A stretch of 64,000 nt of DNA, from positions 1,860,001-1,924,000 of the forward strand of contig NW_026889779.1 of the NCBI RefSeq assembly GCF_033153115.1. Reading direction: 5' to 3'. Positions within the stretch are counted from its first letter, which is position 1. Each line of letters begins with the position of its first letter. The notes beneath the pieces are model-generated. The model saw only the letters and a program-made list of their open reading frames with translations, was not told where the DNA came from and ran no database searches. The stretch is from Saccostrea echinata. Lineage: Eukaryota. Positions 1 through 64,000 of this stretch are shown here, piece after piece. The position numbers were made by a program, and so were the translations under genes.

Positions 1-14479: not shown

Positions 14480-17400
14480 TGAAATTAAAAAAATGCCGGA
14501 AATGCTATGCAAAATCCCGGAAATGAATGCAGAGCAAAAGGTATCAATAACCTTCACACATGTACAATCTTTCAAATTACTCTCAATGAAAATTAGAAGT
14601 TTCATCTCTTTAATTTATTATTCTATATATATTTCTGATATTAAACAGCAGGTATGGAGGGAATTAACTAATTATATGGTTCAATTAATTATTAAGTGAA
14701 TTAAAAGATTTGAGTTTAAACCCTGAATAAGGCAAAATTAATGCAAGACTCTTACTCTCAAAAAAAAACCCTCCAAAAACTCTCAGCTGTTTATCAAACA
14801 AGTATCTTCTTACCTCCACATGTGAACATTTTCCTGACAGCAACAACTGATAGCTGGCAGTGTGCCAATAGGGAGTCGGCTAGGAAACCACAGGTCATCA
14901 CCACCAGACCCATCACAGCATAGGGAAGGGCTGCTAGATATCCAGCCTAAATATACATAACCTATATATATCAAAATTTCATAATTAATGATCTTGGTCA
15001 GGGCCATGACATATCCTTATAATGATCATAATGAACATTTGACCAAGTGAGTTCTTTATAAAGATATTCCATTATAAAATTATGACATGAACAAAAATTC
15101 TCCTCCTCAAATCCTTTGACATTGACCTTTTCTATATGACCATGACACAGGGTTATTACATTTATAACATCTTCATTTTTTTTCTAGTTAGTGCGCATTC
15201 CAAGATCAATATCCAAGCAAGTTTGGTTTAATTAAGACTAATAGTTACTTGGGAATGGACCAGCTCAAAAATCTTTAACATGTACACTCCTCTGGAAAAT
15301 GTAGGTCAAATCCAGCATCCAATGCAAATCAGGTAGTGTCCATCCCTAGATGTATCATCCATGCTAGTTTGGTTCAGGTAAGGCTTATATTCGTTCAACT
15401 GGAAAATGTAGCTTAGATTCATCTTCATAAGCAGAACAGAAAATGTACATCCCTAAAAGCATCAACAATGCAAGTTTGGTTTCTGTTTGTTTGTTGTTTA
15501 ACGTCCCTCTTGAGAATTTTTCATTCAAATGGAGACGTCACCACTTGCCAGTGGAGGGCTGCAAGTTTGGTTCAGGTAGGGCTAATATTCACTCATTTGC
15601 AAAATGTACAGCAGGGTTCGAAATTCACTCGCAAAATGTGAGTTAGAATATCCAAATTGCGAGTTAAAAATTTTGTTACTCGCAAAAAAATGCAAGTTGA
15701 TTTTTTTTCAATGTAAATTTTACCTGGGAAAAAATATCCATTTCAATCCAGTTTTAATCTTTCTCTCTTTAGTTACTGTTTATTTCGTCATTTTTAAATG
15801 AACGACCATGTGCCATGTCCGATGATCATGTCGAAAATTACAAAATTTTTTAGAAGATGGATAGATGGCCACATTGGCATTTTTTAAAAAAAGCATTCAT
15901 TTTAAAATTGAGAGTTGTCTTTTGAAATTGTGAGTTTATTTTTTTGGTACTCACAATTATTTGCGAGTTGTAATTTTAGGGAGTTTCTACCCCTGGTACA
16001 TGTAGGTAAGATCTAGCATCAGAGGCAAGTCTGATAAAGTACATCACTAGATGCATCATCCCTTCAAGTTTGGTAGGCCTGTAGTTACATGAGAATGAAC
16101 CTGCTCTAAAACAGCATACCTATTTACTTTTCCAGAAAATGTAGATCAGATCAAGCATCTGAAGCAAGTCTGGTATTGTCCATCTCTAGATGCATCATCC
16201 ATGCAAGTTGGTTCAGGTAAAGAGTAATATTCACTCATCTGGGAAATGTAGGTTAGATCCAGCATCCAAAGCAAGTCTGTTATTAGCATCCCTAGATGCA
16301 CCATGCAAGTTGGTCTAGTTAGGGCTTAAAGTTACTTAGGAATGGACCTATATTTCACCTGGTCACTCATCTGAAAAATGTAGGTCAGATCCAGCATCCA
16401 AAGCAAGTTGGGTAGTTTCAATCCATTGTTACATCATCCATGCAAGTTTGGTCAAGGTAGGGTTTACAGTTACTTTTGAATGGACTTTCAAACTTGAACC
16501 CGGATGCCAATACCAACACTGGGGGTATAGCATAAACTCATCTTGACTTTGTCAAGGTGAGCTAAAAAGTGGTTTTTAACTGCCAACACACCTTTACATA
16601 TCCCTGGTATTTGAGATATCTTTGTTCAAGATAATGAAGTTTTACTGTATATTTGATTCCCTAATTAGACTCCACCCTACCTTGGGGAATGATCTGAAGA
16701 AACCTGAATCTATATCATACAATAATACAAATTTCTGAATCATCTTATTTGGCCCAGTGGTTCATAGGAAAAATATTTTGAAAAGATGCCAATAAATTCT
16801 GACTAATTCTTAATTATCTCCTGTTAAAAGAGACCATGGTTCTTCATTTGATTACACTTGAATCCCCTTTACCTAATGATGCCTTGTGGTAAGTTTTGTT
16901 GAAAATGGCCTAAGGCTCTGGTGAGCTAAAAACAAATACAATTGAAAGTTAACATATTTGTAAACTTACATTTTGTATGTCGAAATTGAGTGCATACTTC
17001 ATGAAGCTGGGAAGTTCTGTGAGCCAGGTGTAAAATCCCCAGTTCTCAGCAAAATGAGCGGCAACAATAGCCCACACTGCTGGGGATCTAAAGATGTCCA
17101 ACCAGGGTGGAAGTAGGTTCTAAACAGAATAAAAATCACAGTTACAATAGTCAATACTGCTGAAGACAAATTAAATTAACATGAAATACTGGTAAATAAT
17201 TAAGCCATAAAGTATTTTGAAAATGGAATACATTGTGCTGCTTTGGTGGTTTTATTATGTTTTAACTTGGCAATCAAAGAATTCTCAAAAAAAACTAAGC
17301 CATCAAGATTTTTGTAGATACATGTCAATCTAACATCCATATATTGAATATATCAGATATGTCCCATGTATTTTGAAACCCTGTTTTCCTATTCCCTGAT

Positions 17401-20400
17401 ATCAAAATAGTAACTGGCTAGTAAGTAATGATTGTCACTGAAATAGTTAGATAACCTGAGATTTATCAAAATATAGTTATTTACTGGATGCATTTGTTTT
17501 AAATCATTTCCATAAACTTTCTTTGTTAAATAAATATAAATTGCAATTATTTTATAGATACTACTGGTAATGAGAAACTGAATGCATACAAACTTAAATA
17601 AGACCATATGAAATGTACAAACATAAAAAGGTGAAATTTTAAACACATGGAATTTAATCATTATGCTTACAGCAAAACTCTTTCTTTGAACAGCAATTAA
17701 TAGAGCAAATTTATGAATATAGCAAAGTATTTTAGGTATTTACATCACCAGATCTTAACATTTTATACATAATGGAGTCAATTCCTATTTATTTAGTACT
17801 GAATACACATTGTTGATTGCCCCTTCTATGGTATATTTTAGGAAATAATTTTACATTCAATGACTATCAGCTCCATACTCTATATATAAGAGATCTCCAT
17901 ACATTTATTCAAATGTTTCTGAAAAGGGGGTTGTTATGGACGCCTATGTAACACATCCGAGGTTATTTTTCCACTTGTTTTTTGATTTCGACACCATTTT
18001 TTGTATAAAACAGTTTCTAATATACAAACCAAACCTGAACAGAAATCTGGTAAAAAGGGACCAAAATTTTTTACTGCATGACCTTGAAGTTATACCTAGT
18101 TCTAAAATTTTTAAACTTTGCATGTTGGCTTTAAAACTTTTGCACCAGAAGAAACAGGAGTTTCATATTTTTTCAAGTGTATTACCTGTGAACATGATTT
18201 TCCTGAGTGTACTATGATTTTTAACCTTAATCATGAAGTTTGACCTGGATTTTAAAATTTTTAACTTAAGCTGTAATTTTCGCACTAGAAGAGAAAGACG
18301 TTTCACATATTTTCATATGTTCATTACCTTGCAGTGACAAGATGATGATTTTTGACCCCATGTCCTATAAGTACACCTCCAAATTTGACTTTCAAAAACT
18401 TGAACATTAGCCATAACTTTTGCACCAAAACATATACTGTACTGGGGGGGGGGGGGGGGGGTACTTAACCGAAAGCAGGGAACCACATTCTTGTTTCATT
18501 CACCTCTGTTTGTTCCTCAGTGTAGCCTATACTGGACTGGTATATATTACATGCTGTATTATATTTACCTCTGTTTGTTCCTCAGTGTATAAGCCTATAC
18601 TGAAGTAGTTTATTTTACATGCTATATTTACCTGTGTTTGTTCCTCAGTGTAGCCTATACTGGACTGTATGTAGTCCAGTTCTGCGTCTGTAATGGTGGA
18701 ATGTTTGGCTGGACTCTCAGCAATCAAAAAGCACCAGCATACAAACCACAGTATACCAAGGCTACCTACAATTTACACCAGAAAAAAGTCTGTGGGATCA
18801 AAATCTGGGATTTTTAATGATGTGGAAAATAACATCCAATGTGATAGATAAAAACAGAAAATGACAGTTATATTCTAATAAAGTGTGTCCAGTATACATG
18901 TACCTGTCTATGCATATACAGGTATGTAATAATACTTTTTTTTATTCATAATCCTAACAGTAATGATCAAGTCTACAGACTAAATAATTGACAGAATCAA
19001 CAACATGAACACACATTTATGTACAAGGCCCCATAATATGCATTTATCAATATGTTTTCAACCTTGGCATTGAGTACTTGTAGGGTGGCCTCAGAATCTA
19101 CTGGCTGGGTCTTTGTATAGTGAAAATGATATCTGTGTTTTGTGCTGTGTGAAAATGTAATGAAAATATGTTGATTTTGACCTCTGATTGTCTCAAAATC
19201 TTTCCACATTTCTTCTCTTACCAATGTTTCCCCATGTATGAGCCCATGGGCCACATTGCTCACCTATGCTTTTGGCTATGAAAAAGCATAATTCAGTTTG
19301 GTATTGAAAAGTTTAAATATATAAGTGGTTCCAACCTTCCCCTAATTGGGGGGGGGGGGGGGGAGGGAGGGAGGAGGGGGAAGCACATGATTTAAACAAA
19401 CTTGAATCTTCACTAACTGAGGATTCTACCATAATTCTTAAATTAATAATGGTCTTAAAAGATTTTTAAAGATTTTTTTCCCTTTAAGTTTGATTTCTGT
19501 TGTGGCCCACCACTTCCCTGGGTTTCGTGATTTCAACAAACTTGAATCTACACTGCCTGACAATGCTTCCTTACAAATATGACCAATCATGGCTTTGCTG
19601 TTCTTGAGAAGAAGTTTTTCTAAGATTTAAAAAGATTTTTCCTATGTATTTTTTATATCTAGTACACTACCTGAAGACACTTCTATAAATATGACTAAAT
19701 ATTGGTTTGCTGTTCTTGAGGAGGAGATTCTTAAAGATGTTTCCAATGTATTTCTATCTAAAACTTTGATTGTCGAATGTGGCTCTGCCCTGCCCCCAGG
19801 CCTGGGTCATGATTTGAACAATCTTAAATCTACAACACTGCCTGACAATGCTTCCATACAAACAAGAGCAATCATGGATTTGCTGTTCTTGAGGATAAGA
19901 TTTTCTAAGATGTTTCCTATGTATTTCTATGCTAAACTTTGATTGTCCATTGTGGCCCTGCCCTACCCCAGGAGGTCATGATTTGAACAAACTTGAATCT
20001 AAACAGCCTGACAATTCTTCCGTACAAATATGAGCAATCATGGATTTGCTGTTCTTGAGGAGAAGATTTTTAAGGATGTTTCCTATGTATTCCAAACTAT
20101 GTCAAACTTTGATCGTCCACTCTGGCCCCGCCCTAACCCCCCGGGGTCATGATTTGAACAAACTTGAATCTACACTGCCTGAGGATGTTTCCACACAAAT
20201 ATGAGCAATCATGGATTTGCTGTTCTTCAGGAGAAGATTTTCAAAGATGTTTCCTATGTTAAACTTTGATCATCCATTGTGGCCCTGCCCTACCCCTGGG
20301 GGTCATGAATTTAATCCCCAAGGAATATTTCTGCTTTTACAGTATTTGTAATGAAAACAGTCACAAATGTAAATAATTATATAATTAATTAGGTATCATT

Positions 20401-23400
20401 TTAAAACTTTTATTGGGATGTAAATATGGGTTGGCACATGATTAAATCTACAATAAAGACCTTTGGGCTTCATGGGATTTGATCACATGACCTACCCATA
20501 TTTACATACCGAAAAAAGTTTTAAAATGATACCTTATTTTTTAAATAAACACGTTATACAGAGAAGATCATGTAAACCTACCAAACAGATAGAAGATAGA
20601 CTGCCACTTGTATCCAGCAGAAAACAGACCCCCAGATATCAGCATAGCAAAGACAGTACCAATATAGGAACCTATAAAAGAAGCAGTAGTGATTGTACAT
20701 ACATGGATCATTCATTTAAGCAAAGTAAGACATAATAAGCTATAAAGGACAAAGTATGGTAACAGCCTTATTTAATATGAAAAAAACAATGCTTGTTTTT
20801 AAACCTGGCCAGCATTGATTTTAATTCAAAAATATATGTACATGGAGGCCACAAATAAAATCATTTTATTTCAATTTCCTCAGTTCTGATGGAATTTTGT
20901 CAAATTTGAGATACTTTTCATTTCAGAAACACAGGGTGCAAGCTTGCCTATCAAGATTCTCATACAAAAGATACATTTCATACTAGTGCATAAAATACTA
21001 TTAAGAAAACATACCTTTTTCCCAAGGGGTCATTGTTCCGGGAATATTATAAATTCTGTTCAATCCAGGAGTAGAAAATTACACCAATTTCTTGGATTGA
21101 CATTATATGTCCTTATTGTATTTTAAGTCTGATGTGGCAAATTTCTGTAGATAAATTGTTATCATGTACATAGCATAAATTAATCTCAAGTGGAAAAAGT
21201 ATGTCTACAGTATGTAATTATTGCTAGATATAAGCAAGCTTTCACCCTGTGTAAATTGAAAAAAAAATTGTCTTAAATTTGAAAATTGACAAATTTTGTG
21301 ACGTTGTGCAGACCAGACCTTGTACTATGGTCAAACGGCTCACCGTAGTATTTTTTCCGGATTGATACACAGTACAAAATCTCAGTTTTTGGTTCTGTTC
21401 ACTTTTTGATTGGAATGTTTTTCAGTCAGATTTGGCATTCATAAAAAACACATCACACAGCAATTATGAAATCTTAATAATAAGATTCTTCAAGAAAAAT
21501 AGTTTATAGAAATTCATTCCAGTAAATTTCTTCTAGTCAACTTGTGCATTAATCAAGTAACAAGATCGACATAAAACAACTTGGAATTTTTTTCCTTTTG
21601 TCAAAATGTAGTGAATTGATTTGACCATGAAAATTGTATATTATATATCATATCATGAAGGAGGCAATTCATTTTACCCAGGGCTAGAAATAATTATTTT
21701 TGTTTACTGGTCACTCGGGCTATCGCCTTAAATTTTTACTGGTCAGCTTAGTACTTTCACTGTCCCACTGGGCCAGTAGATTTAAAAAAGACTGGCCCAA
21801 AACTATAATAATGATAGTATTATTTTTTTTTATATTGTGATACTTAGAAGTACAATTTAACAAAACAAGAAACAGCAGAAGTTGGGACACACAACCCTGT
21901 CAAGTTAACTAGCCGCACTGTGAAAGAATTTTATTATGCATAAAAAATGCTGACCCAAAGGGCACATGCCTTCTGCAATGTACTAGCCCGTATTGAAAAT
22001 TCACTGGCCCCAGACCAGCGGGCCATCAATTATTTCGAGCCCTGTTTACCCCTAGTATCCTATCCCTTAAAGGGGTCTTAACCTATCTTGGCCTTTACTG
22101 CAAGTCAATCAGTATGCTAAATTAGAATGGTGATTTAAATTACTGTACTATAAATTTTATGTAACATGACAAACTGAGAAATTGACATTCAAACCTGAAA
22201 ATGCAAAAGCTACCAATCTGGTCTTCTCCAGGGGAGGTGCCCATTTGGCCCAAATGGCATGGATGGAGGGATAAGTAACTCCCTTAAAAAATAAAATATT
22301 ACAATTATAGTAGACTCATTCTAAAAACAAACTCAGGAAATTTTACATTGAAATACTGAATTTTTAAATTGTAATACTTATTTTAATTTTTCAAAATCAT
22401 AATGAATAAAGTAGATCCACTAAAAATGTCTGTACACTTTCTGCATTGGACATATTTAGAGCAAACATTGTCATCTCCTCCTATAAACCATCCTTCCCTA
22501 TACAGATACTGTTATGCGTTTTTGTGGTTCTTATCACAGATTTGCTTAAATTGAGCTATGCATTTGACAAGTCTGACCTCACAGAATCCCTCTAGAACAC
22601 GAACAGTGACCAGAAGAGCAATGTTCTGTTGAGCACAGAATGGTGTAAGGATTGTTAATACTGCAGTTATAAATATCCCTCCACCAAACAAAAACTTCCC
22701 TCCAAATCGATTGGCAAGAAAACCTGAGAAAATATGCAAACATAGAAATAATTTCTTAACTAATTTTTTCATACTTTGATTTCCTATTTTTTGGTTAGTC
22801 TGTCTACTTGCAATAAAATTATATTCTGCATGTTTCAAAAATATTTCTGGTAGCTTACTTTACTACTTTAAACCATGTTCAATCTAGAGAACAAAGCTAC
22901 TATCCTGCAGCTATGAATTTTATTTGTTATACCTCCTGGTAGTTGAGTGAAGATATAACCATAAAAGAAAGCTCCAAGAATGAGTCCCTGCTGTTTACTG
23001 CTCCAGTCAAAGCCTGGCTCAATCAGCTGAAACATTCACTCAAGTTTTACTCATTACGTCAACAAAAATCTGTCAAAGTTGAGCAACTCTAATTAAAAAT
23101 ATATCTCAACAAAGAAAGCAAAAATGATTTTGTTTTCTCTGCAAACCAAATGATCCTTTGTTAATGATTATTGGTTTCTTATTTTCTATTAAATTAATTA
23201 ATATACTTGATTTTCATCATGCTTTATTTCAGAGTTATTTTCTTTAAGGATTTTTACTTACTGTGGTAGACTCATTAGTAATGTTGTATTTTGCCACCAT
23301 ACCAACAATAGCTATACTCAAGTTTGCTCTTAATGCATAAATATTACCTTTAAAAAAACAAACAAAAATTACTGTTGTTCTTTAAGCAAAATTAAAACAA

Positions 23401-23864
23401 ATAAGCCATCATGATATTATAATTCTTCCATATATGAATAAACCTAATAACTTAATATATTTTTTGAAGTCAAATCAGAGAATCAGAAGACCTCACGACA
23501 AGAGGAAGCAATGTTTTAGGACAAATACCAGTTACCATTGCATTCATGTAATCAACTAACCTCTTGTTATAAACAAGAAAAAAATTATTAAGAGCCAAAC
23601 TTTGGTCTATTTTATTGATATTCTGTGTGTTGTACAATAAGATGTTTGCAACTGGCTACATACATGTATGAATCACTCATAAATAAAATACATTAGATTT
23701 GTTAAAACTTGCTTACAGAATCCAAAGAAAGCCATGATGCCCACAATGTATCGTTTTGGGAATCTACCCAACAGTGATAGCTTTCTGTTGCATAGGTCAT
23801 GATGTTCTTCAGCTGAGTGAAAGGATTCTGCAATTGGCTGTCTCTCTCCAAAACTCTCTGGCAT
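7420..23864 (-). CDS. SLC17A5: Sialin-like SLC17 (MFS anion transporter), ~490 aa, 12 coding exons
   Basis: GT-AG exons with consistent phase: 23864-23717, 23347-23262, 23026-22933, 22723-22578, 22282-22195, 20671-20582, 18765-18632, 17119-16970, 14946-14814, 9511-9366, 8019-7927, 7584-7420 (1473 nt). SLC17 motifs: [82 protein letters not shown]. Orthology within the expanded invertebrate SLC17 family is not proven. Confidence 0.9.
8825..9343. repeat. ~120-bp near-identical direct repeat (8825-8945 and 9223-9343)
   Basis: Direct sequence comparison. Lies in the intron just past the SLC17 exon-10 donor. Confidence 0.85.
9687..10166 (+). mobile_element. Degenerate HINE-type element with internal repeats
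   Basis: aacaag start, three repeats of gtcaaactccaagg...gtcacaaggaata, and a ggggcataaaaa end. Confidence 0.5.
10849..14474 (+). mobile_element. Non-autonomous Helentron carrying a Cg170/HindIII-like satellite array
   Basis: 5' aacaagaggcccatgggccacatcgttcacctgag. About 20 units of ~166 bp. (GACG/GACA)n at ~14380-14430. 3' hairpin agctcacttgagctttcagctcaggtgagct followed by an A-run. Confidence 0.9.
10920..14210. repeat. Tandem satellite, ~20 x 166 bp, with 4-mer higher-order structure
   Basis: ctattgtggcc recurs every 165-167 bp from 10931 to 14085. Confidence 0.97.
14990..16563 (+). mobile_element. Degenerate HINE-type element with ~120-bp internal repeats and nested insertions
   Basis: Repeated gtaggtcagatccagcatc...catgcaagttgg units. 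3' hairpin ctcatcttgactttgtcaaggtgagctaaaaa. Left boundary approximate. Confidence 0.55.
15612..15995. mobile_element. MITE with CAGGG termini
   Basis: cagggttcgaaattc...gagtttctacccctg. Internal inverted ctcgcaaa/ttgcgag. Flanks gtacag/gtacat. Confidence 0.6.
17930..18495 (-). mobile_element. Degenerate HINE-type element, reverse orientation
   Basis: Ends in cttgtt (aacaag on the - strand). Internal repeats of tgacc...aaaactttaacc...ttttgcacca, similar to 41740-42463. Confidence 0.45.
19238..20312 (+). repeat. Older, diverged copy of the 166-bp satellite/Helentron
   Basis: Same 5' end (gcccatgggccacattgctcacct) and ~5-6 diverged units. Confidence 0.8.
21679..22044. mobile_element. MITE with CAGGG TIRs and a 6-bp TSD
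   Basis: cagggctagaaataatt...aattatttcgagccctg, flanked by tttacc on both sides. Confidence 0.8.
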
Positions 23865-24339
23865 GATTGTAATTTCTGGTCTGGATACTCTCTGTAAAAT
23901 AATTTTCTACTGCACATATGTTTATCCCAGTATTTGAAGTTAGAAGTGTGATACCTGATTTTTTTTCGGGGAGAGGGGGGTCTTCAAAACATAAATGAAA
24001 CTAGTTATTTATCAGAAATGAGATTTGTGCTGAAAATTGATATTTCTCTTTAAAAGAGCGAATACTCCAAAAGGTAAACTACCGACACTAACCAAAAAGA
24101 TAACACAGAGACTTTCAAATTATTTAAAGGCATGAAAAATACGTATCATCAGAGAGTTGTCAAAATCGGCATGCATGACTGCATCATCAATATCAAAAAA
24201 CTCATGTAAAAAATTAGATTTTCTTGTAGAAAAAATACATACAAACTCAAATAAACACACTGCTTAGATGCAATCTAAATATTATCATTCCCGTGAACTA
24301 GATGAACAAAAAACACTTGTTTGGATGCACCATATGCAT

Positions 24340-24734
24340 GATATGGTCGCACATGTAACCCTTCCCTCCATCTTTGTTTACGTTTTTTCATCCAATCGAC
24401 AATTAGAACAAGGCTTTTAATTGGTTGATTTTTCTGCATAGACTGTAGCTCATTGTCTAACTTTTCGATTAGAAATTAATATTTTGATAATAATATGAAT
24501 GAAAATGAATATATCATATAATTTCAACCATGAACTTCTAAAAATTATTTTTAAAACGCAAATGATTGATCTTTCTAGAGGATAATTATGTTAAATATTA
24601 TCATATTTTATGAGAGAAATCAGCCAATCAAAAGTTCCGATATTTCTCATGACATCACTTTGTCGGGCTCAGTAATCTGTGACTTCCACTGAGAAAGGAA
24701 TAATAAGCGGACAATCCTCGTTTTTGTTTCCAAG
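24340..24734. promoter_or_regulatory. Putative bidirectional promoter for SLC17 (-) and APP (+)
   Basis: The two start codons are 870 bp apart and divergent. CCAAT boxes at ~24392, ~24420 (reverse) and ~24624. CRE-like TGACATCA at ~24650. An SLC17 acceptor at 23892 implies a non-coding first exon here. Confidence 0.55.
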
Positions 24735-27700
24735 ATGGGGCAGCTAACGCTTCCATCGGTGCTAGCCTGCGTCTGTGTGTTTGTCCAGATCAGTGTTGGA
24801 TATATAGAGGTGAATATTATCGAGTTTTAACACAAATATATTGTTGCCATATTTTCTTATTGCATTGAATGTGTCTCGAATTGGAATGTGTCGTCCATGT
24901 TGAATATATTTATAGTCTGTCATCACCATGCAATGTCACCAGTCTTTCTTTAATGTTAGTAGATTTTTGTCACCAACGTAACGAAGAATAAAAACAAATT
25001 AAAAATGCGCTGCGATGAAGATGATGAATAGTTCTGTCATCTTTGAATCACAGAGGCCAAGTCGTGAAAGAAGGGGTGGGGGGGGGGGGGGGTTATTGAT
25101 ATGAAAGGTACCATTATCATGATTATCAGCTGTTTATGTTTTTAACAAAAATATTTGAATTAGAAAGTTATATACATATCAGGACAGAACATGTTGGGAC
25201 AGTTGAGTTTGTACAAGAAGTATTAAAAGGAAGATGTAATTTTTAAGCAGGAAACCTAATGTCCAAATCATCATAGTGTAGTGGTTTGGTCAAAAGGGAA
25301 CTATGGGTATAAACCTGGGTAGCTCATTGCTTAGAGCAGGGATCGAGTATTTACTTCTTTGTCCAGCTATACATTTTCTACTGTTCTGTTACATTTAGTG
25401 CAGTTGACTTCCTCTTAGATAGAATGTTCTATCGATTGTTAAAATGATAAATGTCCTACGGACCAGGTTTAACAATAGAATGCGTTCCGTGTACTGTCAG
25501 TGTAGCAAAGAAAATACGGGAGATAAATCTAGCTCAGTGCATTTATTATGAAAGTCTTAAGAATTCCGAGTGTCAACATGGTTAGTAAATACTAAATTTG
25601 AAACGAGTAAAAAACGTTGGTGAAAAAGTGTTGAATTCTTCCATTATATGGATTAAATTTTTAAATGAAAGTTATTTACGGTCAGGGACTAAGATATTTG
25701 GGTTGTGTGTCTTTAAAGGCAAAGACAATTTAGGGAGGGAGGAATATAGTAGATTTGGCAATGTGGGCCTTTAATGTCAGCCTAGGTAGCTCAGTGATTA
25801 GAACACTTGACTAGTGATGGTCCTGAGTTTAATTTCATCCTTAAGTTCCTATTACAATAGAAAAAGGGATCATCCAGAAGACTGCTAAAACAAAGAAAGC
25901 CATTGGCTTTGGAATTAATGGCTTTTTTTTGGACAGACGTTTTGGGGCAGGTAGATTTCCAATAAATTGTGTCAGATACTAAAGCTAGTTTTGGTCTCTG
26001 TGCTTGAATCTTTTCATGAAGAAGAACAGGGTTGTCACGCAGGGGCTGGGGAATTTCCTGTGTATAATGAGGTGATCCCCCAGTTATCCTGGTATTCCCC
26101 CTCAACCATCTGTTAGGGGAGGAACCCCAAACCCCCTTCTACTTTTTAAAGGTCCCATGCTATTTCATTTCTTAGGGAAAATCCTGGAAAAGACATAATT
26201 AAATCCTCAAATGACCTTCTCAAAGTTCTGAAGAAAAAAAAGGAACTTCAAGAATAATCCGAAAGTTGAGTTTGAAAAAAATAACCCTACCTACTAATCC
26301 TGATATATTTTATTGAACAAGTTTGGGAAAATAAAATTACAATATTGGTGGTCCAGGACCAGCAATGTATCATAATTATGTATGACTAATGAAATTAAGA
26401 TGTGAAATTGCTAAAAATTATTTAATTATCATGGTTTGAAGAAAAAGTATATCACTTGATTTGAATTATGAATTTCGAGTAAGGCCACACCAATAAAAAT
26501 TTTTGTTCGTCGGACCCACGCGCTTGTATTTAAGCAAAATTATACAAATAATATTTATTTTAATTTCCCGCACCATGGAAATTCTGTGCTATTTCAGTCT
26601 ATGCTAAAGACATCGGACTGTCGGACCTGACCGATGTGCAGTGCCTTTGGTCCGATGCATCATTTTTTACACTGGACCGGAATGTCCGATGTCTCAGTGT
26701 CGGATTTTGAGCTTTACTATTTTGACGCGGAGTCATTTAAATGTTTGTTATAAGTAAAAAATATCGCAGGAATCCAAGTACGTAACTGAATGTAATTAAA
26801 ACCGCATGGAGTCCATGATCATGATGGACCGTCTAAAGTATTACGCGGGAGCGATCCCTGGTAAAAGAAAAGCTGTTACAGTTAGGCCTACTCGAGAATA
26901 AGGACTATGAGTCGAAACGACCTGCAAGAAGATTCAATACTGATTGGAAAAATGGCCGATCATGGCTTATATAGTTAGGAGGTAGGCATGACTTGCACAT
27001 TTTGTTCCAAATATGGTAAAAAATCAGTCTGACAAAATTTGGTTCGGTCCTGTGTATTCATTGACTACACAGGACCGAATGTCCTGTGTGGTGCAAAAAA
27101 CTTTCGCATAGACTGCTATTTTCTATTCCATTTCCACTCCATTTTTCATATTTTAAATGTGCTTTCTCTGCAAATCAGAAAAAATATAATTGTCTGCTCA
27201 AATTTTTTCATGCTCTGCCTAAAAATTTTGCCTACAAAAAAGTAATAATATTGTTATTATTTAACTGCTTGCCCGCTCGTACTTTTTTTCATCAAATGTC
27301 CGACGAACAAGAAATTAAATTAGTGTGGCCTAATGAAATAATTTAGTAGAAAGAATGTCGTAAGAAATATCCAACATTTTTTTATTTTTGAAAAGGGGGA
27401 GGGGGATCATCTGAAACAAAGATTAATAACCAAACAAGGTAAAATGCTACAGTCAATGCTCTATTTCCCTTATTTTTGTAAACATTTTTTTTATGAAACA
27501 CTGTGAGAACCATTACTTATTCTGCTTGTAACTGTAGGACAGAAAAAATGTACATTTATAAGCCAAACAATGAGATTGCCTGGTCAGCCCTCAGTGTAAT
27601 GGTAGATCATAACAGAGATTTACTGCTTGGAAAGCCCCATAAACAGCTGTTATCACTCCATTATCCTGTAAATGATTGGTTAATGTGAGATAAAGGGTAT

Positions 27701-30700
27701 AGCTAAGTAAGACAGGTTAAAAATACTTAACATGTTGATGAAGAATATGTTCTGTTGCTTGATTTGACACTGTTGACACACCCGTTTTGTTGTAAGTGAT
27801 AAAAAGCTTATAGATTAGATTAGTAAGATTACTTATAGCTACTTACAAATTCGACTATTTACAGTTTTTCCAGAAATATTTTCTTTCTTACATCTTTCTG
27901 CTGACCAATGAAAAAATTCAACCTTTTAAGGTTACTTTATTAATTGTTTTGGGTTTGTGTGGTTTTTATGACTTTGAAAGTTGAAGATCCAAATTACAGT
28001 GGCGCCTCGTTAATCCGGACACCTCCGTCCCCAGCGAAATCGTCCGGATAAATGAATCATCCGGATAAGTGAATCACTTCTTAAAAGGCGTACCCTCTTA
28101 AATCATATACATATGAGGATAGTGGTATCAAATGTGAAGACAAAGAAAACACCTTTATTTTACCTTGACTTATTGATTTTATTTTTATAGTTTTAAAAGA
28201 AATAATAGATATTTAAAAAAAAGAAAAAATTAAAATGTAATTTACACGATGAAAAATGGATAGGCAGTTTTATGTTGAGACTTCCTTTTCTAACACAGGA
28301 AACTTTATTCGCCTTCTATTTGACATGCAGTTACATGGGCTGATCAAATTTTGATCTGCTACTGTTTTATTTCGGCACATTTTTTTTATATTTATTGAAG
28401 CTCATATTAAGTAGAACTGTTCATTATCACCATTGAGAATGTTCAAATGATTAACCGCGTATATTCACTACATAGGGAAGTAAGTAACTAAATACTGCAA
28501 TTAGTGTACGTATTGCAAACATTCAACGTAAACACAAGCCATATTCAGGATTATCAATACTTTTTCTAGAAACTCCACGTTATATATCTTGAAAAGACAT
28601 GATCGGCATTTATAACTAATGCCAGTTACGTATTTCTTAGTGCATTAATAGAAATATATTTTCTTGAATTATGTATCATAATAAATTGTCTTATGAAAAG
28701 AAAAAAAAGTTTCAAATAATGTACGATCGTATTTTGATAAACTTACGTAACTCGATACCACGACGAAATCTCGTGATTTATTATTCAGTAAAAATTTTAT
28801 TTACAACTCTCCAAAATTCTCATAAATTTATATACGTTAGCAATTTAATTAATGCACAGTATAAGCTAAATTCTTCGGGCTTTATAATATAAAAGACGTG
28901 TGTTTTAGCTGAGGTAAACACACGCTAATTATAGACGCTATTGTTTAGAGGTCACAGGTAACCGCGTTCAAACTGACTCCACGGACGTTTTTACAATAAT
29001 TATCACTACTGCAAGAAAGGTGTGAAAAGTCGTTCCTCGAAAAATTACCGTCTGGATAAACGAGTCATTTTTTAATGAAATATTGCGTTTTGTAGTAGAA
29101 ATTGACCGTCCGGATCTGGAACGTGAATTTCCGGATTAATAAGACAGAATAACGTGGAAAAAATCGGTTCCCAAATAATATCGTCCGGAAGGTGAAGCGT
29201 CCGGATTATTGGCGTCCGGATTACCGCGGCGCCACTGTAGTTAATTTTATATAAAAGAATTTCAATCTCTGAAATTCTTAATTAGCCCAAATATCAAAGA
29301 ATGACGAGAGATAATGCAAAACAGAGACCCTTCTACATTTCATTTACTGTATATCAGGGCTTTCTACAAGATTTAAAAAAAAGAAAAAAAAGAAAACATG
29401 CAATATGTTTTCAAAAAAAATAAGAGGTACCTCTTGGAAGCAATTTTAATTATATATGTTATCAAATTTATCTCCATCAAATATTTTGGCTGGTACAATC
29501 ATGATTTCAGCCGGATAAAAGTACTGGGCACTAGCAGATTTTGAAAGGCCTGATATATCGAAAACAAGTTTTGTGTAATCTTGTGGAATTAATACATTTT
29601 CACTCTATGCTGATTGTAGATGTACATGTATAGAATTTACACAGTGCCAATAAGGTTAGTTTACTTGACGTGTGAAATTTTTCATCAGAACCAATCAAAT
29701 ACCCTTAAAGAGTTAGGAGTTAGGAGAAATCTATGGACTCCGAGGTCTTTGATGTGGATTGAAGCAGTTTATTGTGAGGAATGCAGGTGTCTTATCAGAT
29801 TTATATCCACCATGTCACATTACAAAGAGGCTTTCATACCCTAGTTATTTTAGTGAATAGAGCAAGCATATCTTGTCCTCACCTTTATGGACCTATTGAG
29901 GGTTCATTGTGTTTGCCTACAATGCAGTACTTTCACATGCTAGTTAAGATTTACTTTTAGGAAGAGATTATTACATATATATTAACAAGCAACTTGCACA
30001 CTGTAATTTATAATATTGTATGTGATTGTGGTAGGTGCTCCAGAGAGGCTGTATACTTGGATATGTTACATTTTCTCACTGTGCAGCACAAAGGCCTTAA
30101 GTTACTTGAAAGAAAAATGAGTTTTCTGCATCGAATAGACATACAACTCTAAATTGAAGCTTCATTTATAAACTGTGTATTTTCTGGGATTTCAATATCA
30201 TGATATGCTTATCAGGGATTAGAATTAACCCTTTAAAATTTAGCAGCAAAACGGGCTACTTACTTTCAAATTTCACTATCCCAGAATATTTACTAGCCCA
30301 TATAAAAAAGATCACTTATTGCCACATGAAGTTAATGCACGCTGATATGCGGCTTAACAGAAAACACATTACACCGTATAAATATAAGTACAGCACTGTA
30401 CCTAGATTTACCATATAAAATTCCGTTATTTTATTTACATAATGCGTCTTGTTAAAAAAAAAATTGTGTAGACATCTGTTGGTTGTATTTTTGTATTATT
30501 TCATCTAAATAAGAAACAATAACCATGATTTCAGTGGGAAAAAACTATGTTTATTAATGATATTACAACTGTGGACATTGGGCCATATAAATTTAAAATT
30601 TAGATTCTCATCCTAATTTGCTAAAAAATTGGGGCGGGTGGACGGATTTTATTTTTTATTTTTAATTATTGATAATATCTACATAACACTCTTCTTGCAC

Positions 30701-33700
30701 AAAATTTTCACATTATGTTAATGTCAATATGAATAGATTTTATTGTTCATTCTTTTAAATATCTAACAAAGATCTTTGTTACAGAAAATTAAAATATTTA
30801 TAGTTTTTATTAATGAATTTTCAAGTACACAGATACGGCACACGCCACACAAAATGGGGTGTGGATCCCAATAAATTGCCTTTGCTGTATGTATGAGGTA
30901 TTCAAGACTTCTCATTGGTTTTTCTCCAAATACCTTTTAAGTTTTACCAACAACTCCTTTTGTTTTGTGTGAAATATCACAGATTTCCACTGCTCCCAAA
31001 CTTTCGTTCTTGAGACGAGACACGTTCGACATTAAAATATGTCATTTTTGCAAAACAGGATGTATAAAACTGTAAAATATTCTACTGAGAAGCCTATGCT
31101 GAACAGTTTTAAGATTTACCATTTCCTTAGCACTATTATCCTCTAAAGTCTGCCGACGATCTTTTTTATAAAATACAAAATCACATACAATTGGCGATTT
31201 TTATAACTTGACCAGATGTCATTTTCTTCGTCAGTGTTTACTTGTTTAAAATCTCTTTAAAAACTTGCTCATGCTAGTGATGGTATCTACATGTATTTAA
31301 GTTATTTTTGCTTTTCTGCCTTCTCTATACTGGCTAATTATCTTTTCCCTATATATTTAAGCTGCCGATTTCTCTCCATTCTTCACATGGCTTTTGTGCT
31401 ATAAATAGTGCCACGCGACTTTTAATACAGACGGGAGATAACTCTTAAATTTTGACCGTGATTCTTGCTGAGTAAAAATACAAGTAAAAACTTTTGATAC
31501 CCAAAAACCAAAATAAAAAAACAACGGGGCGGGGCACTTTGAGAGGGGCGGGCGGGGATGAGAATCTAAAGTTTAATTTTACCTGGCCTTGAGGAAATTC
31601 TGGTCTCCCACCAGGCTAGTGCCCTATGAAGTTATTGTCACCTGTATGAGTATTAATATTAATATTTGCCCTGAGTGAGTTGTTGACTGTTAATTTTAAT
31701 CCCTGTTAATGATGATTATATACTTTTTAATTTTATTTGATGTTTGGATTCAAACCATGTATATTGTGTATCTTAATTGTCAGAAACCCTGTAAATATGA
31801 ATATATGATTTTGTATGAACTTGTAATGTATATTGCTGATTTATTGGTTTATTCGGATCTCTTATTCAATACCGAATTTTTTTCAGTCCCTGGCAGCAAA
31901 CACAGACTTTCAGCGTCATGACTATAAGTTTGTTCCAATGGTTGCCTTTATGTGTAACAAGCCCACCATGCACACATCTCCGGTAGGCTGGCAGGCCGAC
32001 TCTAAACAAGACTGTCTCCATGAGCCTAAGGAGATTCTTCAATACTGTCAAAAGGTAAATATTGCAAAGAAGAGTGCACAGTTATTGTCCATTCCCACTT
32101 TCCCGTACTTTCCCTCAATCATGTTCATGGACCCCTTCAATTCCTTGACTTCAATTCAACATGTTCAACATTATTATGTGTTTGAGAATAACAGACTTAT
32201 TTATAATGAATGCAAAGCATGTACCGGTATTTCAAAGTTAAGTTTTATAAATTTCAAAAGATAGACTTACAGGTCATTTTTTCTAACCAAGAGCATTATG
32301 CATACATTATGAAGGTGTATTCCCAGGTGCACTTATTTAATCAGTTTTGTGGTATTTGTGGGGCACCAAATAAAGTTAGGGAAAACAAACAAAGGAGTAA
32401 GAGGAAATGGGACTAATATATTCTGTTTTGTCAGACTTGTGTAGTTAGATTTGCTTAATTTATTAACATTTTTATGTTAATTGATAGTTCTGATCATATG
32501 TCAGCAGTGAAAACATGGAAATAAGTAATAGTGGGGGTTTGTTTTGTTTTGTTTTTTTTTTTTTGCACATTTATCTAGATATTGAGAATTTTCTGTTGGT
32601 CTAGACATATAAAATACAATACACTGATCATTAGTTGTTTAATTTAATGGCCAGTTCAATCTGGATTCAAACCAATTTAATGGACATGTAATGTAATGAA
32701 GTGCTTTTAACTTGTGTTATTCATTTACAATCAGTTTATGGTTCACAAAGTTTGTAAATCTAGAGGTACAAGTTCATGTAACAGTAATTAGTACATGCAC
32801 CATATTCCTGCAGGAAGGCTAGAAATAATGAAATACTTCTTTAGAACCATAAAAGATATTAGATATGTATTGCATTATGCCTGATCTGACATTTGGGGAC
32901 CAGTTTTAGCTGACTGGCACTGCCTCAACTTGATCATTGATATTGATTTTGCTATACTGATTGCAGTGAGACTGTATATTGGATAGACCTGCATACTGCT
33001 GCTCAGGTGGTCATGAATAAAGTATATATTATATGAGTAGGAATAACCTGGTATCATGTAGCAAGCCATGCCCTTTAATTTATTTGTACCTCATTGTGTT
33101 TGTGTTTTAGAGCATACCTAGATAATCTCAATACATTCATTTAAGGCATTGGGGGGGGGGGGGGGATAAATCAGTTTACTTATGTCTTGTCTAGACTGAG
33201 ATGATTTTCACTTTATCATTGTATCAGATTATTTCAGTCATGATTTTTGATTTCACCAGTCATTTTTGTAATTCTTGATATCATGTGACATAGATCTATA
33301 CCCTCAGAAAAAGCTGAGATTACTTAGAGCCTGATGGCATACACATAATAAGGCATATTGCTCATTGTTGGTTTAACAGATAAGAGACTCCAGTATATAT
33401 ATATAGATATATACTGAATATATAAATTTCAATGCATTACCCCCAGTAATGCTAGATGGTCAGTGTCATTAGAAAAATCAAATTGCAAAGAAAATTGTGT
33501 ACAGTAAATTAGAGTTCACAAAGGATTGACATTACGTGTAAGGAATTAAATATGGTAGATGTCAAGGGAGTCATCGCAAATGTCTCCATGCATTCAATGT
33601 GCTCTGGACCAGTCGGATTGAGTGTATTATTCTGAAGGATAACAATATTAAGTGAAATATGCTTATGGGTAGTTAGAGACATGAGGAGAAATTTGTAAAA

Positions 33701-36700
33701 TGTTTACAAAAGTATGCAAAGCTTTTTTATGCAAATCTTGATAACTTGGCTTACTATCTTTACAGCTGTACCCCAATATGACCATTACAAACATTGTTGA
33801 GGACCATGAAGTAACCATCAGAAACTGGCCAGATTCACATGGTCATCAGCATAACCACAAAGTACAGCCATACAGATGTGTTGGTATGCACTTATTTAAC
33901 ATCATGTCAGAAAATTAAAGTTGCAATTCTGCATGCCAAAATGAAGACGTAGTATTATGTCTTGTTTTCTTGTTTACACACTTCATAAGCATGATAAGTG
34001 GACGTACAATTTCAGCATTCAAAAACTGACCTACATTTATTAGCTATTAATATTTCTTCAAAATCTGACAACAAAATTTAAAATGGAGTACCCACTTGCA
34101 ATTTGTGTGGATATGGTAATTTTAATGCCTAGTATTTGTTTACTACTGGTTTGTAAATGTATTAGGAAGTACTGGTTGGTTAAAAATGGAACATTAGTGC
34201 CAATTTGACATTGGAAGAGAAAACTTAGTCCCCACCCACCTAACCCCCTTCCTTTTTGCAAACAATGAAAAAATCGAGCATTTTCTTGTTTGTAAGCCTG
34301 AAAATAAAAAAAAGTTGGCCTTAGAAATATTTGTTATGTATCAATTAATAATCACAGATGTTTTATAAACCATTTGATTTTGAATCAGTCAGTGACTGCC
34401 AGGATAAAAGCACAGTATGTATTGTATTTTTTTTTTTTTTTGACATTGATAGTGGGTCCATTTGAGAGTGATGCTCTTTTAGTCCCTCAACATTGCCACT
34501 TCTATCATGAACACAATCAGTGTGACACATACAAGAAGTGGGGTGACTGGGCCACATCAGACTGTGTGGCCAAGGGAATGAGGATCGACAGCTTCTCCAT
34601 GCTGCTGGACTGTGACATTGACAGGTTTGCTGGGGTGGAGTATGTCTGCTGTCCCAAGGAGAAAAGTAAGTCATCAATCGGCAGAGCTGTCAGACATCTG
34701 CTGTGATCACCATGGTTCAGGTGATTATGGTGTGATGGTGAGGGTAAATTACTTTGTACATGTTGTAACCATTGCATTTGCATAAATGACTTGTTCCTAC
34801 AGATTGACATGTGTATGTTTGGGAAACAAGATGCGCTTGATGGAATTCGTAATAGAGTTAGAAATCATTGAAGATTTTTTATGGAATGAAACACTTTTCC
34901 GTATTGCAGTATGTAGTGCAGAACTGATTCTTACATTTGCATGTAACTGAAAATAGAAAAAAAATTCTTTTTCATTACACTATTTGATTGGGAGGTTGAT
35001 GAGAAAACTTGATTTTTTATTTATCACATTTTCAAGTACAATATGCCATCATCTCATAATGGAGAGAAAATTATAGAAAGATGTAAACTTGCAAGAATCT
35101 TATAGAACTTAAATTTTAAAGAGTGTCAATGATAATCAAATCTTTCACATTTTATTTTACACATTTTAATGCCATGGGTTGTCTCCAGGTAACATGTACA
35201 CCTGTAGCACCTCAACTGCTACAGAGAGTGTGCAGATAAATTACACAATGTAACTCTTATTTCAATAATTAGTAAACAAAGCAACTCTTCATAATTGTGT
35301 ATATATCATGTTTATGATATTGATAGAAGCTGTTTTATGACTAAGAAATATTAGCTGGGACAAATTGGTATTAGTTTTCCTCCTTTTTTGATTTAGATTT
35401 AATTGTGCTTCAAAAATATAGCATAATAAATATTCAAATTAGATTGACATTACAGATATTAGACATTTTACCAATTAATTTTAGCAGTGGAAAAAAGGGG
35501 GTGTCATTTTTTGTCCTATTCAGAGGATCCTTCTTTTGGGCCTAAATTACAGAAAGCTAAGATTGTAATGTATATGACACATCATGGGACTTTGTTCATA
35601 ATACTCAAATTGTAAAATCGAAATGTAAAAAAAAAAAAAAAAAAAAAAAACAGATTATTTGACAAGGAAAACAGCTCATAAAACCTTAAACGATTGACAG
35701 GTACTTAATAATGGGAATTACAACTGCAAATGCACATTGTAAGCAGTATTTATAGTTAGGGGCTTAACTTCAGAGATCATTTGAGGCTAACTTCAATGAT
35801 TACCAGATTTGCTAAATCCATTTCCTTGTTATTTTTGACACTTCATGTAGATAATGATTTTTCATGCATACTTAATTAGCCTATAAGGACAACAGAGTGT
35901 GGGTTGGAGAGGAAGTCATTTGGAAACTTAACATTGAATGTAATATTGGGAAAGCAGCTGTTTATGATATTTTGACAATCATGATTTTCAAATATACAAA
36001 ATTCAGAAATAAGAAATTGTGCTACTGACATTCATTTTATATTGCTTTCCATACTGAATAGTTAGTTTGATATATACTTTCTCCTTGGTGTTTTGACCTT
36101 TTAGCAATCTTTTTGCTGTAAACAGAAAATGTTAATCTGTTAGTCATTTGTGATCAACTAAGGTTCATTAATGGATTCTTTATCTTTATGGATGAGAGTT
36201 TCTATTTACACAGAATTCACCATTATAGCAGTCAGTCAATAATTTGTACAGCTTCAGAACCCTCAGATTGAAAAAAATCAATGGATAATGTGATGCTTCT
36301 ACATGCAGAGTACAAATAGAAAGAATTATTTCTATTGTCTCTGAACTATGGGTAGAAACCAAACTCCAGGCTATTGTTTTGAGCCTCCATACTCATTATG
36401 AATTGATTAAAATTATTGAATTTATAGTAGCCTAATTACATTTTAACATTTTCTGTAGCTTTACACTAATGTGTGTGCAAACAGTCACTACAGACTAGGG
36501 TAATATTCATATGTAAATAATCTTACATGATAATTTGTGTTTTATTTGTTGATTTTTCTTGCTGATAAAAGCCATTATGGAAATTGTATCAGAGATAGGT
36601 AAATAAGTTATAGCCTACAAGAATTTGTTGGAAACAGACTGTGTGAAACAGTTGATGCTTTGGCATCTAGCCAGCCCTCTTTGATGCTAGCTCTATGAAG

Positions 36701-39700
36701 AGTTATAAAAATATTGATTTTATAACAGCCGGAAAATTAGGCATCAAAAAATTCTTCCACAAAGCAAATTCACCAGATAGCAAGTGCTCTAGAACTTATA
36801 ATGTGGATATCTGATGAAGCATTCAGTGTTTCTTGGTTAACTGTTAGGTCAGAGAGGATTTCTCATTTCTTCAGTAAAAAGTGCACAGATGTCAGAAACA
36901 AAAAAATACTTGATACATGTATATTGTGTAAACTTACTGGCCCTGTACGATAAGATTTTTAGAACTAGTGTGACTGTGTTGTATTCATTAAAAAGCCTTT
37001 TAAGCCAGCTGCTGAATAGTCAATGACTTGGACTTGCAAGCTGTAAATACATATAATGTTGTACTCAAGGTCATCCATATGTACATGTACCAGTGCTAAA
37101 TAAGTTTAATTAGTATACTCCGTATTGCAATTGTGCTCACTGTGCATATAAAGTACATGTAGACAGGGTCTGACTATAGGCCTATGTGCTGAATCACTGT
37201 ATTGCAGCAAGTAATAGTCTACAGATAAATGAATCATCAGGAGTATTACTCATCCCACAATTCTACCCTAACGTTAGTCCATCACCATGAAATGGACTGG
37301 GATGAATGAACAGAATAGCAGGCTTGGAGAGGGGATCGATGAACATTCCATATTTCTTTTCATGTTACTTTTGTTAATACCCAAAAAACAATTGATTTAA
37401 TTTAGCATTGTTCTTCAGTTAATAAATAGTGAATAAACCCAGAGCTGTGTGTGTGTATTGATCCATCCTACTGTAGAAAAAGGATGGATTATGCTGCAAT
37501 TCCAGAACAGAACATAGTCCCTAATAGACATTCTGTTTCCAGCAATTACTTTACCAAAGGAAAGGATCAATATGCAGTGCAGAGGATATAAGTTATGCAA
37601 ATTGGATACAAAATGTGGCAAACTCTTGTAATGGGTGATTTACTATAGTCTGTCAAGCAGACAGGTCTTTTTATGGTTATATTTCCATTAGTTTTCTGTC
37701 ATGTTCCTATGTCAGAAAGAACCTTGATGCATTTCAATCAATAGATAGCAGAATGAAGGCAGCTGTATGTATAATGAACACTAATTCTGGGATAAAACCA
37801 CAGTCTGTCCAATAGCATTTCATGACCAGATATTTACATCAGTCTGATTAACACAGAGCAGGGTCTAATACTCTATGTACTTTTGTTTTTTATCATTAGA
37901 AATATTCAGAATTTTTAAATACCTTTCTGAAAAATAGCACAGGACATACAATGCAGAATTAAGACTCGGGATAGAAAGATTAAGAAGTAGGAGATCAGTT
38001 TCCTAAAGGCATTTTATGTTTCAAATCTATCTAGTAAACATAGTGTTAGTCATGTTAATTGGAAAAAGGAATAAATAATAGCCTTTATCTTAATGCAATT
38101 GTTCACTGAAACATTTCTTGTGATTTTCATCCATAATTTACATAATACCATTGATAAGAACTCGACTGAAGATAAAGATGCAAGGGTAGGATTCAAAAGC
38201 TGGTGTGATTGAAGCCTTAGAGAGGGGATGTTTTAACAATCACATGAATCATGGTCAGCTAAATTGCGTTCTTAATCAAAGGTATTTTAATGAAGGGAAT
38301 GCACCTTACAAAAACAAATTTAATGCTTAAGGCAAAATCACACATACACTGAAGATTTAATGAGATTCAGCTGGTTATAGGTATAAGGCTACACCATCTA
38401 TTCATGTTATGTTTGTGCATCATTTCTAATTTTTTAATTTCACTTTTCAGAGGCCATTGACAAAGCAGTCACATTAAAACCAGTGAAAGAGCAAACAGAG
38501 CACATCACAATAGATGACACATATGATGCATATATTGCATATCTCAGAGGTGATGAAAAATTTCTCAAAAAATTTGGCAATGAGCACAGCAAGTTTTTAG
38601 CTGCTATGAAGGCCATGAACATGCGCCACCACGGGAGAATTACCAAGGTGTTTAACTTTTGCTTCATTTACATTAATAAGTTTTACTTCTTTTTGATCAT
38701 GTACTGTCTTGAAAGAGTAGGATGTAAGTGAATTTCACAGATACATATTATACTGTGAGAACAGGAAAGCGTAAGATTTTTGTTATTCAAAAACCTTGTG
38801 TAAGACATTAAATATAATGTAGATCACCAGATTTTTTAAGGCACACATATATATACATGTATTATGAGCTAGACGAAATTTTCATGAAGTTGTATATAAT
38901 CCATACTAAAAAGATATATATATGCGAGAATGAAATTTTCGCAAGCATACCATCTCGCATAATTACACTCAAATATAAACTTCTCATGAATAAAAGGTAT
39001 TTTACAGTAGTCAGGTTTTGGAAAGTTACCTTGGCAGATATATCTGTCAGGCATGTTACCATGCCATTAGATAGATGTATTTGACTCAGAAAGGCTTGTA
39101 AAGTGAAATTATCTCAAGGTTCCCTTAACAGTAATTAGTTATTGATTTGAATTTTAGATGATGAAAGAATGGCAGACAGCCAGGAAACATGTCAACAATA
39201 TGAAGAAGACAAATCCCAAAGCTGCTGACAAACTCAACAAGAACATCCTACAGGTCTCTTAGGGTTTATTTTATTTTTCTTCACTTTTTGTGTGATATAA
39301 CACAGGGGGAGACATTGAAGAAAGTCAGGGTAGTCAATTTTAAGCAAAAATGATATGTATTGTAGCTAAGTTAATACACTGGTATTTTTAAAGTGGCAGT
39401 TTTAATCATTAGAGTTGTTCACTTACATTGTATCGGTACCTTTTGTACCACATTGCAAAATTGACTTCCATGAGTTTTGCAGAAGTATTATACAAATGTT
39501 AAAACAAAGTTGAGAAGGTTGAAGCTGAAGCATTCAAATCAGCAATTTTTTCTAACCACTGGGAAAGCGTCCGGTACAGGTTCGATTGGGAAAAATAGCA
39601 TTGAAGTAGAACAAAGGAGGATTTTCTGTCATTTAAACAAATGAAACATATTTTGCATTTATTCCAACCTCATTACATATTACTCCGTGTTTTAATGAAT

Positions 39701-42700
39701 AAACAACAAGTATTTACTGTTTTTCATATCAATGTCCCTTGTTTTCGCATTTTCATGCTGTCAATTTGTCAAAATGTATGACACTATGCTGTCTACACCA
39801 CAGGTCCCGCCATATTACAACTAATCTCTACTTTCGATTTAAGTGGAAGTGAAACAATTAGTCAACTTGTACAATGTTTCATATAAAAAGAATACGATGT
39901 CATCATATTCTGTTGCTTGGCAGTGGAATTGGGAATTCTTAGTCTCAAAATAGGGAAAAATTAACATTTTTTGGCAATGGGAATGGTACCATTTATCAGT
40001 ACCAGTTATACAAGAAAAAAAAACACTGCAAATGCAGCAGAGCTGAAGTTTCTCCAAGAAAAAAAAAATAAACACTTTCCAAAATATTTTAGATGATAAG
40101 CTAACAGATGAATTCTTATGATTTAATTTAAAGCATACCAATTGTTATGTACAATGTACTTTACCATGTTGTTGAATTTGTTTTGTTTGTTGTCTGTTGT
40201 CAGCGATTCCAGAAGTTGTACAACAGCTACCAGCAGTCCGACGCTGCGGAGAAGAAGCAGTTAGTGGCTCTCCACCTCCAACACAGACAGGGAGAACTGA
40301 ACAGTAAAAAGAGGAAGGAGTTAGAGGCCTACATGGGGGAACTCCAGAAGAGCCATGTCAAGGTTTGTTGATTGAGTCCTTTGAGATGATTTACAATAAT
40401 AATTCCAATACATGTACTTAGACTTCCACCACTACGTAGAAAGTTTTGTTCAAATATACATTATTGTTTTTAAAATGTATGCTGTTCTCACTGTTGGACA
40501 CGGTGAACTGCAAAGCATTCCTTAAGATGAATACACTTTCTGTGATGTGTTTTAACAATTTGATGTCACAGTTTGACATGTTCAGTCCTAGAAGTAGGAA
40601 CAGAATGGTAAAAATGGGAAAGCCATTGCTAAAGATTCAGTTGAAGAATTTCAGACATTTTATTCTTATATGAAATAGTATGATTTACAAGTCTTTACTG
40701 TTCACTTCCTTTATTTCATTTAGTCTGGTGCTGTGATGAAGCATTTAGAGCACTACATTCGTGTGGAAGAGAAGGATCGTTTACACTCACTGAATCATTT
40801 CACTCATGTTAAAAAGACAAACCCAGAGGAAGCCAAGCTTATCCAGTCACAGGTCATTGAACACATGAAGGTCATTGATGAGCGCATCAAGCAGAGTCTG
40901 GATATGCTTCATCACTTCCCCAAGGTGGAGAACAAACTGAAGCCACAGATAGGTAGGAGTAGAGACTGTATTCTGAGTGCAAGCTTGTAAAGAAGTCTAA
41001 TGTGTAAATTATGGGTCGATTTTTTGATGACTGGCTTTAATATGAATGGAAATAATGAAGTTTGTACGTTGTTAGTTAATACAAAATAAATGTCAGAGTT
41101 TTAAGTTTATATTTTTTATTTAAAACTTGTAGATAAATTCATGAAGCACTACAGTGGTTTAGCAGAGAGTGCCAAGAACATTGTGATGAGACCCATAACT
41201 GTACAGGAGAAGAAAGAGTCCAATAAAGGTAACACTATTGTAGGGAGCATGCACAACACACAGGGTTCTGGGCAAAATGGGGAAAAATTACAGTACAATT
41301 GTTTATTATAATAATTAATTTGTCACACAAAATATGAAAATGAGTGACTATTATCATGGTAAGTGTTAATCTCAAAGCAATATTTTGGGAAAGTGCCATG
41401 CTTGTATAGTCTCCTATGAATGTGTATTATGTTTTGAGGGTCTTTTTTTCAATGACAATGAAACAATAAATTTTATTTTTTCAAGGATTTAGTCATTCAA
41501 CATACTTAGATACATGTATTACTTGATACCTTGCAAATTCAAGATTTTGGATTCCAAAAAGGCTAATATTACTTTTATGACACACTTTCACTTTTGATTC
41601 AAATGATCAGATTCTGGATGATTTTGTGGTCATGGCCAAGTAATTACACATTCAGTTACAATTTTTTTAGCCATGACAGTTAAGCATTTTAAATAGCAGA
41701 CAATATTGTAATATAATTATAAATTAATGTTAGGGTTTTTTCCCCATCTCAACGGAGTTATAGCTTGTGAGTGTGGAGGGGTGAGTGCATGCATGTGTTA
41801 CAGAAGTTACAAAATCAGTTATTTATATTGGAATCATCGTTCCGTTTTGCTAGGGGAATTCCTTCTTTGCAGTTCCCTTGTTATATTTTTAAAATAAATT
41901 ATGTTGGGCATTAGAAATTTTTGTCCTTGACCTTGGAGTTTGACCTACTTTTGAAAAACTTTAACCTTGGCCATAACTTTTGAACAGTTGGTGCTTGGGG
42001 TTTCAAACTTCACATGTGTTTTCCTTGTGACAAGACCTTCCTCTGGATATCGACCTCTTTGACCTTGACCTAGGAGTTTGACCTACTTAGAGCTAGGACT
42101 TTCATACTTCACATATGTAATCCTTGTGACAAGACCTTCGTTTGGATACCAACCACTTTGACCTTTTGACCTTGACCTAGGAGTTTGACCTACATTTGAA
42201 AAACTTTAACCTTGGCCATAATTTTTGAATGGTTGGTGCTAGGGCTTTCATACTTCACATATGTAATCCTTGTGACAATTTTAAATTTAAATTTAAATTT
42301 AAAAAACTTTAACCTTCACCATAACTTTTGAACAGTTGCAGCTAGGGCTTTCAAATTTAACATTTTTTATCTTTTGGCCTGGATTTTGACTTGCATTTGA
42401 GAAACTTTAACCTTCACCATAAGCTGCCATACGGGGGCATCAGTGTTCACAAACACATCTTGTTAACATCTGGATTAGAGCATTCTATATAAAATTTATA
42501 ACATTTCATAGAACTTACAGAATGAGGTAAAAATTGCAAATTTTACAGAAAAATTGAGTGGTATCATGAGTGAATTAACATTATTATTGGATGACAAATG
42601 CTCAGATAAAAAATGTATTTCTGCATTAGACTTGGGTAGAAATACGTTGTATTTTGAGGTTGCGCCGCCTGGTCAGGCCATTGCAACAATTCATTAAAAA

Positions 42701-45047
42701 TAAAAACTCATGATTTATTGTTTATTCTATAGAAAGAAAAGATGATGCTAACTGAATGTGAAAAAAAAATATTGATGTACCTCAAGCGGATTTAATTTTA
42801 TGGCACTAGTCCACAAACTTTTTGATAACCCCTCATATATATACATTATAAACATTTCAGATAGACAAGTATTTTTAAAGATTGTTTTGATGACCGTTGT
42901 ATTTTTAGTGACCTGGAGTGACAAAGTGACCTTGGATGATGAGAACGATGATGGTGACCTGTCTGATCATCTGGAAGAAGTCAAGAAAACTCCGATTGTG
43001 GAAGATGATGGACTCAGTCCCCGAATTGAGCTTGACCAGCATGAGGAAAACAAGGTCTTCATCTCTCATCGTGAAAATGACCAAGCCAGTTTCAGTCGGG
43101 TAAGTAAATATTTGCTTCCTCTAAACAACCAAGCAAACATCCATCAGTAAGTGTGGATCTCTTCTATGGGATAAGGTACTGTAGATTCCTTATTTTACGT
43201 GAGTACTTAATATCGCGAAATGGCTAAAGGGCGTCAAATCGCGAGAAAAATAATTCGCGAATGGGTGATTTATCTAGAGATTTTACATACATTAAAGCAC
43301 CATAAAAATAAAAGTGAGTAATTTTATTTCGTGAGTGGTGCTTCTTGCGTAATTACGTGATAATTTATTCCTCGCGTATTTTTAGGAATCTACAGTAATC
43401 TCTTAAAAGTCCAAGCTTATTCAAGTTAGATACTGTAAACCAACTATTATTCGTGTCATCTTTTATTCGCGATTCGTCCGATTGAAATCAGTCCAAGACG
43501 ATTGATTTTTGCGACTTGGGAAACATTCTCAAAAAAATACAAAGCAAAATGAATGGTTCGCGGCGATTAATATTCGCAAGTTGGAGTACATTGCAAAACT
43601 CACGAATATTTCTCACATGCAAAACAAAGTTGGTTTACAGTAATTAGATGTGAATCTCTTCAAAATGAACAGGTAAGTAGATGCATGTATCTTTTCTAAA
43701 CAACCAAACCAGCTTCAGTCAGGTAGGTATTTACCACTATCTTCTTACCTTCCCAGCTTCAGTTGGGTAAGTAAATGAGAATCTCTTCTCTTTTACTGTC
43801 AGCTTTTAAGATACCAAATCAATATGTTGACCTGAGTAAAATTTAAAAAATTTTATTGCATCCAATATGTATTTGATGAGGAAGATTTCTGCACTTCATT
43901 TTGATTAATTTGAACATCTGTTCAATGGAGTTTCATTTTCTTATTTAAAGAACTGTGAACGATAGTATTGTTCTCCCGCCTACCTCCAGGTCAATTTTCA
44001 AAAGTTAATATATTTGAATGATTTTTCATTTCTATATAGATATTTATATGAATTTTCATAAAACATTACTTTTTTGGGAAAACAAAGAGAGATAACTCTG
44101 TAATATGGGTAAAACTTGTGTTTTCACCATAGAAATCAACGGAAAATGGAAAATATTTTTAAAACATCCCCCCCCCCCCCCTTGAAACAAAAATTCCTTT
44201 TTATAGGTAATATGGACTGTCATTTCACAAAATCATACCAAAGCTTTTTGTGTTTCAGGGAGGGGGGGGGGGGGGGGGACATACGTTTAAAGACAAAAAA
44301 CTACAAAAATGCTTATTTTTTCATCAATATCAAAGGGGTTTACAACTAAAACATTGTATTTTGTTAATAATAAACGTTTAATTTTATATGAGTAAAACAT
44401 AAGAAAAGTTTTAAGGAACATTTATTCATATACAGTAATATTTTAAAATGTGGTGATGCTTTAAAGCCCGATTTCAATGAAAAATATCGTCCCCCCCCCC
44501 AACCCCCCTTATTCAAAGAGGTGGAATTTGGGGTAATTAACTATTTAACACTGGTATTAAAATTATCAGTCAATTACCATGGAACTGTTCTTTGCATTCA
44601 ACAAAGATTTTATGGCCAAATTGCCATTAGTAATTTATTAAATGGGTGTAAAATGTAGGTGGGAATCAAGAGTTAGCGTGCGTAGTTCTTCATTCTTTAA
44701 AAAAAATATCTGGAGAAAATTAGCAAACCAAAAAGATGAAAAGGTGATGATTTATTTATTTATCAGTTTTTTGGTTTTGTTTTTAGGGAAGTTATTCTTC
44801 ACAAGTTGCAACTTCCACAAGCAGTGTTTTCGGAATTGCCATCGGAAGTGTAGCAGTATTTGTCATTATTATTGTTGCTATTGTCATGTTGCGGAAGCGC
44901 TCCCATAGACACGCAGTCACTCATGGATTTGCTGAAATGGATCCAGCAGCCTCGCCAGAAGAACGTCATGTGGCTAAAATGCAGATGAATGGTTATGAAA
45001 ATCCTACCTACAAATACTTTGAACTGAATACCAATGTCAAGAAATAA
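24735..45047 (+). CDS. APP: Amyloid-beta precursor protein family member (APP/APPL/APL-1-like), ~600 aa, 11 exons
   Basis: Exons with consistent phase: 24735-24809 (signal peptide), 31887-32054, 33766-33883, 34453-34665, 38451-38647, 39158-39253, 40204-40362, 40724-40952, 41133-41228, 42909-43099, 44787-45047 (1803 nt). E1 motifs EILQYCQK, PYRC, FESDALLVP, FAGVEYVCCP. E2 motifs MKEW, YIRVEEKDRLHSLNHF. TM followed by SPEERHVAKMQMNGYENPTYKYFE. Confidence 0.96.
26483..27330. mobile_element. Non-autonomous DNA transposon with GGCC TIRs and a TAA TSD (Zator/PIF-Harbinger-like)
   Basis: taa|ggccacaccaat...ttgttcgtcggac ... gtccgacgaacaa...tagtgtggcc|taa. Confidence 0.85.
27997..29237. mobile_element. 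Tc1/mariner-pogo-type MITE with a TA TSD
   Basis: ta|cagtggcgcctcgttaatccggac ... gtccggattaccgcggcgccactg|ta, with repeated subterminal tccgga motifs. Confidence 0.88.
29355..29552. mobile_element. Short CAGGG-type MITE
   Basis: cagggctttc...gaaaggcctg. Flanks gtatat/atatat. Confidence 0.5.
30581..31588. mobile_element. Non-autonomous DNA transposon with GGCC TIRs and a 3-bp TSD
   Basis: ttg|ggcca...ttagattctcatcc ... ggatgagaatctaa...tggcc|ttg. Confidence 0.8.
41735..42463 (-). mobile_element. HINE-type element, reverse orientation, with internal tandem repeats
   Basis: Repeats of gaccttgacctaggagtttgacctac...aaaactttaaccttggccataac. Ends gggggcatcagtgttcacaaacacatcttgtt. Confidence 0.6.
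43179..43395. mobile_element. MITE, TA TSD
   Basis: ta|ctgtagattcct ... aggaatctacag|ta. Confidence 0.8.
43433..43640. mobile_element. MITE, TA TSD
   Basis: ta|ctgtaaaccaact ... agttggtttacag|ta. Confidence 0.8.
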
Positions 45048-46435
45048 AAACCTCAGAAACTGTTCCAAAAACTTACAAATTTATAAACAAATTCATTCCA
45101 CTGAGTGTAACTCTTATTTGCAGGGTGAAGCCTTAACTGTTGTAAACAAAAACTGTGATTTCATTGATAACATGGTGATTGTATGAAATTTGGATAACAT
45201 ACTCATTACAAAGTAAATAACAGGTTATAATCTACAAAATTAAAAGACAAGGTAGTGATTGTACAGATGTATTTATTATACAGTGTTTGTATATAACACC
45301 ACTTTGCATTATATGTGTCCCTAATCATTCTTTGTTAATGTAGAATATCATTGTAAATGGAACTTTTTGTAGCATTTGAATGATTCTGTACTGTAGCCAC
45401 TGTACCACTACTTATAAACCATGTAAGTATTTGTAACTATACCATTTATTCATTTGTGTTGTCCTGAAGTGGAAACCATTCCATACCGAGATGTGGAGAT
45501 TTAGAGTCTCACAAAGATCCCCTAAAGCAATAATTGAGAACAAGAATCATGGGGAAGAAAGAATTAAGTTAGTAATCATCAATTAGAATTGTAGGGTTGG
45601 GATAAAGAATGCACACCAATTCATAACCTTGATAATATTGGAACTGTGTATTGACTGCTTTTTTAGCTGATGGTGTTTTATTGTTTTATATTTTTAAAAT
45701 GTCTTCATAAGATGATATGAATTTCATGATACATGTCTAACATTTTTATGTGCAGTTGTTGTGAAATGCTTTTTTGTTATATTTGCAGTTTTTAATTTTT
45801 TAATTTTTTTTTTTTCGACACTTGAGCAGGCATTATTTTTTTTTTTTAGACAAGATTTATATATTTATGATTGCATAATTAGGGAATCCAAAATTTAATC
45901 AAATGAAAATGTACTTACAATTTTTTTAACTTTCTTAATTATATAAAATTCAAAGAATTGTAGTCAAAACCAAAGACGTAGCTTAAAATCACATACCTTA
46001 CTCAATGTATTCGCCATTCAAATATGAGCTTGCTTTGGCATATACTAGTTAAACAAATTTCTATAAGAAAAACTCTCATTGATGTTATAGTCTCTTTCTT
46101 TTAGTATAAACTGCTGCTCTGATCACTCTGTTTAATATATTGTGATCCCATTGAGGTAGTTTGTAGAGAAAATTCGGATTGCATTCTTTTCTAGAAATTA
46201 TCTCTGTACTGTGTGGAAGAGATTATGATCATCATGCTGCTAAATTTTGTATGAGTGTACAAGCTTTCTTTACCAGAAGATTCCATCTTTTCTGCCTTTT
46301 CCTTCCAGTAAACCAAGTCTGAACCTCTCTTCCTCTACCAAGAAATCTGTTCTTTGAAAACTTCCCGGCCAGTAGCTTGATGGTTGTATTGTGACTTCAT
46401 TATATGTTTAATACTGTGACCTCTATCATTTTATA

Positions 46436-46441
46436 AATAAA
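46436..46441 (+). terminator. Likely APP polyadenylation signal (3' UTR ~1.4 kb)
   Basis: AATAAA followed by a U-rich downstream tract. Confidence 0.5.
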
Positions 46442-46836
46442 ACTGTACACTCATTTCTTATTTAGTCATTTTATTTTGTTATGGTTACTCACAAATGATT
46501 TAAAATCCTGATGGTTTTGCAAACACTCGCTCGTTTCACATGAAACATTATGTCCATGTTAATCTGCCAAGTTTTAAGGTACTGATCTGTGAATTTGGAA
46601 ACCATTTTAGTGCCAAGATGATTTATTTTCAAGGCTAACTCAACAGTAATGTGATTTGTCCCATTGGAAGGATATGCTGGTACATGTAGATGTACAGGAA
46701 AGTACTGCTTGTCAGTTTTCTTCTGGATTGTTGAATGTGTTCAAACTGAAGTAAAGAAGAGTATAGGTTATGAAAATGTATTTTTGAATAAAAAACAAAA
46801 ATATTTTTTAGCCAATAAATATTGTAAGGAAAGTGT

Positions 46837-46904
46837 TTAAAAGGTAAACCTTTGAAGCTGGCGGAAATGGTCATGTTCTTCCTCGGTGGTGAAGTTGTCA
46901 AACC
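46837..46904 (-). CDS. Putative terminal coding exon of an unidentified convergent gene (xFDNFTTEEEHDHFRQLQRFTF*)
   Basis: Strong pyrimidine tract ending cctgcacag|. Stop TAA. AATAAA on the - strand at 46622-46627. Confidence 0.45.
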
Positions 46905-47699
46905 CTGTGCAGGAAGAGAAAAAGGAGAAAATAAGTTCTCTTCCTAAGAACAGCATGTATGAAAACGTGTTGCATTTATATTCTTCAAATTAATTTTATT
47001 ATATACTAAAAAGGTGCTTTGAAGTTCTAGTGGACTTTTCTTAACGATTCGAAGTATCTCGCTGTACAGATCTCATCTGTGTAGAAGTCTTTTTACATCG
47101 ACATTGTTTCTATACGATAACGATCATCAAATGTATGCAACTATACAACGCCAGAAGAAAAAGTAACCTCAATTGCACAGATAAGTGCATTACGAACAAA
47201 CAATGGTGAAATAAAAATGTAAACGGTAAGACAACACAAGAATGCCACACGTTGGCCATGACTTCCAGTTTGCAATCAGGTGTAACGAATGTGAAGGGTA
47301 TATACCCAGAGATGATATATGAGATGGGAAAAAAATGTATGCAATTTACGAGTCGTGTTAAGCTTTAATAAAAGATTAAAAAAAAAAACAAAAAAAAAAA
47401 CGGTAAGTGAAAATTGTGTCAAAAATGATATCAACTCGAAGAGAGGGAGAGCTCCTTATTATGCAGGACTACGTGGAAGCATTTCAAAAATGAAATGTCC
47501 TCAGTACTTACCATGATAATGAACGCAATAATGCAGTATTACCAGATAAGCTAAAACGGGAAAATCAATACGTGTACTCAGATATCTAAAACATCAAAAT
47601 TTATATCGAAGCATAGCTTTGATTTACCTACACATCTCAAGGACATCTAGTAACCAATTTGCTTAAATCACTTAGTTTTTAATTCTATTCTGGAAATCC

Positions 47700-48575
47700 T
47701 ATTGATATTCCCACATTTTACTTTTCTAAGGATGAAATTCCTGAAAAACCACGCCCCAATTTTGATATTCCAAACAACGGAAGTGAAAAACGATTTACCC
47801 TACCTATACTGGATTCTAAAACTTCATGAAAGTCCTTACAAAGATACATGCAGGTTATCTGCTCTACCTAGCCCCTATTATTACTCCTCACAAAAATATT
47901 CACTGATCATGATGTAAAAGAGAAACTTCACACTCATTATGCTACAACATATTCATGAAGTGTAAATCAAATATGGATTTTCAAAAACTCCTACAAACTT
48001 TTAAACTTTTAAAAATTTTAAAATCGCAATTTTTTAAGACAGTTACATCAAAGCGTATGATTTTTCAACACTTTATACAAACATTCCTCACGATTAAATT
48101 AAAGATTAAACTTTCTTGAAGAAAAATGAAATTTAGGAATTTCTTCTCTTGTGACTGATTATTAGAAATTATAGTTAAAAATCATTTTGACATATATACC
48201 CTGAGTTTGATACTAAAAAGATGCCTGAGTACATCTGATAATATCTACTTAGTCTTTAGAGATCGTGTCTTCCAACATTCTGTTGGATTTTCACTGGGAA
48301 CTTATTGTGCGCCTTTAATAGAAGACCTGTTTTTATATTCCTGTGAAGCAGGCTTCATTCAAAACTTCCGCACGAGAACAAGAAAGATCCTGCTTTCAAC
48401 CCCACATTTAGATCTATCGACAAAGTTTTATCAATTAAATAAAGTTGTTTACTCCATGTATCACGGTGAACTCGAAATAAAAGACACTACAGAGTTCGCA
48501 ACATCTGTTTCACATTTGGATGATAGACGATAATGGCCAACTAACAATTGAACTATATGACAAACGAGATGATCA
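47700..48575 (+). pseudogene. Degenerate Penelope-like element reverse transcriptase
   Basis: Frameshifted motifs LPYLYW.LKLH.SPYK, YDFSTLYTNIPH, F.Q..G...GT.CAPLI.DLFLY..E, ELEIKDTT, LYDKRDD. Confidence 0.75.
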
Positions 48576-48699
48576 CTTTTCTATGAAATGTGAAGAAAAC
48601 GAACAGTAACCATGTTGTAAAGTCCAATAAAACAACACAAGTCGTGAGGAGAGTAAACACGAACTTCTGAAAACATTAGAGGTGGGATCATCTGCCATG

Positions 48700-49745
48700 G
48701 AGGGAAGGAGTAAGCATCCCCTGTCGAGTAAGCATCCCCTGCTGTGTGCCTTTTGTCATGACCGGGTAAACGGGGAAATCCAAAGTCAATTAAATATGGA
48801 AAAAAAATGGCCTAACAATATTTATATGAAAGACTTCAGTCAACATTCGACCTAAGAACAACATGGTCATTGTTTCGACCATAGAATTTTCGAAATGTTG
48901 ACTGTAAATGGGATTGTAGATACCCTTTTATCATCAACTTACTTGTCAGCATTCTGCCTTGGTTTAGAAGTTGAGCTCCTGTATCAAATCAGTTTGGAGA
49001 AATAAGCCCCATATGCAGGTGGCAATGGTATTTTGCTTCATCAATAGGGGAAGTTGACGATAGAAAAGTTGAAGTTCACGTTTATCATAAAATTTAGTTG
49101 TTAGTTTTCTAGTCAAATATCCAAATATGAAGCAGATGTGCAAGACCCCGCAGGATCTCGTTTATTTCAAATTCAATTGGATATATCGAATCAGCGTATT
49201 TAAAAAAAATGAGGAGACAGAATTGTTCATTAATTATGTATTATAAACGTTCACCGATATATCTTAATGTCCAGTTGATTGACTGTATGTTGTTTAACGT
49301 CCCATTCAAGATTTTTTTCACTCATAAAGTGAGTCCCGTATGCCGGTGAAGGGCTTAAAATTTAGACCTATACTCTGACTTACAGCCATTGAGCAGTAAG
49401 TACTAATATTCTTTTTATCATGCCAACACCTACCGTGACCTGGGACCTCGATCGGTTTATAAGGTCTCATCCGAAAAACCCTAACTTTCACTTCTAATGC
49501 CGGACGCTTGGCGAAGGAACAATCACAACCTATGTTAATGTCTTAGGTTTGACGCGGCGCTGGGAACGAGAATCAAACACGGTACTTCCCGATCACACAG
49601 CATACCTACCACTAGGATAATGCGGCCGGTTATGTTGAATTGAAGGCTTTTCTTTTCATGTAAAGTTTTTGAATTAATTCTCATACAAAAATGGGTCCGC
49701 CAGTAATGGGGCACAATTAGACCCATAAGAATTCTAACACATTTC
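48700..49745 (-). pseudogene. Second degenerate Penelope-like RT fragment, inverted and interrupted by a SINE
   Basis: The - strand gives MG.NCAPLLADPFLYE (49720-49680), RYIGERL (~49260), IYPIEFEINE (~49185) and FNFSIVNFP (~49060). Confidence 0.6.
49280..49630 (-). mobile_element. tRNA-derived SINE
   Basis: tRNA-like head on the - strand (ctagtggtag...gtttgattc) and an (AAC)-type tail. A tail fragment of the same family lies at ~15485-15565. Confidence 0.6.
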
Positions 49746-50449
49746 TTGAAAACCTTGCCCAAGGGTCATGAAGCAGCCTTAGACTTCAGTCAAAATTTCA
49801 GTTATTCATATTGATAGGAACTGATTTTTGAAAATTAAAATTAACAGCATGAAAGAGAATTAATAACATTTCAAACTTCATGTGATTTCTATCATAAATA
49901 TCTAAGATAATTTACAAATTCTGGCTTAAGTCTAAGACTGCCTAATGATCCTAGGGCCTGATCTCCAAAGACTAGATAAATGTTGTCAATGAGGAACTAA
50001 AAAAAAATTTTAATATTAGCTTTAGAGTACTTGTGCGTAGAATCAGGATGTTCTTTTCAAACTGCTGACAATACAACTTACGTTATTTAGATATATCAAA
50101 GGAAAAATTAAGAGATTGAGCAAGAAAAAGGGCAAAACTATCTATTATGTACAAACGCTTCAACAATGGTTTTCTACATTTCTTTTGTGAAATGAATATG
50201 GGACCAACAATAGGAACTTTCAACATAACATCACCGACTTTTGCAGATTGTTAGAAAAATCCCTTTCAAACGTGCAATGGCTTACACCCACAGTAAATGA
50301 ACATACAATGAGATGGAATGACATTTGGGTGGATCAGGTAGTCCATTTAGGAACACAGCCAAATTGAGACAATGTCCATGATATATACAGAGAGAGAGAG
50401 AGAGAGAGAAAGCACAAAGAAATTCACATTTTATAAGGATACCCACTTC

Positions 50450-50540
50450 CGCCTCCGCCCGGGGTTGAACTCTCGACCTACGGAATCTGTCTCCTAGCAG
50501 TACGTACAGGAACAGCGCGCGACCGCTCGGCTATCTAGGC
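50450..50540 (-). pseudogene. tRNA-Tyr(GTA)-like pseudogene or SINE head retaining an intron-like insert
   Basis: GCCTAGATAGCCGAGCGGT (A box) ... CTGTA + ~17-nt insert + GATTCCGTAGGTCG..GTTCAACCC (B box) ...GGAGGC. Stems imperfect. Confidence 0.5.
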
Positions 50541-51475
50541 AAGTCTTAAAACTTGCTTTCGATGCCGATGGAATTCTCGCGGCGCCGCCCTACACTTCAC
50601 AATCATTGAGAATGGAAATGAGATACACTTATATATTTAAACATTAGTTTTATTAGAGGATCGTTACCGATACACATAGACAGGAAAACTGACAGAAAAC
50701 AAGTAGACTTAGAACAAAGAAAGAACTTTAGGATGCTACAGTTACTACCAGATATTACAGTAATATCAACAGCATACTTATTATAGGAAAAAAATACTAA
50801 AAGAAATAATGATAGATAAACGATATCTCTCAGCTTTTCATAGAATAGTAGCAAACCAAGAAACATCAGGTCTCTATCATACAACTTAAATTGATAAATT
50901 AACAAAGCTGGTTTATCAAATTGAATAAAATTTTAATCAAATATGGCTTACCAACAGCTCTAGAAACACTAAACTACATCAAGAACAAACAAAAACAAAG
51001 CAACACAAGCGATAGCATTTTACAAGCACCAGAGCTTCGTAGGCAGAAGGATAAAACGTACGCTCAACTAGGACCTTAGGTCACCGGCTCAGTTCACAAC
51101 TATCAAACCTGTTTACTCCGCGACAAAATGTAGTGCACTGCAACCTAAAGTGAAAATAGAATAAATCGCACTACTGTGAAGCTTTTACAGTGTAAAACAA
51201 CAAACAGAAAATCTATTTTTGTCAAAGGAATAATCATCTGATATGAGGAAAGATACAGAGGGAGCAACATTGACTGCAATATATTGTAAAATATGTTATA
51301 CAGCAATGGATTACGTAGGGTGACCTGTGGTCTCCCTAATGATATTATTATTCCATGTAAGGCAACAGTATCTATTTAAGACAGTACCTAACCTCTGATC
51401 TCCTTATTAATATATCAGGGTAGGCGACCTCCTGTCTCCACATTCGCACATCCAACAGGCAGGGGGAGGAGGTAC

Positions 51476-52036
51476 TGTAGTGTTTTTTTATTTCATAATA
51501 TACGATTTTCTATTTGAGTAGACTTAAGTAGTTAACTTTTATACTTAGAGTAAATTTTTGTTTATCGCTAGCTATAGGTAGCCTAATGGCGCCCTAATAA
51601 CATTGGGTGTCTTAGAGGCCTAATCATGTTAGGTGGTAAGAGGCCCTATAACTTGGTGCCCGACACCTAATGGTGGCCTAATCATGTTAGGTAGTAGGAG
51701 GCCCTATTATTTGGGTGCCTAATAGAAGCCTAATGGATGCCTAATAGAAGCCTAACTATATTGGGCTGTCGACAGGTATATATACAGGGTGAGAGAATAT
51801 GTGCGGCAGGCACTTCTCCCCTATTTCTTGATTTACTATGATGTTATGTTGATGTAAATTTCCATAATACAATTCGTTCTACAAAAGCAAAGTGTTGTTC
51901 TTATTGATCTATAAAGATCTCAAAATCCTACGCATGTGTTGCGAATAGCACAGGATCCACATAATTTTGTGACTTGTCTGGGGTTTAAGCAGATTTGGAT
52001 ATAATCACAAGCTACATTACCCTCAGTTGCGTTACA
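51476..52036 (+). repeat. 5' LTR (561 bp)
   Basis: tgtagtg...gcgttaca. TATA-like sequence at 51777. Confidence 0.97.
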
Positions 52037-52038
52037 AT

Positions 52039-52056
52039 TGGTGGCAGCGGTGGGAT
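52039..52056 (+). promoter_or_regulatory. Primer-binding site, tRNA-Leu
   Basis: TGGTGGCAGCGGTGGGAT is the reverse complement of ATCCCACCGCTGCCACCA, the 3' end of eukaryotic tRNA-Leu(AAG/UAG). Confidence 0.88.
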
Positions 52057-52106
52057 CCAGTGAAATTATTCAAGTGCTATATTGGATTAAGCCTACACTG
52101 AGCAGG

Positions 52107-53552
52107 ATGGAAACACCAATGATAAGGAGAAGGATAACGCCGAGAAAGGTAGAACAAGATTTTGAAAGTCATTTGAATGACTCTGGAATTGGGAACTCAC
52201 CAGGGTTTGAGGGAGATGCACTACCCACAGGTCGAGTTGGGCCAGGCACACCTGATTTTCAGGACTGCAGGCCCACAAGTAGCTCGCAGGGTTGCTCTCC
52301 TGTAAAATCCGAGTTTCCTATGAGTATCTATAGAGAGAGGAGTGAGTCTAGACCGAGCTTAAAGAGAATCCTTTTCATTTGGTTTCTTTTTGCTTTGGTT
52401 GTGTGTTGTTTAATGTACATAGCCTGGACCTATTTTCCATTTAAAGAGATTGTTCAGCGATCTTATGAACACGCAACAATCTCTCTCGCATCCGCCGTGA
52501 GTGTAATACTGTTACTGATCATAACAGTATCATGGAAAAATGGGGGAACAAGCTCTGAAGCTGATGACCAGGTAAAAGAAATTTATCAGGGATCGAACTT
52601 TGGCTATTTTGGTGGCGAGGCATCTAACAGCCCAAAAGGTACCTATCAGGAACCTAATGTGGTTGGGCATCTGAGGCCTAATGCCCCTAATGTGGGTCAA
52701 GGTTCTTCTCTTGGTATAGGGCATAACTTAGAACTGCCGCTTGCTGATGCAACTCCTGTTAGCGGTCCAGTTAAAAGGACCCAGGATGAGATGGGCTCAC
52801 GGGTAAATGAATATCCAGTTAGGAGGACTTTTTCAGGAACAAACAATGATGTTTGGAATGAATTTTATCAATATTTTGAAAATATTGCTGAGCTGAACTC
52901 ATGGGGACCAGAGAAGTCTCGTCGAGTGCTGTTGAGTACACTGCGGGGCCAAGCAGAGAGTTACGCCTATGGGATACCCCTTGCAACTCAAAGGGACTAT
53001 GAACAGCTTAAACAAAAGATGGAGCAGCGATTTGGCCATTCGGCTATGAAGGAACGCTATATAGCTGATGCTAAACTAAGAAAGCGACAATCTGGAGAGT
53101 CCTTGAGGGATTTTGGACAAGCGATTGAAGACCTTTACAGGAGGGCTTATCCAGAAAACCCTGACATAGTTGAAGAAAATGCCATTAAGTCATTTTTGGA
53201 CAAATGTGGACAGTCTGAAGATTTTCGTCTGGCAGTGAAGAGGACCAGGCCTAAGACACTGCAGGAAGCTGTGCTAAATGCTATGCAAGAGGAATGCTTG
53301 CGAGTAGGAGAAAGAGAATTGTCGAAGGACCACAAAGTCGTCCACCGACAGATATATGAAATTGGAACTGAGACGGGGGAGAGTAATTTTAAGGTAGCTA
53401 CCGGTACCGCCAAGCCCCCAAGCGCGGGTGAAGGATTCCCCGGTACCCAAGAAAATCTGAGAAACCCCGAAACTTGTAGATATGGAAGGCTAGGAGGAAG
53501 GGGACGCCCTTATTATCCTAAGCACCGAAATGTTCAAACAGGGATACAATAG
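52107..53552 (+). CDS. gag: Gag with two N-terminal transmembrane helices and a capsid domain
   Basis: First ATG at 52107. CA-like FSG...W..F...FE..A..N.W...L...L.G.A and MHR-like RQSGESLRDF. The natural end is probably 53616 (QDLN*), after a frameshift. Confidence 0.88.
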   Translation: METPMIRRRITPRKVEQDFESHLNDSGIGNSPGFEGDALPTGRVGPGTPDFQDCRPTSSSQGCSPVKSEFPMSIYRERSESRPSLKRILFIWFLFALVVCCLMYIAWTYFPFKEIVQRSYEHATISLASAVSVILLLIITVSWKNGGTSSEADDQVKEIYQGSNFGYFGGEASNSPKGTYQEPNVVGHLRPNAPNVGQGSSLGIGHNLELPLADATPVSGPVKRTQDEMGSRVNEYPVRRTFSGTNNDVWNEFYQYFENIAELNSWGPEKSRRVLLSTLRGQAESYAYGIPLATQRDYEQLKQKMEQRFGHSAMKERYIADAKLRKRQSGESLRDFGQAIEDLYRRAYPENPDIVEENAIKSFLDKCGQSEDFRLAVKRTRPKTLQEAVLNAMQEECLRVGERELSKDHKVVHRQIYEIGTETGESNFKVATGTAKPPSAGEGFPGTQENLRNPETCRYGRLGGRGRPYYPKHRNVQTGIQ

Positions 53553-53606
53553 GTACACAATTCCTCGCGAACCTGCGAATTGTGTTGATAAAGAGAAAAG
53601 GCAAGA

Positions 53607-56600
53607 TTTAAACTAAATGCGACTGGTGCGGAAGGCCGGGTATCAGTCGGATTTAAGAGGCCTCAAGGAAATGAAGATTACAAGAAGGAGAGAAAGAAAA
53701 TATATTGGAAAAAGAGAAGAAAAAGTAAGGTAAATAGCAACCAGGATCATGACATCAAAGATGACGTCATTGAGAAGAACGGAAGTCGGGAGAAGACAGA
53801 AATGAAAACACAGCATACCGTAGTTGAAGGTATGCGCAATATGAGGGTTAAAGGAATGCTTGAAGGGACATCTATAGAGTGGAAAATAGATACTGGAGCA
53901 AAGCGGACGTTTGTGTCTAAAAAAAACTTTTGACAGCATCTTAGAGAAACCCACTCTAAGTCCTGTTAGTGCCACGTACGTTGTAGCGGATGGACGAACT
54001 TTGGATTGTGCTGGAGAGGCTACCATGGTACTAATCTTTGGTGACGATGCTTTTGAGCATCCAGTTATTGTAGGAGGTGTGAAGCATAACCTCCTTGGTG
54101 AAGATTTTATTGAAAAGTTTCGTTGTGGATGGGATCACGATGAAAAGAGTTTTATTATAAAAGGGGTCAAAGTACATTTGAGGGGCTCTGATGGAGTAGG
54201 GCCTGGAAGAGTGATAGCACTAGAGTCGACAGTTGTCCCAGCTGGTGGTGAAGCCCTGGTTCCTTCTGGACTCACTGGGCGTAATAAAACGAATTCAGGG
54301 GAATACCTCGGAGTTCTTACGCCTGAGAGACCTTTCATGGAACGGTATGGGTTAGCTATAGCAAGGACATTGGTTGATTCTAAAAATGCGGTAATCTACG
54401 CTAGGATATTTAACCCAAAAGCAGAGGATGTGAAGATCTACCGACATACGCACATAGCGTTATTTACCCCAATTTATAAAGTTGGACCAGTGTTTAAATT
54501 ACAAACAAGTAATAGCAATATAGAGCAAGTTGAAGTGAAGGATAGTTCGACTATTGACATCCCGGAATATCTACAGAATGTGTACAAAAAGGGATGCGAG
54601 CACCTTGATGAAACGCAAGCAAAAGTATTCAAAGAATTCATCATAAGTAAGCAAAATTGTTTTGCAAGACCAGGAGAAGTAGGAAGAACAAATCTTGGGT
54701 ACCATGAGATAAAACTTCAGGATGAAAAACCTATTCGGGAACCTCCAAGAAGAATTCCATTGCACAAGAGACAAGCTTTAGAGGAGGAAATTAAGAAATT
54801 AGAAAAACAGAACCTTATAGAAAAAAGTACAAGTCCCTGGTCATCTCAAATCGTTATGGTGCAGAAAAAGGACAAATCATGGAGGATGTGTGTTGACTAT
54901 AGGAAGTTGAATGAACAAACCATAAAGGATGCATATCCTTTGACAAGAATTAATGATAATTTAGATTCTCTCAATGGTGCAGAATGGTTTTCCTCCCTAG
55001 TTTCAGATATGGCGTACCACCAGGTACCTTTAGCAGAAGGTGACAAGGAAAAAAACTGCTTTTGCCACGCCTAGGGATGGACTGTACCAGTATATCACCA
55101 TGCCTTTCGGCCTGTGCAATGCAGCAGGTACATTTCAAAGAATTATAGAAAAAGCTCTTACCAATTTGCAGTGGTATGCTGCAGTACTGTATCTGGATGA
55201 TATTGTAGTATTTGGGAAGACGTTTGAAGAGCATTTTAAGAATTTAAACGAGGTTATGGACCGATTAGCAAAGGCTGGCCTGAAGCTCAAGCCGAAGAAA
55301 TGCCATTTCCTGAAGAAGAAAATAAGTTTCTTGGGACATGTGGTTTCAAAAGAAGGTATACAGACAGATCCAGAGAAGACAAAGGCAATAGATCAAATTC
55401 GAATACCGTCTTCTGTTAAAGAAGTGCGAAGTTTCCTAGGATTAGCCTGCTATTATCGAAAGTTTGTAAAAGATTACTCAAAGATTGCAAAGCCTCTATA
55501 CGACCTCACTAAGCAAGATAAGAAATATCTCTGGACAGATGATTGCCAAAGAGCGTTTGAAGAACTTAAGTTAAGGTTGACATCAGCACCTATCTTGGCA
55601 TATCCAAATATGGAAGGAGACGAGTTTATACTTGATACTGATGCTAGTGCCTTTGCTATTGGAGCAGTTTTGTCTCAAAAGCAAGATGGTAAGGAGAGGG
55701 TTATAGCCTATGGAAGCAGGACACTTAATAAGCCAGAAAGGAATTATTGTGTTACAAGAAGAGAAATGTTGGCTGTAGTATACTTTACAAGGTATTTCAA
55801 GCATTATCTACTAGGGAAAAGGTTTACACTTAGGACTGATCATGGTTCTCTCACATGGCTGAAAAATTTCAAAGAACCTGATGGCCAAATACACAGGTGG
55901 ATTCAGCAACTTAGTCAGTTTCACATGAAGATAGTGCATAGGCCAGGAAGCAGACATGGAAATGCAGATGCAATGTCAAGGTTAACAGAATTACCAAAAG
56001 AAGTATGTAAGCAATGCAAAATGCCGAGTAACTTCATGTATCAAGGACCTACAGAAGTAGACGTTCCATATATGAAAGAGGGACAGCAAGATGATAGAGT
56101 GCAAGCTGTGAGTAATGAAGAAGTTTTAGAGGAGGATTCAGAATCTGAAAGTCCTAACTTATTCCCAAATAATGGAAGTAATGGTGGACTAGATGATTCA
56201 AATGTGGCTGATGGAATGCCTATTTTGAGGAGAGGTAGAAAGGTAAACAGACCCGCACCTGCGAAACAAAGACTCAGACCCAAGCTCGATCTTAACTACA
56301 CTACACTGAGAAAGGAGCAAGAGGATGATACAGTAATTGGAAAAATACTTAAGCTGAAAGAGAGCAATGCTGAGAAACCAGAAAAGGATAAAATTATAGC
56401 AGAGAGTCCAGAATTTAAATTTTGGTTGTCAAGGTGGGAGATATTGGAGGTGAGAGATGGGGTTCTTTGTATCCTATGGGAAGATAGTTCAAAAAGATGG
56501 CGGATCTGTGCCCCAAAATCTATTTTGCATGTTGTAATGTGGCACCTACACGACTCCAAGCTATCAGGACATCAAGGAATTAAGAAAACTGTGGAAAAAG

Positions 56601-57919
56601 CAAAGATTTGTCCATTTTACTGGTGGGGTATTGTACGAGATATAAGAGAGTATGTGCAGAAATGCGAGATATGTGAGGAACGGAAAGACCCCCCAAACAA
56701 AAAGCGTCATTTTCTACAGAAGTATGTTGTAGGCGGCCCATTTGAGAGAATTGCCACGGACCTCGCAGGACCATTCCCAACTACTGAGAGGGGGAATCGC
56801 TACATATTAGTAATAGGAGATTATTTTACCAAATTGACGGAAGCGTATCCATTAGAAAATATAACAGCTGAGACTGTAGCTGATGTTTTGTTTCGTGCAT
56901 GGATAAAAAGATATGGTTGTCCAGCTGAGGTGCACTCCGACCAAGGGAGACAGTATGAAAGTGCTTTATTTCTTGAGTTGTGTCGAATGTTACAGGTTAA
57001 TAAGACGAGGACAACTCCTCTACATCCAAGGTCGGATGGCATGATAGAGAGGATGAATAGGACCATACAAGACATGCTGTCAAAGTACATAAAGAGTCAT
57101 CAAAAAGACTGGGATCTACATTTGGATTATATCACCTTGGCATATAATTCAACGCCTCATGAGAGTACTAGTGTATCGCCTCATAAAATGGTATTTGGAA
57201 GAGAAATTAAACTACCACTTGACTTTATGGCGAATAATGTAGTTGAAGAGGAAACGTTTGAGACAGATTTTGTGCGGAATTTGAGAGATAACTTGTGCCA
57301 GGCTCACGAATTTGCACGCAAGTCCTTGCAGAAATCGTCAGAAAGGCAGAAACAACAGTATGATTTGAAAGTTAGGGAAAAGAGCTATGAGATAGGTCAA
57401 TTAGTGTGGAGGAACCAGAAAATAGTTACACCAGGAAAAAAACAGAAAATATGCAGGAATTGGAATGGCCCCTGGGTAATAACAAAGAAGATTAGTGAAG
57501 TACTCTACAAAATCCAACATAAGGAGGACTTACCTGGAGTTGTCGTCCACGGGGATAATTTAAAAGAATACAAAGGGGAAAAGAAAATTAATTGGTTTAA
57601 TGGAGGATTTCAGGAAGAAAGTTTGCCTACAGAACTACCAAATTTAGAGGCTTTTAAAGATGCTGACCATTTAGAAAGAAATTGTGAAATAAAATCCAGA
57701 AATAAAGACAAATTCGCAGACGCCGAACCGGGACCTAACGCAGACACCGAATTAGAATCGGAGTCGGACGCCGAAATGAGATCGGGTACAGAGTCTGCAA
57801 TTATTGTAAACAGAAATGCCACGAGGTTTGGAAGAAGTGTAAGAAAGCCCGAAAAATTTAAAGATTATGTTAGTAATGTACAGCTAAAGAATGGATGTTC
57901 GGAAATCGGTATTATGTAA
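53607..57919 (+). CDS. pol: Pol (PR, dUTPase-like insert, RT, RNase H, IN), split by two +1 frameshifts
   Basis: PR IDTGA (~53890). RT WRMCVDYRKLN, MPFGLCNA, YLDD. RH LDTDAS, EMLAVV, TDH. IN H-H-C-C, D(LAGP), D(QGR), ERMNRT. Frameshifts in A-runs at ~53920 and ~55050. Confidence 0.95.
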
Positions 57920-58721
57920 ATATTGTGGAAAGTTATTTGCTAGCGTGAAAAATCTAAAACGACATGAAAATCAAAGACACAAGAACATTGTCAAAGTGAG
58001 GAAGTGCCCCTTAGATAACTGTGGAATTTATACCTTTAGATTAGAATACTTAGTGTCCCACCTGAAGAGATTTCACGGAAAACAGCACAATGATGCTAAG
58101 GAAATCGCAAAATTATCGATAATAGAACTTAAAGAGAGAGAGGAAATTAAGGAAATAAATCTGAAGATTCGTGCCCGTCAAAAACAAAGGATGATGGATA
58201 GAGAGAATAACAACACATCATTGGTATTAGGGGACGAAGAAGACATTTTGGATATTGACGTGCCAAAAGAGGAACAAGAGACAATAGATTTTGATATACT
58301 GGAGGAAGACTGGGTGAATACTCTCTTAGAGGGAATTTCTGGAGAAAAAGAGGAATTAGATGATCATGTGTCAGAAATTTCGAATGAAAGTAAAGAAATC
58401 GTGCAACCATTAGAAGAGGACGTGCCAAAAGACAACGAAGAAATAGAGTGTGATCCTGATGAGAATGTTAAACAAGGAGAGCCTTCTTCAGCAACAGATG
58501 TATCGGAAGTCGTAGAGACCATCACTATCAATCTAGTAACTACGAGAAGAATAACACCCAATGGTATTTCCATCAGGCGGAATCATCAAATATCTACTTC
58601 TAGATTTATCCGACCGGAACAGATTGACTGGATGAATTTCTTTTCCTATCTGCAAAATGAAATACTTGAGTACGCTAAGGAAGAACACGAGAGGGATTGT
58701 GACGCGGAAGACTTAGACTAA
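57891..58721 (+). CDS. ORF3: two C2H2 zinc fingers plus an acidic domain (276 aa)
   Basis: CKYC-x12-HENQRH and CPLDNC-x12-HLKRFH, then a D/E-rich C-terminal half. Intact, overlaps the pol stop by 29 nt, and lies inside the element. Confidence 0.85.
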   Translation: MDVRKSVLCKYCGKLFASVKNLKRHENQRHKNIVKVRKCPLDNCGIYTFRLEYLVSHLKRFHGKQHNDAKEIAKLSIIELKEREEIKEINLKIRARQKQRMMDRENNNTSLVLGDEEDILDIDVPKEEQETIDFDILEEDWVNTLLEGISGEKEELDDHVSEISNESKEIVQPLEEDVPKDNEEIECDPDENVKQGEPSSATDVSEVVETITINLVTTRRITPNGISIRRNHQISTSRFIRPEQIDWMNFFSYLQNEILEYAKEEHERDCDAEDLD

Positions 58722-58985
58722 AAAAAAACTCATTGTGTTCAAGCTAACTCAGGGATCAAGTGACTTTGAAATATATTTTGACATTTGCAAAATTATTAGG
58801 GTGCTAACGACATGACTGTATTTTACCATATTATCCATCGTTTTAATATGTTTTTTTTTTTTAAATTGTTCTAGTCAGTTATTTGTACATTGTTTTTTTT
58901 TATATTGATCAAGTAAGTTTGTATACGTTTTTTTTTTTAATTGTCTTTGTTTTTTTTTAATGGACAGTGGAAGTCCAATCTTCTT

Positions 58986-58994
58986 AAGGAGGGA
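58986..58994 (+). promoter_or_regulatory. Polypurine tract
   Basis: aaggaggga, 4 nt before the 3' LTR. Confidence 0.7.
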
Positions 58995-58998
58995 CCAT

Positions 58999-59557
58999 TG
59001 TAGTGTTTTTTTATTTCATAATATACGATTTTCTATTTGAGTACACTTAAGTAGTTAACTTTTATACTTAGAGTAAATTTTTGTTTATCGCTAGCTATAG
59101 GTAGCCTAATGGCGCCCTAATAACATTGGGTGTCTTAGAGGCCTAATCATGTTAGGTGGTAAGAGGCCCTATAACTTGGTGCCCGACACCTAATGGTGGC
59201 CTAATCATGTTAGGTAGTAGGAGGCCCTATTATTTGGGTGCCTAATAGAAGCCTAATGGATGCCTAATAGAAGCCTAACTATATTGGGCTGTCGACAGGT
59301 ATATATACAGGGTGAGAGAATGTGCGGCAGGCACTTCTCCCCTATTTCTTGATTTACTATGATGTTATGTTGATGTAAATTTCCATAATACAATTCGTTC
59401 TACAAAAGCAAAGTGTTGTTCTTATTGATCTATAAAGATCTCAAAATCCTACGCATGTGTTGCGAATAGCACAGGATCCACATAATTTTGTGACTTGTCT
59501 GGGGTTTAAGCAGATTTGGATATAATCACAAGCTACATTACCCTCAGTTGCGTTACA
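58999..59557 (+). repeat. 3' LTR (559 bp)
   Basis: Differs from the 5' LTR by 1 substitution and one 2-nt indel, by eye. Confidence 0.97.
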
Positions 59558-60254
59558 GTACATTATAGGTCTTGCCCCCCACCCCGCTCGGACTCTTCAC
59601 TGATCCTTAAAGATAATGGAATAATTATTTGGTAATAAATCATATTAGGTGTCCTCTGGTCTCCCTTTTGAGGTCATACCTCAATAGGCGACCTTATCAG
59701 TTTAACACTCTAGTAAACCTCTGGTTAATATTAATCTTACAGAGTAGATGTATGCCCAGTCTTGCAAGGATGGAGGCTGAAGTTCTCCTCCCCTTTCCCT
59801 GGAATTTACTCTTATCAAATTCATAAACGAATCAAAACTACTAGTATATTTTCCAAAATAATAAACTTAAAAAACATGGATTCATTGTCAATTGCTTGTG
59901 GGATACATATACTGTATATGAAGGAAAAGTTGTCTAATGTCATCCCCATCCAATTACATAAATTTAGAAAATTAATTTGGAGAAATTGTGAAATTGTTGG
60001 CTTGCAAAAAAAACAGGGTCTCAATTTTTGTTTGGAGTGAATTTGAAAAATAATTCTTCACATGGAACATTTTTTAAATTGTCTTCTTATAACTTCAAAA
60101 GTTTTCCTAATAATGAACAATATAAGATTACCTCTGGTCTACTGTTTCATATACCACTTCGTCTGACCTCTGATATCCTTATTGATGTACAATATAAGAC
60201 AAACTCATGTTTCCATATTCTTTATGTGGGGAGCAGAGGAAACATAAAGTTTAT

Positions 60255-62326
60255 ATGAATAGGGAGACCATAGGTCCCCTTATATTGTACATCATTGGGA
60301 GGATCAAAGATCACATTGTATTGTACATCAAAAGAAAGACAAGAGGTCCCCTTATATCCTACATCTATAGGGAGACCAGAGGTCCCCTTACATCCTACAT
60401 CTATAGGGAGACCAGAGGACACCTTATATTGTACATAATTAGGGGGACCAGAGGTCACCTTATATCCAATATTAATAGGGAGACCAGAGGTCCCCTCATA
60501 TCCTACATCTTTAGGGAGACCAGAGGACACCTTGTATTGTACATCAATAGGGAACCCAGGGATCATTTGTACATCAACAGGGAGACCAAAGGTCCCCTTA
60601 TATCCTACATCAGTAGGGAGACCAGAGGACACTTTATATATTACATCAATAGGGAGACCAGAGGTCCCCTATATCGTACACCAACAGGGAGACCAGAGGT
60701 CCCCTTATATCCTACATCCATAGGGAGACCAGAGGACACCTTATATTGTACATCAAAAGGGAGACCAGAGATTTCTTATATTGTACACCAATAGGGAGAC
60801 CAAAGATCCCCTTATACCCTACATCAGTAGGGAGACCAAAGGATACCTTATATTTAACATCAATAGGGAGACCAGAGGTCACCTTATATTGTACATTAGT
60901 AGAGAGACCAGAAGTCACATTATATTGTACATGAATACGGAAACCTGGGGTCCCCTTATTTTATTAATCATTGGGGTGACCATATTTCATATAAAAGTGT
61001 TTTTAAATACGGAGACCAGATCGCGTCTTATGTTGTACATTATTCAAGAGACCAGAGATCACATAAAGTTGTGTATGAATATGAAGACCAGAGGACACCC
61101 TATATTGTTCATCATATGCAGACCACTGGTCACATAAGGCTGTGTATAATATGAATACGGAGACCAGAGGTCCCCTAATATTGTACATCAATAGGGAGAC
61201 TAGAGGTAACATATATTGTATTGTACATAAATACGGAGACCAGAGGACACCTTATATTGTAAAGAATTAGGGAGACCAGAGGTAACTTATTTTGTACATC
61301 GATAGGGAGACCAGAGGACACCTTATATTGTACATAATAAGGGGGACCAGAGGTCACCTTATATTGTACATCAATAGGGAGACAAGAGGTCACTTACTTT
61401 GTACATCAATAGGGAGACTAGAGGTAACATATATTGTATTGTACATAAATACGGAGACCAGAGGACACCTTATATTGTAAAGAATTAGGGAGACCAGAAG
61501 TAACTTATTTTGTACATCGATAGGGAGACCAGAGGACACCTTATATTGTACATAATAAGGGGGACCAGAGGTCATCTTATATTGTACATCAATAGGGAGA
61601 CCAGAGGACACTGTATATTGTACATAATTAGGGAGACTAGAGGTAACTTATTTTGTACATCAATAGGGAGAGCAAGGTCACCTTATATTGTAGATCAATA
61701 GGAACACCAAAGGTCCCCTTATATCCTACATCATTAGGGAGACCAGAGATCCCCTTATATCCTACATCTCTAGGGAGACCAGAGGACACCTTATATTGTA
61801 CATCATTAGGGAGACCAGAGGTCACCATATATCCTGCATCAGTAGGGAGACCAGAAGACACCTTATATTGTACATCAATAGGGAAACCAGAGATCACTTA
61901 TATTGTACATCAATAGGGAGACCAAAGGTCCCCTTATATCCTACATCAGTAGGGAGACCAGAGGACACTTATATTGTACATCAGTAGGGAAACCAGAAGA
62001 CACCTTATATTTGACATCAATAGGGAGACCAGAGGTCACCTTATATTGTACATTAGTAGGGAGACCACAGGTCCCCTTATATCCTACATCAGTAGGGAGA
62101 CCAGAAGACACCTTATATTGTACATCAATAGGGAAACCAGAGATCACTTATATTGTACAGCAATAGGGAGACCAAAGGTCCCCTTATATCATCATTAGTA
62201 GGGAGACCAGAGGACACCTTATATTGTACATCAATATGGAAACCAGAGGACATCTTCTATTTTACATCAATAGGGAGACCAGAAGTCACCTTATATTGTA
62301 CATTAGTAGGGAGAACAGAAGTCACA
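60255..62326. repeat. ~36-bp minisatellite array
   Basis: Unit agggagaccagaggacaccttatattgtacatcaat, repeated about 55 times with variants. Confidence 0.95.
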
Positions 62327-62910
62327 TCTATACTTATAAATTAATAAATTTTGCAAATAAACTCCGAAACGGGTGCACCAGAGTTCTTACTTACTCCTCT
62401 AACAATACACTAGATACAAGATGATGTCCGTAAACTATATTTATATTTCACTCGCAAAGTAAGTTTCGTACATTAAATTAAAAGTCTACTTTTATTTTCT
62501 ATAAACAGCCATGAAATAGCAAAAACGTGAGTACGGTGGCGTTTCCGGTTGGCGGATCTAAGTTGCTGGCAATTTTTAATGAAACTGACAACAAGCAATC
62601 GTGTATATATTTCATAAAACGTCATCACTGAATTATTCAATCAAAACTTGATTTAAATGATATTAAAGGAAATAAGTTGTGATAACCGATTAAAAAGGGA
62701 AATTGTAAATTATTTTCGTCATTCACCGATCTTAATATTGACGGAAGCTTCTAGAACATCATATAGCATCGAGCCCGATGTTTAAAAAAACGAGGTGCAT
62801 ATAGCTGCATAACATAAAAAAAGGCTTTTGTGTGATTGGTCATTGAAATAATGGTAAATCATTGATAACACTAAAAGTTGTGAATATATTTATATATCGA
62901 AAGACTATTA

Positions 62911-63002
<92 letters not shown>

Positions 63003-63709
63003 AGGTTTTCCTAATAAATTTATCGGTAAAATTTGTAACATGAAACATTTTTTGAAACATTTCTATATTCCTTACGGAGAGCATCGTGGCAACGAACCCG
63101 AAGTACAATTTGTACTTCGTAATAAACTTGCTTACATGTAAAGAGAAAATTAATGAATAAGGTATTGTTCAAAAACAATTAAGATGTATTTTGTGCTTTA
63201 ATCAATGCATTTCATTTTTTTTCTGAAAACAGTCTTTTGTATCAAATACTATTCATAGGGCGTTAAAAGCTAATTTTACACAAGTACTTGAGTCTTGGTT
63301 GATAAATATGTATGTACCTTATTGATATGTAAAAAAAGTAAAGTACATTATTTACATATCAGTAAGGTACAAGCATATTTATAAACAAAGACCCAAGTAC
63401 CTGTGAATTTTGACCCCCCACCAATCAATTTATCAGTAAAATGTGCATATTCCCTGCTTTTATTCTTGACGGAAATGAAATAAGAGCATCTGAAGTACAA
63501 TATCCATAACATAGTATAAGAGGTTTCAAAAATGTTAATTTTCAAGTTTTTACAAGGGGGGGGGGGGGGACGTACATCTACTTCATGCGGGAATTTGAAC
63601 AAAGTATTTCTTCCTGCTATAATCCTGTAGGCTGTCAGTAGAACCTAAATATTTTCTGTCGGTAGTAGTATGAATTCAATTCCCCGCGCTTGCGCGGGAT
63701 TTCATCTAG
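62327..63709 (+). mobile_element. Non-autonomous Helitron
   Basis: 5' TC, 3' hairpin cccgcgcttgcgcggg then CTAG. Inserted at A|T with no TSD. Removing it restores the sequence seen at 60911-60955. Confidence 0.92.
62913..62997. repeat. (TA)n microsatellite
   Basis: About 42 TA units inside the Helitron. Confidence 0.98.
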
Positions 63710-64000
63710 TTATATTGTACATGAATACGGAGATCTGGGGTCCCCTTATTTTGTTAATCGTTGGGGAGACCATATTTTACATAAAAGTGTTAATGAATAC
63801 GGAGACCAGAGGTCATCTTATGGTGTATATTATTCAGAGACCAGAGGTCACATAAAGTTGTGTATGAATATGAAGACCAGAGAACATCTTATATTGTTCA
63901 TCATTTGCAGACCATTGATCACATAAGGCTGTGTTTAATATGAATATGGAGACCAGAGGTCCCCATATGGTGTACTTCATTAGGGTGACCAGAGGTCCCC
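63710..64000. repeat. Continuation of the 36-bp minisatellite
   Basis: Same units, paralogous to 60920-61200. Confidence 0.9.

Follow-up and report, generated by a model that had tools for sequence, protein, structure and literature searches.

LTR retrotransposons are thought to depend on host transcription factors, and a promoter regulator encoded by the element itself is a hallmark of complex retroviruses and certain DNA transposons. The element described here lies in a 64,000-nucleotide stretch of the genome of the bivalve Saccostrea echinata (the ‘window’), and raises the question of whether a Gypsy-type retrotransposon, too, can supply its own regulator. It carries a third open reading frame (ORF3) with two C2H2 zinc fingers, an array of repeated motifs in the U3 of its LTRs, and a Gag with two hydrophobic helices. 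Taken as a whole, we put the probability at roughly two-thirds that ORF3 is a self-encoded regulator acting on paired U3 sites, probably as an activator, and that Gag is held in membranes by a hairpin.

The element belongs to a bivalve clade of Ty3/Gypsy retrotransposons, and its insertion is recent. It has direct LTRs, a target duplication, a polypurine tract and a primer-binding site, which we take to be of the tRNA-Leu type (Table 1). A single substitution and a single 2-nt indel separate the two LTRs; this bears out the initial annotation's description of a young element, and the coordinates given there are exact. In pol, a DTG protease motif comes first, and is followed by the Pfam domains RVT_1, RT_RNaseH, Integrase_H2C2 and rve; the order (protease, RT, RNase H, integrase) is that of Ty3/Gypsy elements (Metaviridae). 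As assembled, pol occupies three frames, the breaks falling at A-runs near 53,920 and 55,050; gag has a frameshifted end, and stops early relative to the sister copy. The initial annotation had passed over these frame breaks.

Table 1. Features of the element in the window
Feature	Position	Strand	Remarks
Left target-site duplication, GTAC	51472..51475	+	4 bp; right copy 59558-59561
5' LTR, TG...CA	51476..52036	+	
U3 array	51582..51765	.	11 CCTAAY; in part as four inverted pairs CCTAA-N5-TTRGG starting 51593, 51619, 51677, 51751
TATA box	51777..51784	+	
Primer-binding site	52039..52056	+	common to clade and sister clade
gag, 481 aa as read	52107..53552	+	early stop vs sister copies; sub-lineage without CCHC knuckle
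Two hydrophobic Gag helices, aa 85-109 and 119-146	52359..52544	+	short F-P loop between
Helical capsid-type region, Gag aa 250-408	52854..53330	+	pLDDT mostly >90
pol (protease DTG motif, RT, RNase H, integrase)	53592..57919	+	open stretches 53592-53933, 53890-55074, 55034-57919
ORF3, 276 aa	57891..58721	+	start overlaps pol stop
Two C2H2 fingers	57915..58076	+	recognition helices SVKNLKR and RLEYLVS
Conserved ORF3 C-terminal domain	58491..58718	+	predicted beta-hairpin and long helix, pLDDT 84
Polypurine tract and spacer	58986..58998	+	
3' LTR, TG...CA	58999..59557	+	same motif array (59105-59288)

ORF3 is open over its whole length, and the fingers and acidic region first ascribed to it are both there. 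It contains two C2H2 patterns, and matches Pfam zf-C2H2 with E=7e-5, slightly below the curated cut-off. Residues 106–200 are 36% Asp plus Glu; long acidic stretches are typical of activation domains. Predicting two copies of the C-terminal domain together gave no answer (score 0.05). In a fold search with this domain no match exceeded Z 3.2 (COMM domains, rmsd 8–10), which we do not count as evidence. No splice acceptor is evident upstream of the ORF3 start in the clade. An env reading of ORF3 was rejected: no hydrophobic window exceeds 1.6, and C2H2 fingers are found instead, so that the membrane fusion glycoprotein encoded by the third ORF of errantiviruses is missing. Look-alikes in the Atlas fall into generic zinc-finger or nameless clusters, and oyster databases label such proteins as host factors (‘EVI1-B-like’, ‘Cp190-like’ and ‘tramtrack’).

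Together, the two-helix Gag and ORF3 mark a clade rather than a single element; homologous copies form this clade, and the idea of a one-off element was discarded. Of the 31 clade loci examined, 23 carry the finger pair; four more retain ORF3 remnants, and the remaining four also lack integrase. A pol-tail motif lies directly upstream of 29 of 38 finger pairs, and a polypurine tract downstream of 30. (L067 and L070, multi-finger proteins without a pol tail, were left out of this count and of the 14-family test below.) ORF3 is under purifying selection, with dN/dS about 0.2 between families: 0.18–0.24 in seven comparisons, including 0.18 for the window element against its sister. Values of 0.34–0.69 for certain ORF3 pairs among close copies count against this, as does the range of 0.14–0.63 in the helix region. 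The gene is kept by selection, as an element-encoded LTR trans-activator should be, and these ratios, with the pol-tail and polypurine context, rule against a captured host gene or a neutral ORF. Absence or neutral drift of ORF3 or the Gag helices in sister copies would have counted against the initial proposal; both are present there, and neither is neutral. A sister clade without Gag helices has a zinc-finger ORF3 of a different type. The RT tree covers loci of the S. echinata genome. The window's lineage is a long nested branch, in which RxxNLxR in finger 2 gave way to RxEYLxS. In the window element the leader is 68 nt without an ORF; in relatives, a small ORF before gag encodes a cysteine-rich, four-cysteine protein. 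Scanning metagenome collections turned up two loci; viral and prokaryote collections gave none.

If ORF3 reads the promoter of its own element, then fingers and sites should correspond family by family. For 14 families, a site was predicted from the finger residues and compared with the U3s, matched pairings being set against shuffled ones by permutation. The LTRs all come from one genome; the recognition code is general knowledge, and the subset of it that was used was fixed after the LTRs of ten families had been seen. Predicted sites match their own U3 better than those of other families (p=2e-5; 1e-4 with one family per pattern; 0.005–0.008 without the two strongest), p-values that overstate independence because the families share ancestry and most share finger 2. 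The predicted hexamer is enriched in the family's own U3 at p<0.05 in nine of the 14. Blind predictions matched in three of four cases: NAG-GAG in L045 (TAGGAG, AAGGAG and CAGGAG); CAG-GAG, present twice, in L057, which has Glu at +6; and GAG-NAN in L048/L052. That for L043 missed at the last base, and with the code L009, L011 and L043 fall short of significance. CTN-(n)-NAG spacings peak at n=5 (21 seen, 5.7 expected). Against the reading, taking the fingers in the opposite order yields enrichment in several families as well. A site finder that did without the code proved too strict and added nothing, and no family with the window-type finger 2 of P0272, from another source, was found in this genome. 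We consider it very probable, on this correspondence, that ORF3 proteins of the clade bind their own U3 sites directly.

The array in the window conforms to this pattern in its geometry. CCTAAY occurs 11 times in 51582–51756 (nine forward and two reverse), where 0.88 are expected; 1000 shuffles gave at most five, and the best 5-mer of any kind in any shuffle reached only eight, so that a chance cluster was rejected. Part of the array is built from 11-bp tandem copies, and tandem duplication is common in LTRs. The number and position of the motifs, before the TATA box, were correctly described at the outset; the unit is instead the inverted pair, CCTAA-N5-TTRGG, rather than a lone CCTAAY. In the window element, CCTAA-n-TTR occurs four times, only at n=5. 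The sister family has the hybrid CCTAA-N5-GAG, also four times, in the register of the ancestral CTC-N5-GAG. Alternative registers for the window's site (TRG-G and NNG-GWG) arose only after the fact and do less well than the N5 pair; they were set aside. CCTAAY is limited to the window's sub-lineage, most relatives having GAG-type sites; the switch of site in this lineage is a single event. The standard code fails both for the window's own motif (z=-1.5) and for the sister family (z=0.6), and the case for the window's own sites rests on geometry and register. The autoregulatory circuit first proposed thus gains from the relatives, in the co-variation, what the window's own motif does not give it through the code. 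Direct binding of ORF3 to the window's CCTAA-N5-TTRGG pairs seems probable to us, if less so than for the clade. It is an even bet that two ORF3 molecules occupy each site, the conserved C-terminal domain perhaps linking them.

Could host factors read these sites instead? ORF3 would then have another job (RNA binding or export, like CERV, or integration tethering), and the match would be an inherited coincidence. The families are related, TAAT is a common homeodomain core, and the code's failure for the window and lack of significance in four other families fit this explanation. It leaves unexplained why single residues track single bases (Glu+6 with CAG, Gly+6 with NAG, Ser+3 with GNG), why the matched-pairing effect is missing from the 170 nt downstream of the TATA box (p=0.42), and why 11 of 14 U3s in the clade have inverted pairs 5 bp apart, against one of six in the sister clade. 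We regard it as rather improbable.

Under self-regulation, two-finger ORF3 would bind the paired sites that directly precede the TATA box of its element and, once bound, would raise transcription of its own element through the acidic middle. Activation rather than repression, giving a family-specific positive feedback loop, is what the protein's composition suggests as the probable outcome. ORF3 might instead occupy the same sites and yet repress the element, as a form of copy-number control, or shield the promoter from silencing. In several families the sites stand only a few bases from the TATA box, which would suit such roles; so would the conserved motif YEDISSDEE of most relatives, which looks like corepressor- or SUMO-binding motifs. 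VANC proteins do work by anti-silencing (PMC5735166). Against this, the acidic middle is long, and the window's lineage is without YEDISSDEE yet has kept and multiplied its sites. On balance, repression or shielding is unlikely.

Two hydrophobic helices ahead of the capsid domain, claimed initially, are evident both in Kyte–Doolittle profiles (peaks of 2.8 at residues 88–106 and 2.5 at 123–141) and in the structure model, where the helices at 85–109 and 119–146 are followed by an all-helical capsid-type region at 250–408. That region is modelled: it has no Pfam capsid match, a PDB sequence search gave weak knuckle matches only, and homologues carry the name ‘Retrotransposon gag domain’. Of 82 Gag homologues, 69 have two hydrophobic segments, 11 have one and two have none, and basic residues flank both outer ends of the pair. 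A hairpin that holds Gag in a membrane, of whatever compartment, is likely on this model. It would probably anchor Gag in an inner membrane with both ends toward the cytosol; the ER or nuclear envelope would then be where capsids assemble, and the hairpin would take the place of a matrix domain. Of the env-independent membrane targeting first suggested, anchoring therefore stands as likely; a cell-to-cell role in place of env finds no support, only about 10 residues separating the modelled helices, which leaves no ectodomain. The hairpin is kept across a clade without env, and env-less elements are known to spread between cells by way of a small membrane protein (PMC11952523), so that particles might bud or move like those of the MDG1 group with sORF2. 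Here the helices belong to Gag itself instead of forming a small protein of their own, and Gag lacks an MG myristoylation start; we find this role quite doubtful. It bears on Gag alone, and can stand alongside ORF3 as an LTR regulator.

LTR trans-activators are familiar from complex retroviruses: Tas of foamy viruses, which binds DNA directly, Tax of HTLV and Tat of HIV. In these, a regulatory gene between pol and the 3' LTR acts on repeated U3 elements, as ORF3 probably does here; the window element differs in its Gypsy-type pol, its lack of env, and a putative regulator of C2H2 type. No element with this architecture was found in a literature search. The mollusc Ty3/Gypsy clades MolGy1–16 share the bivalve LTR-gag-pol structure and the PR-RT-RH-IN order, and the window's clade is likely one of them, as defined by RT/RNase H; ‘zinc’, ‘third ORF’, ‘transmembrane’ and ‘PBS’ appear nowhere in the text searched (PMC6238403). 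VANC of the VANDAL DNA transposons is an element-encoded protein that diverges between families together with its repeated target motifs; it belongs to a plant DNA transposon and acts by removing methylation (PMC5735166). Cer1, also of the Gypsy type, has an accessory regulatory protein in CERV, but this is a Rev-like RNA exporter that may have a C4 finger, and does not read DNA through C2H2 fingers (PMC10309623). Bdelloid LTR elements have third ORFs other than env, but these encode GDSL esterases, DEDDy nucleases or membrane proteins, and ‘zinc’ is absent from the text searched (PMC5408684). MDG1-group elements with sORF1/sORF2 are env-less and take a membrane route, and small ORFs precede gag in the window's relatives too; here, though, both helices lie within Gag, and the relatives' small ORF encodes a four-cysteine, not a membrane, protein (PMC11952523). 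Nothing of the sORF2 type, a short and often myristoylated transmembrane ORF of its own, stands before gag in the window element. Gag of IAP, another env-less element, is reportedly targeted to the ER, like that of Ty1. Ty1 is likewise env-less with a membrane route, but its ER-targeted Gag has no transmembrane domain (PMC3945221).

We lean, by a small margin, toward a broader picture in which these Gypsy elements are a widespread bivalve lineage of ‘complex’ retroelements: each family would have its own dimeric C2H2 factor, with factor and LTR site rewired together into private positive-feedback circuits; the window's lineage would have switched from CTC-N5-GAG through CCTAA-N5-GAG to CCTAA-N5-TTRGG; Gag would be membrane-integral; and most families would have, ahead of gag, a further small ORF of zinc-ribbon type. 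Self-regulation would be open to direct tests, the proteins being short and the sites 17 bp long. A membrane hairpin built into the capsid protein would, if real, be a new way of choosing the site of assembly. The host-factor labels on ORF3 proteins in oyster databases would be misleading, if these are element genes. And a Gypsy clade in which a C2H2 protein and its LTR site change together would, if true, mean that the strategy arose in Metaviridae too, and would offer a natural series of finger–site pairs for the study of regulator–target co-evolution.

By its structure, the focal element is a member of Ty3/Gypsy, with its closest named relatives in mussels and oysters; an errantivirus identity was rejected on structure. 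The three features remarked on in the initial annotation (the hydrophobic pair in Gag, the open third gene, ORF3, with its two fingers, and the CCTAAY array) are real, each having been re-found in the window, and the element most likely works, as predicted, like one that carries its own LTR regulator. The breaks in the gag and pol of this copy may be mutations or assembly errors. At the point where sister Gags end lies a TTTAAAC followed by a stop, likely, as judged from sequence, a -1 frameshift site into pol. Degenerate inverted copies of a 36-bp tandem array flank the element.

Coordinates of features (window positions unless a locus is named)
Feature	Position	Description
ORF3	57891-58721	open; two C2H2 fingers, basic N-terminus, conserved C-terminal domain
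Candidate frameshift site	53607-53616	TTTAAAC, then stop
Gag N-terminus	52107-52360	S/T-P-rich; contains DSGIGNS
36-bp tandem array	60258-62325	~58 copies
Degenerate inverted copies of the 36-bp array	51304-51445; 59633-60220	
Other tandem arrays	4827-6670; 10922-14209; 19706-20308	units of 146, 156, 166 and 171 bp
Small CxxC ORF (example)	L012:1252-1479:+	71-91 aa, two CxxC pairs; conserved between PBS and gag

ORF3 is conserved, and under selection, among the relatives that have two hydrophobic helices before the Gag capsid region (the ‘two-helix clade’). The finger pair is present in 23 of 31 loci of this clade and ORF3 remnants in four more; the remaining four, without traces of ORF3, are missing integrase as well. 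By simple codon counting, the dN/dS of ORF3, a check proposed in the initial annotation, is 0.18 between the window and L001, a copy in the same genome, and 0.18-0.24 in six further family pairs; four pairs whose copies are close or decayed give 0.34-0.69, other pairs being saturated. The middle of the protein is acidic (36% D+E), and the C-terminal domain, predicted to form a beta-hairpin and a helix, matches 114 clusters (50% identity); among the 42 that reach 190 residues, two fingers are present in 17 and a single one in three, and one cluster is fused to an integrase tail. In the two-helix clade ORF3 starts right beside the pol stop or overlaps it, and a clear splice acceptor was not found before this start, unlike in the sister clade, whose Gags are helix-free. 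A YEDISSDEE motif downstream of the fingers is conserved in most relatives (e.g. L014, L019 and P0123). Several loci (G000:C36:4933022, C36:6514000, C5:2050378, C5:12849715 and similar ones) hold no more than the first 65 codons of an ORF3 like that of the window, possibly as a deleted derivative that spread independently; the window-type TATA anchor was not found in three fetched loci of this kind (L072, L073 and L078).

For comparison, 40 elements of the same genome were picked among 91 Gag matches, the first eleven guided partly by ORF3 matches, and 40 shorter ORF3 loci were fetched additionally. The midpoint-rooted RT-RNase H tree used 32 of 41 rows, nine without a 150-aa segment being left out, and separates 23 two-helix rows from nine helix-free rows with support of 100/100; the window's lineage is a long branch nested inside the former. 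Within this one genome, helices and ORF3 together mark a clade, but five of the nine sister-clade loci carry a different type of zinc-finger ORF3 with a helix-free Gag, so that a finger ORF3 can exist without the Gag helices. This other ORF3 (L032-L036), also between pol and the 3' LTR, has a C2HC-like and a C2H2 finger and an invariant QT that resembles an LC8-binding motif, and a pyrimidine-rich AG acceptor lies immediately upstream of its start. Ahead of gag, L009, L011-L016, L018, L019, L021 and L024-L028 carry a small CxxC ORF, zinc-ribbon-like by its sequence, for which a Pfam search gave no useful match; a further ORF with distant similarity to it is present in L011, L023 and L024. It is missing, among the loci compared, from the sister clade and the window's lineage, which has lost this pre-gag ORF, the Gag CCHC knuckle and the YEDISSDEE motif together.

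The hydrophobic stretches of the focal Gag are modelled as helices (85-109 and 119-146) joined by a loop of ~10 residues, with a helical domain (250-408) behind them and the remaining regions at low confidence. A pair of hydrophobic segments is seen in 69 of the 82 database homologues that have at least 150 residues ahead of the capsid region, while 11 show a single segment and two show none; the loop proline is invariant across 35 aligned Gags, and dN/dS over the helix region is 0.14-0.63 (simple codon counting). The short loop, and the basic residues that flank the pair on both outer sides, suggest a hairpin in the membrane with both the N- and C-terminal ends cytosolic, and capsids would assemble on an internal membrane. 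Because such a hairpin has no ectodomain, an env-like role has low odds. The DSGIGNS of the Gag N-terminus, conserved as DSGxxxS/T-P among mussel relatives, resembles a beta-TrCP phosphodegron.

The architecture is undescribed in the literature searched, which covered few subscription papers, and family entries in Repbase, Dfam or GyDB may already note ORF3. It does not appear in the portions available of PMC6238403, PMC10294476, PMC11952523, PMC10309623, PMC13524379, PMC5408684, PMC3945221, PMC12992720 and PMC5735166, and a term search of the partial text of bioRxiv 10.64898/2026.08.24.746577 gave no match.

Fingers and sites co-vary across families. In the finger code, Arg at -1 or +6 specifies G, Asn at +3 A, Glu at +6 C, and Lys at +6 G or T. 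For the common finger 2, RxxNLxR, the code predicts GAG, a prediction set down ahead of inspecting the LTRs, and the U3s carry CTC-N5-GAG palindromes or GAGGAG repeats directly before the TATA box. Sites for four further families were likewise written down before the U3s were read. Predicted sites were found in L045 (NAG-GAG), L057 (CAG-GAG) and L048/L052 (GAG-NAN), mostly in inverted pairs with a 5-bp gap, L048 sharing its key finger residues with L019 and hence not being fully independent; L043 was a miss at the last base (GAG-NAG predicted, GAG-CAA seen). The own pattern is enriched in the own U3 (p<0.05) in nine of 14 families, all from one genome, and matched pairings of fingers and U3s do better than permuted ones (p=2e-5, a value inflated by shared ancestry). 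The p-value is 1e-4 to 0.008, again inflated by kinship, when scores are capped, when each pattern is represented by a single family, or when the two strongest are removed; for sequence downstream of the TATA box it is 0.42. For L027 and L043 the TATA box was chosen by hand, and copy L007 supplied the finger sequences used for the L003 family. Reversed finger order is likewise enriched in several families. The sites also share a geometry: half-site spacing peaks at 5 (21 seen versus 5.7 expected), with a second peak (13) at 2, and the 5-bp inverted pair occurs in 11 of 14 two-helix U3s versus one of six sister-clade U3s.

The window itself has 11 CCTAAY sites within 175 nt upstream of TATA, where 0.88 are expected and 1000 shuffles gave at most five. 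The code-predicted NNG-GAN is not enriched in its U3 (z=-1.5; sister family, z=0.6). CCTAA-n-TTR occurs four times, with n=5 only. The window's sister family has four CCTAA-N5-GAG and one CCTAA-N5-TTA, which implies that CCTAA occupies the place of an ancestral CTC half-site. In the window's lineage finger 2 has changed to RxEYLxS with a CX4C knuckle, and the N5 register would assign TTR to it and GGN to finger 1; the latter reading agrees with the Arg at +6 of finger 1 and conflicts with its Asn at +3. The change in finger 2 alongside the switch to CCTAA is a single correlated event, suggestive and no more.

The weight of the case lies, then, in the clade-wide match of fingers and sites more than in the focal copy. 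ORF3 would bind the paired U3 sites, probably as two molecules per pair, and would activate, probably, via its acidic middle. Each family would thereby have its own feedback loop.

Follow-up and report, generated by a model that had tools for sequence, protein, structure and literature searches.

The question raised by this locus in the oyster Saccostrea echinata is which protein, if any, reads the CCTAA boxes that recur in front of the putative promoter of a long terminal repeat (LTR): the two C2H2 zinc fingers encoded by the same element, or a factor of the host. The whole stretch of 64,000 nucleotides that was analysed is hereafter called the window. The answer we favor, at a probability of roughly 0.4, is that the array may be a U3 enhancer read by a candidate host factor.

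The retrotransposon carrying the array

The features of the element that carries the boxes are listed below.

51472..51475 (left) and 59558..59561 (right): target-site duplication GTAC, 4 bp
51476..52036, + strand: 5' LTR, 561 bp, with TG...CA ends
51777..51784, + strand: TATA box TATATATA, 20 bp past the last box (putative function)
near 51811, + strand: initiator-like CACTT, about 30 bp downstream of the TATA box (putative function)
52039..52056, + strand: primer-binding site, as read from the sequence
52107..53552, + strand: gag-like ORF with a DUF1759 match below the cut-off
53592..57919, + strand: pol, split over three overlapping frames (protease, RT, RNase H, integrase)
57891..58721, + strand: finger module ("ORF3"), 276 aa, in a fourth frame that overlaps the pol frame at 57888-57919
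58986..58994, + strand: polypurine tract
58999..59557, + strand: 3' LTR, 559 bp, with the same box array (array copy at 59105-59287)

Pfam analysis of pol recovered RT, RNase H and integrase in Gypsy order, together with a weak protease match (E 0.097). By its LTR ends, target-site duplication, primer-binding site, polypurine tract and order of pol domains, the element is a Ty3/Gypsy LTR retrotransposon. Its primer-binding site is presumably of the tRNA-Leu type; a search of the window for tRNA genes returned none. The 5' and 3' LTRs differ by one substitution and one 2-bp indel, and this copy of the element is young. The pol frames overlap at 53890-53933 and 55034-55074, the frame overlaps sit at or near A-runs, and the split of the pol and module frames may reflect either assembly error or decay. 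Near the N-terminus of the gag-like product, ahead of its capsid-like part, two long hydrophobic, membrane-like segments are encoded (52370-52535).

The sequence TATATATA, which fits the TATAWAWR consensus perfectly, starts 20 bp after the last box, as the original prediction had placed it. The region of the array is probably U3, as deduced from this TATA box and the initiator-like site.

Elsewhere in the window, 166-bp and 156-bp tandem arrays with GACA/GACG microsatellites at their ends were observed (10848-14301, 19505-20314 and 5339-6739), which presumably resemble the Helentron-borne satellite repeats of oysters. A 276-codon open frame at 893-1723 (+ strand) had no Pfam match, and to the right of the element lies a 36-bp tandem array with inverted segments and several ATTAGG inside (60100-62360).

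Composition of the array

51582..51764, + strand: box array with 9 forward CCTAA, 2 reverse copies and 4 degenerate CCTA(A)..TTGG dyads

CCTAAT had been reported at 51582, 51593, 51619, 51666, 51677, 51718, 51729 and 51740, and CCTAAC at 51751, along with two reverse copies; all of these were recovered at exactly those positions, the reverse copies being TTAGG at 51629 and 51687. The exact 11-bp spacing claimed for many boxes holds for five of the eight intervals between the nine forward boxes (11, 26, 47, 11, 41, 11, 11 and 11 bp). The four degenerate dyads start at 51593, 51645, 51703 and 51751.

The array represents a real local enrichment. Over the whole window CCTAAT is not enriched (50 occurrences, 46 expected). 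In the 204-bp stretch the most frequent 6-mer occurs 8 times, against at most 6 times in any of 2000 dinucleotide shuffles, and when the same test was applied to the whole LTR, none of 2000 shuffles reached 8 copies. TTAGG was counted 11 times in the array versus 1.25 expected (0 of 1000 shuffles).

The composition of the boxes bears on the alternative offered along with the original prediction, namely that host homeodomain proteins read them as TAAT sites. TAAT is indeed found in 8 of the 11 sites, and three sites read CTAATGG, which we assume to be a Hox/Isl-like site. However, the invariant core is CCTAA (11 of 11), the three sites that read CCTAAC are devoid of TAAT, and the bases 3' of TAAT, which are those that homeodomains read, vary (GG, AA, CA, AG), while the 5' CC is constant. 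The homeodomain reading is weakened by these observations, and we consider it very unlikely. Four other readings were set aside: the telomere repeat (only 1 of the 11 boxes is CCCTAA), the CArG box (the spacers do not fit CC(A/T)6GG), the CCAAT box (only two ATTGG are present) and a Zelda-type site. TAGGTAG occurs twice and CAGGTAT once in the array (51575, 51688 and 51772); we take them to resemble fly Zelda-type sites, probably by chance in a mollusc.

Origin of the array and possible sparing of its half-sites

51615..51717, + strand: 58-bp tandem duplication holding both perfect dyads, 28/30 alike
51717..51755, + strand: 11-bp tandem run, 3.5 copies

The array grew by short tandem duplications with units of 11, about 26 and 58 bp, and echoes of older duplications, of 74 and 84 bp, are also found in it. 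Consequently, while the LTR context and U3-like position assigned to the array by the original prediction are borne out, its boxes are not independent copies: the 11-bp run and the 58-bp duplication yield much of the box count, which thus overstates the independent evidence. The two CCTAA-N5-TTAGG dyads are present as described (51619-51633 and 51677-51691), but they are identical copies inside the 58-bp duplication and hence stand for one event. Apart from the 11-bp steps, helical phasing of the boxes (R 0.75 at 10.5 bp) is not counted as evidence, because duplication by itself generates phasing.

This tandem origin favors a neutral explanation, according to which the polymerase slipped on its template in the course of reverse transcription, multiplying a short unit and leaving boxes without a reader. 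A related LTR piece from sequencing run X2, with 9 differences over 148 bases at a depth of 4.5, is on the same side. It looks like a decayed copy, its loose ends differing also at the 51619 box and the TATA box; two of its five listed differences fall in half-sites, which is about the share of positions that half-sites occupy, and the piece therefore shows no half-site sparing.

The duplicated units in the window behave otherwise. Within the 58-bp duplicate, none of 19 half-site positions differ versus 8 of 26 other positions (p 0.014), or 0 of 19 versus 5 of 23 when three end mismatches are taken as one indel (p 0.053), with half-sites that were defined after inspection and only 5-8 changes behind the comparison. 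A composite unit, consisting of a short box, 11 bp and a dyad, occurs three times (51582, 51666 and 51740), both half-sites being kept and the spacer changed. The sparing and the composite units would point to selection on the CCTAA / TT(A)GG half-sites. That half-sites were kept while spacers and flanks diverged among old units, that the boxes occur in both orientations and that the array stops right at the TATA box all argue against a purely neutral by-product, which we regard as improbable.

U3 is also transcribed into the 3' end of the genomic RNA, and the boxes might serve an RNA structure there. The computed fold of the stretch has an energy of -77.3 kcal/mol (z -3.7), a stability that none of 200 shuffles reached, but the long stem is formed by the two duplicated dyads pairing together and is itself a consequence of the duplication; such a role seems to us hardly credible.

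Tandemly repeated enhancer motifs are an established feature of U3 in retroviruses and retrotransposons. The array is similar to them in that duplication multiplied a short motif immediately before the TATA box, where it is found in both LTRs; it is unlike them in that the motif is present both in 11-bp tandem and as dyads.

Structure and conservation of the finger module

The ORF3 product consists of two C2H2 fingers with a helix-strand extension (residues 1-111), an acidic region (112-205; 35 Asp and Glu in 93 residues) and a C-terminal domain composed of a beta-hairpin and a helix (206-276). Compared with the nearest relative, the fingers are 94% identical, the extension 63%, the acidic part 46% and the C-terminal domain 76%, and the claim of a two-finger protein thus proved to describe a real and strongly conserved module. 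The closest relative of the module among named proteins is from Magallana gigas (69% identity over 107 residues).

A profile search for the module returned 76 proteins at E of at most 0.001, of which 36, mostly single-stretch matches, were taken. After generic multi-finger matches and fragments had been dropped, the scored set comprised 32 rows with both fingers, i.e., a main group of 25 (the window included, with some near-duplicates) and a second group of 7. Named carriers are Mytilus coruscus, M. edulis, M. galloprovincialis, Pecten maximus, Pinctada imbricata and Magallana gigas. By these sequences, "ORF3" is a conserved module of bivalve Gypsy elements with a Tramtrack-like finger pair.

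The fingers have the classical C2H2 fold with conserved base-contact residues at -1, +2, +3 and +6. Among the 25 rows of the main group, Asn+3 is present in 24, Arg+6 in 25, Arg-1 in 24, Glu/Asp+2 in 25 and Tyr+3 in 25. The second group (P0034, P0035, P0046, P0064, P0069, P0075 and P0094) has no Glu+2 and a variable finger 1. In the AlphaFold2 model, the fingers and extension have a pLDDT of more than 90, and the acidic part is disordered.

Among natural proteins in the PDB, Tramtrack69 (PDB 2drp) matches the family profile best (E 3.6e-6), and it is also the top Foldseek row (E 0.024). Both proteins possess two HX4H fingers, an 8-residue linker and the combinations Asn+3/Arg+6 and Arg-1/acidic+2 (Asp/Glu+2). 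The module differs from Tramtrack69 in having Tyr rather than Asn at finger 2 +3, a basic residue at finger 1 +2 and the helix-strand extension, in lacking a BTB domain and in being retrotransposon-borne.

The C-terminal domain modelled alone by AlphaFold2 was again a beta-hairpin and a helix (mean pLDDT 88). It had no Pfam match, a fold search returned no chain at Z of at least 5, and its best alignment with the COMM domain reached Z 3.5 (rmsd 8.4, 67 aligned). The ESM Atlas gave no usable match for this domain, and the whole protein retrieved generic C2H2 clusters only. Prediction of a dimer of the domain, run without an alignment, scored 0.04. A conserved Asp-Trp was observed in it (58506-58718).

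Position of the module relative to Pol

In most relatives that permit a judgement, the module is not the free-standing gene that the name "ORF3" implies. At least 28 residues lie upstream in the frame of the module in 16 of the 31 rows examined, and the integrase tail motif was recognized by eye in all 16, which form about 12 separate clusters and include some annotation gene models; the remaining 15 rows start at a conserved Met and so cannot show linkage to Pol. P0083, 57% identical to pol of the window, encodes RT, integrase and the module in a single frame, and the frame of P0144 (1718 aa) likewise extends from the protease through the C-terminal domain. Wherever it can be judged, the module thus continues the Pol frame in most relatives. 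In every one of the 16 upstream-extended rows, a Met precedes the first Cys by no more than 12 residues, which makes a stand-alone product plausible as well. Apparently the module is an appendage of Pol, and translation from the conserved Met may also yield it on its own.

Fit of the fingers to the boxes

The main rival to a host reader is that the fingers of the element bind the CCTAA boxes, resulting in self-activation or protection from silencing. The module would be made from the internal Met or cut from Pol, finger 2 would dock on TAG, Arg+6 of finger 1 on the next G and the extension on the adjoining T, whereas the acidic and C-terminal parts would recruit the transcription or chromatin machinery. 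The near-invariance of the base-contacting residues across the 25 rows, the acidic middle region and the conserved Met all favor this possibility. There is also a precedent, as VANC proteins bind tandem motifs in their own transposons according to the accessible parts of PMC5735166 and PMC6719617.

The original prediction argued that a 6-bp site is what two fingers read, but this is a match of length only. The canonical site of Tramtrack69 is given as AGGAC in the accessible part of bioRxiv 10.1101/338285, and the common pairing rule, as worded in the part of PMC12006351 available to us, joins Arg to guanine and Asn to adenine. Since the conserved residues match those of Tramtrack, and with this pairing, the expected core of the fingers is GGA. 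On their G-rich strand, the 11 boxes have TTAGG and then C in 7 cases, T in 3 and G in 1, and the A expected for Asn+3 after GG is present in none of them; enrichment of GGA was sought in the array and in the LTR and was not found. On the other hand, the GG step suits both conserved arginines, and AGG makes up the first three bases of the Tramtrack site. Considering that the residue-to-base code is approximate, and that the basic residue at finger 1 +2 and the extension could shift the docking, the missing A lowers the self-binding idea without excluding it. Moreover, a module in frame with integrase (16 rows and the 1718-aa Pol) fits a tether equally well. We hold self-binding to be possible, but would sooner doubt than accept it.

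DNA of distant relatives was sought in viral contigs (with protein, family-alignment and integrase queries) and in metagenome and genome contigs, and no locus was obtained; two of the viral-contig runs each counted one confirmed stretch and returned 0 loci. A scan of viral contigs for three boxes at 11-bp spacing gave 70 loci, none with a relative of pol or of the finger module.

A possible host reader and the role that would be left to the fingers

Taken together, the local enrichment, the position relative to the TATA box, the half-site sparing and the finger residues, which predict a GGA that was not found, support a host factor as the reader of the array. Post hoc half-sites, the X2 copy with no sparing, the fit of GG to the arginines and the AGG shared with the Tramtrack site count against it. 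By this account, the array would be a promoter-proximal enhancer of the LTR, situated directly upstream of the consensus TATA box in both LTRs. Short tandem duplications built it, and selection presumably kept the CCTAA / TT(A)GG half-sites while the spacers drifted. Several copies of one sequence-specific protein would load on one face of the helix at the 11-bp steps, and the same protein would also load head-to-head across the 5-bp spacer of the dyads, driving transcription from about 51810. A host factor seems a likelier reader of TTAGG/CCTAA than either a TAAT-reading homeodomain or the element's own fingers. The finger module, in turn, would read a separate GGA-type site, for example as a tether of integrase or for some action elsewhere.

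Should the boxes not be the target of the fingers, tethering of integrase is the leading role for them. One insertion provides a lead in this direction, namely that the fingers may tether integrase to CCTAA or GGAG at target sites. Three CCTAA occur within 200 bp on either side of the insertion (51276-51475 and 59562-59761) versus 0.5 expected (p 0.017), and 1 of 127 background windows has three. At this one insertion the left flank (51463-51471) ends in GGGGAGGAG, a GGA-type site as predicted for the fingers, which abuts the target duplication; two GGAG are found in fewer than 1 in 100 of the 24-bp windows. The X2 contig, which aligns with 59264-59560, has a related LTR end and a different flank, which also begins with GTA, hinting at a local target preference like GTAY.

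Relation to known systems and significance

Foamy-virus Tas and HTLV Tax are trans-activators of Retroviridae. The module would act in a similar way if it activates its own LTR via repeated U3 elements.

In Arabidopsis VANDAL elements, VANC proteins are element-encoded readers of the element's own repeats (accessible parts of PMC5735166, PMC6719617 and PMC12859917). In both cases an element-encoded accessory protein is accompanied by tandem short motifs inside the element. VANDALs are, however, plant DNA transposons, VANC is not reported in those parts as C2H2 fingers fused to Pol, and its binding has been demonstrated, while that of the module is hypothetical.

An integrase C-terminal chromodomain occurs in chromoviruses and some metazoan Ty3/gypsy clades, according to the part of PMC13524379 at hand. 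It is likewise an accessory domain appended to integrase in the Pol frame, but the module is a predicted DNA-reading C2H2 pair with an acidic stretch, an extra C-terminal domain and a conserved internal Met. Bdelloid LTR retrotransposons also carry an extra coding module between pol and the 3' LTR, their non-envelope ORF3s being esterases, exonucleases or membrane proteins in the accessible part of PMC5408684; the terms "zinc" and "C2H2" are absent from that text.

A full-text literature search, to which Repbase records and subscription journals were out of reach, returned no description of a C2H2 module behind a Gypsy integrase in bivalves, and an earlier mention is possible. By term search, "zinc" is absent from PMC6238403, PMC8556966, PMC10886601, PMC13524379 and PMC5408684, and the accessible parts of PMC8905726, PMC10547256, PMC7614390 and PMC5127561 hold nothing on the finger module.

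The box array of the LTR alone is ordinary; what is unusual is that Gypsy elements of oyster, mussels, scallop and pearl oyster carry a conserved DNA-binding module behind the integrase. Tentatively, and against our own preference, a bivalve Gypsy lineage may encode its own transcription factor, consisting of Tramtrack-like fingers and an acidic region, appended to Pol yet startable from its own Met, which would bind phased CCTAA boxes in its own U3 and activate the element or shield it from silencing. If true, VANC and the trans-activators of complex retroviruses would have a counterpart in an animal LTR retrotransposon. The array offers a direct and cheap test of self-activation, and the second finger group a natural test of co-variation. 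Each of the two likely roles of the module would be a novelty among these elements, be it a transcription factor or anti-silencer of the element's own making or a tether that reads sequence and so directs integration.

Follow-up and report, generated by a model that had tools for sequence, protein, structure and literature searches.

Retroviral Gag proteins bind membranes through their matrix domain. Ty3/Gypsy capsids are regarded as shells that are soluble in the cytosol, and the dividing step between retrotransposons and retroviruses is considered to be membrane wrapping. Membrane-targeted Gag proteins are already known and include IAP Gag, the glyco-Gag of MLV, and Gagr. IAP Gag is described as being targeted to the ER by SRP and as budding there (PMC3945221, PMC3576619, 10.64898/2025.12.19.695612). 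In MLV glyco-Gag (gPr80), translation is reported to start at an in-frame CUG upstream, giving a Gag form with a membrane-spanning N-terminal extension (PMC5120145), and Drosophila Gagr, the product of a domesticated gag, has reportedly acquired a transmembrane domain (PMC7231272). The Drosophila MDG1-group elements (412, Stalker2) encode sORF2 as a protein of its own, which is described as crossing the membrane once, having its ectodomain at the N-terminus, and often being myristoylated (PMC11952523). Among bivalve elements, Steamer elements are described as being 4.5-4.9 kb long, with LTRs of 153-219 bp and a single gag-pol ORF (PMC8905726, PMC11046912).

The 64-kb window (the whole stretch of DNA analysed here) holds an env-less Ty3/Gypsy element whose Gag carries a pair of hydrophobic helices, predicted to form a membrane hairpin, ahead of the capsid domain. 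With IAP Gag, the hairpin Gag shares env-less replication and a hydrophobic N-terminal targeting region instead of a myristoylated matrix, ER targeting of the hairpin Gag being predicted. IAP, however, is a rodent endogenous retrovirus, whereas the window's element is Ty3/Gypsy by its RT, and IAP Gag has one N-terminal targeting segment, whereas the hairpin Gag has an internal two-helix hairpin behind a tail of 60-170 aa. Glyco-Gag is similar in having a membrane-spanning N-terminal extension, and its CUG start resembles that of a likely extension in six sister families. Yet glyco-Gag is a minor single-pass type II form with its capsid part outside the cell, while the hairpin Gag is seemingly the only Gag and its capsid is predicted to be cytosolic. 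The likeness to sORF2 lies in membrane-protein coding 5' of the capsid in an env-less Ty3/Gypsy element and in the small upstream ORF of the sister families. Unlike sORF2, the hairpin comprises two helices fused to the capsid, its N-terminus is predicted to be cytosolic, and M-G starts occur in 2 of 46 representatives. A fusogen architecture of the sORF2/FAST type was therefore rejected for the hairpin, given this fusion and the rarity of M-G starts, fusogens of that type often beginning with MGxxxS/T. Gagr, a host gene in one fly subgroup, differs in that no mobile lineage uses it as its capsid precursor.

The original prediction had also drawn a link to the horizontal spread of bivalve elements such as Steamer, and this link was not supported. 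Steamer (C-clade) is likewise an env-less bivalve Ty3/Gypsy element with a tRNA-Leu primer site, but the window's element is 8.1 kb long, with LTRs of 561 bp, separate gag, pol, and ORF3, and another PBS sequence. On architecture, membership in the Steamer family is not supported, as size, LTR length, ORF layout, and PBS all mismatch the published descriptions.

Two mollusc surveys classify elements by RT, and their accessible text does not mention such a Gag (PMC6238403, PMC10294476); in the accessible text of plant and rotifer element papers, the membrane segments belong to extra ORFs and not to Gag. No hairpin-bearing Gag of a mobile Ty3/Gypsy lineage was found in the full-text literature, Repbase and most subscription journals lying outside the scope of this search. 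So far, there appears to be no description of a whole mobile lineage in which the standard capsid precursor has a two-pass anchor. If the capsid precursor is indeed a two-pass membrane protein, it would represent an independent invention of matrix function in a diverse and still active lineage. With such a lineage, one could test directly at which site env-less particles assemble and by which route the core reaches the chromosomes, and also whether wrapping alone permits cell-to-cell movement, in animals known for horizontal element transfer. The hairpin is moreover a sequence marker for a clade whose Gag has been left undescribed by surveys that use RT only.

The element and the hydrophobic pair in its Gag

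The element (Table 1) belongs to Ty3/Gypsy (Metaviridae), as seen from its LTRs, PBS, polypurine tract, target-site duplication, pol order, RT, and capsid fold. According to Pfam, the domains of pol follow the Ty3/Gypsy order PR-RT-RNase H-IN, and the top PDB match of the RT is the Ty3 RT (E 1.5e-59). The LTRs are 99.5% identical over the 561 columns compared, which together with the GTAC duplication indicates a recent insertion. The 17-base PBS pattern has 21 matches in the genome, and four of the eight loci scanned are tRNA-Leu (AAG or TAG) genes. The open frame around gag spans 52005-53552, with a stop 25 codons earlier than in the sister copy L030, and pol is spread over three frames, both of which point to a damaged or misassembled copy. 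The TTTAAAC heptamer is, by its motif type, presumably the -1 frameshift site for Gag-Pol. Short repeats of the GCCTAAT type lie within both LTRs (51580-51760 and 59100-59280) and may represent a factor-binding array.

Table 1. Coordinates of the element, of its Gag regions, and of the CTG in sister families (window positions unless a locus is named)
Feature	Position	Strand	Remarks
Ty3/Gypsy LTR element, full length	51476-59557	+	8.1 kb, without env
Target-site duplication GTAC	left 51472-51475, right 59558-59561	.	
5' LTR	51476-52036	+	TG...CA
Primer-binding site (PBS)	52039-52056	+	complement of tRNA-Leu (AAG/TAG) 3' end
gag ORF	52107-53552	+	481 aa from ATG 52107
Disordered N-terminal tail, aa 1-85	52107-52361	+	S/T-P sites; predicted cytosolic
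KR (aa 86-87) and hydrophobic helix 1, aa 86-112	52362-52442	+	helix 1 is ILFIWFLFALVVCCLMYIAWTYFPF, aa 88-112, 52368-52442
Connector KEIVQRSYEH, aa 113-122	52443-52472	+	predicted amphipathic helix; conserved E121; predicted luminal/extracellular
Hydrophobic helix 2, aa 123-143	52473-52535	+	ATISLASAVSVILLLIITVSW
Disordered linker, aa 144-235	52536-52811	+	includes unconserved M229 (ATG 52791)
Capsid domain, aa 236-405	52812-53321	+	PNMA2/Arc/Ty3 fold
pol (PR, RT, RNase H, integrase)	53592-57919	+	breaks near 53920 and 55050
TTTAAAC heptamer	53607-53613	+	common to L030, L043, L031, L035, L037
ORF3, env position	57888-58721	+	C2H2 zinc-finger-like start, acidic stretch
Polypurine tract	58986-58994	+	
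3' LTR	58999-59557	+	
Conserved CTG in strong start context	L055:1510, L060:1513, L062:1510, L065:1513, L070:1501, L072 near 1510	element strand	

ORF3 occupies the position of env, but Pfam gave no env family match for it, zinc-finger families being its only matches, and judged from its sequence it looks like a DNA-binding regulator encoded by the element. L030, L031, L032, L033, L034, L036, L037, and L043 also have an ORF3, which combines C2H2-type zinc fingers with an acidic stretch and a conserved C-terminal region and is maintained in divergent families. Assignment to the env-carrying errantiviruses, as these are described in PMC13524379, was rejected because an env ORF with an F or gB-type ectodomain and a TM anchor is absent, ORF3 being acidic and of the zinc-finger type.

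The original prediction placed two hydrophobic helices, preceded by a basic KR, before the capsid domain and in the same frame, and all of this was recovered. Kyte-Doolittle hydropathy (19-residue window) peaks at 2.83 in helix 1 and 2.49 in helix 2, with the rest of Gag at or below 1.3, and helix 1 contains the conserved W92 and the conserved W/Y-x-Y-F-P end. When the 235 pre-capsid residues were shuffled 10,000 times, no shuffle yielded two segments of at least 2.0 and 160 yielded one. Among 540 six-frame blocks of the window, a stop-free hydrophobic pair was found in a single block, presumably the one with Gag. Chance hydrophobicity as the source of the hairpin is ruled out by the hydropathy peaks and these controls.

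AlphaFold2, run on a 52-row alignment, gave a helix at residues 85-109, a turn at the conserved F-P, and a single long helix at 114-146 (pLDDT about 77-85); disordered stretches flank the helix pair, and the capsid is modelled at 240-408 with pLDDT above 90. The structure check proposed at the outset thus returned the helix pair and the capsid, but with one long helix in place of the loop and the second helix. The predicted loop of about 10 aa held up in the same partial manner: a 10-aa spacer is present, but according to the model it is not a coil and instead forms a short amphipathic helix that continues into helix 2. In a Foldseek search, the modelled capsid matched the PNMA2 capsid best (E 1.1e-4), followed by Arc and dArc.

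The term transmembrane is used here on the basis of hydropathy, the aromatic and charge pattern, and the AlphaFold2 model. At the level of sequence, Gag has the features of a two-pass integral membrane protein, i.e., helices of at least 19 aa, aromatic ends, and a positive-inside bias. Searches for a known domain in the hairpin gave none, with Pfam returning a below-cutoff FixQ match and scattered one-member membrane matches. An Atlas search gave no usable match for the hairpin of the homologue P0007 and only leads below 0.9 for the whole protein. We have high confidence in the hairpin as a genuine and conserved feature of the main Gag.

Distribution and conservation of the hairpin

A homologue search limited to proteins of 264-842 aa, a limit that favours fused hairpin-capsid forms, gave 126 homologues, of which 120 were listed. 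Among those listed, 87 have at least 150 aa before the capsid, with two hydrophobic segments in 76, three in 5, one in 5, and none in 1. After the capsid start, a hydrophobic segment is found in none of the 120. From a capsid-only search, which cannot favour the hairpin, the best 150 of 4,155 matches were used, and the pooled set for comparison by capsid identity comprised 248 proteins. At a capsid identity of at least 48% and with 150 aa upstream, two or three segments are present in 87 of 92 proteins and one in the other 5; below 48% identity, 12 of 19 have no segment, 2 have one, and 5 have two.

For a tree of capsid domains only (quick search, midpoint root), the 129 proteins whose coverage sufficed were reduced to 68. 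In this tree, a single change (SH-aLRT 98) splits 49 hairpin-side Gags with a segment from 19 without, and none of 500 shuffles gave as few changes. The 19 rows outside the hairpin clade agree with the initial statement that Gypsy Gags are normally soluble, as they lack such segments. The hairpin side consists of a near branch (n=41) and a distant branch (n=8) with 33-38% capsid identity. That the hairpin is a one-off accident of the window's copy is ruled out by the homologue counts together with this tree.

In the 52-row alignment, the recurring residues are W85 (46/52), W92 (49/52), F110 (34/52), P111 (43/52), E121 (39/52), and K/R141 (44/52), while the helix cores vary, but among hydrophobic residues. 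Against five sister-family copies from the same genome, which are not independent of each other, dN/dS is 0.16-0.31 for the hairpin and 0.43-0.64 for the linker, the hairpin being lower in all five comparisons. The N-terminal tail gives 0.34-0.42 in these comparisons, apart from one value of 0.19 that is based on only 22 codons. In comparisons with two close copies, the hairpin values are 0.38 and 0.47. These ratios indicate that the hairpin is under purifying selection.

Among the named homologues are Mytilus proteins, which make a bivalve host likely; the others come from an invertebrate metagenome and from clam-symbiont assemblies. Scans for related loci found two in metagenome contigs and none in prokaryote genomes or viral contigs. 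Capsid identity to the Mytilus proteins is 80-82%, which was rejected as evidence of horizontal transfer because dS is saturated between two families within one genome, at a dN of 0.07-0.09.

Topology, proposed mechanism, and alternatives

Charge and methionine counts were made on 46 representatives, 3 of 49 having no called pair; the pair of P0041 is probably mis-picked. In these representatives, the connector has 0.10 K+R per residue and a net charge of -0.13, compared with 0.17 and +0.98 for the 15 aa that precede helix 1 and 0.18 and +0.65 for the stretch that follows helix 2. The stretch after helix 2 in the window's own Gag is not basic (1 K and 3 D/E in 15 aa), and its connector has K and R, so the topology argument draws on the family and not on the single protein. 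The tail before helix 1 has a median length of 93 aa and contains 168 S/T-P sites versus 74 after shuffling, two of the window's sites being of the S/T-P-x-K type (aa 11 and 64); RRxL occurs 19 times versus 1.5 expected from shuffles, and RRxL..F is found in 18 of 44. We take these to be motifs of the proline-directed kinase and cyclin-docking types. S/T-P sites are also enriched in Gags without hairpin (60 versus 32), and N-glycosylation sequons are not enriched in the Gags of the relatives. The charge bias and the kinase-type motifs favour a topology in which both Gag ends are cytosolic, which sides with the proposal that a hairpin would leave N-terminus and capsid on the same, cytosolic face.

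In no Gag region are the ESCRT late domains PTAP, PPxY, and YPxL found in more than 1 of 44, and a myristoylation-type M-G start is present in only 2 of 46 representatives, so that an internal membrane fits better than budding at the plasma membrane. Palmitoylation of the CC pair, another suggestion of the original prediction, is unlikely because C100/C101 lie mid-helix and are unconserved, with Cys in 7/52 and 2/52 rows. The connector between the helices measures 10-16 aa. The linker has a median of 59 aa and a range of 27-323 aa in relatives, and measures 94 aa in the window's Gag; a conserved protease site before the capsid is not evident in the 52-row alignment.

SRP-type insertion is the default for helices of this kind, which, together with the lack of plasma-membrane budding motifs, favours assembly and budding at the ER or nuclear envelope. 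We propose, at about even chances, that the conserved hairpin anchors the env-less Gag in the ER/nuclear-envelope membrane and that the assembling capsid is wrapped by that membrane. SRP would recognise helix 1 as a signal anchor and in this way also carry the RNA of the element to the ER; helix 2 would return the chain to the cytosol, and the hairpin would fill the role of the retroviral matrix domain. The Ty3 shell is reported to be about 47 nm across, with the capsid N-terminus pointing outward (PMC6525542). Given this orientation and the short median linker, the tethered subunits could form a closed shell only if the membrane wrapped it, with budding directed out of the cytosol and into the perinuclear space or the lumen of the ER, as happens with IAP particles. 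A counterpoint is that linkers of 94 aa, as in the window's Gag, and of up to 323 aa, as in some relatives, would suffice for tethering without wrapping. The element's protease could then cleave the linker and release the core, and the tail motifs resembling cell-cycle kinase sites hint at a timing with nuclear-envelope breakdown.

The disordered, fast-evolving linker of 27-323 aa would also suit a hairpin that serves as a tether only, concentrating Gag and RNA at the ER or nuclear envelope until the linker is cut early and naked capsids are left beside the nucleus, and yeast Ty1 is described as nucleating its assembly sites via SRP and the ER without an envelope (PMC3945221). Retroelement proteases, however, normally act after assembly (PMC6525542 and established knowledge), which would leave the immature shell on its tether, and the short linkers of most relatives would hinder the closing of a free sphere; we regard this alternative as unlikely. 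Equally concerned with the fate of the particle is the reading in which the hairpin sends Gag to the plasma membrane or endosomes, wrapped particles exit, and the outer connector aids env-less entry. The conserved connector pattern (F-P turn, amphipathic helix, K/R-E) and the joint presence of many divergent families in one genome speak for it, as does the report that env-less Drosophila MDG1 elements move between cells via the small membrane protein sORF2 (PMC11952523). Against these points stand the rarity of late domains and of myristoylation-type starts given above and a two-helix layout, with its short connector, that differs from the single-pass N-out arrangement of sORF2/FAST; moreover, the accessible text on IAP states that secretion of its Gag alone was not seen (10.64898/2025.12.19.695612). 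This makes exit from the cell improbable in our view. More doubtful again is a bolder form in which Gag-only enveloped particles carry the outer helix as their sole element-coded surface part, which would drive entry into another cell or host and be tuned by the CUG-started third helix; if true, it would offer an infectivity route without env or a separate fusogen.

Wrapping at the ER or nuclear envelope presupposes that the capsid precursor includes the hairpin, and the start site bears on this point. The 68 nt from the PBS to ATG 52107 contain no earlier ATG, and ATG 52107 stands in a strong context (A at -3, G at +4). ATG 52791 (M229) is in a fair context, which would allow the capsid to come from a hairpin-free isoform (by a downstream start, a splice, or a break), leaving the membrane form as a minor accessory or separate small protein. 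M229 is, however, unconserved among relatives, a Met between helix 2 and capsid is absent in 15 of the 46 representatives, so that a downstream ATG fails as a general rule, and only 11 of 46 have a Met near the capsid start. Translation thus probably begins upstream of the helices, as originally assumed, and the isoform reading is very unlikely. It could also draw on a break just behind helix 2 that is common to three copies (L031, L034, and L036), but these look like non-autonomous offshoots because two of the three lack RT. One further hint is an RNA-run contig that joins 52056 to 52637 and omits the hairpin, with non-canonical CC..AA ends and 21 letters on its short side. Seven RNA runs matched, each with at most 0.07 of the query words, and the four examined consist of contigs only; two of them span the region. 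Since these contigs stem from relatives that are mostly 85-95% alike, they cannot show start, strand, or splicing.

Of 28 genomic copies with a capsid match, 25 have a stop-free hairpin, so the region is not disrupted in most copies, but hairpin and capsid start share one frame in only 15. Only 16 copies have an unbroken capsid (8 of them with the hairpin in frame), which makes the frame breaks look like general decay, and the break rate in the capsid is about the same as in the hairpin-to-capsid stretch. L031 and L036 carry an internal deletion that removes RT and RNase H and retains gag, part of integrase, ORF3, and both LTRs; on this structure they likely constitute a non-autonomous subfamily.

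Sister families and other repeats in the window

In six zinc-knuckle-type families of the same genome (L055, L060, L062, L065/L067, L070/L074, and L071/L072), the motif A-x-x-CTG-GAT lies in frame 18-30 codons before the first gag ATG. Downstream of the CTG lies a hydrophobic run of 19 aa, the twelfth of which is His. Within this extension, synonymous exceed non-synonymous differences in all six pairs, which come from four of the six families, and a similar segment is found in the database proteins P0047, P0065, P0067, P0073, and P0129. The extension is absent in L068, L073/L078, L028, and the window's element. A CUG-started extension thus likely adds a third membrane helix to Gag in these six families, judging from codon context and substitution pattern. 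A rival view takes CTG-GAT as a conserved RNA motif, for which the recurrence of TGGAT-like words in the leaders of the sister families speaks. A splice donor GT(A/G)AGT before gag in L055 and L060 was considered and ruled out, as it is absent in L067 and L071.

Between PBS and gag, the zinc-knuckle-type families also have an upstream ORF of 75-90 aa with two CxxC pairs (L033:797-1033), which is likewise seen in the leaders of L032, L057, L060, L062, L065, L068, L072, L073, and L078. It is zinc-ribbon-like, with weak Pfam matches, and is absent from the window's element. The gag endings fall into two types. In the window's branch (53322-53613; L030, L035), they are without a CCHC knuckle and have RG-rich tails and the terminal TTTAAAC heptamer. 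In the other branch (L032, L033, L028, L068, L072, L074), the CCHC is kept and a conserved R-Q-TAG end is present. Among the representatives, 26 of 46 have a CCHC.

Elsewhere in the window, tandem arrays lie at 10922-14209, 19706-20308, 5349-6670, and 4827-5116, with units of 166, 171, 156, and 146 bp, respectively, the 166 and 171 bp units being related to each other. A 36-bp minisatellite occupies 60258-62325 (about 58 copies) and 63779-63981; it has long open frames on both strands, and an inverted related sequence lies at 60098-60226.

Follow-up and report, generated by a model that had tools for sequence, protein, structure and literature searches.

It is usually assumed that animal LTR retrotransposons depend on host transcription factors; regulators encoded by the virus or element itself have been described in complex retroviruses and in plant DNA transposons. 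The foamy-virus Tas/Bel1 gene is an accessory gene ahead of the 3' LTR; its product binds its own U3, and activation by it has been demonstrated. Grande of maize, a Ty3/gypsy element, is said to carry an accessory gene for a nuclear protein whose function is open. Accessory genes have also been described in Tat elements and fungal chromoviruses (PMC2774666). In the portions available of the respective papers, the bdelloid Ty3/gypsy elements Juno and Vesta are described as encoding DEDDy or GDSL enzymes in ORF3, reported as not departing from neutrality (PMC5408684), and the MDG1 group of Drosophila as encoding sORF1, a nuclear protein of about 110 aa placed upstream of gag, with a predicted helix-turn-helix and an open function (PMC11952523). 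The available text of a 2019 review lists element-encoded anti-silencing from plants only (PMC6719617). Its best case is VANC of the Arabidopsis VANDAL transposons, for which demethylation was shown and which has family-specific repeated target motifs (PMC6719617).

Here we describe ORF3, the third gene of a Ty3/gypsy element of the oyster Saccostrea echinata. It lies in what we call the window, the whole 64,000-nucleotide stretch of DNA that was analysed. As in Juno and Vesta, gag, pol and ORF3 follow one another between LTRs and the env slot holds a gene that is not env; unlike the enzymes reported there, the oyster ORF3 product joins two C2H2 fingers to an acidic region, and the gene is fixed in its clade and under purifying selection. 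Like Tas/Bel1, ORF3 is an accessory gene that follows the replication genes and precedes the 3' LTR, and its product, we propose, binds and activates its own U3. However, its carrier belongs to the Metaviridae and lacks env, activation is here something that we infer, and we found no sequence relation to Tas/Bel1: the Pfam scan returned zinc-binding families and one weak unrelated match. With VANC, as described in the text available, it would share the plan of an element-encoded factor with family-specific repeated motifs inside the element; unlike VANC, an unrelated protein of a plant DNA transposon, it belongs to an animal retrotransposon, has C2H2 fingers and is associated with palindromic promoter sites. 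Like sORF1 it is an accessory protein of a Ty3/gypsy element, but zinc fingers and LTR sites, found here, are not part of the available description of sORF1.

Extra ORFs in Gypsy elements were already known; new here are the family-specific U3 palindromes together with a conserved C2H2 third gene. We found no description of such an ORF3 in the open-access literature (PubMed Central, bioRxiv), and the available portions of a mollusc survey (PMC6238403), the Troyka paper (PMC12440569) and an annelid survey (PMC8220671) make no mention of such an ORF; a prior mention in Repbase, GyDB, subscription journals or the supplements of PMC6238403 is possible.

The window element and the build of ORF3

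The host of ORF3 is an 8.1-kb LTR retrotransposon whose LTRs (51476-52036 and 58999-59557) have TG...CA ends and differ by one substitution and one 2-nt indel. Its LTR pair is flanked by a target-site duplication, it has a tRNA primer-binding site and a polypurine tract, and its pol runs in the order protease-RT-RNase H-integrase. Pfam matched RT, RNase H and integrase in Ty3/gypsy order in the window pol, and found Ty3_capsid, below cut-off (E 0.001), in clade member L119. The primer-binding site gave eight pattern matches to tRNA-Leu(AAG) genes of the same genome, and ARAGORN called one of the two loci fetched. The window element is a young Ty3/gypsy (Metaviridae) copy, with the following features.

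51472..51475, + strand: target-site duplication GTAC, left copy (right copy 59558-59561), from sequence
51476..52036, + strand: 5' LTR, 561 nt, TG...CA, from comparison with the 3' LTR
51582..51766, no strand: RTTAGG/CCTAAY array in U3, candidate binding sites for ORF3 or a host homeodomain; 11 sites in U3, 0 elsewhere in the LTR, partly at an 11-bp pitch
51777..51784, + strand: TATA-box-like TATATATA, directly 3' of the U3 array; putative function
52039..52056, + strand: primer-binding site, pairing with the tRNA-Leu(AAG) 3' end, from tRNA genes of the same genome
52107..53552, + strand: gag, with a frame break near 53530 and, in its N-terminal part, two hydrophobic stretches at about aa 83-112 and 121-144
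53592..57919, + strand: pol, three pieces with breaks at A-runs 53919-53926 and 55049-55055; protease, RT, RNase H, integrase
57891..58721, + strand: ORF3, 276 aa, its first 29 nt shared with the end of pol; from sequence and purifying selection
57915..58076, + strand: two C2H2 fingers, aa 9-30 and 39-62, with an 8-aa linker; recognition helices SVKNLKR and RLEYLVS
58086..58214, + strand: helical mixed-charge segment, aa 66-108, containing the basic stretch; from model and composition
58215..58502, + strand: acidic low-confidence region, aa 109-204, candidate activation region; 36% D+E, short predicted amphipathic helix 140-150
58503..58718, + strand: conserved C-terminal domain, candidate oligomerisation module; from alignments, family model a long beta-hairpin plus helix
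58986..58994, + strand: polypurine tract ahead of the 3' LTR, from sequence
58999..59557, + strand: 3' LTR, 559 nt, with the U3 array as in the 5' LTR; palindromes 59142-59156 and 59200-59214

A preliminary description of this DNA had made a point of ORF3 being intact while gag and pol carry lesions. The lesions are real, in the form of three frame breaks. The argument built on them is not informative, however, since three breaks in 6.6 kb would miss a 0.83-kb ORF two times in three by chance. It also loses its weight because both A-run breaks may be assembly errors, given that the window copy is so young, and because ORF3 itself is broken in both close sister copies.

ORF3 is read from the ATG at 57891 to the TAA at 58721, in a different frame from the pol end that it overlaps. 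Finger 1 is C9-x2-C12-x12-H25-x4-H30 and finger 2 is C39-x4-C44-x12-H57-x4-H62, as read from the sequence; the pattern C-x2/4-C-x12-H-x3/5-H and the beta-beta-alpha fold of C2H2 fingers are both present. Pfam zf-C2H2 scored 23.5 bits (E 7.2e-5) on the window ORF3, slightly below the cut-off of 25.2 that L119 exceeded. In the AlphaFold2 model the two fingers, like the helices as far as residue 108, have block pLDDT values of 79-96, and confidence is limited to about aa 1-110 and helix 247-263. In fold, residues 1-64 are like the finger pairs of CTCF, Kaiso and the two-finger peptide 2drp, the best Foldseek matches (probability about 1.0, E 0.01-0.03, none at E<=0.001); unlike them, ORF3 has a 7-8-aa linker, two fingers only and an extra C-terminal domain. 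The basic segment (the KIRARQKQR region) falls within a predicted long helix, 83-108. The window ORF3 has no transmembrane or signal-like segment (top 19-residue Kyte-Doolittle mean 0.65), and the Pfam scan found no env family in it. These results bear out the transcription-factor-like, non-env protein of the preliminary description, with its two fingers, basic segment and acidic tract and without signal peptide or transmembrane segment.

Alignments of homologues show a conserved C-terminal domain of ~65 aa. Neither this domain nor the U3 palindromes treated below appeared in the preliminary description. Modelled from 22 genomic copies, the domain takes the form of a long beta-hairpin and a helix; mean pLDDT was 82 in the best model and 63-71 in the rest, and the monomer pTM was 0.53. 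Searches with the domain returned no Pfam family common to more than one of 19 rows, a best E of 0.42 among PDB sequences, a best Z of 2.1 in a fold search and no Foldseek match at E<=0.001. Such results prove neither novelty nor an absence of relatives. With the whole protein, NCBIfam gave no match, the ESM Atlas only generic C2H2 clusters with low recognition scores, and a profile search of 1.8 billion proteins mostly poly-finger proteins, 14 of the 150 listed rows forming one long stretch into the C-terminal domain. Protein searches found no host orthologue past the fingers. We regard the C-terminal domain as a candidate oligomerisation module because its modelled monomer looks incomplete, and because related Gypsy lineages place BTB_2 or coiled-coil-like tails behind their fingers.

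ORF3 is a conserved, selected gene of a bivalve clade

Genome searches returned 39 ORF3 matches with the window query, 84 with a 26%-identical copy and 68 with a third query, the weak rows including host finger genes. The homologues occupy the place between pol and the 3' LTR to which the preliminary description had drawn attention: integrase-coding DNA lay within 1.5 kb upstream, on the same strand, at 25/30, 27/30 and 17/20 of the loci fetched, which partly overlap. At three of the integrase-less loci there was an insertion inside ORF3, with the integrase further upstream. By coordinate comparison, all of the best 31 integrase matches had an ORF3 match downstream.

A tree of RT-RNase H placed the ORF3-bearing elements in one group (15 of 33 rows, support 99/97), as did a quick tree of integrase (19 of 39 rows, support 100); both were midpoint-rooted only. 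ORF3 identity tracked integrase identity among 10 elements (Spearman 0.64, 97 of 10000 permutations). Complete clade members had a tRNA-Leu primer-binding site in common and, where it was read, a 4-bp target-site duplication. Named homologues occur in Saccostrea, Crassostrea virginica, Magallana gigas and three Mytilus species, as database records in which the genomic context is not visible. The purifying selection that the preliminary description had proposed to look for was found: dN was below dS in 22 of 22 ORF3 pairs, which are not independent, with p<0.05 in 17; significance was lacking in five close pairs, and five distant pairs showed saturation. For the window ORF3 and its sister copy, dN/dS was 0.15 and 0.29 in the two halves, and for L061 and L068 it was 0.18. 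We conclude that ORF3 is a conserved, selected, non-env third gene, an old accessory gene that has passed vertically down a bivalve Ty3/gypsy clade. That the gene is functional clade-wide seems to us virtually certain.

Might ORF3 nonetheless be a piece of a host zinc-finger gene that was captured and does nothing for the element? Its homologues do carry host-gene-like database names (Cp190-like, EVI1-like, PRDM16-like), and three groups of loci have no integrase nearby. The names, however, are labels assigned automatically on the strength of the fingers, and the clade-wide position, the co-divergence with integrase and the purifying selection all argue against capture. We give this reading next to no credence, the selection, tree and integrase-position results having refuted it in substance. 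The particular version raised in the preliminary description, a recent capture in this copy only, falls with the clade-wide occurrence.

ORF3 adjoins the integrase and has a DNA-binding module, so it might instead tether the integration complex to chosen genomic sites, an option that the preliminary description had listed. Degenerate copies do cluster on a few contigs (C5, C33, C36, C6). Segmental duplication is part of that clustering, however, and six near-identical copies of one young family are spread over five contigs. The target-site duplications of complete elements vary, with no consensus evident by eye. Integration targeting thus found no support, and we consider it very unlikely.

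Palindromes in U3 and their candidate reader

The window LTR has 11 RTTAGG sites in the 301 nt upstream of the TATA-like box and none in the other 249 nt, against a background of 0.65 per kb elsewhere in the window. Two perfect CCTAA-N5-TTAGG palindromes stand in the 5' LTR, at 51619-51633 and 51677-51691. Perfect 5-N5-5 palindromes were present in 8 of 13 elements including the window's (the 13 include related pairs), compared with 1.04 in shuffles (maximum 5, 200 runs). Spacers of 7 and 9 were largely the same sites, nested, and even spacers were at background. Other families have the same dyad with other half-sites (CAGCTC, ATGCTC, TCACTC or TTGCTC, each followed by N5 and its inverse). The U3 regions of L116, L119, L121 and L123 contained no perfect N5 palindrome, and inspection by eye of 13 outgroup LTR regions made no core-type palindromes evident. 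We conclude that elements of this clade carry family-specific U3 palindromes of fixed geometry. ORF3 would be the reader of these repeated motifs.

The textbook finger recognition code reads a finger with R(-1), N(3) and R/K(6) as GAG. Finger 2 has R(-1), N(3) and R or K(6) in 8 of 11 elements, whose U3 repeats contain GAG in seven cases and GAG or TAG in one; in most families GAG is the inner triplet of the palindrome. According to the available text of PMC4330361, the Arg-guanine contact is supported and such codes are warned to disagree with one another. With strong code rules only, enrichment in an element's own U3 was clear in L109, L113, L119, L121 and L123 (0-1 of 300 shuffles), borderline in L116 (19 of 300) and absent in L031, L075 and L106 (134, 41 and 246 of 300). 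In the window element and L036 the code patterns were depleted, 299 and 300 of 300 shuffles reaching the observed count. Matching to own-family over other-family U3s was equalled in 217 of 40320 permutations of 8 elements (p about 0.005) and, with the window added, in 1207 of 200000, in a test that is post hoc, uses the textbook code and includes one pattern common to several families.

Predictions were noted beforehand for seven unseen LTRs, of which L111, L117 and L118 proved to have no usable LTR. L110 agreed with its prediction, with CTCCT-N7-AGGAG, N5 geometry and three sites against 0.25 expected (1 of 500 shuffles). L114 agreed in part: it had the GAG and the spacer, but no site of the strict pattern. 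L108 and L112 belong to the L116 family and are not independent; each had one site, at about p 0.05.

We think it likely that across the clade ORF3 binds its own U3 sites, as a sequence-specific protein that recognises the inverted repeats of the U3 enhancer in its own family. Together, the finger code and the geometry of the sites suggest that finger 2 would contact the inner triplet and finger 1 the outer. In that arrangement the C-terminal ends of two monomers would point to the dyad, as a C-terminally joined dimer needs; hence two ORF3 monomers may face each other over the 5-bp spacer, held together by their C-terminal parts. The acidic region would then recruit host machinery and turn LTR transcription on, and the outcome would be a family-private positive feedback loop. 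The activator option of the preliminary description gains circumstantial support from the U3 palindromes; activation itself, and with it the feedback loop, we infer from the acidic composition and from sites just upstream of the TATA box. That ORF3 activates rather than represses is, on this evidence, fairly probable. Taken as a whole chain, the proposal that ORF3 is a self-targeting, probably dimeric LTR transcription factor is one that we narrowly favour.

Perhaps ORF3 binds the same sites and does the opposite? It could repress, as a copy-number self-control, or act in anti-silencing or as a decoy, for instance by recruiting or titrating SPOC-domain proteins with a phospho-acidic motif. A YEDISS-type motif (Y-E/S-D-I-S-S/D/E-D), present in 10 of 10 homologues checked outside the window's lineage, resembles by eye SMRT/NCoR's LSD motif, and in the available account SMRT/NCoR bind the SPOC domain of SHARP through the CK2-phosphorylated LSD motif with an upstream Tyr (PMC9834408). 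Family-specific anti-silencing that works by way of short repeated motifs has a precedent in VANC, as described in the available text of PMC6719617. However, the window's lineage is without the YEDISS-type motif and is still under purifying selection. The acidic tract, moreover, has the spaced hydrophobic residues that are typical of activation domains. We therefore leave repression or anti-silencing a minor but real chance and keep activation as the preferred reading.

Perhaps host factors, and not ORF3, read the arrays? This alternative bears most directly on the window's lineage. Dense RTTAGG arrays, of 11 and 18 sites, were found in the window element and L036, compared with 0-3 sites in nine other elements, and the same two elements carry an unusual finger 2 (xxEYLxS). 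Their LTRs are related by descent, with short matches of 70-90%. A host reader is a live rival because the window site overlaps TAAT-N3-(A/G)TTA, which we take to be the paired-homeodomain P3 site; the TAAT-N3-ATTA core is perfect in L036 and imperfect in the window. A paired-class homeodomain dimer or a TTAGG-binding protein might thus occupy the array while ORF3 binds other DNA, such as host genes. LTR enhancers are usually composed of host sites, and the finger code fails on the window's fingers. On the other side, a single dyad geometry is common to families with differing half-sites, the window's included, and the unusual finger 2 coincides with the dense arrays, albeit in LTRs related by descent. 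We give a host reader a small chance. In the window's lineage, where geometry and co-occurrence would carry the case with the code failing, self-binding by ORF3 has in our judgement somewhat better than an even chance.

The 3' copy of U3 is transcribed, so the palindromes could also form hairpins in 3' LTR RNA, with ORF3 acting after transcription on export, splicing balance or packaging of the element RNA. C2H2 fingers can bind RNA, and Rev-like accessory proteins are known. The stems are of 5-9 bp only, however, around a fixed dyad; the conserved bases fit a DNA-recognition code, and the closest folds are DNA-bound finger pairs, albeit at weak E-values. The chance of an RNA role appears slim to us, and we retain DNA binding at U3 as the preferred function.

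In one weak RNA run no contig fell on ORF3, a result that speaks neither for nor against its expression. As to how ORF3 might be expressed, no splice acceptor stands out ahead of the window ORF3. The acceptor score before ORF3 was in the top 5% of upstream windows in 1 of 11 core elements (not the window's) and in 8 of 12 outgroup elements. A spliced ORF3 message is likely in the outgroups, because a strong acceptor-like signal stands just before the ATG in those eight; for the window ORF3, re-initiation at the 29-nt overlap is an alternative.

Neighbouring Gypsy lineages

Outside the clade we picked 20 loci, of about 13 families, from among the 150 integrase matches listed. At 18 of them an ORF with N-terminal finger-like Cys/His patterns followed pol, and the other two belong to a family with ORF3 in other copies. 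Ten of 14 outgroup ORF3s scanned with Pfam matched C2H2-type models, mostly below cut-offs; two carried a C-terminal BTB_2 above cut-off (E 2e-18 and 1.5e-14), and some related Gypsy ORF3s have coiled-coil-like tails behind the fingers. A second ORF3 type, with eight members, combines an invariant N-terminal T-K-x-T with paired C2HC and C2H2 fingers, an RKxTxP motif and TQT-like motifs. The T-K-x-T is, we assume, reminiscent of the histone H3 tail, and the TQT-like motifs presumably of dynein-light-chain motifs. We found no homology between core-type and neighbour-type ORF3s past the fingers, and a single origin of both types is unsupported because the fingers alone are in common.

A wider reading is tentative, and we would put it somewhat below an even chance: that a wide animal Ty3/gypsy super-lineage encodes its own sequence-specific transcription factor, each family with a co-evolved, private factor-enhancer pair, and with effector or oligomer modules (BTB, coiled coil, TQT-type, T-K-x-T) swapped behind the fingers. 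If true, animal transposons would contain a naturally occurring set of orthogonal switches, self-activating or anti-silencing.

For the bivalve clade itself, the results account for a group of multi-copy oyster and mussel gene models that are wrongly named as 'zinc finger' genes, and they bring an uncharacterised C-terminal domain to attention. They suggest that these elements bring their own transcription factor. The question of own activators or anti-silencing factors in animal retrotransposons hence becomes directly testable, family against family, and the clade provides a natural set of finger-site pairs.

Families and probable relics of ORF3 elements

The young family comprising loci L119, L120 and L126-L131 has six near-identical ORF3 copies across five contigs. 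In the two members read, the LTRs are 99-100% identical. The ORF3 of this family matches a large group of Logan proteins, the P0014 group. Other loci are degenerate. Copies L034/L035 and L037/L038/L044, on contigs C5 and C36, are duplicates, either segmental or of haplotype origin, and have flanks in common; L034/L035 retain gag, part of integrase and ORF3, while RT-RNaseH is absent. L118 (G000:C33:25071500-25081400) is an ORF3 copy for which no gag, pol or LTR was found in the approximately 7 kb upstream. Because its reading frame is disrupted close to its end, L118 is probably not a domesticated gene but a relic.

Third genes and 3' ends outside the core clade

Eight Gypsy elements of the outgroup (L177, L179, L182, L187, L188, L191, L192 and L194) carry a second type of ORF3 after pol. 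Its N-terminus has an invariant T-K-x-T, often followed by PRK; its fingers are C2HC+C2H2, and further motifs are an acidic DW-x-x-DP, RKxTxP and TQT-like motifs. This protein may be a histone-tail mimic and a dynein-light-chain hub. In two other Gypsy ORF3s a finger-like N-terminus is paired with a KCTD-type BTB_2 domain at the C-terminus, which scores E 1.5e-14 in L189 and 2e-18 in L195:

L189:4089-4844, + strand, ORF3 with BTB_2
L195:1452-2735, - strand, ORF3 with BTB_2

Directly 5' of the polypurine tract, most of the outgroup elements L177-L195 share a conserved hairpin, which is short and has a loop of GGA/GAGGAC type. At the equivalent place in the window (58962-58976), GGAC...GTCC forms a small stem.

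Sequence surrounding the element

The window also contains three tandem arrays:

5339-6739, 156-bp unit
10848-14300, 166-bp unit
60199-62360, 36-bp unit

The 36-bp array gives rise to the long repetitive ORFs at 60198-61137. Separately, an open frame of 276 codons (893-1723, + strand), rich in Tyr, Pro and Arg and with internal repeats, is probably a host exon.

The gag-pol overlap and the N-terminus of Gag

At the gag-pol overlap lies TTTAAAC (window 53607-53613), which has the form of a slippery site, and in related families gag ends with Leu-Asn at the equivalent position. Together, these sequences suggest a programmed -1 frameshift. Core-clade Gag starts with a strongly hydrophobic segment that resembles a transmembrane helix, or with two of them, in the window copy at:

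52353-52538, hydrophobic segments (gag amino acids 83-144)

A hydrophobic Gag start is also found in L106, L107, L108, L109, L115, L119, L120 and L121. Membrane anchoring of Gag, if true, could bear on cell-to-cell spread of an env-less element.
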